Shown here: piece after piece, positions 1 to 64,000 of the stretch
Layout: the number at the start of each line of letters is the position of its first letter
Position numbering within the stretch: the first letter of the stretch is position 1
NCBI GenBank assembly: GCA_964016885.1
Contig: OZ024765.1
Location: 2,294,001-2,358,000, forward strand
DNA length: 64,000 bases
Reading direction: 5' to 3'
From: Eledone cirrhosa
Taxonomy: Eukaryota
Position numbers and translations under genes: made by a program
The notes under the pieces: generated by a model
The model's database searches: none
The model's input: the letters and a program-made list of their open reading frames with translations, nothing else
What the model was told of the DNA's origin: nothing

Positions 1-82
<82 letters not shown>

Positions 83-193
83 TAATTATATTATATTATA
101 TTCAGATAAATGGTCGGAATATGGTACAGAGAATCCAACTATAGGGTGAAAGCAGCGGTTCTTTGCTTAAACTTTAATCTGTTATTTTAATAA

Positions 194-377
<184 letters not shown>

Positions 378-402
378 ACACAAACACATATATATACATA
401 TT

Positions 403-442
<40 letters not shown>

Positions 443-713
443 AATATAAATATACATATATATATATATATTTGCTTATATATATGTATATATTTATATA
501 TATATTTATAAATATATACATATTTATATATATATACATATTTATAATTATATATGTACATATTTAAAAATATATATACATATTTATAAATATATATATA
601 TATATATTTATAAATATATATATATTTATAAATAAATATATATATATATATATATTTATAAATATGCAGATATTTTTATATATATATGTGTGTGTTTGTG
701 TTTATATATATAT

Positions 714-795
<82 letters not shown>

Positions 796-834
796 GTATG
801 TGTGTGTGTGCGTGTGTATATTTATAAATATATT

Positions 835-894
<60 letters not shown>

Positions 895-896
<2 letters not shown>

Positions 897-1038
897 TGGT
901 TACACAACAGTTAGTTCACCATACCGAGAACAATTGTTTCACCTTAGCGGATCCTCAGCTGACGATTATGATCTGAAGATCCGCTAAGGTGAAACATTTG
1001 TTCTCGGTATGGTGAACTAACTGTTGTGTAACTACTTC
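895..1038. mobile_element. Fold-back element family G with minimal hammerhead core in both arms
   Basis: Arms ~895-958 and ~973-1036. + arm: CTGAAGA-TCCgctaaGGT-GAAA-CATTTG-TT. - arm: CTGAGGA-TCCgctaaGGT-GAAA-CAATTG-TT. Second copy at 39257-39398. Confidence 0.65.
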
Positions 1039-1079
<41 letters not shown>

Positions 1080-1827
1080 ATAACATTCACACAGAAGCAA
1101 GCTCACCTATATGTTTCAGATAATTATATATTATATATAATGTATATAATTATATATATATGTATATGATTATATATCATATAATATATATATATATAAT
1201 TATATATATATATTTATAAAATATATAATTATATATATATATATCTATAATATATATATAAATATATATATATATATTATATAATTATATATTACATATA
1301 TACATGTATATAATTATATATTATATATGTAATTATATATACATATTTATAATATATAATTACATATAATTATATATTATATATGTAATTATATATATAT
1401 ATATTAAATATATATATATATATATATACATATATACAGTGACCGAAAATTCGCGACTAAGGTGTCAGCGTTAACCGAAACACGAAAGAGACAGTAAACG
1501 AGAGAAAGAAAGAAAGAAGGAGAGAGAGAGAGATGTGTGAGGTGAGTGGTTGTCAAGAGGAGGAGGTACTCACTGGGGTGGGGGTGGCAAAGAGAGAGAG
1601 AGAGGAGAAGTAAGAGGTGATTGATTGGAAGATTGAGAAGGGGGTTGTGAAGGGGAGGGTGGAAGAGAGACAAGTTTGATAGAGTAGAGGCTGGAGGAGG
1701 TCTGGAGGGAGGAAGGGAGGTAGGAGGGAGAGATTGAGAAATAGAGAGAGGGTGAAAAAAAGTAAGGAAGAAAAAGGATAAGAAAACGAGAGAAATGCTT
1801 TATATATATGTATATATATATATACAT

Positions 1828-1925
<98 letters not shown>

Positions 1926-2238
1926 GGAGATAGAGAGGTAGATATATAGATAGAGAGAGAGATAGATAGATAGATAGATATGTTTCTTTATTAGCCACAG
2001 GGGCAGAAAAGAAGGGGACACAGATAGATAGAGAGGAGAGTGAGAAGATGAGAAGATAGTGACGTGAGGGAGAGAGAGAAAGAGAATATGTGTCAAAGAG
2101 AGCCAGAGATGAGAAAGAGAGAGATAGAGAGAGGGGGGGATAGAAGACAATGAGAGAGCTAGAGAGTGAAGATAAGGGACAATGAGAGAGAGAGAGAGAC
2201 GATAGAAGACAATGAGAGAGAGAGAGACGATAGAAGAC

Positions 2239-2278
<40 letters not shown>

Positions 2279-2342
2279 GATAGAATACAATGAGAGAGAG
2301 ACGATAGAAGACAATGAGAGAGAGAGAGAGAAGATAAGGGAC

Positions 2343-2380
<38 letters not shown>

Positions 2381-2489
2381 GATAGAAGACAATGAGAGAG
2401 AGAGAGAGAAGATAAGGGACAATGAGAGAGAGGGAGAGAGGGAGAGAAGACAGTGACGAGAGAGAGAGAAAGAGAGAGAGAGAGGAGAA

Positions 2490-2677
2490 GAATGATGATT
2501 CGCTATGATTGACGCGGCGCGCACGCGCTGTTTGTCGTCTGTTTTTCCTTCTCTTCCTCTCTCCTCTGCCCTCTCCCCCCTCCTCTCTACTCTCTTCTCG
2601 TTGCTTCTCTCGTTAGACGTCGCTACCCAACAACATACGCTGAAACCTGTCACTCACCCGTCACCCACCGCCCGACC

Positions 2678-2715
<38 letters not shown>

Positions 2716-3401
2716 ACATATCTAACTATCCCTCTCTCTGTGTCTTCGCCTCACTCTCTCAATCTCTCTCTCTCTCTCTCTCTCTGTCTTCTCAGCTCCT
2801 TCCTCGCCTCTCTCTCTCTCTCTCTGTCATCTTATCTCTTCGCCTCCCCCCTCTCTTCTCTCATCTCTATCTCTCGCTTTCTGCTCTGCACTTCGCCTTC
2901 CTCACCCTCACCCTCACTCTCACTCTCTTTCTCTTTCTCTCTCCCTCTTCTCTTCTCTGCTCCCTCCTCTCTCATCTCTCATGTCTATCTCTCTCACTCT
3001 CTTCTCTACTCTGCTCCTTCCTCTCTCTCTCTCTTCTCATCTCTTCTCTTCTCTTCTCTGTTCTCTTTTAAGCAATTTGTCAAGCCAAGACAGTGAGTGT
3101 AGTGCGAGGAGAACTTTTTGAATAACTAGTCAAGAGGAAAGAGGGCTTTTTCGGAAAATCATAAGGATAAGGCAAGGCCTCTTGACAAGCAAGCATACTA
3201 CAAGAGAAGTGGACTTTAAGTGTAACGAAAAGAAGAGGCAGGAGAGACTGAGACGAAGGCAGGCAGTCAGACAGACAGGCTGAAAATCGGACGTGTTTGT
3301 TATAGTAATATACTAATAGTGAATACTGCCTATTTGGCCGTCGTCGTCGTTTCGTCGTCGTTCTTCGAAAGAAGTAGAGGAGAGAGTGCGTGGAAGAAGG
3401 C
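2490..3401 (+). promoter_or_regulatory. Putative promoter/5' UTR region of Nkx2.1
   Basis: Unique CpG-containing segments (2505-2680, 3070-3401) directly upstream of the ATG, flanked by (GA)n and (CT)n tracts. TSS cannot be determined from sequence. Confidence 0.35.
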
Positions 3402-3834
3402 ATGTCACTAAGCCCCAAGCACCATACTACACCTTTTAGCGTTACAGACATCTTAAGTCCCATTGAGGAAACTTATAAAAAAACCACCATCGAAGCTTCC
3501 ATACCGCCCTTGTCTTACAGAAATTCGCAACACCACCCCCAAGTTTCCGTCGGCGGCGGCGGAGGAATCGGCGGCGGCGGCGGTGGTGGTGGCGCAGCGT
3601 CCTCCGCCGCCGCCGTCACCGGGATGAGCGTGGCGGCGGCGGGTGGGGTCGGCGTCGGAGTCCAGGCGGCCTCATCAGCGGCGGCCTACCACCACAACTA
3701 CGTTCCGCCACTGTCGCACCACACGCCGTCCTTCACAACACAGTACTGTAATGGATCGGAGCTGGGTCACTATGGTGAAGCGAGACAAACTACACCTGGA
3801 TGGTACACTACCAACCCAGATCCTAGGTTTACAA
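3402..3834 (+). CDS. Nkx2-1: NK2.1 (Nkx2.1/TTF-1/scarecrow-type) homeobox gene, first coding exon (partial CDS)
   Basis: ATG at 3402 gives MSLSPKHHTTPFSVTDILSPIEETYKK, matching the Nkx2.1 N-terminus with the TN/eh1 motif. Later QYCNG and WYTTNPDPRFT match conserved Nkx2.1 blocks. Donor A|GTAAGT at 3834/3835 is phase 1, as in other Nkx2.1 genes. GC-rich island in AT-rich DNA. Confidence 0.9.
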
Positions 3835-3933
3835 GTAAGTATAATATAAAATAATTATATACACACAACACCACACAGCATACTGACATGGACACATATA
3901 CACACAACACACGTTTATATACACATCATATAT

Positions 3934-3970
<37 letters not shown>

Positions 3971-4085
3971 ATATATATATATATATTTACATAAATATAT
4001 ATACACACATCATGTATATATATACATATATATATATATATAAATATATATATTTATATATACATATATACACACATCATGTATG

Positions 4086-4123
<38 letters not shown>

Positions 4124-4158
4124 TATATATTTATATATACATATATACACACATCATG

Positions 4159-4204
<46 letters not shown>

Positions 4205-4236
4205 TATATATTTATATATACATATATACACACATC

Positions 4237-4288
<52 letters not shown>

Positions 4289-4382
4289 CCTACCTGCCAA
4301 AATTGACCATAATATATTATTATTATTTGGTAATAAAAAAAAAAAAATCATATTTATTTTTAATTTTTTGCTATTTATATGT

Positions 4383-4463
<81 letters not shown>

Positions 4464-4718
4464 TATAGTGTTGTCAACACTCGCAAAAATATTTTTTTCA
4501 TCCAAACCACATCGGGACATAAACACAAACATATACTGATATATATATATATGTATATATAGACAGGTGTATATTTATCTATGCATTCATGCAAATGTAT
4601 ATATACATATATATATACATATATATATACATAAGTATACTCATGCCTTCATACAGACAGTTTGACATTTCTATAAACGTACCTACATACATTCAAACAT
4701 ACTTGCATGTTTACATAT

Positions 4719-4811
<93 letters not shown>

Positions 4812-4874
4812 ACATCTGCATCACATATGTTTGGTGATATTTGAATATAATATATAATTATATAATTTACACAA

Positions 4875-4909
<35 letters not shown>

Positions 4910-5007
4910 ATATATATATATATATACACACCTGTTACTAAACACAAGTTTCATAAGATTTTTCTTAACATTTATATTCGAGTATTTTTCAATATACAAA
5001 TACACAA

Positions 5008-5096
<89 letters not shown>

Positions 5097-5129
5097 GTAG
5101 AGGTTATATTTAATTTGTTGGGATGCAAC

Positions 5130-5360
5130 AAGCAAAATATTTTTATAACTGATATAAAGCACTCAACAAATTATTGGAGTAAATATATCCAGGAGACTCC
5201 AACTAGAATGGTTGTATTTTTTCAGGGTATGTCAATATTTATTTATAAAACTAACCTATTTTATATTTTATCTGATGAAAGCGCACCATAATTTGCCTTG
5301 GTGGCCCTTGAAATATGTATAATGAAACAAATATGGTTTTATAAATATAGTTTCCATTTG

Positions 5361-5365
<5 letters not shown>
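5130..5365 (+). mobile_element. Family D element with hammerhead core (CTGATGA at 5272)
   Basis: TTTTAT-CTGATGA-stem II-GAAA-TATGTA-TA-ATGAAA. Homologous to copies at 8315-8570, 18705-18960, 22650-22815, 31078-31500 and 38570-39240. Confidence 0.6.
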
Positions 5366-5397
<32 letters not shown>

Positions 5398-5403
<6 letters not shown>

Positions 5404-5596
5404 ATACTTTGGGAGGGTCATGTTGCCAATAAGAAACACACGCACCAGTTGCTTTCACTTCAATTTATTATATATTTATAAATTTACAAGTTTATAAATA
5501 TATATATATTGGCAACATGACCCTCCCAAAGTATAACAATATCGGTTTCAACACACGATTTCAGATAAAGAATCTTGCCAAACAAATTCAGAAACG

Positions 5597-5645
<49 letters not shown>

Positions 5646-5926
5646 TTTTGCGAGGTTTTTTACATGAAATCGTGTGTCGAAACAAATATTGTTATACTTG
5701 GGGAGGGTCATATTTGTGTAATATTGCCAGAATTAATAACAGAACACACTCACTGTTTGGTTGGTTTTCGCTTCTCGCTGTCTTTTATATCTGTAATCTA
5801 ACTTACTCGGTCCTCAATGTTGCCTTTGACTGACAGCGAGAAGCGAAAACCAACCAAACAGTGAGTGTGTTCTGTTATTAATTCTGGCAATATTACACAA
5901 ATATGACCCTCCCCAAGTATGACAAT
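5398..5926. mobile_element. Cluster of nested inverted copies of family J (GTTATACTTGGGAGGGTCAT...)
   Basis: 5688-5782 is inverted at 5832-5926, and 5503-5590 is inverted at 5645-5710. Further copies at 19675-19850 and ~38625-38655. Confidence 0.6.
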
Positions 5927-6063
5927 ATATATATATATAGGAACCAGTAAGACCCCGACAGCTGAGGTCAGTCTTACTGGTTCCTATTACCCACTCTACT
6001 ACCTCAAGTATTGAGTACTTTGGTGCGTTATGGTCCACCTGGTTCCTTACCACACTTCCTTCG

Positions 6064-6108
<45 letters not shown>

Positions 6109-6168
6109 CATACACCTGTTCATCTTATTTCATGAATACGACTTTACAACATAATATATATATATATA

Positions 6169-6199
<31 letters not shown>

Positions 6200-6201
6200 G
6201 G

Positions 6202-6272
<71 letters not shown>

Positions 6273-6312
6273 CACCTGTTCATCTTATTTCATGAATACG
6301 ACTTTACAACAT

Positions 6313-6362
<50 letters not shown>

Positions 6363-6725
6363 AGTGTATACACCTGTTCTACGATCATACTTCATGTTGA
6401 CATATAAGCATAATTGTCTGTATACTATAAATACTATATACAATCTTTTGCTACAAATATATATCCTGGGCTGATGTTGAAAACAATAATTATACATACA
6501 TTATCATATATCTATACCAATCATATCTACATATATAGGTATATACCTGCCTATGTGTATATATATATATGTAAAGGAAAGGTGAGTGCTCTATATATGC
6601 TACAGAGCTATTTAATTATAATAAATAAATATATATGTATATATATTTATTTATTATAACTCAATAGCTCTGTAGCATATATAGAGCACTCACCTTTCCT
6701 TTACCCTGCCTTCGGAAATACGTCA

Positions 6726-6761
<36 letters not shown>

Positions 6762-6767
6762 CATATA

Positions 6768-6818
<51 letters not shown>

Positions 6819-6820
6819 AC

Positions 6821-6870
<50 letters not shown>

Positions 6871-6918
6871 ACATATATATATATATACATAAATACATAT
6901 ATATATATATATGTATAC

Positions 6919-6949
<31 letters not shown>

Positions 6950-6956
6950 CATATAT

Positions 6957-6999
<43 letters not shown>

Positions 7000-7070
7000 A
7001 ATACATATATATATATATATGTATACATATATATATATATACACATATATATATATATATATACATATAT

Positions 7071-7226
<156 letters not shown>

Positions 7227-7368
7227 ATGTATGTATATAGGTATGTATATGCATCTGCTATACATTCACTAATCATGTGTGTATATAACTTACTTTCTTT
7301 GTACACACCATGCTTGTTTAGTATCCTTGCATAAATTATCATATATTTATACATAGATAAATGGTATC

Positions 7369-7433
<65 letters not shown>

Positions 7434-7526
7434 TAGAGGGCATCCCCCCAAAAAGATGTATACACATTTCAACATCATCCTAATCAAAGTGTGTATACTT
7501 TTTTTGGGTATACCCTATACACACAT

Positions 7527-7574
<48 letters not shown>

Positions 7575-7652
7575 TATTAATCTTTACATGTGAATAATTA
7601 TATATATATACATATATATAAACATATATATATATATATATATATACATATG

Positions 7653-7684
<32 letters not shown>

Positions 7685-7752
7685 TATATACCTATTATGA
7701 AAGTTATATTTTCAATACATCTCAATACATATATTACCATATAGTTATACAC

Positions 7753-7817
<65 letters not shown>

Positions 7818-7950
7818 GTTCATCTATGTATATATATGTATGTACCTGTATATTATACATTCACGATTCATTGAATTGATGCGAGTATATACACTCTGTT
7901 GATGGTACCCAGGGAATTGTTTACAAAACAACACCTTTATATATATATAC

Positions 7951-7992
<42 letters not shown>

Positions 7993-8268
7993 ATATATTG
8001 TAACACACACCCGTCTATGATTGTTTGTGTGTGAGTGTGTGTATACATAAATTTTATATATACATACACTAACACACACCTATATGTGCGTGTTAGTTTG
8101 TGTGTATATGTGTATATATTGTATGTATGTATGAATGTGTTTGCAATATATATCTCTATACCATTTGTATGTATATATATGTATATTATACATATCGAAT
8201 ATATAATATATTTTAATACACCTCGTATACAGTCACTGTTTCACTCCATTACACACATATATCTATAG

Positions 8269-8316
<48 letters not shown>

Positions 8317-8578
8317 AAGGAAAATTCAACTAAGGTATGTTTTCTTGGCTATGTCAACATTTATAAAACACACTTTGTATTTTATCTGATGAAAGCGTAC
8401 CAAAGTGTTTTGGTACCCTTGAAATATATATAATAGAATAAATATGGTTTTATTAATATAGTTTCCATTTATTTAATATCATTGAATATTTACTCCAGAA
8501 AACTTGTCGAGTGCTCTGAATCAGTTATAAACATTTATATTTGTTGAATTTCCAACAAATTAAATATCCCTTCTACTT

Positions 8579-8695
<117 letters not shown>

Positions 8696-8699
8696 TGGA

Positions 8700-9430
8700 C
8701 GGATAGGTGTCCTCATCTTGTTTTGTTGTTAACACGTTTCGGCTGATGTACTCTTCAGCCTTCATCAGGTGTCCTAGTGATGTTATTATTAAGTTTTTGG
8801 GGGTTTTTTAAGGCTTATAAACTGATATTTTTCTATCCTTCCTCTACACCGGTTGCCATATACTACTCTTATCTGCACTAGGTCTGTTTGGGAGGTTATT
8901 GTCTCCTAGCATATGTGCTGCCGCTTTTAGTTTTCGTGTTTTCCAGTGGTGTTCTCTGTCTATTATTTTAACTTCATCCCACCGGGGAAGGTGGTCTCCG
9001 TTTTTTCCATACAAGATCAGCTATACCCGATTTATCGATCTCTCGTCGTGCTACAGCTTTACGATGTTCTTCTACCATTATTTTGTATAACCTACCACAA
9101 CTGCATGGGATGGAGTACACGCAGTCTTTGGTCGTATTCTCTTCTATTGGTGCTTCTACTCGAAGGAGATATTTGCGAAGTGTTGTATTACTCTTAAACA
9201 CTGCCCCGGTGTCATATGGACCGCATATCTTTTGTGTCTTTTCCGAGAGGCCTTTGGTCAATTTTGGGGTTTCAAAATTGACCCCAGACTGGGGTCAATT
9301 TTTGGCTTTCATCCTCTCTCTCCTTCCTAATTGGAGTGGATAGTATGTTTTTTGGATAGTTGTTACTTAACAAATTGTTACTTAGCTTGATCATTTCTTC
9401 GTGGTGTGTGAGGATCGCTACTTATATTCT
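8700..9430 (-). mobile_element. Penelope-like retroelement remnant (RT thumb/linker plus GIY-YIG endonuclease) with 3' hammerhead-like motif
   Basis: ORF 8974-9261(-) KGLSEK..KI....VFKSNTTLRKYL.RV.......CVYSIPCSCGRLY...EEH is typical of the PLE linker/GIY-YIG region, here decayed. Downstream at 8773-8731(-): ACAC-CTGATGA-A-GGCTGA/TCAGCC-GAAAC-GTGT. Confidence 0.8.
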
Positions 9431-9474
9431 TTCCAATATATATATAAGTATATATATATATATGTATATATAAG

Positions 9475-9526
<52 letters not shown>

Positions 9527-9604
9527 GTCCCAGTCTTTTGTATTGACCCCTATATGTCGACCCGTGTGGCTAATAAATGAAATCATTATTATTATTATTG
9601 TTCT

Positions 9605-9705
9605 TAATAACTTTGCCTTTCATCCTTACGGGGTAGATAAAATAAAGTACCAGTAATGTACTGGGGTAATTACTGGCCTTGTGCCTAAAGTAGAAACAGT
9701 TATTG
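9605..9705 (+). mobile_element. Octopus-type tRNA-SINE, 3' fragment
   Basis: CTTTGCCTTTCATCCTTACGGGGT.GATAAAATAAAGTACCAG...GTGCCTAAAGTAGAAAC, same family as 61743-62145. Confidence 0.7.
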
Positions 9706-9798
9706 TTATTATTATATATCTTATGTAATATATTTTTTATAACAAAATCCAAAATCTAATCACAGTTAACACAACACACACACATACATACAACCACA

Positions 9799-10157
<359 letters not shown>

Positions 10158-10393
10158 ATATATTAATATACTGAATTAAATTATTGAATAAATAAGGAAA
10201 CAACCAAGGCTGTGTCAATTCTGACAAGCTTCGTTTCTTATAAATATATATATACATATATATATAAATAAATATATATAAATATATATATATACATATA
10301 TATATAAATAAATATATATACATATATATATATACATATATATATATAAATAAATATATATAAATATATATATATACATATATATATAAATAA

Positions 10394-10444
<51 letters not shown>

Positions 10445-10481
10445 TATATATATACATATATATATAAATATATATATATAC

Positions 10482-10532
<51 letters not shown>

Positions 10533-10535
<3 letters not shown>

Positions 10536-10628
10536 GGTGTCCCAGAAAATGTTTACACACTCCAAAAGCATTCTAATAAAAATTACCTGTACAGGTAATC
10601 AAAGTGTGTATACATTTTTTGAGACACC

Positions 10629-10631
<3 letters not shown>
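10533..10631. mobile_element. Tc1/mariner-type MITE
   Basis: TA-CAGGGTGTCCCAGAAAATGTTTACACAC ... GTGTGTATACATTTTTTGAGACACCCTG-TA: ~28-bp imperfect TIRs with TA flanks. Degenerate relative at ~7435-7517. Confidence 0.75.
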
Positions 10632-10678
<47 letters not shown>

Positions 10679-10905
10679 CAATATTCATACATTATTATTT
10701 AACGTAATAAAGACGATTGCTGCCTGATGACGTTCGACGCTACTGTACCAGTAATTAGAGCGGGTTAACTACTTGTATTTGGTATTACAATCTAGATCTA
10801 TAGTAGGATCATGTGCTTTGTGGCTGATCTGTTTCTAGTTATGTTTTATGTTAATCACAATGTTACATGTGTATATACACACCTTGATAACCTGTACACC
10901 ATGTA

Positions 10906-10940
<35 letters not shown>

Positions 10941-10972
10941 TATGTACAGATATATAAATATAAAAATACTCA

Positions 10973-11026
<54 letters not shown>

Positions 11027-11256
11027 CTCAACTATATATATATATATATAATCATCATCATTATCCAACGTATATTTTCCGCCCTAGCCTGGGTTACATA
11101 TATATATATATATCTGTGTGTGTGTGTGTGTGTGTGTGTATAAAGTATGTATGAGTGTGTCTATATATACATATATCTGTGTATATATGTGTCTGTGTAA
11201 ATTTCTGTGATTTAAAACACAGAATATTCCCTTCTTTTTAATTCAATAACATAATG

Positions 11257-11333
<77 letters not shown>

Positions 11334-11563
11334 CTCTCTCTCCCTCTCTCTCTCTCTCTATATATATATATAATATAATGTTGCAGTTTCCTTGAAGCAT
11401 AGTATATAATATATAATATTGAAAGAGATAGAAGGCTAAACAATTCAAAATGGAGTGTTAAGATGAGGTAACGAGAAGTTACCTGGCAATATATAACTAA
11501 ACTTATACACAAAATATGTCTAACCTCAGTTATGTTCTTACAATAAGAAGTTGACTTTCTAAT

Positions 11564-12470
11564 CACAAGGTCCGGGGTTGTAACCCTACATTTGTCCCTG
11601 TAAATAGTTATTTCTGTAAAGTTACACAAGGTCCAGGGTTCTAACCCTGCATTTGTCCCTGTAAATAGTTATTTCTCAAAAGTTACACAAGGTCCAGGGT
11701 TCTAACCCTGCATTTGTCCCCGTAAATAGTTATTTCTCAAAAGTTACACAAGGTCCGGGGTTGTAACCCTACATTTGTCCCTGTAAATAGTTATTTCTCC
11801 AAAGTTACACAAGGTCCAGGGTTCTAACCCTACATTTGTCCCTGTAAATAGTTATTTCTCCAAAGTTACACAAGGTCCTGGGTTGTAACCCTACCTTAGT
11901 CCCTGTAAATAGTTATTTCTCTAAAGTTACACAAGGTCCAGGGTTCTAACCCTACATTTGTCCCTGTAAATAGTTATTTCTCCAAAGTTACACAAGGTCC
12001 AGGGTTCTAACCCTACATTTGTCCCTGTAAATAGTTATTTCTCAAAAGTTACACAAGGTCCGGGGTTGTAACCCTACATTTGTCCCTGTAAATAGTTATT
12101 TCTCAAAAGTTACACAAGGTCCTGGGTTCTAACCCTACATTTGTCCCTGTAAATAGTTATTTCTCCAAAGTTACACAAGGTCCTGGATTCTAACCCTAGA
12201 TGTGTCCCTGTAAATAGTTATTTCTCCAAAGTAACACAAGGTCCTGGGTTCTAACCCTACATTTGTCCCTGTAAATAGTCATTTCTGTAAAGTAACACAA
12301 GGTCCAGGGTTCTAACCCTACATTAGTCCCTGTAAATAGTTATTTCTGTAAAGTAACACAAGGTCCTGGATTCTAACCCTAGATGTGTCCCTGTAAATAG
12401 TTATTTCTGTAAAGTAACACAAGGTCCTCGAATCTAACTCTAGATTTGTCCCTGTAAATAGTTATTTCTC
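11564..12470. repeat. 61-bp tandem satellite, ~15 copies
   Basis: Unit CACAAGGTCCAGGGTTCTAACCCTACATTTGTCCCTGTAAATAGTTATTTCTCCAAAGTTA. Confidence 0.95.
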
Positions 12471-13411
12471 ATATTTGTACACCCAAATATATACACACCT
12501 ATACACAATATATTTCCTATCTCAGTGATGTTGCTACAATAAAAATTTTATTTTCTAATCACAATGTCCTGGTTTCTAACCCTTCATTGTCCCTGTAAAT
12601 CTTGAATATTTATGATTAATAATAATTAAACCCTAGAACTAATTTTTTTAATTTATGAAAAAACACATTTTCTAGTCTGTAACATGTTTTATATATCCAG
12701 TAATCCTGGTATATATCTCATACTATCTACCAATAAACCACATTAACTATAGGGTTTCTTCTATTCAAACAATGACTTTATCAAACCGTAAATTTCCCAG
12801 TTCGTATGATAGACAATGAACCAGTAATACTAGTATATATGGCATATCACATGGCAGTAACCAACATAAAATATAACGTTTCTCTTGTACTAACAATTAA
12901 TTTTTCAAAATACAAGTTTCCAAGTTTCCAAGTTTCCGACTTTTCATATATCCAGTAATTCTCTTATATGATTTATACAGTGTCAGTTATGAACATAAAC
13001 TATAGGGTTTCTCTTATACGAAACATTAATATATCAAACCACATATTCCCACTTCATATGATTGATCAAATAGCCAGTAATACTGGTATATACAGCAACA
13101 CAAGGTCAGTATTTTCAAAGTTATTACTGTCATTATTTGACAGCACGGGGGGTACTAGAATCACTATATATTCTTAAACAAACATGTATAATATACATAT
13201 ATACATACATACATATATACATACGTACATAGATACATACATAAACACTCAGTAACTGTAAATATGTGTGTATGTACACACAGACACAGACACACACACA
13301 CATATTATATATAAAATATATAGGAACGAGTAGGACACCACTCTACTACCCTAAGTATTGAGTACTTTGGTGCGTTATGGTCCACCTGGTTCCTTACCAC
13401 AATTCCTTCGT

Positions 13412-13454
<43 letters not shown>

Positions 13455-13670
13455 TTGTATAAACATATATACATATATATATGTATGTATTTAGGACATG
13501 AATGTATATATATATATGTGTGTGAGTGTGTGTATATCGGCGTATATAATTATATTTATATAAAAAAATGTATATATGTATATATACGTATATATATGTA
13601 TATATATATATATATATATATACACGTATATATATATACTTATGCATTATAAAAATATATATTATATATA

Positions 13671-13781
<111 letters not shown>

Positions 13782-13802
13782 ATATATATAATATTATATA
13801 TA

Positions 13803-13847
<45 letters not shown>

Positions 13848-13913
13848 TATATATATACGGTATACGTATATATATATATTATGCATTATAAAATATAATA
13901 TATATATATATAT

Positions 13914-13991
<78 letters not shown>

Positions 13992-14003
13992 ATATTAAAT
14001 TAT

Positions 14004-14063
<60 letters not shown>

Positions 14064-14078
14064 ATAGTATTGTAATGC

Positions 14079-14117
<39 letters not shown>

Positions 14118-14119
14118 TT

Positions 14120-14167
<48 letters not shown>

Positions 14168-14190
14168 TTATATATATATATATATAGTGC

Positions 14191-14238
<48 letters not shown>

Positions 14239-14272
14239 GCATTATAAAATATATATATATATATATATATAC

Positions 14273-14314
<42 letters not shown>

Positions 14315-14562
14315 TATGCATTATAAAATATATATATATATATATATATACATTATATATATATATATATGTTGCTGGAATTTATCGATACCGTCGTTGT
14401 ACGAAATGCAACACGAATCATGGAAAGATCGATATATCTGAGATACCCAATCAATCAACACTGAATGATACTTGAGATGTGTTCAGTGTAGCAGAGTGGC
14501 AACCTATAGTTCGATCTGAATAAACTGGGAACAAAATACAGAGACAACGACCAGAATTCGTT

Positions 14563-14599
<37 letters not shown>

Positions 14600-14609
14600 T
14601 CTTTTAATA

Positions 14610-14649
<40 letters not shown>

Positions 14650-14876
14650 TTTTATAATTGTATATATATATATTCTTTTAATAATGTATATATATATATA
14701 TATACGTAGATTTTTAATGTATATATATACCATATATATTTTTTATAAAGCGTATATATATGCATATATGTATATATATATATATACATGTGTATATATA
14801 TAGGTAATTTTTTAATAATGTATAATATATATATACATACATATACATTTTTTTTTATAATGCATAATATATATGC

Positions 14877-15029
<153 letters not shown>

Positions 15030-15096
15030 GTATTTTTCTAATAAATAATATATATATGTATATATATTATTATATTATATATATATGTATATATAT

Positions 15097-15200
<104 letters not shown>

Positions 15201-15204
15201 TATG

Positions 15205-15323
<119 letters not shown>

Positions 15324-15553
15324 ATATATATACGTATGCATATACGGAACAATAAACATCGTAGTTGACCATCCCCCTATCTATAACCCATATTTAAATA
15401 CGAATGTTACATAACGATTTTATTACCTAAGATGTTGTCTGATGAAGTCGTGCTGGTTGTTGCGTAATGACTGCATTGCGTAATAATGAAAGCCACAGAA
15501 ATATGTATTACTGCAGATAATGAATTATGCTTATCTCATTCTCGCCTTCACAC

Positions 15554-15595
<42 letters not shown>

Positions 15596-15670
15596 GTATA
15601 TGTATATGTATATATATATATATATGTATATATATATGTATATGTATATATATATATGTATGTATGTATG

Positions 15671-15701
<31 letters not shown>

Positions 15702-15706
15702 GTATG

Positions 15707-15797
<91 letters not shown>

Positions 15798-15971
15798 ATA
15801 TATTTACATATATATATATTTATATATATATATATATATTTATATGTATATATATATTTATATGTATATATATATATATATGTATGTATATATATATATG
15901 TATATGCATATATATATGTATGTATATATGTATATATATATGTATGTATATATATATATATGTATGTATAT

Positions 15972-16131
<160 letters not shown>

Positions 16132-16138
16132 GTATATG

Positions 16139-16183
<45 letters not shown>

Positions 16184-16184
16184 G

Positions 16185-16229
<45 letters not shown>

Positions 16230-16230
16230 G

Positions 16231-16277
<47 letters not shown>

Positions 16278-16313
16278 GTATATATATATACATATATATA
16301 TATATGTACATAC

Positions 16314-16351
<38 letters not shown>

Positions 16352-16373
16352 GTACATACATATATATATATAC

Positions 16374-16411
<38 letters not shown>

Positions 16412-16658
16412 GTGTATGTATATGTATATATATATATGTGTATGTATATGTATATATATATATATATATATAAATATATATCAGTGTGTTTGTGTGGAAA
16501 GTGATATATTAAATCTAATTTCGAAGCTAATACACTGGAACGATTTTCAAACATATATACACATGTATATATACTCATATATTAATATATATATATATAT
16601 AAACATACATATAAAAACAAATATATATATATATATATAAACGTACATATATACACAC

Positions 16659-16706
<48 letters not shown>

Positions 16707-16954
16707 GTACATATATATACACGCACAGATATATATATAAATATATATATACATATATACACATACATATATATATATATATAAATATATATTTATACAC
16801 ATATATACACACACATATATATATATATACTTATATATTTATACACATATACACACACACATATATATACATATACATATACACATACATATATATATAT
16901 ATATAAATATATATTTATACACACACATATATATATATATACATATATACACAT

Positions 16955-16997
<43 letters not shown>

Positions 16998-17070
16998 CAC
17001 GTTTATACATATATACATATATACACGTTTATACATACATATATATATACATACACACACACAGACAGAC

Positions 17071-17137
<67 letters not shown>

Positions 17138-17275
17138 TCTTTAAAGCGATGAAATGCCTATGATGGTTGGAAGATCACTGATGAAGGACAAACTTTTTTA
17201 TATGTAAGCCATTTGCAACGCCGCAGCTCCATTATTATCATATTTACATATATACATATATACATATATATATAT

Positions 17276-17344
<69 letters not shown>

Positions 17345-17456
17345 TATATAATATATATAACACTTTTCCCTTTGGTATTTATACTTATTATTGTTATATA
17401 CACTAGATATAAATATATATATATATATACATATATAATATTGTTATATACACTAG

Positions 17457-17493
<37 letters not shown>

Positions 17494-17729
17494 TATTATT
17501 GTTATATACTCTAGATATAAACACCCGCTATATATTTCCTTCACGCTGCTCTCCTCGAATATCTGAATAAATCCGCTCTGACAGACGAAACTAATTCATT
17601 TCACGCAACATTGAGTTTATAGGGACTCCCTCGGATAATTCACCTGGTGTTAACTTGACACAACTATAGCTTTGATGACATACTTGAAGTTATAATAACT
17701 ATATATAATATACATACATATATATATAT

Positions 17730-18700
17730 TTATTTATATATATATATATATGCCTTTATATAATATACATATATATATATATTTATTTATATATATATGC
17801 CTTTATATATATATCATATATATATATTTATTTATATATATATATATATGCCTTTATATATATATCATATATATATATTTATTTATATATATATATGCCT
17901 TTATATATATATCATATATATATATATTTATTTATATATATATATATGCCTTTATATATATATCATATATATATATTTATTTATATATATATATATATAT
18001 GCCTTTATATAATATACATATATATATTTATTTATATATATATATATATATATGCCTTTTATATATATATATCATATATATATATTTATTTATATATATA
18101 TATATATATATGCCTTTATATATATATATATCATATATATATATTTATTTATATATATATATATATATATGCCTTTATATATATATCATATATATATATT
18201 TATTTATATATATATATATGCCTTTATATATATATATCATATATATATATTTATATATATATATATATATGCCTTTATATATATATCATATATATATATT
18301 TATTTATATATATATATATATATGCCTTTATATAATATACATATATATATTTATTTATATATATATATATATATATGCCTTTTATATATATATATCATAT
18401 ATATATATTTATTTATATATATATATATATATATGCCTTTATATATATATATATCATATATATATATTTATTTATATATATATATATATATATGCCTTTA
18501 TATATATATCATATATATATATTTATTTATATATATATATATGCCTTTATATATATATATCATATATATATATTTATATATATATATATATATGCCTTTA
18601 TATATATATCATATATATATATATATTTATATATATATATATATATGCCTTTATATATATATCATATATATATATGCCTTTATATATATATCATATATAT
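17730..18700. repeat. Degenerate TA-based minisatellite (ATATGCCTTTATATATATATCATATATATATTTATTT)
   Basis: Recurring GCCTTT and TCAT anchors every ~45-55 bp within TA runs. Confidence 0.85.
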
Positions 18701-19231
18701 ATATTAGGTACAAGGTTCAATGAATAAATCAAAGAATGAGTTTTACAATAGATTGGAAGCACTCAAGTTTTGGTTTTCCGGAGTTATTAATATTAATTCA
18801 AAATATTAACAAAAATAAATATTATAGATATTTCAGAGGTACTGAGCTATCTTCAACAGTACGTCCTCATCAGATAAAATAAGATGATGCATGACATACC
18901 CTGACTTAGTAGATGGTTAAGATTCATTCATGGTAGTGAATATGATATGACAAGACTCAATATTTATATACCTTAAGATTGAGACATGAACAAACTTACA
19001 TATAATACAGAGGGTGCGTATTAGGTATATATATATTTATATATATACATAAATGTATATCTATATATATATTATATATTATATATATAAATATACACAT
19101 ATATATATATACTAATAATAATAAATGTGAAGACTAAAATCCGAAGAGGGCTCGATAAGGAGGAGCACGTTAAGGGTGAAAGCAGTGATTCTTTATCTGT
19201 TATTTTAATAAATATTTGCTCTACGGTTTTA

Positions 19232-19294
<63 letters not shown>

Positions 19295-19598
19295 TCTAAG
19301 AAATAGCATATTAAGTTCTTACACACACATTATATATATATATATGTGTATACCAAACCAGCCCATCCTCCCAATCTATCTTATTTCTCATTCTTTCTTC
19401 TGATGAAGGTCTAGCGTCTGAAACGTTAAGACCCTCCTATATACATATATACATATGTATGTATACATACATAAATATATATTTATGTTGTATATATATA
19501 TACAAACATAAATATATATTTATATTGTATATATCAAGCGTTAACCTAATATATCCCTTCCACATACTGTACCGATTGTGTTGTTATTTCTGTTTACC

Positions 19599-19662
<64 letters not shown>

Positions 19663-19845
19663 TATATATATATAGTTATAGTTATACTTGGGGAGGGTCA
19701 TATTGTTGTAATAATATTGCCAGAAATAACAACAGAACACACTCACTGTTTGGTTGGTTTTCGCTTCTGTATCTTTTATATCTACGTAGTTAATTTATTT
19801 GGCAATCAATGTTTATCATTGATTGACCAGCGGTTAAAAATACGG

Positions 19846-19888
<43 letters not shown>

Positions 19889-19988
19889 ATCAAACTTCTT
19901 TCGTTGCACATCTGCGACATCATCAGTGCTATATTATTATGTGTAACAATATTTTTTTCGGCACAAGATTTCATATCAAAAACCTTGC

Positions 19989-20076
<88 letters not shown>

Positions 20077-20210
20077 TATATATATAAGAAGAAACAGGGA
20101 CTGTGTAGTTGCTGGATAGTGTGTACTTATAAATAAGAGAAAAGCATGAACGGGCGAACATTTTCCTTCATCAATTGTCTGCTAGATATATATATATGTA
20201 TATATATATA

Positions 20211-20314
<104 letters not shown>

Positions 20315-20490
20315 TTTACTTAAAAATGTGAGGGGGACAAACCAACATTTGTTGATTCTTAAAGGAGCATGTTAGTATTACTTATGGACCCTTTCCCGGA
20401 CCCTATCACAAGTAAAATGTTACGCTGATTAAATTTTATATATTCAAATGATGTTCGGATATAAAAAAAATAAGCTTAAAAAGAATTTAT

Positions 20491-22170
20491 TAAAGGCTTT
20501 ACCTCACATAATATCTCACATACCATTTACATTACTCTATATATACTATTGTATTTTCACAGTAAAGGCTTTACCTCACATAATATCTCACATAACATTT
20601 ACATTACTCTATATATACTATTGTATTTTCACAGTAAAGGCTTTACCTCACATAATATCTCACATACCATTTACATTACTCTATATATACTATTGTATTT
20701 TCACAGTAAAGGCTTTACCTCACATAATATCTCACATAACATTTACATTACTCTATATATACTATTGTATTTTCACAGTAAAGTCTTTACCTCACATAAT
20801 ATCTCACATAGCATTTACATTACTCTATATATACTATTGTATTTTCACAGTAAAGGCTTTACCTCACATAATATCTCACATACCATTTACATTACCCTAT
20901 ATATACTATTGTATTTTCACAGTAAAGTCTTTACCTCACATAATATCTCACATAGCATTTACATTACTCTATATATACTATTGTATTTTCACAGTAAAGG
21001 CTTTACCTCACATAATATCTCACATAACATTTACATTACTCTATATATACTATTGTATTTTCACAGTAAAGTCTTTACCTCACATAATATCTCACATAGC
21101 ATTTACATTACTCTATATTTACTATTGTATTTTCACAGTAAAGGCTTTACCTCACATAATATCTCACATAACATTTACATTACTCTATATATACTATTGT
21201 ATTTTCACAGTAAAGGCTTTACCTCACATAATATCTCACATAGCATTTACATTACTCTATATATACTATTGTATTTTCACAGTAAAGGCTTTATCTCACA
21301 TAATATCTCACATAACATTTACATTACTCTATATATACTATTGTATTTTCACAGTAAAGTCTTTACCTCACATAATATCTCACATAGCATTTACATTACT
21401 CTATATTTACTATTGTATTTTCACAGTAAGTACTTTACCTCACATAATATCTCACATAACATTTACATTACTCTATATATACTATTGTATTTTCACAGTA
21501 AAGTCTTTACCTCACATAATATCTCACATAGCATTTACATTACTCTATATTTACTATTGTATTTTCACAGTAAGTACTTTACCTCACATAATATCTCACA
21601 TAACATTTACATTACTCTATATATACTATTGTATTTTCACAGTAAAGGCTTTACCTCACATAATATCTCACATAACATTTACATTACTCTATATATACTA
21701 TTGTATTTTCACAGTAAAGGCTTTACCTCACATAATATCTCACATAACATTTACATTACTCTATATATACTATTGTATTTTCACAGTAAAGTCTTTACCT
21801 CACATAATATCTCACATAGCATTTACATTACTCTATATTTACTATTGTATTTTCACAGTAAAGGCTTTACCTCACATAATACCTCACATAACATTTACAT
21901 TACTCTATATATACTATTGTATTTTCACAGTAAAGGCTTTACCTCACATAATATCTCACATAACATTTACATTACTCTATATATACTATTGTATTTTCAC
22001 AGTAAAGGCTTTACCTCACATAATATCTCACATAACATTTACATTACTCTATATATACTATTGTATTTTCACAGTAAAGGCTTTACCTCACATAATATCT
22101 CACATAACATTTACATTACTCTATATATACTATTGTATTTTCATGGTAAAGGCTTTATCACGCATAATAT
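20491..22170. repeat. 72-bp tandem satellite, ~23 copies
   Basis: 24-codon periodicity (KALPHIISHITFTLLYIYYCIFTV) in the ORF track. Printed lines recur every 360 bp. Confidence 0.95.
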
Positions 22171-22442
22171 CGAATCTACGAGATTTTGATATTATCTATT
22201 TTGAGAATAATACCTTAACACCGGTATAGGTAGACAGTCACTGTTGGGATGAACAGAAAGTGGTGAGAGAATTCTGGCCGAAATGGCAGGTTTAAATGCT
22301 AAAGGATTAAACTTTAGTGAAAATCTATATTGATGGACGTATGGGCCATATAAAACATGGTAGAAAGATCAATATATGAGAATGATTGCTTAATTTTTTT
22401 TAATTTAATTTTCTCACTTAAATTTGATATGCAATATTATAT

Positions 22443-22524
<82 letters not shown>

Positions 22525-22527
22525 ATG

Positions 22528-22562
<35 letters not shown>

Positions 22563-22826
22563 GGTGAAAAATGGAACGGAAACGAAACAGAGAGGCAACG
22601 AAGAGCTCTGCCGTCGGGGTCATACATTTTCCTATAAATATATATATATGTATTATTCAAAATGTTAATAAATGAAAAATATTCTCATAATCAAAATATA
22701 TATTTTATTATACACATTTCAAAGGTACAATGGTGTTTAAGTACGTTTTCATCAGACAAAATATATGATTTGATATGTGACATAGCGCTACGGTATTGAT
22801 TATTCAATTCCAGTATTAATCTTTGG

Positions 22827-22859
<33 letters not shown>

Positions 22860-22862
22860 TAC

Positions 22863-22957
<95 letters not shown>

Positions 22958-23035
22958 GCGAGCTGTTTGGTTGCATTTAAGTATAACGAAAAATAGAAAA
23001 TCAAAGTTACGGGCGAAAGAGGGGAATATCCGTTT

Positions 23036-23130
<95 letters not shown>

Positions 23131-23132
<2 letters not shown>

Positions 23133-23326
23133 AAAAGAGTCAGAACCCCGACGGCAGAGCTGAAGCCGTTTCGACAGCTATTTCTGAGTCCAGATCTAGC
23201 TGTCGAAACGCCTTGAGCTCTGCCGTCAGGGTCCTGACTCTTTTCCTATTACCCACTCTCTTACCCCAAGTATTGAGTACTCTGGTGCGTTATGGTCCAT
23301 CTGGTTTTTACCACATTTCCTTCGTT
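23131..23326 (+). mobile_element. Family B fold-back element (3' half of a hammerhead)
   Basis: Inverted arm, then GTC-GAAA-CG...GCCG-TC and the tail ...GTATTGAGTAC...CCACATTTCCTTCGTTA. About 12 copies or fragments in the window. Confidence 0.75.
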
Positions 23327-23404
23327 ATATATATATCTCTCTCTATATGTAAATATGTATGTATAAATATATATATATATGTATGTATAAATATATATAT
23401 ATAT

Positions 23405-23600
23405 ATAGAAGGAGCTTCTACAGGACTAGTACTGTTTCATTCAGATGAAATCTTCAGGAAGAATGCTTCCTGAAGATTTCATCTGAATGAAACAGTACTA
23501 GTCCTGTAGAAGCTCCTTCTATAAAATAAAAAAATTTTACTCTGCCATGTATTGAGTACCTTACTTACTGTGGTTATCGCCGACTCAACCCGTGACCTAC

Positions 23601-23602
<2 letters not shown>
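23405..23602 (+). mobile_element. Family A fold-back element with intact hammerhead (23465-23513)
   Basis: GCTTC-CTGAAGA-TTTCatctGAAT-GAAA-CAGtactagtcCTG-TA-GAAGC, with an inverted arm upstream. Confidence 0.85.
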
Positions 23603-23654
<52 letters not shown>

Positions 23655-23660
<6 letters not shown>

Positions 23661-24084
23661 AATGAATAATAACAGGTAGACATCATAAAAAGGTAATTTA
23701 TTCCGTGTGCTTACAAATGTTTCCACGGTGGTACTACAGCCTAGTTATGCTATGTGCAAATTTACAAAATATCCAATGCTGTGACCACTGTATCCTCTGA
23801 GGATACAGTGGTCACAGCATTGGATATTTGAGTTCTGCAAATACTTGTAAATTTGCACATAGCATAACTAGGCTGTAGTACCACCGTGGAAACATTTGTA
23901 AGCACACGGAATAAATTACCTTTTTATTATTCATTCTTTATATACACTCCGGAATACAAAAGGATCAGGAACTAAGTTTCTTCAACAATTCTTCCATAAC
24001 TCGTAGAGTAACCTCTCACCGTACGTCAACCATATCCAGTGTAGTAATTAACCATTACTACATCTAGGATAATCCTATACCTAA
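23655..24084 (+). mobile_element. Family E fold-back element
   Basis: Palindrome centred on 23798. CTGAGGA at 23797, long stem II, GAAA-CAttTG-TA at 23889-23900. Near-identical copy at 33325-33772(-). Confidence 0.75.
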
Positions 24085-24099
24085 TATATATATATATAC

Positions 24100-24143
<44 letters not shown>

Positions 24144-24211
24144 TTGAAACAAGTGTTAATACTGTAAATTAAACCATTTTTGTACAGCCGACCATGTTTT
24201 TCTTCACTCTT

Positions 24212-24309
<98 letters not shown>

Positions 24310-24641
24310 CATATATATATACACACATATATACGCACGCGCACTCGCAGTGATAGTACACGTGTGTGTGCTACACATTAGTGGGTGTGTACCCAATACA
24401 GTTTTTATGTAGGTTTCATGTGTGAATGTTAAACCTCGTCTATTTCAATCCCATACTAAACATTTGGTGTATATATACGAACGTATTACTGTGTATATAT
24501 ATACGTGTGTGTGTGTGTGTGTGAATACGTTTGTGTGTATTATGTGTGTATATGTGTGAAAGTTCGTGTATATATATGTATATGTGTGTATTTGTGTAAA
24601 TGTGTCTGTGAGTGTTTGTTTGTATGTATGTGTACATATTC

Positions 24642-24684
<43 letters not shown>

Positions 24685-25042
24685 TGTGTGTTTGTGTGTG
24701 TGTGTAGAATTTGTGTGTGTAGGTAAATGTGTTTGTGTGTGAGCTTGTGTGCATGAGAACGTATTCGTGTGTATAGATGCATGTGTTCGTGCGTGAATGT
24801 GTGTATGTGTGCGTGAATGTGTGTGGTTTTTTTAATGTATATATTCGTATATATATATATACATATATACACACATATATATACACATATATATATATAC
24901 ATACATATATATATACATACATACATATATATATATATACTACATCGCATTTTCTTATTCTAAATACACTCCGTCATTCCTATGTGGAGAAAGTACGTAG
25001 AGTGGAATTGCAGCAATGATTACCGTAAGTACATATATATAC

Positions 25043-25085
<43 letters not shown>

Positions 25086-25215
25086 TGTATATATATGTAT
25101 ATATATGGCTATATATAGATAGACGCACAGACAGACGGATATGAAACGAAATTGTCCGTGAGTTTGTAAAACACAGTATATATCGAGTGACCTCCAAATA
25201 TATTATCTACGTGTA

Positions 25216-25263
<48 letters not shown>

Positions 25264-25264
<1 letters not shown>

Positions 25265-25735
25265 CTTTCTTAAGGTTTGTTGTTTAACCACTGGATAGAA
25301 CTGGTCATTCCGTATGGTCAATCCTGGTGTAATACTGTGAAGAGTACTCAACGCAGTGCAGTTCACCCACCTTCGTTTCTGTAGTTGGTGGTGCCAATAC
25401 GGAGTTAATTATAAATGAAGTAACAGGAGGCTAGACTGGTGTAAATACTTGAAAGGTTTATTATACTATGATCATTTCAATGACCGGGTTCCATATGAAT
25501 CCGGTGATATCATCAGGTATTGAGGGCGGCTGGCTGTGAAGCTAGTTGGTCAGCCGCCCTTTCTGTCTCTGGTTTCCCGGACAAATGGTTTTTCGGACCC
25601 ATGGCTTTTTACATATTCCTTTATTATATTCCAATACCTGATGATGTCACCGGATTCATACTGAACTCGGTCATTGAAATGATCAAAGTATAATAAACCT
25701 TTCAAGGATTTACACCAGTCCAGCCTCCTGTTATT

Positions 25736-25740
<5 letters not shown>
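25264..25740. mobile_element. Family C element, inverted pair with hammerhead cores
   Basis: - strand 25520-25463: ATAC-CTGATGA-stem II-GAAA-TGATCA-TA-GTAT-AATAAA. Inverted copy at 25633-25740. Relatives at 29209-29598 and 40200-40442. Confidence 0.7.
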
Positions 25741-25800
<60 letters not shown>

Positions 25801-25823
25801 AAGCCAAGCCATTTCTATATTAA

Positions 25824-25860
<37 letters not shown>

Positions 25861-25865
<5 letters not shown>

Positions 25866-26063
25866 TTAATATAGAAATGGCTTCTACAGGACTAGAACTG
25901 TTTCATTCAAAAGAAATCATCAAGAAAGCTTCCCTGATGATTTCTCCCGAATGAAACAGTTCTAGTCATGTAGAAGCCATTTCTATGATAAACTTGATGT
26001 TTACACTCTACTATTGTATTGAGTACCTTACTAACTGTGGTTACCCTAGTGGAACCCGCGACT
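25861..26063 (+). mobile_element. Family A element, diverged copy
   Basis: GCTTCC-CTGATGA-TTTCtcccGAAT-GAAA-CAG...ATG-TA-GAAGC with inverted arm and family A tail. Confidence 0.75.
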
Positions 26064-26108
26064 TATACATGCACACACACACACAGACAAACAGACACAT
26101 ACACACAG

Positions 26109-26139
<31 letters not shown>

Positions 26140-26142
26140 TAT

Positions 26143-26430
26143 TGCCATGGCCTGGGGTTCAAGGGCCCTCAACACTTCAACAAGCTGCCGAGGGATCTGA
26201 GAGATCGGCAGAGTGTGGGTGTGGATGTTTTCAAGAAACATCTCGACACCTTGCTATCCAGGATCCCGGATGAGCCGACAGCAAGGCACGAGGGAAACCT
26301 AAGGGCAGCGGCAATGAACTCCCTCTTACACCAGTGGCCAACCAATACAGGCTGGAGATAAAATGTGTAGCAACAAGGGCGGTGCCCGAGCATCTCCTCA
26401 GCCGGATGGCTGGAACAGGTAAAAGAGTTA
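26143..26430 (+). mobile_element. CR1-group LINE 3' end (ORF2 C-terminus to stop at 26361, plus 3' UTR)
   Basis: Translates as GFKGPQHFNKLP...FKKHLDTLLSRIPDEP...RAAAMNSLLHQ*, a CR1-like C-terminus. The 3' UTR recurs at 62217-62305. Confidence 0.7.
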
Positions 26431-26718
26431 AAGGGTATGAACGTTTACGGAAATTCTCCGAAATACTTTTTTCTTTGTAACCTTAGCACAGGTAATATGG
26501 CTGGTCAAGATATACTAGAAATAACCACACTATATACATAATAGGGGCCGAAACTACTAAAGTCGATCTGAACGGCTGAAGACCCAGGAATTCTGTGTCT
26601 TTCGTTTGTATTTTTATTTTTGGGAAATAATATTTTTCAGGTTTTCTCCGTTTCAAAAAAAAATCTTTTTTTTACCGTTTTAACGAATTTTTGTTCGCTG
26701 TCTTGCCTTCTCTGTGTT

Positions 26719-26776
<58 letters not shown>

Positions 26777-26969
26777 GTAATAATAAATGTGAAGACTAAA
26801 ATCCGAAGAGGGCTCGATAAGTATAAATTTGAACACATGTATGTGTTATATCTGTGTTTATCTCTCTTTTATATTCAATTATATTACACCGCTCAGAAAA
26901 ACCTCTTTCTTTGAGCTATTTAATGAGTCTCTAACTCACTATATACCTTTCATATATTTCTATATATAT

Positions 26970-27036
<67 letters not shown>

Positions 27037-27162
27037 CTTATATTATATATTGCCATATATATATATATATATACACATACCTGCATTGTTTTGGCTTTAT
27101 TATACATATACAAACGTTTATACCTCATTACACAATGCTTCAAGTGAACTATAACCTCCTCC

Positions 27163-27227
<65 letters not shown>

Positions 27228-27524
27228 AACGACTAGGACCCCGACGGCTGAGGTCCTACTCGTTCCTATTACCCACTCTACTACCCTAAGTATTGAGTAC
27301 TTTGGTGCGTTATGGTCCATCTGGTTCCTTACCACATTTCCTTCATTATATATATATATATATATATATATGTGTGCGTGTGTATATATATATATACGTA
27401 GGAGTAACAAGACACTTGAGTTAGCTATAGTAAATACTATACAGTACTTCGGTATTGAGTACTACTTTCTCTCCACCGTCAACTAAATACGGATATATAC
27501 ATACATAAGAATATACACGCCCAT

Positions 27525-28229
27525 ACATATATATACGGACACATACATACATGTACAGACACATACATATATATACGGACACATACATATATATACGGAC
27601 ACATACATACATGTACGGACACATACATATATATACGGACACATACATACATGTACGGACACATACATATATGTACGGACACATACATATATGTACGGAC
27701 ACATACATATATGTACGGACACATACACACGATACATTCAACAACAACCTCCTTTCACACACACACACACACAGCAATACATCCACACACACACACAAAG
27801 CACTACAACCAACAGCCTCTCTCCATGCACACACACACACAAACACAGACACACACAAAGCACTACCACCAACAACCACTCTCCAGCACACACACACACA
27901 CAAAGCACTACAATCAACAGCCTCTCTCCATGCACACACACACAACCACGCACACACACACACAGCACAACAACCAACAGCCTCTCTCCAATCACACACA
28001 CACAGACACACAGACACACACAAACACAGACACACACACAGCACTACAACCAACAGCCTCTCTCCATGCACACACACACACACACACAGACACACACAAA
28101 CACAGACACACACACAGCACTACAACCAACAGCCTCTCTCCATGCACACACACACACACACAGACAGACACACACAAACACACAGAGACAGACACACACA
28201 CAGCACTACAACCAGCAGCCTCTCTCGAA

Positions 28230-28263
<34 letters not shown>

Positions 28264-28520
28264 ACACACAAGACACAGACACAGACACAGACACAGAGAG
28301 ACAGACACACACACAGCACTACAACCAACAGCCTCTCTCCATGCACACACACACAGAAACACACAGACACACACAGACACACACAAGACACAGACACAGA
28401 CACAGAGAGACAGAGAGAGACACAGCACTACAACCAACAGCCTCTCTCGAATCACACACACAACAGACAGACACACACAGATAGAGAGAGAGAGACAGAG
28501 AGAGACACAGCACTACAACG
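27525..28520. repeat. 20-bp ACGGACACATACATATATGT array followed by CA-rich CAGCACTACAACCAACAGCCTCTCTCC minisatellite
   Basis: Direct tandem periodicity. Confidence 0.85.
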
Positions 28521-28680
28521 AGCAGCCATTTGCAGCAATGACACCAACACAGACCAAGAGAAACGCCAGCCTATAAGATCACTCCAGCTACCGTTCAACA
28601 CAACTACAACACACAGCACGGACGAATCACAGAAGAGTATTTCTCACGGGGTCTGATGACAACAGAATAATGTATATACA

Positions 28681-28835
28681 CTCTTTTACCTGCTCCAGCC
28701 ATCTGGCTAAGGCCGTGCTGGGGCACCGCCCTATTAGCAGCTTGCTTTCCCAACCGGTCACCCATCAAAGTACCAGCTAGGCTCGACGTTGCTTAACTTC
28801 GCTGATCGGACGAGTTACGGCCATATCACGCTGAA

Positions 28836-28839
<4 letters not shown>
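28681..28839 (-). pseudogene. 5S rRNA-derived retrocopy with inverted 5' end, fused to a CR1-LINE 3' tail
   Basis: - strand 28814-28730 reads CTCGTCCGATCAGCGAAGTTAAGCAACG...GATGGGTGACCG..TGGGAA (5S internal control region). + strand 28814-28839 GTTACGGCCATATCACGCTGAAAACA is the 5S 5' end. 28730-28681(-) matches the LINE tail at 26378-26428. Confidence 0.8.
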
Positions 28840-28894
<55 letters not shown>

Positions 28895-28912
28895 GTATAT
28901 ATATATATATAC

Positions 28913-29022
<110 letters not shown>

Positions 29023-29051
29023 TACGTATATATATATATATATATATATAC

Positions 29052-29117
<66 letters not shown>

Positions 29118-29142
29118 CGTATATATATATATATATATATAC

Positions 29143-29190
<48 letters not shown>

Positions 29191-29595
29191 CGTATATATA
29201 TATATTTATTCAGGTTTGAGGTTCACCACTGGATAGAGCTGGTCAATTCCGTATGGTCAATCTTGATGTAATAATATGGAGAGTACTCAACGTAAAGCAG
29301 CTCAACCATCTTTGTTTGTGTAGTTGGTGGTGCTAGTACGGAGTTAAATATTATAATGAAATGACAGGAGGCTGGATTTGTGTAAATCCTTGAAAGGTTT
29401 ATTATACTTTGATCATTTCAATGACCGGGTTCCGTATGAATCCGGTGATATCATCAGGTATTCGAAATATAATACGTGAATGTAATCCATGGGGCTGAAA
29501 ATCGAGGACCCGAGGGCGACCGCTATTCTGTTCCTTCAACCTCAGCCGGTCACCCTTTCAAGGATTTACACAATTCCAGCCTCCTGTCATTTCAT

Positions 29596-29634
<39 letters not shown>

Positions 29635-29876
29635 AGTTTGAAGAACAGTCAGACAAATATATCCAATTGTTCTTCTCCTTAGTCCGTAGAAATTAACCAT
29701 TTAATAATCATTTAAACGGAGCCAAGTTTAAAATGTAACTTTGAAGAAATAACAGATAAATGTCACAGACCATCCTTTGTGAAGAACAGCAGATAAAATT
29801 TACCTGGTCTTTCTCCTTATATATATGTCGGATGTAGCAAGGTAGCACACGAGTTGATATATATAAAAAAAAACAA

Positions 29877-30062
29877 ATAGTAGAAAGGAAAAAGATATTT
29901 TCTGTAGACAATGTTGAAGAGATATTTTTGGTGAAATTTCAAAATATTAATTTATTTACAATGTAAAAATGTAAAAATTGTAAATAAATTAATGCCTTGA
30001 AATTTCACCAAAAATATCCCCTCAACATTGTCTACAGAAAATATCTTTTTCCTTTCTACTAT
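29877..30062. repeat. ~85-bp-arm inverted repeat ending in (TA)n
   Basis: ATAGTAGAAAGGAAAAAGATATTTTCTGTAGACAATGTTGA... is mirrored at 29977-30062. Confidence 0.8.
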
Positions 30063-30171
30063 ATATATATATATTATGTCCCAAGGCTCTGATACCATCA
30101 ACACCAATTATATATATATATATATAATATATATATATACATACATATATTAATACATATATATCTAGATA

Positions 30172-30213
<42 letters not shown>

Positions 30214-30265
30214 TAGATAGATAAAAGAAATCAAAGAACGCTTATATACTCAAACAATTTTTATT

Positions 30266-30312
30266 CGCTGACAATGTTTCATCCATACCGTGGGGCAGGA
30301 ATCATCAGAGCG
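30266..30312 (-). ncRNA. Minimal type I hammerhead ribozyme
   Basis: CGCT-CTGATGA-TTCC..GGAT-GAAA-CAtTG-TC-AGCG, immediately followed by AATAAA. Confidence 0.75.
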
Positions 30313-30361
30313 TTATAAACAAAAATATATTGTTGAATATATATATATATTATATATATAT

Positions 30362-30427
<66 letters not shown>

Positions 30428-30747
30428 ATATATATATATATATCATAATACATACAAATATATATTAGTATATTCAATAGGAAGCTTTGTGAGATATAAA
30501 ACAAATGACTAAGTTTCAAAAAGCCACTACAATCTGGTAGAAATATGTAAAGGGCAAACGATGACAAATAATACAAAACAAAACAATGTTTTACCCAATA
30601 TATTTCAATATGATATTTCAGGGCTAAACCTCCCTTTTCAAATGCAAAAACAATACATTATTTTTTTCGCTTTGTCACACTTTTCCTTTTATACGTCTAC
30701 CTCATTGTTCAGGTTTTCTTAAAAACTTACAAGTGCAGTTGTTTAAT

Positions 30748-30796
<49 letters not shown>

Positions 30797-30872
30797 AAGA
30801 GAGAGAGAGAAACAGAGAGATTCTTATGTACATAAATATGTATGTATATATATTTTTATGCAAATATATATG

Positions 30873-30941
<69 letters not shown>

Positions 30942-31030
30942 TGAAAAGTGACACACTATTTGATATATATAATAATTAAGAAGAAAAAACAGTAGAAAAT
31001 GCTAATGGAATTTTCTCAGAATAACAAAAA

Positions 31031-31072
<42 letters not shown>

Positions 31073-31077
31073 TATAC

Positions 31078-31500
31078 ATATTAATTCAAAATATTAACAA
31101 AAATAGATATTCTTGTGATCAAGTATATTTTATTATAGATATTTCAGAGGTACTGAGATATCTTCAACAGTACGTCCTCATCTGATAAAATAAGATGATG
31201 TATGACATACCCTGACATAGTAGATGGTTAAGATCCAGTCATTGTAGTTATGACTGGATCTTAACCATCTACTAAGTCAGGGTATGTCATGCATCATCTT
31301 ATTTTATCTGACGAGGACGTACTGTTGAAGATATCTCAGTACCTCTGAAATATCTATAATAAAATATACTTGATCACAAGAATATCTATTTTGTTAATAT
31401 TTTGAATTAATATTAATAACTCCGGAAAACCAATAATGTTGAGTGCTTCCAATCTATTGTAAAACTAATTCGTTGACTTATTCATTGAACCTTGTTTAAT
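31078..31500 (+). mobile_element. Family D fold-back element (~165-bp arms), hammerhead at 31301-31365
   Basis: Arms 31078-31242 and 31250-31413. ATTTTAT-CTGACGA-GGACGTACTG..CAGTACCTCT-GAAA-TATCTA-TA-ATAAAAT. Confidence 0.8.
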
Positions 31501-31556
31501 ATATATACATATATATATATATATACATATATATACATATATATAAATATATATAC

Positions 31557-31667
<111 letters not shown>

Positions 31668-31912
31668 TTAATTAGCGAGAATCAGATTTCGGCTATTGGA
31701 AATTAGCGAAAAACAGCTTCCGATATATATATATAGATATAGATAAATCTACCAAAAATTTACTGATAGTTTCTATAAATATTTTACATAGATCTATAGA
31801 ATATGCATACCAACACTAACGACATATATATCCTAGAAACGATCGTAAAATGATGAAATTTTTTAATATAAGGAACTGTTTCTTTGTTTATTCATTATTT
31901 TATTAATTTATA

Positions 31913-31988
<76 letters not shown>

Positions 31989-32308
31989 ATCAGGAACTAA
32001 GTTTCTTGAACAATTCTTCCATAACTCGTAGAGTAACCTCTTACCGTACGTCAACCATATCCAGGGTAGTAATTAACCATTACTACATCTTGGATAATCC
32101 TATACCTATATATATATATATATATAGGAACGAGTAGGACCCCGACGGCTGAGCTGTAGCCGTTTCGACGGCTAATTCTGGTTCCTTACCACATTTCCTT
32201 CGTTATATATATATATAGTAATAATAATAAATTTGAAGACTAAAATCCAAAGAGGGTTCGATAAGGATAAATATATATCAGCGATTCTTTGCTTAAACTT
32301 TAATCTGT

Positions 32309-32378
<70 letters not shown>

Positions 32379-32384
32379 ATATAT

Positions 32385-32459
<75 letters not shown>

Positions 32460-32536
32460 GTATATTATAGATATACATTCATACATATATATATTCTAAT
32501 CTATTCTACTGTTTTTTCTTTTCACTATTTATATAC

Positions 32537-32574
<38 letters not shown>

Positions 32575-32625
32575 ATGTGCATAAGATATATGTGTGCGTA
32601 TGTATATATATATTTATATATATAT

Positions 32626-32815
<190 letters not shown>

Positions 32816-32820
32816 TATAC

Positions 32821-33126
<306 letters not shown>

Positions 33127-33324
33127 CAGATTAAAGTTTAAGCAAAGAATCGCTGATATATATTTATCCTTATCGAACCCTCTTTGGATTTTAGTCTTCA
33201 AATTTATTATTATTACTATATATATATATAACGAAGGAAATGTGGTAAGGAACCAGAATTAGCCGTCGAAACGGCTACAGCTCAGCCGTCGGGGTCCTAC
33301 TCGTTCCTATATATATATATATAT

Positions 33325-33772
33325 TAGGTATAGGATTATCCAAGATGTAGTAATGGTTAATTACTACAGTGGATATGGTTGACGTACGGTAAGAGGTTAC
33401 TCTACGAGTTATGGAAGAATTGTTCAAGAAACTTAGTTCCTGATCTGATCCTTCAGTATTCCGGAGTGTATATAAAGAATGAATAATAACAGGTAGACAT
33501 CATAAAAAGGTAATTTATTCCGTGTGCTTACAAATGTTTCCACGGTGGTACTACAGCCTAGTTATGCTATGTGCAAATTTACAAGTATTTGCAGAACTCA
33601 AATATCCAATGCTGTGACCACTGTATCCTCAGAGGATACAGTGGTCACAGCATTGGATATTTTGTAAATTTGCACATAGCATAACTAGGCTGTAGTACCA
33701 CCGTGGAAACATTTGTAAGCACACGGAATAAATTACCTTTTTATGATGTCTACCTGTTATTATTCATTCTTT
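33325..33772 (-). mobile_element. Family E fold-back element, second copy
   Basis: Palindrome centred on 33631, reverse complement of 23655-24084. Confidence 0.8.
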
Positions 33773-34250
33773 ATATATATATATATATATAGTACCAGTT
33801 TAGTACTGGGGTGGAGTCTTCCTCTATATCTCTTTCTCATATCTCTCTATATCCCTCTCTCACTTTCTATCTTTCTCTGGAAGAAATCTGCTGTACTGAA
33901 GCCTGGAGAGGGAGGGGCTCCGCCGGGCTTAAGATGTCCAAGAAACACTGTATATCTATACACCGCCTCTATGACTCTATCAGGAGTTACGTGACCATAC
34001 ATACATACATGGTAATACACTGTTGTTACGGTAACAGTGATGTTATGTAGAAACATTCATAAAACTAATTTTCCTCTGACGAGAAGACATAAATCTCCAA
34101 AATGCAACATGATTATCTCCTAAGAGTTTCCTGTGTACAGACGTGTTTATACTTCAATATTTACGCGGCAAAGATATTTAAAACGAAAATTAATTGTTGT
34201 ATCTACTTTAAATTTAGCTTACATTTTCTTGTATACCATTATAATATTAA

Positions 34251-34302
<52 letters not shown>

Positions 34303-34612
34303 AGAGAGAGAGCTGCATGCGTGTATATATACATATATGTCTATATATGTGTATATATATGTATCTATCTATATACATATATGTATATATATATATATGT
34401 ATGTATATCTATTTATATATATATATGTATGTATGTATGTATGTACATATATTTATATATATATATATGTATGTATATATATATGTGTGTATATATATAT
34501 GTATGTATGTATATATATATGTGTGTGTATGTGTATGTGCAGTATATATATATATATATATATACAGTTTTATACTGTATATGTGCTATGTACATTTGCG
34601 GATGTACGTCTG

Positions 34613-34644
<32 letters not shown>

Positions 34645-34649
34645 TATAC

Positions 34650-34726
<77 letters not shown>

Positions 34727-34733
34727 TATATAC

Positions 34734-34830
<97 letters not shown>

Positions 34831-34847
34831 CATATATATATATATAA

Positions 34848-35096
<249 letters not shown>

Positions 35097-35499
35097 TGGA
35101 CGTCAAACACACACATACACACATGTACACACGTATATATATAATTACATGTTTTTGCTGTCAGTTGTGTCAACACTCGAGTAAGTTTGATATAGTACAA
35201 TCCCTCGCTCGTCGCTCATTACTAGATCAGTCAACACTAAAAAAAATCTTATGTGGTATTACATGAAATATAATGCCTATGGTTCCCCCTGCCCCACTCC
35301 CCCTGCCCCACGCAGCCTGGCTAGACTCTGGCCATGCTGGGGCACTGCTTTGATTTACTCACGGCGTTTATAAACTGATTTTTTTAAAAATAAATATTAT
35401 ACATATATATATGTATATATATATATATGTATGTATATATATATATATATATATAAATATAAATATATATATGTATATATATACAAATATATATATATG

Positions 35500-35531
<32 letters not shown>

Positions 35532-35573
35532 TATATAAATATAAATATATATATGTATATATATATATATGTA

Positions 35574-35661
<88 letters not shown>

Positions 35662-35664
<3 letters not shown>

Positions 35665-36184
35665 GCCAAGGTTTCTTGGTGAGGAGGGTGACTTTGGACA
35701 TCCTGCAGGACTAAAAACAAAACCTGTCAAAGGGCAAAGGAGCTCTTAAGAGTCAATGGCCATCCAAAATCACTGGGAGAGATGACCCCTTAGCCTTTGT
35801 CAAGGCAGAATTATAGAAGGAAAACTCTGATATAACACCTGCAACCCTAATGGTATCCAATGATGTTGACTTGTTCTTCTTTTTGGTAAATATTATCTTG
35901 GTTAAGAGAGTGGGACTGGCTTTGTGCAGTACCTTTGCTCACTATAAAAGCTTCACGGCACAGGCATTGCTTTATATCTGGAGATCTCTCTGCACTTGTC
36001 GTCACATGGTGCCATGGGCCCAGCACTATGTGTCAGTAATTGTCACAAGTGTAGTGTTTGTACCAGAGTTTTCAAGTCGCTGGCTGGACTAAAAAGCCAC
36101 ACTCGCTCGTTCAGCGCATCGGTAGGGGTTCTCCTACATGGATATAAAGTAGTGGCCGTACTCGAAAACGAGTTGGCAGCCACC
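35662..36184 (+). mobile_element. Short RTE-like LINE derivative (5'-UTR-like part joined to C-terminal zinc knuckle)
   Basis: HKCSVCTRVFKSLAGLKSHTRS resembles the RTE ORF terminal C2H2 finger. The upstream GAAGGAAAACTCTGA motif is RTE-5'-like. Flanked by (TA)n. Confidence 0.5.
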
Positions 36185-36293
36185 ATATATATATAGTGAA
36201 AAATTGAACGGGAACAAAACAGAGAGGCAGTACGAACAAAGGTTTATTAGTTTCACGCGCTTGAGTATATAGATATATATATTTATATATATT

Positions 36294-36398
<105 letters not shown>

Positions 36399-36462
36399 AT
36401 GTAAAAGGTAAACAGAAATAACAACACAATCGGTACAGAGAGATAGACAGACAGACAGATAA

Positions 36463-36497
<35 letters not shown>

Positions 36498-36756
36498 GCT
36501 ATTGTCATTGAATTAACGAAATCGAACAACTCTAGAAATATACCATTTATAATAATCTCTCATACGTGATGCGTTTTATTGAACTCTTATTAAATCGATC
36601 AATGTTCAATGCCAGTTCATAAACTTCGATTAGTTCTCATGTAAAAGAAAATCAATCAAGATTCCTAACCATAAATTAACACAGCAGTTTTTATTCTGAT
36701 ACACTATGTTCAATATATTCAGCACCATCTTTAATAAATTTGACCCCTCCTCCTTC

Positions 36757-36793
<37 letters not shown>

Positions 36794-36926
36794 TTCCAAC
36801 ATGGACGATTCATTGGGGAACCAGAGACCTTCATATCTCACAGTTAGAAATGACATCTTGTCAGAGTCCGGCCTAGTAACATTTTCATCACCGCGATAAT
36901 TTGCTCATGCTTTCTAGAGTAATTTT

Positions 36927-37029
<103 letters not shown>

Positions 37030-37194
37030 ATATTGAGAAACACACAGATACATGCGGACACACACATATACATGAATATATCCACATCCATCCTTGAGTT
37101 AATGGTGCCAACCTTAACCGATGTTGCTCTATGAATAACTGGGACAAACCAATCCGAATGGATTAGACTGAACCAGTATCAGAGCTAAAAGCAC

Positions 37195-37567
37195 ATTATG
37201 AAGAGAGAAGAAACATTTAGATATAATTAGTAATAAGATGTATCATACCTAAACTGCTTCTAGATTCCTCGACTACGTAGTTTCGTGGCATAAACAAAAA
37301 CAATACATCATAGAGATATAGAGCCTTTGCGAGGTCTGCCGACTTATCAAGAGGATACCTCGTTATACTAGCCTCAAGAGCACGTCTATATGATGTGAGA
37401 TAGAATCCCAAAAGGCGGAGGGGGAGACAGTCACGTGATACAACGGTCAAGAAACAGAGCTAAGCCCCTTATAACCCCGAAAAAAATACCACAATCTCAC
37501 AATCTAGAAGCAGTTTAGGTATGATACATCTTATTACTAATTATATCTAAATGTTTCTTCTCTCTTC

Positions 37568-37572
<5 letters not shown>
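37195..37572. mobile_element. 72-bp inverted repeat enclosing a decayed hammerhead
   Basis: Arms 37195-37266 and 37501-37572. - strand 37354-37267: CCTC-TTGATAA-GTCGGCA..TGCCAC-GAAA-CTACGTAG-TC-GAGG. Confidence 0.65.
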
Positions 37573-37613
<41 letters not shown>

Positions 37614-37828
37614 AAGATCGGAATTAAGAGTATTCCGCAGTTCACTGTAATAATAATAATAGTATTAGCTCAAAGAAGAAATAGAGAATTTCCTTCTGAG
37701 CTCAAATGCAAGTATATATTACACAAAGAGAAGTGTGTTACACAGTGAGATGTGTGTAAAGAATTATTACGAGTGTTTTTACCGTTACTGACTCACTGTG
37801 TAACACACTTCTCTTTGTGTAATATATA

Positions 37829-37892
<64 letters not shown>

Positions 37893-37960
37893 ATAAATTT
37901 GAAGATCCCGTTAAGGGTGAAAGCAGCGATTCTTTGCTTAAACTTTAATCTGTTATTTTA

Positions 37961-38029
<69 letters not shown>

Positions 38030-38284
38030 ACCACTATTATAGACACCATATATATTTCCGTGGGTACCTAGTACCTACTGGGATATCTATATCATTTATC
38101 TAATTCTCCTTAATGTAGAGAAAAAAAAATGGTGTATCATGCTGCTATTTCTAGCAGCATGAAATATCAGCGAGTCTATAATTCCCTGCTATTTCTAACG
38201 GTCCAATAAGTGTGTGGGTCATTTTAACAGCTTGATTCATTCACTGGGCAGAGGGTGATATATTTACATCTATACGGACTTATG

Positions 38285-38388
38285 TCTAGTAGATTTGGAA
38301 AAGCTATCTGAAGAGCTATATCTTTCCATTGGAAATTCTCTGAATTTCCAATCTTTTGATAAGCGAAACCGTCGGTCATGGCACTAGA
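38285..38388 (+). ncRNA. Canonical type I hammerhead ribozyme with extended stems
   Basis: Stem I GCTAT/ATGGC (extended by TCTAGT/ACTAGA), CTGAAGA 38308-38314, stem II GCT...ATTGGAAATTC-tct-GAATTTCCAAT...AGC, GAAA 38365, stem III CCG-t-CGG, GTC cleavage triplet ending 38377. Confidence 0.8.
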
Positions 38389-38452
38389 AGAGGTAAATAT
38401 TTAAATCGTATTTTAATTTATTTAAAAGATTGTTTAATGTTTACTTGTTCCG

Positions 38453-38563
<111 letters not shown>

Positions 38564-39395
38564 GTATATATTATTCAAAATATTAACAAATGAAAAATAT
38601 TCTCATAATCAAAATATATATTTTATTACAACAATATGACCCTCCCCAAGTGTAACTATATTTTATTATATATATTTCAAAGGTACTGTGTTGTTGCTTT
38701 TCAGTACGTCCTCATCAGACAAAATATATGATTTGATATATGACATACCGCTACGGTCTTGAATATTGAATTCCAGTATTGGCACTGATTTATTTCATCA
38801 AATCTGGAGTATAAATAATATAACATCAAAAGATGATTAAAAGACTTCCATGTATTTTATTATGCGCATTTCAAAAACATTATTTTATTTTTTATATGTT
38901 GATTTAACACTTCACTGCTCGCAAGTGTTTTTTAAGCTTCATACCATGTCTCCCTATTTTATCTGATGAGAACGCAAATATCATCCCATGATGATATTTG
39001 TTTTTGAAATGCGCATAATAAAATACATGGAACTCTTAACTATCTTTTGATTTTATATTATATATATATATACTGCCAAAACTGGAATGAATCATCAGCA
39101 CAGTTGTGGTATGTCAGACATCAATTTATTTTATCTGAGGAGGACGTACTGATGAAACAGTTCAGTACCTCTGAAATATATATAATAAAATATATTTGAT
39201 CACACGAATGTCTATATTTATTAATATTTTGAAATAATATATATATGTATATATATAGAAGTAGAAACACAACAATTAGTTCACCATACAGAGAACAATT
39301 CTTCTCTGTACGGTGAACTAACTGTTGTGTAACCACTTCTACCTAACTCGTCCCATGGACTGAGTGCTCTACCACTACGGATATTACCTTCCAGT

Positions 39396-39475
<80 letters not shown>

Positions 39476-39476
<1 letters not shown>

Positions 39477-39671
39477 GTTATTCCGGGTTGAATCGGAGGT
39501 AACCACAGTAAGTAAGGTACTCAATACATAGCAGAGTATAACAGTTTTAATATAGATGAGATTCTACAGGACTAGAACTGTTTCATTCATTAGAAATCAT
39601 CAGGAATCAGATTCCTGATGATTTCTAATGAATGAAACAGTTCTAGTCCTGTAGAATCTCATCTATATTAA

Positions 39672-39675
<4 letters not shown>
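39476..39675 (-). mobile_element. Family A element, perfect 66-bp-arm palindrome with intact hammerheads on both strands
   Basis: Arms 39543-39608 and 39610-39675. GATTC-CTGATGA-TTTCtaatGAAT-GAAA-CAGttctagtcCTG-TA-GAATC. Confidence 0.85.
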
Positions 39676-39718
<43 letters not shown>

Positions 39719-39721
39719 TAC

Positions 39722-39935
39722 ATGCTCACTGACATCCAGAGTGTTGACACTGCACTCAGTGCTCCTGTGGGAGCCCCTACTCGGACACACTAGAAGAGGG
39801 AGACCGAGGTTGACGTATGTTGATGCCCTAAGGACAGACACTGGTCTCTTGGAGATGCAGGACATGGCAGCGATAATGAGGGACAGCGACTGCTGGAGAG
39901 AACTCGTCCATGGATCTCGGGAATTTTAACCACCC
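39722..39935 (+). mobile_element. RTE-clade LINE ORF C-terminal fragment
   Basis: VLLWEP..G..RRGRPRLTYVDALRTDTGL....M....RD...WRELV is a typical RTE-group C-terminus. Confidence 0.7.
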
Positions 39936-40035
39936 TATATATATATATATATAGTGAACAACACAATATATAATTACTCCATTAGCAAAGGTTTCAGGAC
40001 CCTAGACAATATTAACATACGTCTAGTCCGCTCAT

Positions 40036-40176
<141 letters not shown>

Positions 40177-40458
40177 CATATTTCATCCTGGACTCGAAGC
40201 TGGTCAGCCAAACAGACAACAACTGGCCTTCACCGCCTTCGAGTTAAAAACATTTCTCTCTGTTTTTTTTTTAGCCTCTTGGATTGTGTTTACCATTATT
40301 CCTTTATTATATAACTTTTATGCAATAAACACCTGAAGATGTCACCAGGATCTTACGGAACTTGGCCACTGAAATGTACATAGTTTTTGCTATAATAAAT
40401 CTTTGAAGGAATTTCACCAGTCCGGCCTCCTGTCATTTTACTCAATATATATATATAC

Positions 40459-40592
<134 letters not shown>

Positions 40593-40712
40593 GACGTAAA
40601 ATAAGAAAATTATAAAAATTAACTTACTTACTAACATTTCACTCCAACTAATTAGTTTCTGAAAGGGAATAAACATGGTTTCCAAATGGAAAGCATGGAG
40701 AAGCCATTTCGT

Positions 40713-40810
<98 letters not shown>

Positions 40811-41009
40811 TGTATATATATATATATATATGTGTGTGTGTATATATATATATACATATATATATATACATATGCCCCTGGATTTTCGACCAATGGATAT
40901 TACTAACAATTGGAAAGACGAATGGAAAAATTGTTTCCTCGGTCCAATTTGACGAGTTTCACGCCAGTCATTAAGCGACTGTCGGTATATAAATATCTGT
41001 GTGTGTATG

Positions 41010-41162
41010 TGTGGTCTTCGGCATAGTTTCTGTCTACCAAATTTCCCTCACTATGCATTGCTCAACTAGAGGCTATAGTAAAAGACACTAATCCAAGGAA
41101 CCACGCTGTGAGACAACCAAAAACCCCATAGTTCAATGACAACTACTCAACCACGCAGCTAT
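41010..41162 (-). mobile_element. Decayed octopus-type tRNA-SINE (second family)
   Basis: TTTCTGTCTACCAAAT...GAGGCTATAGTAAAAGACACT..CCAAGG..CCACGC resembles an abundant octopus SINE. Recognised from memory, not searched. Confidence 0.5.
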
Positions 41163-41175
41163 GATTGCATGTATG

Positions 41176-41239
<64 letters not shown>

Positions 41240-41244
<5 letters not shown>

Positions 41245-41833
41245 ATAATAATAAATTTGAAGACTAAAATCCAAAGAGGGCTCGATAAGGATAAATATAT
41301 ATTTTTATGTGTGTTTGGTGTATACGTTCGTATGTGTGAGGTTGCGTGGGTTCTGTATGTGCGTGCGTGTTTTTTTTTTTTTGTTTTTTTTGTACGTGCT
41401 TGTATTTGCATACCCATGGCGAGTGTTTTCGCCGCGTATGCTTGTGTATATGGATGGATGCGTGTATGTATATATTTAGTTTCAACTACCTCTGCATTTT
41501 ATTTACTTTATTCTTAACTCTGAAGCCGAGAATCATTCGGTTTCCTAAATAGAATATTAGTCTACGACTTCATTTATACCATAAACGTGGTTTTGTCTTT
41601 GCGTGTAATTGTTTGCACCGCACCAAATAATGACGTATTATCTCCGGGTTTTTTTTAGTCCATTGCCAGGAACGTCTCCACGAACCAAAGTGTCGTCTTC
41701 CTGTCCTCCTTCGGTTGCAACGTTTTTTGAAATATTTACTTCTGCGTTCACAGATTGACTTTTTTAACTTCAGAAGATCCCGTTAAGGGTGAAAACAGCG
41801 ATTCTTTGCTTAAACTTTAATCTGTTATTTTAA

Positions 41834-41836
<3 letters not shown>
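41240..41836 (+). mobile_element. Family F element, longest copy
   Basis: Ends TAGTAATAATAAATTTGAAGACTAAAATCC... and ...GGGTGAAA.CAGCGATTCTTTGCTTAAACTTTAATCTGTTA recur as deleted copies at 143-195, 19110-19215, 26776-26825, 32218-32310 and 37888-37965. Confidence 0.65.
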
Positions 41837-41870
<34 letters not shown>

Positions 41871-41929
41871 TATGTTATATATACATATTTATACGCATAC
41901 ATGTATGTATGTATGTATGTATGTATGTA

Positions 41930-41973
<44 letters not shown>

Positions 41974-42114
41974 TACATACATACACACATATATATACAT
42001 ACGTATATATATGTATATATATGTGTATATATATATATATATATATTTATTTATTATATTATATATACATATATATACATACATATATATAATATACATA
42101 CACATATATGTGTG

Positions 42115-42153
<39 letters not shown>

Positions 42154-42195
42154 TGTATTATATATGTGTATGTATTTGTGTACACACACACAATG

Positions 42196-42268
<73 letters not shown>

Positions 42269-42682
42269 CACAAAAGAAAATATACTAAACGTGCAGAATG
42301 ACAATTGCTTCTTCGTATATAAAAACTTACAATTGAAATGAGATAGCTTGCAGCTATTTGCTAAGTGTCTTTCATAGCGTCGATTAAGAAATAGAGAGAT
42401 GTCGTGTTATTTAAATGTGTGTAAGATATTGTTGCTTCAATCAACCATTCATAATTATGAAGCAAGAATTACGAAGAGTGTCTACAGGAACTAAACCATT
42501 TCTGAACATTTACTTAATCCGTTCCCATCTTGAATTTATCAATAATTTCACTGTAACATAGCCTGCAGTGTGCAGTGTATATTTCATTGTAAACTAAACT
42601 ATCATGTAGATAAAATTATAGCATATGGTTCATATATATATATATATGTGTGTGTATGTGTATATGTATATATATACACATA

Positions 42683-42713
<31 letters not shown>

Positions 42714-42730
42714 GTGTGTATATATATATA

Positions 42731-42816
<86 letters not shown>

Positions 42817-43035
42817 GATATAGGGTATGTAATAAACAACATAGGACAATTATTCCATTTACCAAAGGTTTCACGAAGCCAGATGTCTGAAATCGCTCAT
42901 CAAAATGAAAAATGTAATATGCATAGTAAATGTTTCCTTCTGATGAGCGATTTCAGACGTGTCTTTATGAATGTAGTTTACAGAGAGCACTCTCCTTTCC
43001 TTTACCCCTTCTACGGAAATAATTCATATAGATAT

Positions 43036-43223
43036 GAAAAAGTATGACCCCGACGGCAGAGCTCAAGCCGTTTCGACGGCTATTTCTGTCCAGAAATAGC
43101 CGTCGAAACGGCTTGAGCTCTGCCGTCGGGGTCATACTTTTTCCTATTTCCCACTCTACTACCCTAAGTATTGAGTACTTTGGTGCGTTATGGTCCACCT
43201 GGTCCCTTACCACATTTCCTTTG

Positions 43224-43226
<3 letters not shown>
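43036..43226 (+). mobile_element. Family B fold-back element
   Basis: Palindrome centred near 43088 plus family B tail. Confidence 0.8.
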
Positions 43227-43274
<48 letters not shown>

Positions 43275-43734
43275 TACATATATATGTGTGTGTGTGTGTG
43301 TGTGTATATGCTTTCATTCTGAGCGTAGGTGAGAGAAAGCAGACGAACTGTAACGACAGTGAAATAAGGTATTGAAGAAGATGTGAGATGATACGATTTT
43401 TCTGAATCTTGAGTTAGTGTTGTCACTAATTAAAGCTAGCACACACTGACGAAGTGTAACAACACTGAAATACGATATTAACGTAGCTGTGCCATAACTT
43501 TCTAAATAACATTTTGTTAGTGTTGTCGGTGATTAAAACTAGAACATACTGACGAAGTTTAACAACACTGAAATACGAGACAGCTTTCTAAATAACGTTT
43601 TATTAGTGCTGTCACTGATTAAAGTTAGTAGTCACTGACAGGGTGTAACAGTACTGAAATACGGTATTAAGACAGCTGTGACATAACAGCTTTCCCGAAT
43701 CATGTTGTGTTATAAAGCATAGTAATAATAATAA

Positions 43735-44021
43735 TTGTTTTCTACTTTAGGCACATTACCCCAGTTCGTTACTGGATTTGAACTCATAATGTAAAGGGCC
43801 GTAACTCTATGCGTCAAAGCATGGCGTCCGACCCTCTACCGATACTGCCAATCCAAATAATAATAATATAATTATTTCTACTTTTGGCACATGGCCAGCA
43901 ATTATTCCAGTGTATTACTGGTACTTTATTTTATCGACCCCTTAAGGATGAAAGGCAAAGTTAACCTTGACGGGATTTGAACTCAGACCGTAAAGAGCCG
44001 TAACTCTATGCTGCAAAGCAT
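43735..44021 (-). mobile_element. Two octopus-type tRNA-SINE copies
   Basis: TTTATCGACCCC..AAGGATGAAAGGCAAAGTTAACCT.GACGGGATTTGAACTCAGA, with a B-box on the - strand. Confidence 0.75.
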
Positions 44022-44776
44022 GTATGATAGTTGGTTAGTTAGATATAAATATTTCAAACTATTCATCACCATATTTGAAATGAGGCTGACCAATGTCCAA
44101 TTAACTGGGGGCCATTATTGCCACGCCCTGCTCATACTGCGTCTCTCTCTCTCTCTCGCTCTCTCTCTCTTTTCTCCTTCTTCCTCTGTCCCCCCCACCC
44201 CCCCCACCTAGCTCTGTCTCTCTCTCTTCCCCTTCTTTCTCTCTGTGCTCTCTCTCTCTCTCTCCCCTCTCTCCGTCTCTATCTGACTCCCTCCTCTTTC
44301 TCCCCATCACTCCCTCTCTCGGTCTGTGCCCACTCTCTCTCTCTCTAACTCCCTCCTGTCTCCTCCCCATCAATTTATCTCTCCCCATCACTCTCTCTCT
44401 CTCGGTCTGTCCCCCATCTCTCTCTAACTCCCTCCTGTCCCCTCCCCCATCACTCCCTCTCTCTGTCTCTCTAACTCCCTCCTGTCCCCTCCCCATCACT
44501 CCCTCTCTGTCTCTTTAACTCCCTCCTGTCCCCTCCTCATCACTCCCTCTCTCTCTCTATATAACCCCCTCCTGTCCCCCCCCCCCCCCATCTCTCTCTC
44601 GGTGGAAAGAACCAATAACATTCTAGAAACAAAACACGGGGTTCCCCTACTCAGCGTTCTTCTGCCAGTGTTGTCTCTGACTGCCACTAGAGGCACTGAA
44701 TGGCTGCCGTCATGGCTTAGGTGATCACAGCTTCATATTGGTTGTGGCTGTTGTAGCGAAACAGGCATATATACAC

Positions 44777-44810
<34 letters not shown>

Positions 44811-44868
44811 ATCTGTGTATATGTGTATAATATGTCCTAAAATAAATACATACACATATATATGTATG

Positions 44869-44913
<45 letters not shown>

Positions 44914-45054
44914 TTATTTTATGATAAAATATTTTTTTATTTTATGATAAAATAAAAAAAATTTTTACTCTGCCATGTATTGAGTACCTTACTTACTGTG
45001 GTTATCCCCGACTCAACCCGGGACCTACGTATATATATATATAGATATATTAAG

Positions 45055-45268
45055 AGAAAGTATGACTCCGACGGCAGAGCTCAAGCCGTTTCGACGGTTA
45101 TTTCTGGACTAAAATGCTAAAATGACTTTAGTCCAGAAATAGCTGTCGAAACGGCTTGAGCTCTGCCGTCGGGGTCATACTTTCTCCTACTACCCACTCT
45201 ACTACCCTAAGTATTGAGTACTCTGGTGCGTTATGGTCCATCTGGTTCCTTACCACAATTCCTTCGCT
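45055..45268 (+). mobile_element. Family B fold-back element
   Basis: Inverted arms around the TAAAATG spacer plus tail. Preceded by a family A tail at 44945-45030. Confidence 0.8.
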
Positions 45269-45332
45269 ATATATATATATTATATATATATATATATATA
45301 TATTCACAGAGAGAGAGAATTTCAAATTATAT

Positions 45333-45461
<129 letters not shown>

Positions 45462-45806
45462 GTATATATATATATATATATATATAAATATATATGTATA
45501 TATATATATATATACATATATAGGGAGAGGTGTAATACATCAATTATTATATATAGAACAAAGCACTCACTCACCCCAATATATATATACGCATATAAGT
45601 ATGCAATTATATATAAGTACATACATAAAAACATAAACACACATACATATATATGTGAATGTATTTATACACACACACGCACATATATATATACACACAC
45701 ACACACATACATACACAAAACACGTATGTATATTCCTTAAGATATAGATGTATTGCCTAAAGCAATATATAAAAATATATTTATATATATATAAGTATAT
45801 TTATAA

Positions 45807-45860
<54 letters not shown>

Positions 45861-46185
45861 AACAGACACACTCACATATATGTATATACATGTGTATATA
45901 TATATATGTGTGTGTGTGTATATGTGTGATTGTGTGTTCAATAACCAATAACTAATAAGATGAAGCAATACTTTTTTCTCACGTGAGAAAAAATATTCCG
46001 TCTTACACGTAAAGAATATTCTTTTATCATTATCGACCTTCTTCAATATCGATCATTGTCAATATCGATCAGAATTTTATTTTATTTTTATTTTTATTTT
46101 TATTTTTGCCATGGAAACAACAACTCCCACCAGAAACATTGAACGCACCATTTTTTAAAATTATTATTATCATTATTATTATTAA

Positions 46186-46352
46186 GACTGTGGTGGATTG
46201 TCAGAATCGGGAGAGCAACGGACACCATGCTTTGCCGCATAGTGTTATGACCCTTTACTGTCTGGGTTTAAATCTCTCCGAGGTTAGCTTTACTGTTCTT
46301 CCTTACGAGGTAGAGAAAATAAAGTACCAGTCACGCACTGGGGTCAATTTAA
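46186..46352 (+). mobile_element. Diverged octopus-type tRNA-SINE
   Basis: Similar to 61743-61942. Runs directly into the minisatellite. Confidence 0.6.
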
Positions 46353-49300
46353 CCATCAACACTACAACCATTACCTCCACCGCCACCACTAGCAACAACA
46401 CCACCACCACCACCATCAACACTACAACCATTACCTCCACCGCCACCACTAACAACACGACCACCACCACCACCATCAACACTACAACCATTACCTCCAC
46501 CGCCACCACCACCACCATAAACACTACAACCATTACCTCCACCGCCACCACTAACAACAACACCACAACCATCAACACTACAACCATTACCTCCACCGCC
46601 ACCACCACCACCATCAACACTACAACCATTACCTCCACCGCCACCACAACCATCAACACTACAACCATTACCTCCACCGCCACCACCACCACCATCAACA
46701 CTACAACCATTACCTCCACCGCCACCACTAACAACAACACCACCATCAACACTACAACCATTACCTCCACCGGCACCACTAACAACAACAACACCACCAC
46801 CACAACCATCAACACTACAACCATTACCTCCACCGCCACCACCACCACCATCAACACTACAACCATTACCTCCACCGCCACCACTAACAACAACAACACC
46901 ACCACCACCACCATCAACACTACAACCATTACCTCCACCGCCACCACTAACAACAACAACACCACCACCACCACCATCAACACTACAACCATTACCCCCA
47001 CCGCCACCACTAACAACAACAACAACAACAACACCACCATCAACACTACAACCATTACCCCCACCGCCACCACTAACAACAACAACACCACCACCACCAC
47101 CATCAACACTACAACCATTACCTCCACCGCCACCACTAACAACAACAACACCACCACCACCACCATCAACACTACAACCATTACCTCCACCGCCACCACT
47201 AACAACAACAACACCACCACCACCACCACCATCAACACTACAACCATTACCTCCACCGCCACCACTAACAACAACAACACCACCACCACCACCACCATCA
47301 ACACTACAACCATTACCTCCACCGCCACCACTAACAACAACAACACCACCACCACCACCACCATCAACACTACAACCATTACCTCCACCGCCACCACTAA
47401 CAACAACAACACCACCACCACCACCACCATCAACACTACAACCATTACCCCCACCGCCACCACTAACAACAACAACAACAACAACACCACCATCAACACT
47501 ACAACCATTACCCCCACCGCCACCACTAACAACAACAACAACAACAACACCACCATCAACACTACAACCATTACCTCCACCGCCACCACTAACAACAACA
47601 ACACCACCACCACCACCATCAACACTACAACCATTACCCCCACCGCCACCACTAACAACAACAACAACAACAACACCACCATCAACACTACAACCATTAC
47701 CCCCACCGCCACCACTAACAACACCACCACCACCAACCATCAACACTACAACCATTACCCCCACCACCACCACTAACAACACCACCACCACCACCATCAA
47801 CACTACAACCATTACCCCCACCGCCACCACTAACAACACCACCACCACCACCATCAACACTACAACCATTACCCCCACCGCCACCACTAACAACAACAAC
47901 AACACCACCACCATCAACACTACAACCATTACCCCCACCGCCACCACTAACAACAACAACAACAACAACACCACCATCAACACTACAACCATTACCCCCA
48001 CCGCCACCACTAACAACAACAACAACACCACCACCATCAACACTACAACCATTACCCCCACCGCCCACCACTAACAACAACACCACCACCACCACCACCA
48101 TCAACACTACAACCATTACCCCCACCGCCACCACTAACAACAACAACAACAACAACACCACCATCAACACTACAACCATTACCCCCACCGCCACCACTAA
48201 CAACAACAACAACACCACCACCATCAACACTACAACCATTACCTCCACCGCCACCACTAACAACAACAACAACCAACAACACCACCATCAACACTACAAC
48301 CATTACCCCCACCGCCACCACTAACAACAACAACACCACCACCACCACCATCAACACTACAACCATTACCTCCACCGCCACCACTAACAACAACAACAAC
48401 AACAACACCACCATCAACACTACAACCATTACCCCCACCGCCACCACTAACAACAACAACAACACCACCACCATCAACACTACAACCATTACCTCCACCG
48501 CCACCACTAACAACAACAACACCACCACCACCACCATCAACACTACAACCATTACCTCCACCGCCACCACTAACAACAACAACAACAACAACACCACCAT
48601 CAACACTACAACCATTACCTCCACCGCCACCACTAACAACAACAACACCACCACACCACCATCAACACTACAACCATTACCTCCACCGCCACCACTAACA
48701 ACACCACCACCACCACCACCATCAACACTAACAACCATTACCCCCACCGCCACCACTAACAACAACAACACCACCCACCACCACCATCAACACTACAACC
48801 ATTACCTCCACCGCCACCACTAACAACACCACCACCACCACCCATCAACACTACAACCATTACCCCCACCGCCACCACTAACAACAACAACACCACCACC
48901 ACCACCATCAACACTACAACCATTACCTCCACCGCCACCACTAACAACACCACCACCACCACCATCAACACTACAACCATTACCTCCACCGCCACCACTA
49001 ACAACACCACCACCACCACCATCAACACTACAACCATTACCTCCACCGCCACCACTAACAACAACACCACCACCACCACCACCATCAACACTACAACCAT
49101 TACCTCCACCGCCACCACTAACAACAACAACAACAACACCACCACCATCAACACTACAACCATTACCTCCACTGCCACCACTAACAACAACAACACCACC
49201 ACCACCATCAACACTACAACCATTACCTCCACCGCCACCACTAACAACACCACCACCACCACCACCATCAACACTACAACCATTACCCCCACCGCCACCA

Positions 49301-51322
49301 CTAACAACATCAACAACCACCACCACCACCAATCAACACTACAACCATTACCTCCCACTGCCCACCACTAACAACACCACCACCACCACCATCAACACTA
49401 CAACCATTTACCCCACCGCCACCATAACAACAACAACACCACCACCACCACCATCAACACTACAACCATTACCTCCACCGCCACCACTAACAACACCACC
49501 ACCACCACCATCAACACTACAACCATTACCTCCACCGCCACCACTAACAACACCACCACCACCACCATCAACACTAACAACCATTACCTCCACCGCCACC
49601 ACTAACAACAACACCACCACCACCACCACCATCAACACTACAACCATTACCTCCACCGCCACCACTAACAACAACAACAACAACACCACCACCATCAACA
49701 CTACAACCATTACCTCCACCGCCACCACTAACAACACCACCACCACCACCATCAACACTACAACCATTACCTCCAACCGCCACCACTAACAACAACCACC
49801 ACCACCACCCCAACCCCAACAACACCACACCACCATCAACACTACACCTTACCTCACCCCGCCACCACTAACAACAACAACACCACACCACCACCATCAA
49901 CACTACAACCATTACCTCCACCGCCACCACTAACAACAACAACAACACCACCACCACCATCAACACTACAACCATTACCTCCACCGCCACCACTAACAAC
50001 AACACCACCACCACCACCATCAACACTACAACCATTACCTCCACTGCCACCACTAACAAACAACAACACCACCACCACCATCAACACTACAAACCATTAC
50101 CTCCACCTGCCCACCACTAACAACAACAACACCACCACCACCCATCAAACACTACAACCATTACCTCCACCGCCACCACTAACAACAACAACACCACCAC
50201 CACCACCATCAACACTACAACCATTACCTCCACCGCCACCACTAACAACAACAACACCACCACCACCACCATCAACACTACAACCATTACCTCCACCGCC
50301 ACCACTAACAAACAACAACAACAACACCACCACCATCCATCAACACTACAACCATTACCTCCACCGCCACCACTAACAACAACAAACACCACCACCACCA
50401 CCATCAACACTACAACCATTACCTCCACCGCCACCACTAACAACAACAACACACCACCACCACCATCAACACTACAACCATTACCTCCACCGCCACCACT
50501 AACAACAACAACAACACCACCACCACCACCATCAACACTACAACCATTACCTCCACCGCCACCACTAACAACAACAACACCACCACCACCACCATCAACA
50601 CTACAACCATTACCTCCACCGCCACCACTAACAACAACAACAACACCACCACCACCACCATCAACACTACAACCATTACCTCCACCGCCACCACTAACAA
50701 CAACAACACCACCACCACCACCATCAACACTACAACCATTACCTCCACCGCCACCACTAACACAACAACAACACCACCACCACCCACCATCAACACTACA
50801 ACCATTACCTCCACCGCCACCACTAACAACAACAACAACCCACCAACCACCACCATCAACACTACAACCATTACCTCCACCGCCACCACTAACAACAACA
50901 ACACACCACCACCACCACCATCAAACACTACAACCATTACCTCCACCGCACCCACTAACAACAACAACAACCACCACCACCACCATCAACACTACAACCA
51001 TTACCTCCACCGCCACCACTAACAACAACAACAACACCACCACCACCATCAACACTACAACCATTACCTCCAACCCGCCACCACTAACAACAACAACACC
51101 ACCACCACCACCATCAACACTACAACCATTACCTCCACCGCCACCATAACAACAACAACAACACCACCACCACAAACCATCAACACTACAACCATTACCT
51201 CCACCGCCACCAACTAACAACAACAACAACAACAACAACACCACCACCACAACCATCAACACTACAACCATTACCTCCACCGCCACCACTATCAACAACA
51301 ACAAACACCACAACCACAACCA
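46353..51322. repeat. ~5-kb ACC/AAC-rich minisatellite (ACCATCAACACTACAACCATTACCTCCACCGCCACCACT(AAC)n(ACC)n)
   Basis: Constant ~39-bp core with variable triplet spacers. Ends at the gap. Confidence 0.95.
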
Positions 51323-51522
51323 NNNNNNNNNNNNNNNNNNNNNNNNNNNNNNNNNNNNNNNNNNNNNNNNNNNNNNNNNNNNNNNNNNNNNNNNNNNNNN
51401 NNNNNNNNNNNNNNNNNNNNNNNNNNNNNNNNNNNNNNNNNNNNNNNNNNNNNNNNNNNNNNNNNNNNNNNNNNNNNNNNNNNNNNNNNNNNNNNNNNNN
51501 NNNNNNNNNNNNNNNNNNNNNN
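51323..51522. other. Assembly gap (200 N)
   Basis: Run of N. Confidence 1.
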
Positions 51523-51682
51523 AAAACATACGAAAAAAACGTCTCAATTGTATGAAGTCAGTGCTTTGAAGAATAACAAAAGTGTATATATATATATATA
51601 TATATACATATATATATAGCTGTGCACAATTTCCTCCTATGTTTTCTTCATTCAATTTCAAATATATACATATATATATATA

Positions 51683-51858
51683 TCCCGAGTAACCACAGTA
51701 AGTAAGGTACTCAATACATTAGTAGAGTATATATATTTAATATAGAAACTCCCGAATGAAACAGCTCTGGTTCCGTTGAAACCATTTCTATATTAAATAT
51801 ATATACTCTACTAATGTATTGAGTACCTTACTTACTGTGGTTACCCCCGATTGAACCC

Positions 51859-51895
<37 letters not shown>

Positions 51896-52056
51896 GAAAT
51901 GTAGAAATGTCTTCTATAGGACTACAACTGTTTCTTTTGAATGCAACTGTTGTAGTCATGTAGCTGCCATTTCTATAGTGAACATGATGTTTACACTCTA
52001 CTAATGTATTGAGTATTTTACTTACTGTGAATACCCGTAATTGAACCCGGGACTCA
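51683..52056. mobile_element. Two decayed family A fold-back copies
   Basis: Family A tail GTATTGAGTACCTTACTTACTGTGG in both orientations. Confidence 0.7.
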
Positions 52057-52346
52057 CATATTATAATCGTTGAAATGTCCGTGTTCTCCAGTAGACAAAT
52101 GAAGAGGGGACTGTCTCCCGTTTGTGCTTTCTTTTAATTTTTAAATACACTTTATCAAGTAACCACACAGCTCCAATATCTATCTATCTATCTATCTATC
52201 TATATATATATATATATATATATATCGGATCTAGCTGTCGAAACAGCCGTAGCTCAGCCGTCGGGGTCCTGACTCTTTTCCTATAAAGACATTTCTTTCC
52301 ATTTCCATCCCGCCTGTCCCCTCAATCTATTTTATTTCTCATTCTT

Positions 52347-52382
52347 TCTTCTGATGAAGGACTAGCGTCCGAAACGTCAAGA
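52347..52382 (+). ncRNA. Minimal hammerhead within family H element (52285-52470)
   Basis: TCTT-CTGATGA-A-GGAC-tagc-GTCC-GAAA-CG-TC-AAGA. Other copies at 19396-19431(+) and 54478-54513(-). Confidence 0.75.
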
Positions 52383-52466
52383 CTCTCTTCCTGCTATATA
52401 CAGCGTTAACCTAATATATTCCTTCCTTATACTGTACCGATTGTGTTGTTATTTCTGTTTACCTTT

Positions 52467-52501
<35 letters not shown>

Positions 52502-52513
52502 GTATATATATAC

Positions 52514-52556
<43 letters not shown>

Positions 52557-52570
52557 TATTTATATGTATA

Positions 52571-52603
<33 letters not shown>

Positions 52604-52973
52604 CGCGTAGAGTATAATTACTAAAGGAGGGATAAAGAGAGAGGGGGCGAGAGAGGGGAATATACAAGGTTAGAGAGAGGAAGAGATATAGAGTGAGAGA
52701 AATCAGTTTATGATATTTACTTTGTTACACGATTCTCTCGTATCTTGACTCACTTAGCGTTACTTTACAATGATTTATCGTTAAGTTCATACGCTTGAGT
52801 AGTTTTTACAGTGGATGTGTTAAAACATCTGAAGAGGTCGTCCTGTAATGAGGGATATTCTATCGTTATATGTTCCTTATGTAATTGTGAATGGTTTTGA
52901 GCCAGCGTATAAGTGAAACACGTGTAATGATACAAATGATTGTTCTTTCTCCCTTCTCTTTGTCTCTCCCCCC

Positions 52974-53021
<48 letters not shown>

Positions 53022-53096
53022 TTCGTATAAAAGACTAAGTGATCAATGTGTCATCATATTACGAGTGTATTAAGTCTGAGTGTGGTGTACACACTC

Positions 53097-53127
<31 letters not shown>

Positions 53128-53133
53128 AATATT

Positions 53134-53217
<84 letters not shown>

Positions 53218-53219
53218 TT

Positions 53220-53255
<36 letters not shown>

Positions 53256-54037
53256 TATATATATATATGTATATATATTATATATATATATACATGTGTG
53301 TGACTGAATGTGAAGATATTTGCAAATTTATCGCGATAGTTAAGTGCCATAGACTTCAAAACAAGTCTTGAAACATTTCTAACTTCAAAATGAAAAAAAA
53401 GCCCCTAAACTGATAAAATAAAATTAGAAAAAGAAAATAATAAAAGTATAAAAATAAAAAAAAAATATAAAAAATAAAAAAATAAAAAATACAAATAAAA
53501 TAATAAAAATTCATAAAAATACAACAACCACTAAATGACTTTCACCCCCCCCCCCCTCAAAAAATTATAATTTGAAAATAATTAAAATTATCAAGAATCA
53601 CAAAAGATTAATGATGTAATTAAAATATAAGGAAGGAAAAGAAAAAAAAATTGTTTATCAGATATACTAATGATAATTAATATAAGATTTAAGATTGAGA
53701 TGAAAAAAAATATATATATATATAGTTGAAGATAACGGTATAGTGAATGGTGAAATTAATAGCTGCCATATTGGTGATGGTTGTAGTAGTGGTGGTGGTG
53801 GTGGGGGAGGGGCTTTGAGGTGGTGATGGTGGTGGTGGTGAGGAGGAGGATAGTGAAGATGTAGATTGTTGATATTTTTGTTATTATTATTATTATTATT
53901 ATTATTGTTAATCGGAGAACGAAAAGTCAAATGACATCCCTCTACAACTACGCCGACACCCACGTATGTATATATATATATATATAAACACATATATATA
54001 TGTATATATACACGCACACACACACATATATATATAT

Positions 54038-54206
<169 letters not shown>

Positions 54207-54279
54207 AACAGACAACTTTGAAGAGAGTGTAAAGGCTATACAGAGCATTAACTGACAAGTTTTTGACAAAAAAAACAAA

Positions 54280-54318
<39 letters not shown>

Positions 54319-54542
54319 GTATCTATCTATCTATCTATATATCTATCTCCGTATATGCATATATATATATGTGTGTGTGTGTGTGTGAGTGTAAAAGGTA
54401 AACAGAAATAACAACACAACCGGTATAGTAGATGGAAGGAATATATTAGGTTAACGCTTGAAATACCAGGAAGAGGGTCTTAACGTTTCGGACGCTAGTC
54501 CTTCATCAGAGGAAAGAATGAGAAATCAGACAGATTGAAGGG

Positions 54543-54613
<71 letters not shown>

Positions 54614-55193
54614 CAGAGAGCGAGAAGGAGAGAGAGAGAGAGAGATGTGTGTGCGTATATTTATAGGTTACTTTCTAATGTATGCAAATATCTGTGTTCG
54701 TGTTAGTGTGTGTGTGTTAACGATTGTACATCTGTACCTCATCTACGCATGCGTGGGTGTACACAATTTGTCGTCTGCGTCTGGTAAAATGGCGACCGAC
54801 AAAATCAACAAATCGTTTGGCTTCGTTTTGTTCTGTGTGAAAAGGTCTCTTGTTGACAAAGTGTGACATTGAATATATAACATTGTTGACAGAGTGGTGG
54901 TGGTGGTTGTGGTGGTGGTGGTTGTGGTGGTTGTGGTGGTGGTTGTGGTAGTGCTGGTTGTGTGGGTGGTAGTGGTGGTGGTAGTGGTTGTGGTGGCGGT
55001 GGTAGTAATAGTGTAGTGGTTGTGGTGGTAGTGGTGATGTTGGTGTTGGTGATGTTGTTGTTTGTGGGGTATGTGTTGGCTGTGGTTGTGGTGGTGGTAG
55101 TGGTATTGCTGTTATTGGTTGTGGTGGTGGTGGTGGTGGTGGTGGCTGCGCTTATTGTGGTTGTTGAGGAAAATGGATGTTCGAGTTAATTTT

Positions 55194-55239
<46 letters not shown>

Positions 55240-55539
55240 CAAAGAAGGTGTGGTAAGAAACCAGCTAGACGATAACACAACTGAGTACTCGATACTTGAG
55301 GTAGTAGAGTGGGTAATATGAAAAGATTCGTGACCCCGACGGCTGAGCTCCTGCCGTTTCGACAGCTAGATCGGAACTAGGTTTGGCAAGTTGGCCATCA
55401 ACGATCAACGAAACGTACGTACCATATTTATGTTTAAACTCGGCCTATAGACTTGAGTTGCACTACACATTGGATTCATATTTACTTGTTACTACTACTA
55501 CTAGTGTGTATATATATATATGTATGTATATGAAATATG

Positions 55540-55583
<44 letters not shown>

Positions 55584-55586
<3 letters not shown>

Positions 55587-55789
55587 CGAAGGAAATGTGG
55601 TAAGGAACCAGGTGGACCATAACGCACCAAAGTACTCAATACTTGAGGTAGTAGAGTGGGTAATAGGAACCAGTAAGACCCCGACAGCTGAGCTCAAGCC
55701 GTTTCGACGGCTAATTCTGGACTGAATTCAGTCCAGAATTAGCCGTCGAAACGGCTTGAGCTCAGCTGTCGGGGTCTTACTGGTTCCTA
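55584..55789 (-). mobile_element. Family B fold-back element
   Basis: Perfect palindrome centred on GAATTC at ~55724-55729. Confidence 0.85.
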
Positions 55790-55799
55790 TATATATATA

Positions 55800-56142
<343 letters not shown>

Positions 56143-56337
56143 ATATATATTGGAGGACAAATTTTACGGGTGAAACAACAGCCAACGCCATCACCAGTGC
56201 CACCATTACCGACACCACCACCACCATATCTATCATGCCCCCGTTTACTTCCGTAACTTTTCACACCTTTTTACCTCCCCTTCCAATGTCCCTCATGTCT
56301 TTTTATTCATTCATTCAGCGAATCAGGTGTTAGATTG

Positions 56338-57580
56338 GTGGCGGTGTAGTGGTGGTGGAGGTGGTGTAGTGGTGGTGGTGGTGGTGTAGTGGTGGTGGAG
56401 GTGGTGTAGTGGTGGTGGAGGTGGTGTAGTGGTGGTGGAGGTGGTGTAGTGGTGGTGGTGGTGGTGTAGTGGTGGTGGAGGTGGTGTAGTGGTGGTGGAG
56501 GTGGTGTAGTGGTGGTGGAGGTGGTGTAGTGGTGGTGGTGTAGTGGTGGTGGAGGTGGTGTAGTGGTGGTGGAGGTGGTGTAGCGGTGGTGGTGGTGGTG
56601 TAGTGGTGGTGGAGGTGGTGTAGTGGTGGTGGAGGTGGTGTAGTGGTGGTGGAGGTGGTGTAGTGGTGGTGGTGGTGGTGTAGTGGTGGTGTTGACGGTG
56701 GTGTTGGTGATGGTGGTGTTGGTTAGGAGGGGTGGTGGTAGTGATGGTGTCTATAATGGTTTTGGTGGTGGTGGCGCTGGTGTCAGTAGGGGGTGAGTAG
56801 TGGTGCTGTCAGTAATGGTTGGGGTGGTGGTGGTGGTGGCGGCGGTAGGGGTGGCAGTGGTGGTGTGATGGTGTTGGTAGGGGCGGACATGGTGTTGGAG
56901 GTGGTGGTAGTGATGGTGATAGTGGCGGTGTCGTTAAGTATGGTGGTGGTGTCGGTAGCAGTGGAGAAGGTGGTGGAGAAGGTGGTATGTCATGAGCGTT
57001 ATATTTATTCATGTGACGGGGGTAATGGCGGTGTGTGGGCGGCTGTTGTAGTGCTTCATGGCGGTTGTGATGGTATAGCGATGGTAGTGGTGGTGGTTGT
57101 GGTGGTGGTGCGGACGGTGTGAATGTTATTCTTGTTGTTAATGTGAGGACGGCGGAGGGAATGGCGGTGCGGTGGTGCTGGTGGGGTGGGTGTTGTGATG
57201 GTATATCGATGGTCGTGGTGGTGGTTGTGCGGATGTGGGTGTGGTGGTGGTGGTGGTGGTGGTATGGTGTGAATGGTATTCTTGTTGGTGTGACGTCGGT
57301 GGTGCTAATGGTGGTGTGGTGGTGTTGGTGGTGTGGTGGTGTTGGTGGTGTGGTGGTGTTGGTGGTGTGGTGTTGGTGGTGTGGTGTGAATGGTATTCTT
57401 GTTGGTGTGACGTCGGTGGTGCTAATGGTGGTGTTGGTGGTGTGGTGGTGTGTTGGTGGTGGTGGGGTAGTGTGGTGTGGTGGTGTGTTGGTGTTGGTGT
57501 GGTAGTGTGGTGTGGTGGTGTGGTAGTGTGGTGTGGTGGTGTGGTAGTGTGGTGTGGTGGTGTGTTGGTGGTGGTGTGGT
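56338..57580. repeat. GGT-rich simple/minisatellite region
   Basis: 18-bp GTAGTGGTGGTGGAGGTG array followed by degenerate (GGT)n. Confidence 0.9.
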
Positions 57581-57693
57581 GTGAACATTATCGTTGTGTG
57601 ACGACAGAGAGTGTAATGCTATTGCCGCGCTGTTGTTCTTTTAATTACAATGGACTGAACAGGTGGAAGACAAGGAATATATACACACACACT

Positions 57694-57747
<54 letters not shown>

Positions 57748-57750
57748 GAT

Positions 57751-57844
<94 letters not shown>

Positions 57845-57932
57845 GTGTGTGTGTGTGTATCGATGTATATATATATATATATATATATATGCACATCAAT
57901 ACACACACACACATATATATATGTATATATAT

Positions 57933-57994
<62 letters not shown>

Positions 57995-58124
57995 TATATG
58001 TATATGTAAATATATACATATATATACATATATATATACATTCTATATATATATACATATATATATATGTATATATACATATATATATTTATATGTATAT
58101 ATACACACACACACATATATATAT

Positions 58125-58183
<59 letters not shown>

Positions 58184-58232
58184 AATATATGTACACAACA
58201 CAAAAAGAATTAATCGTATTCACAAATTTCTG

Positions 58233-58324
<92 letters not shown>

Positions 58325-58453
58325 TTTCGGCATGCACAGTGCTAATTAGCAAATTAATCCGCCACCATCCCCGTTATCACCACATGGTGGCGGTAGTGTA
58401 TAGATTTTCCTTTCAGCATTTAAATAAATGTTTTTCCTTCTCACCATTATTTT

Positions 58454-58516
<63 letters not shown>

Positions 58517-58714
58517 AATCTCTCTTTGTCGATCTCTCTCTCTCTTGCTTTTCTCTCTCTTGCTTTCTCCCTCTCTCTGGCTCTCTCAATATCTCTGTCT
58601 CTCTCTCTCTCTCTCTCTCTCGTTATCTCTTTCAGTTTCTCGCTCTTTCTCCCAATCTCTTTCTCTGTCTCAATCTATTTCTCTCTCTCAAACTTTATCT
58701 TTTTCTCTCAATCT

Positions 58715-58773
<59 letters not shown>

Positions 58774-59295
58774 CTCCCTCAATCTCTTTCAATTTCTCTC
58801 TCTCTCGCTCTTTCAATCTCTTTCTATCTCCCTCTTTCAATCTCTATCCATCTCTTTCTCGATCTCTACCTCTTTCTCTCAATCTCTATCTCTCTCTCTC
58901 TCTCTCAATCTCTCTCTAATTCTCTGTCTCTCTGAATCGCTTTCTCTCCTTCAATCTCTTTCAATTTCTCCCTCTCCCCCAATCTTGCTCCGACTCAATC
59001 TCCCTCAGACACACACGTACCATCTCTCTCTCTCCCTCAGACACACACCTACCATGTCTATCTCTCTCTCTCTCTCACGCACAAACTCAGACACAAACAA
59101 TTACCGTCTACCCCCCTCTCTCTATCTGTCTATGAAGCTATATTTCCATCTTCGATTATATAAATATATACCATAATTCCATTTATCTATATATTTATCA
59201 ATCTATTTCTATATCTATCTAATTATCGATATATTTGTATATTTATCTATCCTTAAAACCATCTATCTATCAATCTATCTATATCCCTGTATCAC

Positions 59296-59725
59296 CCTAT
59301 CGACGAGATTGAGAGGACTGAGGAGAGATGCCTTTCTCTCCGGACAACAATTGATTCCCTTCTTTAAGTATCACTTTAGAAGGAGAATCGGGGTGGAGAG
59401 AGAGGCACTGCACCCCAGTAAATTTACTGAAAGGTGGGTGAATGAAGCGAAAATGGCCCGAGTGATTGGGCCTTCTGTTTATAAGCCTGTAGGTTGGGGA
59501 AGAGAGCAAAAGGAAGAAAGGAGCACTTGCACAACACGCTCCTGGAGTTGAGGGTTGTTCTATCTACGGGGTATTAAACAACCCATTTGTGGCACCTCCT
59601 CCCTATTGGGGATTTCGATTGTTATAATTGTTTGTTTTTATATTTTTTACACGACTGTATGTAAAATCCCCGACATGTCTTTGTATTATCCCCTTTTCTT
59701 GTGCGCCCTTGTGGCAAATAAAGAA
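59296..59725 (+). mobile_element. L1/Tx1-like LINE 3' fragment
   Basis: FFKYHFRRRIGVEREALHPSKFTERW resembles Tx1/L1 ORF2 C-termini. 3' UTR ends in AATAAAG followed by (TCTA)n. Confidence 0.5.
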
Positions 59726-59757
<32 letters not shown>

Positions 59758-61048
59758 GTCTACCTGTCTAGCTATCTACCTAAGCACGTCTATCTGTCTA
59801 TCACTCTAGCTGTTCACGTCAATCTGCCTGTCTACCCATGTCTAGCTGTCTATCTATTGCTGTCTATATATCTATCCCACTATATATCACTGCCTATATG
59901 TCTATCAATGTATATCTAGTAAAGAAACTACCACCACCACCTCTACTACTACTACTACTACTACTACTAAATGTGTTACTTAATCATTTCGACAACACAT
60001 ACGAAAAATACAGCAACATATTTTCTTTATATGGTAGCTATATGGCGACGAAATAAACTTTTCACTCTGAAGATGGCCACACGCATGATGGAAAGCTTCC
60101 TATGCTATCGACGCAAATACTTGTGTTGTTGTTGATGGTGTTGTTGTTGGTAGTGATATTATTGGTGTTGATGGTGATAGTGGTGGTGTAGGTGGTATCA
60201 TTGTTGCTGTTGTTGGCGGTGGTGGTGGTGGTGGGGGCGGGGTTATGTTTTCGTTATTGCTGTCGCTGATGATGATGGAGTTGATAGTGGTGGTGACAGT
60301 GTTGTTGTTGTTGTTGTTTTTGGTGGTAGTGGTTGTGTTGGTAGGGGTGGTAGTGGTTATGATGTCGCTGATGTTGATGATGGTGATGATAGCGTTGATG
60401 GTGATGATGATGTTGACAGTGGTGGAGATGGTGTTGATAGTGATGATGGTGGTGATGATAGTGATGATGGTGGTGATGATAACGTTGATGGGGATGATGG
60501 CGTTGATAGTAATGATGGTGATGGTGTTGATAGGGGTGGTGGGTTTATGGTGTTGTTGTTGAAGATGATGATGATGTTTATAGCGATGATGGTGATGGTG
60601 GCGTTTATAGTGATGATGGTGATGGTGGCGTTTATAGTGATGATGGTGATGGTGGCGTTTATAGTGATGATGATAGTCATAACACTGATGGCAGTGGTTA
60701 TTATTATGTTATTATGGTGTCGTCGTTGTCGTTGTTGTTGTTGTTGTTGCTGCTGCTACTGCTGCTACTGCTTTCCTTCATTACAACACCAGCTGTGTGA
60801 AATCCGACATCAACAATGTACCAGAACCACTTGAGATGATGGGGAAATTCATGGCAGACCGGCATATTACTGACACAGAACTACAAGCTGGGGGTTTTCC
60901 AACACAAAGGGAGCGAGAGGGAAGAGGGAGGTGGGGAAAGGGAGGGAGGGGGGGAGCAGAAGAGGAGGAGGGGCGGAGGGACAAAGGGAGAGATACATAG
61001 ATATATATAGATGGATAGACGGATAGATAGGTAGGTAGGTAGATAGTT

Positions 61049-61111
<63 letters not shown>

Positions 61112-61271
61112 AGAGAGAGAGAGAGATAGATATATAGATAGATAGATATATAGATAGATATATATATAGATAGATAGGTAGATAGACAGTGAGCGAGACA
61201 CAGTAACACCAATATGCAACATCTATAGAATTATTACACAGACCAATTACAAAAAATTCGTTTATTGTACT

Positions 61272-61366
<95 letters not shown>

Positions 61367-61446
61367 ATAATAATAATAATAATAATGATATTGAGTAAAA
61401 TCGAAGTTGCAGCTAATGCACCATCTCTCGAAAGAACAATCCTTGG

Positions 61447-61524
<78 letters not shown>

Positions 61525-61607
61525 ATAGATAGATAGAGAGAGAAAGAGTGAGAAAGAAAGATAGATAGAGAGGAGAAAGAAAGAGAGAGAGAGAGAGAGA
61601 GAGGGGG

Positions 61608-61681
61608 AATCATTTAGCTCAATGGTTAGGGCGCTCATCCAGTATTTGAACGGTACGGAGGTTCGATTCTTCGTAGCGTCT
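61608..61681 (+). pseudogene. tRNA-like sequence (pseudogene or SINE head)
   Basis: A-box TAGCTCAATGG, D-stem GCTC/GGGC, T-arm ACGGAG-GTTCGATT-CTTCGT. Acceptor and anticodon stems pair poorly. Confidence 0.55.
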
Positions 61682-61742
61682 AAGGGCCACCAACTCCCCT
61701 CTATAAGAGGTATTTACTACCATTTTCTCAGCTATTATTTTC

Positions 61743-62145
61743 ACAAATCAGAGGCGGTGAATTGGCAGTATCAGTAGAGGGTTGGGCGCCATGCTTTATA
61801 GCATAGTTACGTCCCTTTGCAGTCTGAGTTCAAATCCCGTCGAGGTTAACTTTGCCTTTCATCCTTACGGGGTCGATAAAATAAAGTACCAGTAATGCAC
61901 GGGGTAATTGCTGGCCTTGTGCCAAAAGTAGAAACAATTATTTTCACAAATCAGAGGCGGTGAATTGGCAGTATCAGTAGAGGGTTGGGCGCCATGCTTT
62001 ATAGCATAGTTACGTCCCTTTGCAGTCTGAGTTCAAATCCCGTCGAGGTTAACTTTGCCTTTCATCCTTACGGGGTCGATAAAATAAAGTACCAGTAATG
62101 CACGGGGTAATTGCTGGCCTTGTGCCTAAAGTAGAAACAATTATT
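61743..62145 (+). mobile_element. Tandem pair of near-identical ~200-bp octopus-type tRNA-SINEs
   Basis: GGCGGTGAATTGGCAG (A-box-like)...GAGTTCAAATCCC (B-box)...GTAGAAACAATTATT, duplicated head-to-tail. Confidence 0.85.
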
Positions 62146-62399
62146 TACACAAATCGACTCTGGTTACAGTTATTTCTTGCGTATGGCACTTCTATATTTA
62201 CAAAAATTATATATACACAGGCTGGAGATAGAATGCGTAACAGCAAGGACTGTGCTCCAGCATGACCTCAGCCGGATGGCTGGAACAGGTAAAAAAGGTA
62301 AAAGAGTATGTATATGTGTGTGAGTGTGTGTGTGTGTGTTAAGTATTTCCGTAGAAGAAATAAAGGAAAGAACAGTGCTCTATGTGTAGTAGAGAGGTA

Positions 62400-62469
62400 T
62401 TTCATCTGATGAACGGGCCAGCCGTTTCTGTAAGGATCGTCTAGTTTCCTGAAACCTTTGGTAATGGAA
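62400..62469 (+). ncRNA. Hammerhead core within family I element (62340-62503)
   Basis: TTTCAT-CTGATGA-..-GAAA-CCtttGG-TA-ATGGAA. Relative at 42912-42850(-) with stem II GCGA/TCGT. Confidence 0.6.
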
Positions 62470-62500
62470 TAATTATATTGTGTTGTTTATTATGTAATTA

Positions 62501-62530
<30 letters not shown>

Positions 62531-62531
<1 letters not shown>

Positions 62532-62716
62532 GGAACGAGTAGGACCCCGACGGCTGAGCTCAATCCGTTTCGACGGTTAATTCTGGAATTAGCCGTCGAA
62601 ACGGCTTGAGCTCAGCCGTCGGGGTCTTACTTGTTCCTATTACCCACTCTACTACCCTAAGTATTGAGTACTTTGGTGCGTTATGGTTCACCTGGTTCCT
62701 TACCACATTTCCTTCG

Positions 62717-62718
<2 letters not shown>
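62531..62718 (+). mobile_element. Family B fold-back element
   Basis: GAAA-CGGCT-tgagctc-AGCCG-TC-GGGG at 62598-62624, with an inverted arm upstream. Confidence 0.8.
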
Positions 62719-62758
<40 letters not shown>

Positions 62759-62760
<2 letters not shown>

Positions 62761-62947
62761 TACTCCGTCGGTTAAGACGATGATTGTTCGAATTGATCCG
62801 ATCAACGGAACGTCCTGATCATGAAATTAACGTGCAAGTGGCTGAGCATTCCACAGACATGTACCCCTTTAACATAGTTCTCAGGGAGATTCAGCATGTC
62901 ACAGAGCATGACAAAGCTGGCTCTTCAAATTACAGGTACAACTCATT
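62759..62947. mobile_element. Fragment of an abundant octopus SINE-like interspersed repeat
   Basis: GATCCGATCAACGGAAC...GAAATTAACGTGCAAGTGGCTGAGCA..CCACAGACA recognised from memory as a cephalopod repeat. Not searched. Confidence 0.45.
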
Positions 62948-62961
62948 GAGAGTAGATACGA

Positions 62962-63653
62962 CGTTGCTGTTGTTGTTGTTGTTGCTACTGCTGCTGTTGT
63001 TGTTGTTGTTGATTTTGTTGTTGTTGTTACTGTTGTTGTTACTGTTGCTGTTGTTGTTGTTGCTCTTGTTATTACTGTTGTTGTTGTTGCTACTATTTTT
63101 GTTGTTGTAGCTGTTGTTGTTGTTGCTGTTGTTGTTGTAGCTGTTGTTGTTGTAGCTGTTGTTGTTGTTGCTGTTGTTGTTGTAGCTGTTGTTGTTGTAG
63201 CTGTTGTTGTTGTTGCTGTTGTTGTTGTTGCTGTTGTTGTTGTAGCTGTTGTTGTTGTTGCTGTTGTTGTTGTAGCTGTTGTTGTTGTTGCTGTTGTTGT
63301 TGTAGCTGTTGTTGTTGTAGCCGTTGTTGTTGTAGCTGTTGTTGTTGTTGCTGTTGTTGTTGTAGCTGTTGTTGTTGTAGCTGTTGTTGTTGTTGCTGTT
63401 GTTGTTGTAGCTGTTGTTGTTGTAGCTGTTGTTGTTGTTGCTGTTGTTGTTGTAGCTGTTGTTGTTGTTGCTGTTGTTGTTGTAGCTGTTGTTGTTGTTG
63501 CTGTTGTTGTTGTAGCTGTTGTTGTTGTAGCTGTTGTTGTTGTTGCTGTTGTTGTTGTAGCTGTTGTTGTTGTTGCTGTTGTTGTTGTAGCTGTTGTTGT
63601 TGTTACTGTTGTTGTTGTTACTGTTGTTGTTGTAGCTGTTGTTGTTGTTGTCG
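62962..63653. repeat. (GTT)n/GTAGCT compound microsatellite
   Basis: Direct periodicity. Confidence 0.95.
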
Positions 63654-63719
63654 TTTATTTACTCGGAGGGTATAACATAATTGTTAAAAACAATTTAAGT
63701 CAATAAATGAATATATACG

Positions 63720-63781
<62 letters not shown>

Positions 63782-63789
63782 GTGTGTGC

Positions 63790-63834
<45 letters not shown>

Positions 63835-64000
63835 ATGTATGTGTATGTATATTATATATATATATATATATATATAATATATGTGTATTTATATCTTTCT
63901 CTCTCTATATATATATATATATACATAATGCATAAGTATGCATGTATATATATATATATATATATGTATAATGTATGTAAATGTATATTCATATATATAT

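Follow-up and report, generated by a model that had tools for sequence, protein, structure and literature searches.

The DNA examined here, hereafter called the window, is a stretch of 64,000 nucleotides from Eledone cirrhosa (assembly GCA_964016885.1, contig OZ024765.1, positions 2,294,001 to 2,358,000 of the forward strand), which harbors the first coding exon of Nkx2.1 and, further downstream on the same strand, a hammerhead motif embedded in a truncated repeat copy between two (TA)n tracts. The relevant features are as follows, in window coordinates.

3402..3834, +, coding exon 1 of Nkx2.1 (TTF-1-like), followed by a phase-1 GT donor at 3835-3836
37961..38027, no strand, (TA)n tract, left part of the target site
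38027..38456, +, single-armed, 5'-truncated copy of a putative non-LTR retrozyme monomer of 465-467 nt (monomer positions 38-465), ending at the main fixed 3' end of the family, CCGCTCA/TATA
38285..38302, +, 5' strand of the stem I extension (38285-38290) and loop-1 bulge with TGGAAA (38296-38301), candidate partner in a loop1-loop2 pseudoknot
38303..38382, +, predicted type I hammerhead ribozyme, cleavage predicted after C38377
38308..38314, +, core C3-A9, CUGAAGA
38315..38364, +, stem II: 3 bp, a bulged A, 4 bp, an internal loop TTTCCA (38323-38328) and a 10-bp distal hairpin (38329-38351)
38365..38377, +, GAAA, self-complementary stem III ACCG-U-CGGU and GUC cleavage triplet
38456..38571, no strand, (TA)n tract, right part of the target site
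51323..51522, no strand, scaffold gap at the right end of a 106-kb contig whose orientation relative to Nkx2.1 exons 2-4 is probably wrong

The Nkx2.1 locus and the hammerhead motif

Exon 1 of Nkx2.1 is single copy and shares 72% identity with the TTF-1-like protein of Octopus vulgaris. Exons 2-4 are absent from the window and the next 100 kb; the minus strand carries them at C26:2,164,782-2,160,351, which is 130 kb left of exon 1 and across a scaffold gap. Gaps at C26:2,238,821 and 2,345,323 bracket the contig that carries both exon 1 and the hammerhead, and the exon 1 donor and the exon 2 acceptor join in phase, yielding the same residues as in O. vulgaris. The 106-kb contig in question (C26:2,239,021-2,345,322) is probably mis-oriented with respect to exons 2-4. 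A search for a sequence bridge supporting the inversion found none, the left contig end being single-copy. The unplaced contig C502 duplicates window 33833-51317 including the insertion and extends beyond the gap by 11 kb of sequence that the neighbouring scaffold lacks, and this continuation has a unique match to neither neighbouring scaffold part; because the duplicate carries the same insertion, no empty allele is seen.

Given the proposed inversion, the hammerhead copy very probably lies in intron 1 of Nkx2.1 on the sense strand, and its location downstream of the exon 1 donor within the same ungapped contig bears out the sense-strand placement made in an earlier note on this DNA. If the gene is intact, the motif would sit 34.5 kb into an intron of at least 121 kb. 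Nkx2.1 is likely mis-annotated in the assembly, being split over the mis-oriented scaffold join. On the Nkx2.1 sense strand, the units of a minisatellite at 20491-22171 (72 bp, 23 copies at 96%) each end in TTTTCACAG, similar to the genuine acceptor of exon 2, which makes them possible decoy 3' splice sites.

The motif forms a three-way junction with an open stem I and the CUGAnGA/GAAA/NUH core of type I hammerheads. Core positions follow the hammerhead numbering scheme. Stem I consists of GCTAT (38303-38307) paired with ATGGC (38378-38382), including one U.G pair, G10.1-C11.1 lies at 38315/38364, GAAA occupies 38365-38368, stem III ACCG-T-CGGT spans 38368-38376, and the GUC triplet ends at 38377, so that every core nucleotide listed in the earlier note (CUGAAGA, G10.1-C11.1, GAAA, GUC) is present. 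Beyond a 12-nt bulge (38291-38302), stem I is extended by 6 bp (38285-38290/38383-38388). The bulge had been described as complementary to TTTCC in stem II, and TGGAAA at 38296-38301 does indeed match TTTCCA at 38323-38328. The hammerhead is beyond chance expectation, since a strict type I descriptor matched six times in the window but not once in any of 60 block-wise dinucleotide shuffles.

The hammerhead models of Rfam gave no match at E<=10 in the 406-nt region 38050-38455, no hammerhead appeared among the best 150 of 422 Rfam matches in the window, and none reached the gathering score in five loci. The miss is probably due to the 50-nt stem II, and a match to an Rfam model is not a defining biochemical feature of hammerheads. 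The hammerhead fold lies about 4.9 kcal/mol above the MFE (-21.7 versus -26.6, energies that leave out pseudoknots), and in the MFE fold the CUGA core is paired with UCGG of stem III, while the pair probability of stem I in the isolated motif is about 0.13, pseudoknots again being left out. The stem III stretch is self-complementary, with a cofold energy of -11.3 kcal/mol, as expected for the dimeric cleavage described in the available text of PMC7229834.

The window contains a variety of further repeats. Minimal Penelope-type hammerheads, with an AT-rich stem I and a palindromic TATATA/TGCGCA stem III, occur on the plus strand at 5266-5327, 8378-8440, 31300-31366, 38955-39025 and 39127-39192, and on the minus strand at 18820-18876, 22698-22766 and 38657-38728; the stretches 38654-38879 and 38999-39197 are arranged as an inverted pair with a similarity of about 76%. 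Beyond the scaffold gap, another family contributes a second type I hammerhead that looks complete (about 62398-62470, plus strand), with stem III CCUUUGG and a GUA site. The end of another TA-targeting repeat, found at several loci and carrying the apparent 3' half of a different hammerhead, occupies 37901-37960. A Penelope-type GIY-YIG endonuclease fragment at 8977-9294 (minus strand) has 42 genome matches, some with RT upstream. Also present are a 61-bp minisatellite of 15 copies (11564-12470), a 5-kb ACC-rich satellite with 60-63 bp units (46352-51322) that runs into the scaffold gap, a 5S rRNA-like match at 28732-28842 (minus strand; 35.6 bits, under the gathering score of 38) that is possibly a 5S-derived repeat, and a single C2H2 zinc-finger-like stretch at 35948-36193 (plus strand), below the Pfam cut-off.

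A repeat family carrying the ribozyme

The motif had been regarded as single copy, which is true of the window and of the 313 kb around it but not of the genome, where the core 25-mer has 156 exact copies (control, 0). Searching the 3.0-Gb genome with 38200-38440 returned 2,142 candidates, of which the 40 that were scored yielded 44 matches of 97-100% identity on many chromosomes. The head-to-tail junction occurs exactly 89 times and defines a monomer of 465-467 nt, which also builds an array of about 29 units over 13.3 kb (C3:162,363,033-162,376,336); these units are 8.2% apart and show a recurring internal deletion. With a superfamily pattern there were 1,649 matches, compared with 43 for its control, and of the first 30 loci 26 could be aligned to the monomer. 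Among its relatives is a sister family of 457/467 nt, 69% identical to the window family and with 309 exact matches, which forms near-identical arrays with strand inversions and a homogeneity of 99-100%. One sister-family insertion (C1:156,425,761-156,438,460), in which 19 matches on one strand at a spacing of about 457 nt stand back to back with 9 on the other, is very young, the sampled units differing by 0-3 nt. A third-family pattern built from loose ends gave 0 matches, and a metagenome scan with the superfamily core likewise gave 0. Subfamily variants and the tandem joint were present in genomic-looking contigs from three sequencing runs (one sample, one study), from which the assembly may have been built.

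The first 37 nt of the monomer are missing from the window copy, which departs from the family majority at four positions (about 1%), none of them in the ribozyme, a divergence that argues for a young insertion. The median divergence in its subfamily is 1.8%, and the copy is a young, ordinary family member. No ORF of at least 70 codons passing the complexity filter was found over 38027-38456, and the insertion maps described below show a unit with neither LTR nor ORF. The two families have monomer units with a GC content of 0.335 and 0.352, and natural units of both, folded as circles, reach z values of about -6 relative to 40 shuffles. A tandem non-coding unit of a few hundred nucleotides, one type I hammerhead per unit and dispersed multi-copy insertions without LTRs are the hallmarks by which the element is, on sequence criteria, a metazoan non-LTR retrozyme. 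Among the papers listed by a literature search there was none on a cephalopod retrozyme, and the supplements of PMC7229834 and of a 2026 preprint (bioRxiv 10.64898/2026.07.22.740005) could list cephalopod repeats.

Conservation of the ribozyme was assessed over 130 distinct motifs parsed from the collected loci. Base pairs in stem I are exchanged for one another (A-U/G-C in 95/26 and U.G/U-A in 94/31 motifs), as are pairs in stem II (C-G/U-A in 109/11 and U-A/C-G in 112/15). The pair 10.1-11.1 is G-C in 101 motifs and U.U in 18, the latter in sister subfamilies, and the cleavage triplet is GUC in 105 and GUA in 23. Over 21 aligned relatives, pairing amounts to 96.2% in stem I, 96% in stem III, 98% in the distal hairpin and 75% in stem II. 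The earlier description of stem I as 5 bp plus a 6-bp extension holds for the window copy, in which both are present, but the extension is subfamily-specific: with 57.9% of cells paired, it was ruled out as a family-wide helix. The covariation score of the 21 relatives exceeded all 500 shuffles, which, the sequences being related, does not translate into a probability; stems I and II vary on both sides, and stem III is nearly invariant and hence uninformative on covariation.

An intact core was found in 113 of 142 dispersed segments covering the motif, a sample partly selected on the core, and in 17 of 27 array units. The divergence of the core (1.9%) and of the remaining sequence (2.5%) comes from the same selected sample, so this comparison is set aside. 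At the level of the family, the ribozyme is maintained. Since compensatory changes distinguish the subfamilies in stems I and II, the window motif, a complete type I hammerhead, is a plausible active ribozyme. Both TGGAAA and TTTCCA are retained in 103 of the 130 motifs, compensatory change being absent, and the bases next to GGAAA in loop 1 and to TTTCCA in the stem II loop vary, whereas these two stretches persist; this fits a candidate loop-loop pseudoknot, for which a second TGGAAA/TTTCCA pair in the distal hairpin permits alternative registers. The available text of PMC3088659 describes such pseudoknots in the human C10 motif and in about 40% of hammerheads.

Insertion geometry and copying

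Insertion maps were drawn for 120 loci, picked by window similarity, exact junction or exact core, with 8 duplicate or overlapping loci dropped. Among their 161 arms, monomer position ~465 is the end point of 107 and ~108-118 that of 37, the other 17 ending elsewhere. The two fixed 3' ends, separated by about 107 nt, do not coincide with the cleavage site (monomer position 386) but fall about 80 and 190 nt 3' of it, so the template ran uninterrupted through the cut. In sister subfamilies the arms end at the two homologous sites. Head-to-head, two-armed insertions use one of each fixed end in 30 of 37 cases, and in 7 of 8 among junction-unselected loci, and TA repeats flank 44/48 and 43/48 of the junction-unselected loci on the two sides. 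The 5' ends do not clearly pile up at the cleavage site: of 135, the bin 381-400 holds 13, the bin after it another 13 and the bin 181-200 holds 14, so these ends give no evidence for a cleaved linear template.

Private variants are common to the units of one insertion, both in direct pairs (5 versus 0.25 expected, 57 pairs) and in inverted pairs (5 versus 0.46 expected, 59 pairs); these counts are small, and homogeneous array transcripts or local gene conversion are alternative sources. On the ribozyme strand of the young subfamily, 70 A>G changes stand against 40 T>C (nominal p 2.5e-4, the copies not being independent), an excess which may reflect ADAR editing and which is absent from the older subfamily (63 versus 59). 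Taken together, the private variants, the 8.2% divergence of the array and the A>G excess favour, but do not prove, the view that the units of one insertion were copied repeatedly from one RNA, probably circular, that had been exposed to editing.

The insertions look Penelope-made: they lie in TA targets, have truncated 5' ends and inverted arms, and finish at two fixed points on the 3' side. Remnants of Penelope-type RT/GIY-YIG are present in the genome (RVT_1 at E 1e-6, just below the cut-off). No autonomous partner with sequence in common with the retrozyme family emerged from 12 PLE loci (one PLE family): their termini showed no meaningful similarity to it, the comparison giving one AT-rich 50-nt match.

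The following cycle can be envisaged. Multimeric transcripts would self-cleave at GUC or GUA, aided by a stem III dimer form and by the loop1-loop2 pseudoknot, and the cleaved monomers would be ligated into circles. A Penelope-like RT/GIY-YIG enzyme would nick (TA)n DNA, and each DNA end would prime cDNA at a fixed site of its own, about 80 nt 3' of the cut in one case and 190 nt in the other, after which the RT would read across the cut site and round the template. In its most specific form, which we put forward tentatively and at a little less than even odds, the Penelope enzyme opens the (TA)n tract and copies one circular, partly A-to-I-edited RNA repeatedly, both DNA ends serving as primers at two conserved sites that are separated by about 107 nt, while the ribozyme would act as a switch that is silent as a monomer, its core paired with stem III, and armed by the loop1-loop2 pseudoknot or by dimer formation.

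Other templates and other origins have to be weighed against this proposal. Long, linear, uncleaved array transcripts could be the source of the copies, in which case there would be no circular intermediate and the ribozyme would be slow or vestigial. Sister-family arrays that are 99-100% homogeneous could account for the shared private variants, the hammerhead fold is not the MFE fold, and U.U at 10.1-11.1 is tolerated in sister subfamilies (18/130). Against this stand the only long array of the window family, whose units are too diverse to template matching units, and the compensatory changes that have kept stems I and II across subfamilies 69-85% identical; moreover, in coral, mussel and axolotl the related retrozymes undergo cleavage and form circles (PMC7229834, available text). 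We regard copying from linear transcripts as unlikely, and it would bear on the mechanism only, restoring no role in the host. A further possibility, though a very unlikely one, is that the repeat is no free-standing retrozyme but the pseudo-LTR, solo or in tandem, of an autonomous Penelope-like element, the ORF-bearing copies of which escaped detection. Partial tandems, an inverted 5'-truncated arm, a tail and a TA bias are all described for PLEs (Craig et al. 2021, 10.1101/2021.04.23.441226, available text), and retrozymes have been proposed to derive from pLTRs (bioRxiv 10.64898/2026.07.22.740005, available text). Yet in the 120 locus maps arms longer than one unit run into another monomer and not into coding sequence, most unselected loci are TA-flanked on both sides, pure arrays of the monomer occur, and the search against the PLE termini also argues against such an origin.

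Proposed host role and comparison with known systems

Our main reading, to which we assign a probability of roughly 0.86, is that the motif represents the ribozyme common to a young family of non-coding retrozyme repeats, and that the present copy is a truncated (TA)n insertion, likely in intron 1 of Nkx2.1 and likely a neutral passenger. Having a single ribozyme, the copy cannot release a monomer. Within Nkx2.1 pre-mRNA no more than one cut would be expected from it, probably a slow one, as from the remaining sense motifs of the intron, and splicing would likely tolerate such a cut. In mammalian tests, splicing stayed efficient despite cleavage by an intronic hammerhead, unlike with a faster ribozyme, which blocked it (both second-hand in the available text of PMC2995048).

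The earlier note had proposed cleavage of Nkx2.1 pre-mRNA by analogy with the intronic hammerheads of amniotes. The idea of a ribozyme domesticated by the host, whose co-transcriptional cleavage would tune Nkx2.1 mRNA, or of a first step towards this state, could draw on the sense orientation downstream of the exon 1 donor in an ungapped contig, on the intact core, on the insertion being present in both assembled versions of the region, and on the view that amniote intronic hammerheads are retroelement-derived (PMC6155905, available text). The ribozyme is nevertheless identical to the family majority in a copy about 1% diverged, which gives no sign of selection or age, and an intact core is common among the dispersed segments, partly selected on the core as these are. 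The putative intron contains 14 hammerhead-like motifs, that is, 13 besides this one, with 7 sense and 7 antisense (two antisense ones weak) and hence no strand bias, and 32 occur in 313 kb. The earlier note had itself named high copy number without syntenic conservation as evidence against a host function, and the high copy number is found genome-wide. Domestication is thus highly improbable in our estimation, the window copy is most likely a passenger and not an Nkx2.1 regulator, and Nkx2.1 regulation deserves little weight for a motif that is a recent repeat insertion among many.

The closest relatives in organization are the metazoan non-LTR retrozymes of coral, mussel and axolotl (Cervera and de la Pena 2020, PMC7229834; bioRxiv 10.64898/2026.07.22.740005; see also PMC7761336), for which the available texts describe, as in the window family, a low-GC non-coding monomer (33-35% GC here) with one type I hammerhead, an occurrence as monomers, partial dimers and long head-to-tail arrays, a highly self-paired predicted circle and a short self-complementary stem III. 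The axolotl HHR_Amex2 has U.U at the base of stem II, as does the sister family, and X. tropicalis retrozymes include many intronic solo copies (44% intronic) resembling the window copy, the proportion for Xenopus being 42-44% in the preprint. The window monomer is slightly above the invertebrate range of 170-400 nt given in 2020 and within the range of 51-972 given in 2026. What distinguishes the window family is a long stem II, the internal loop of which could bind loop 1 through 5-6 Watson-Crick pairs, and, relative to the available texts of the retrozyme papers, two fixed 3' ends about 107 nt apart and two-armed insertions are extra features here. Coral, mussel and axolotl retrozymes have been seen as cleaved, circular RNA (PMC7229834), whereas the window family is known from DNA alone; only one of nine predicted Xenopus dimers cleaved in vitro (bioRxiv 10.64898/2026.07.22.740005), and predicted activity is therefore uncertain.

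The available text on EN+ PLE clades (Craig et al. 2021) reports 5' truncation, partial tandems, an inverted 5' arm, a one-sided tail, a (TA)n bias and a hammerhead near the 3' end, all as in the window family. The latter differs in the absence of an ORF, in a tail offset of about 107 nt against 30-40 bp in PLEs, and in a full hammerhead with stem III, PLEs having the minimal pLTR form that other elements in the window carry. The amniote RECK and C10orf118 hammerheads (PMC3088659, PMC6155905, available texts) are type I, intronic and sense to the host gene, as is the window motif given the proposed inversion, and the 5-bp loop pseudoknot of the C10 ribozyme (PMC3088659) resembles the candidate one here. 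These domesticated motifs are, however, isolated, belong to no multi-copy family and are conserved across mammals or amniotes, whereas the window motif belongs, unmodified, to a young family numbering hundreds of copies and has its retroelement body still attached; the analogy with amniotes is not supported. The family is a natural substrate both for the step of Penelope transposition from which tandems, inversions and tails originate, and for the proposed copying of retrozyme circles.
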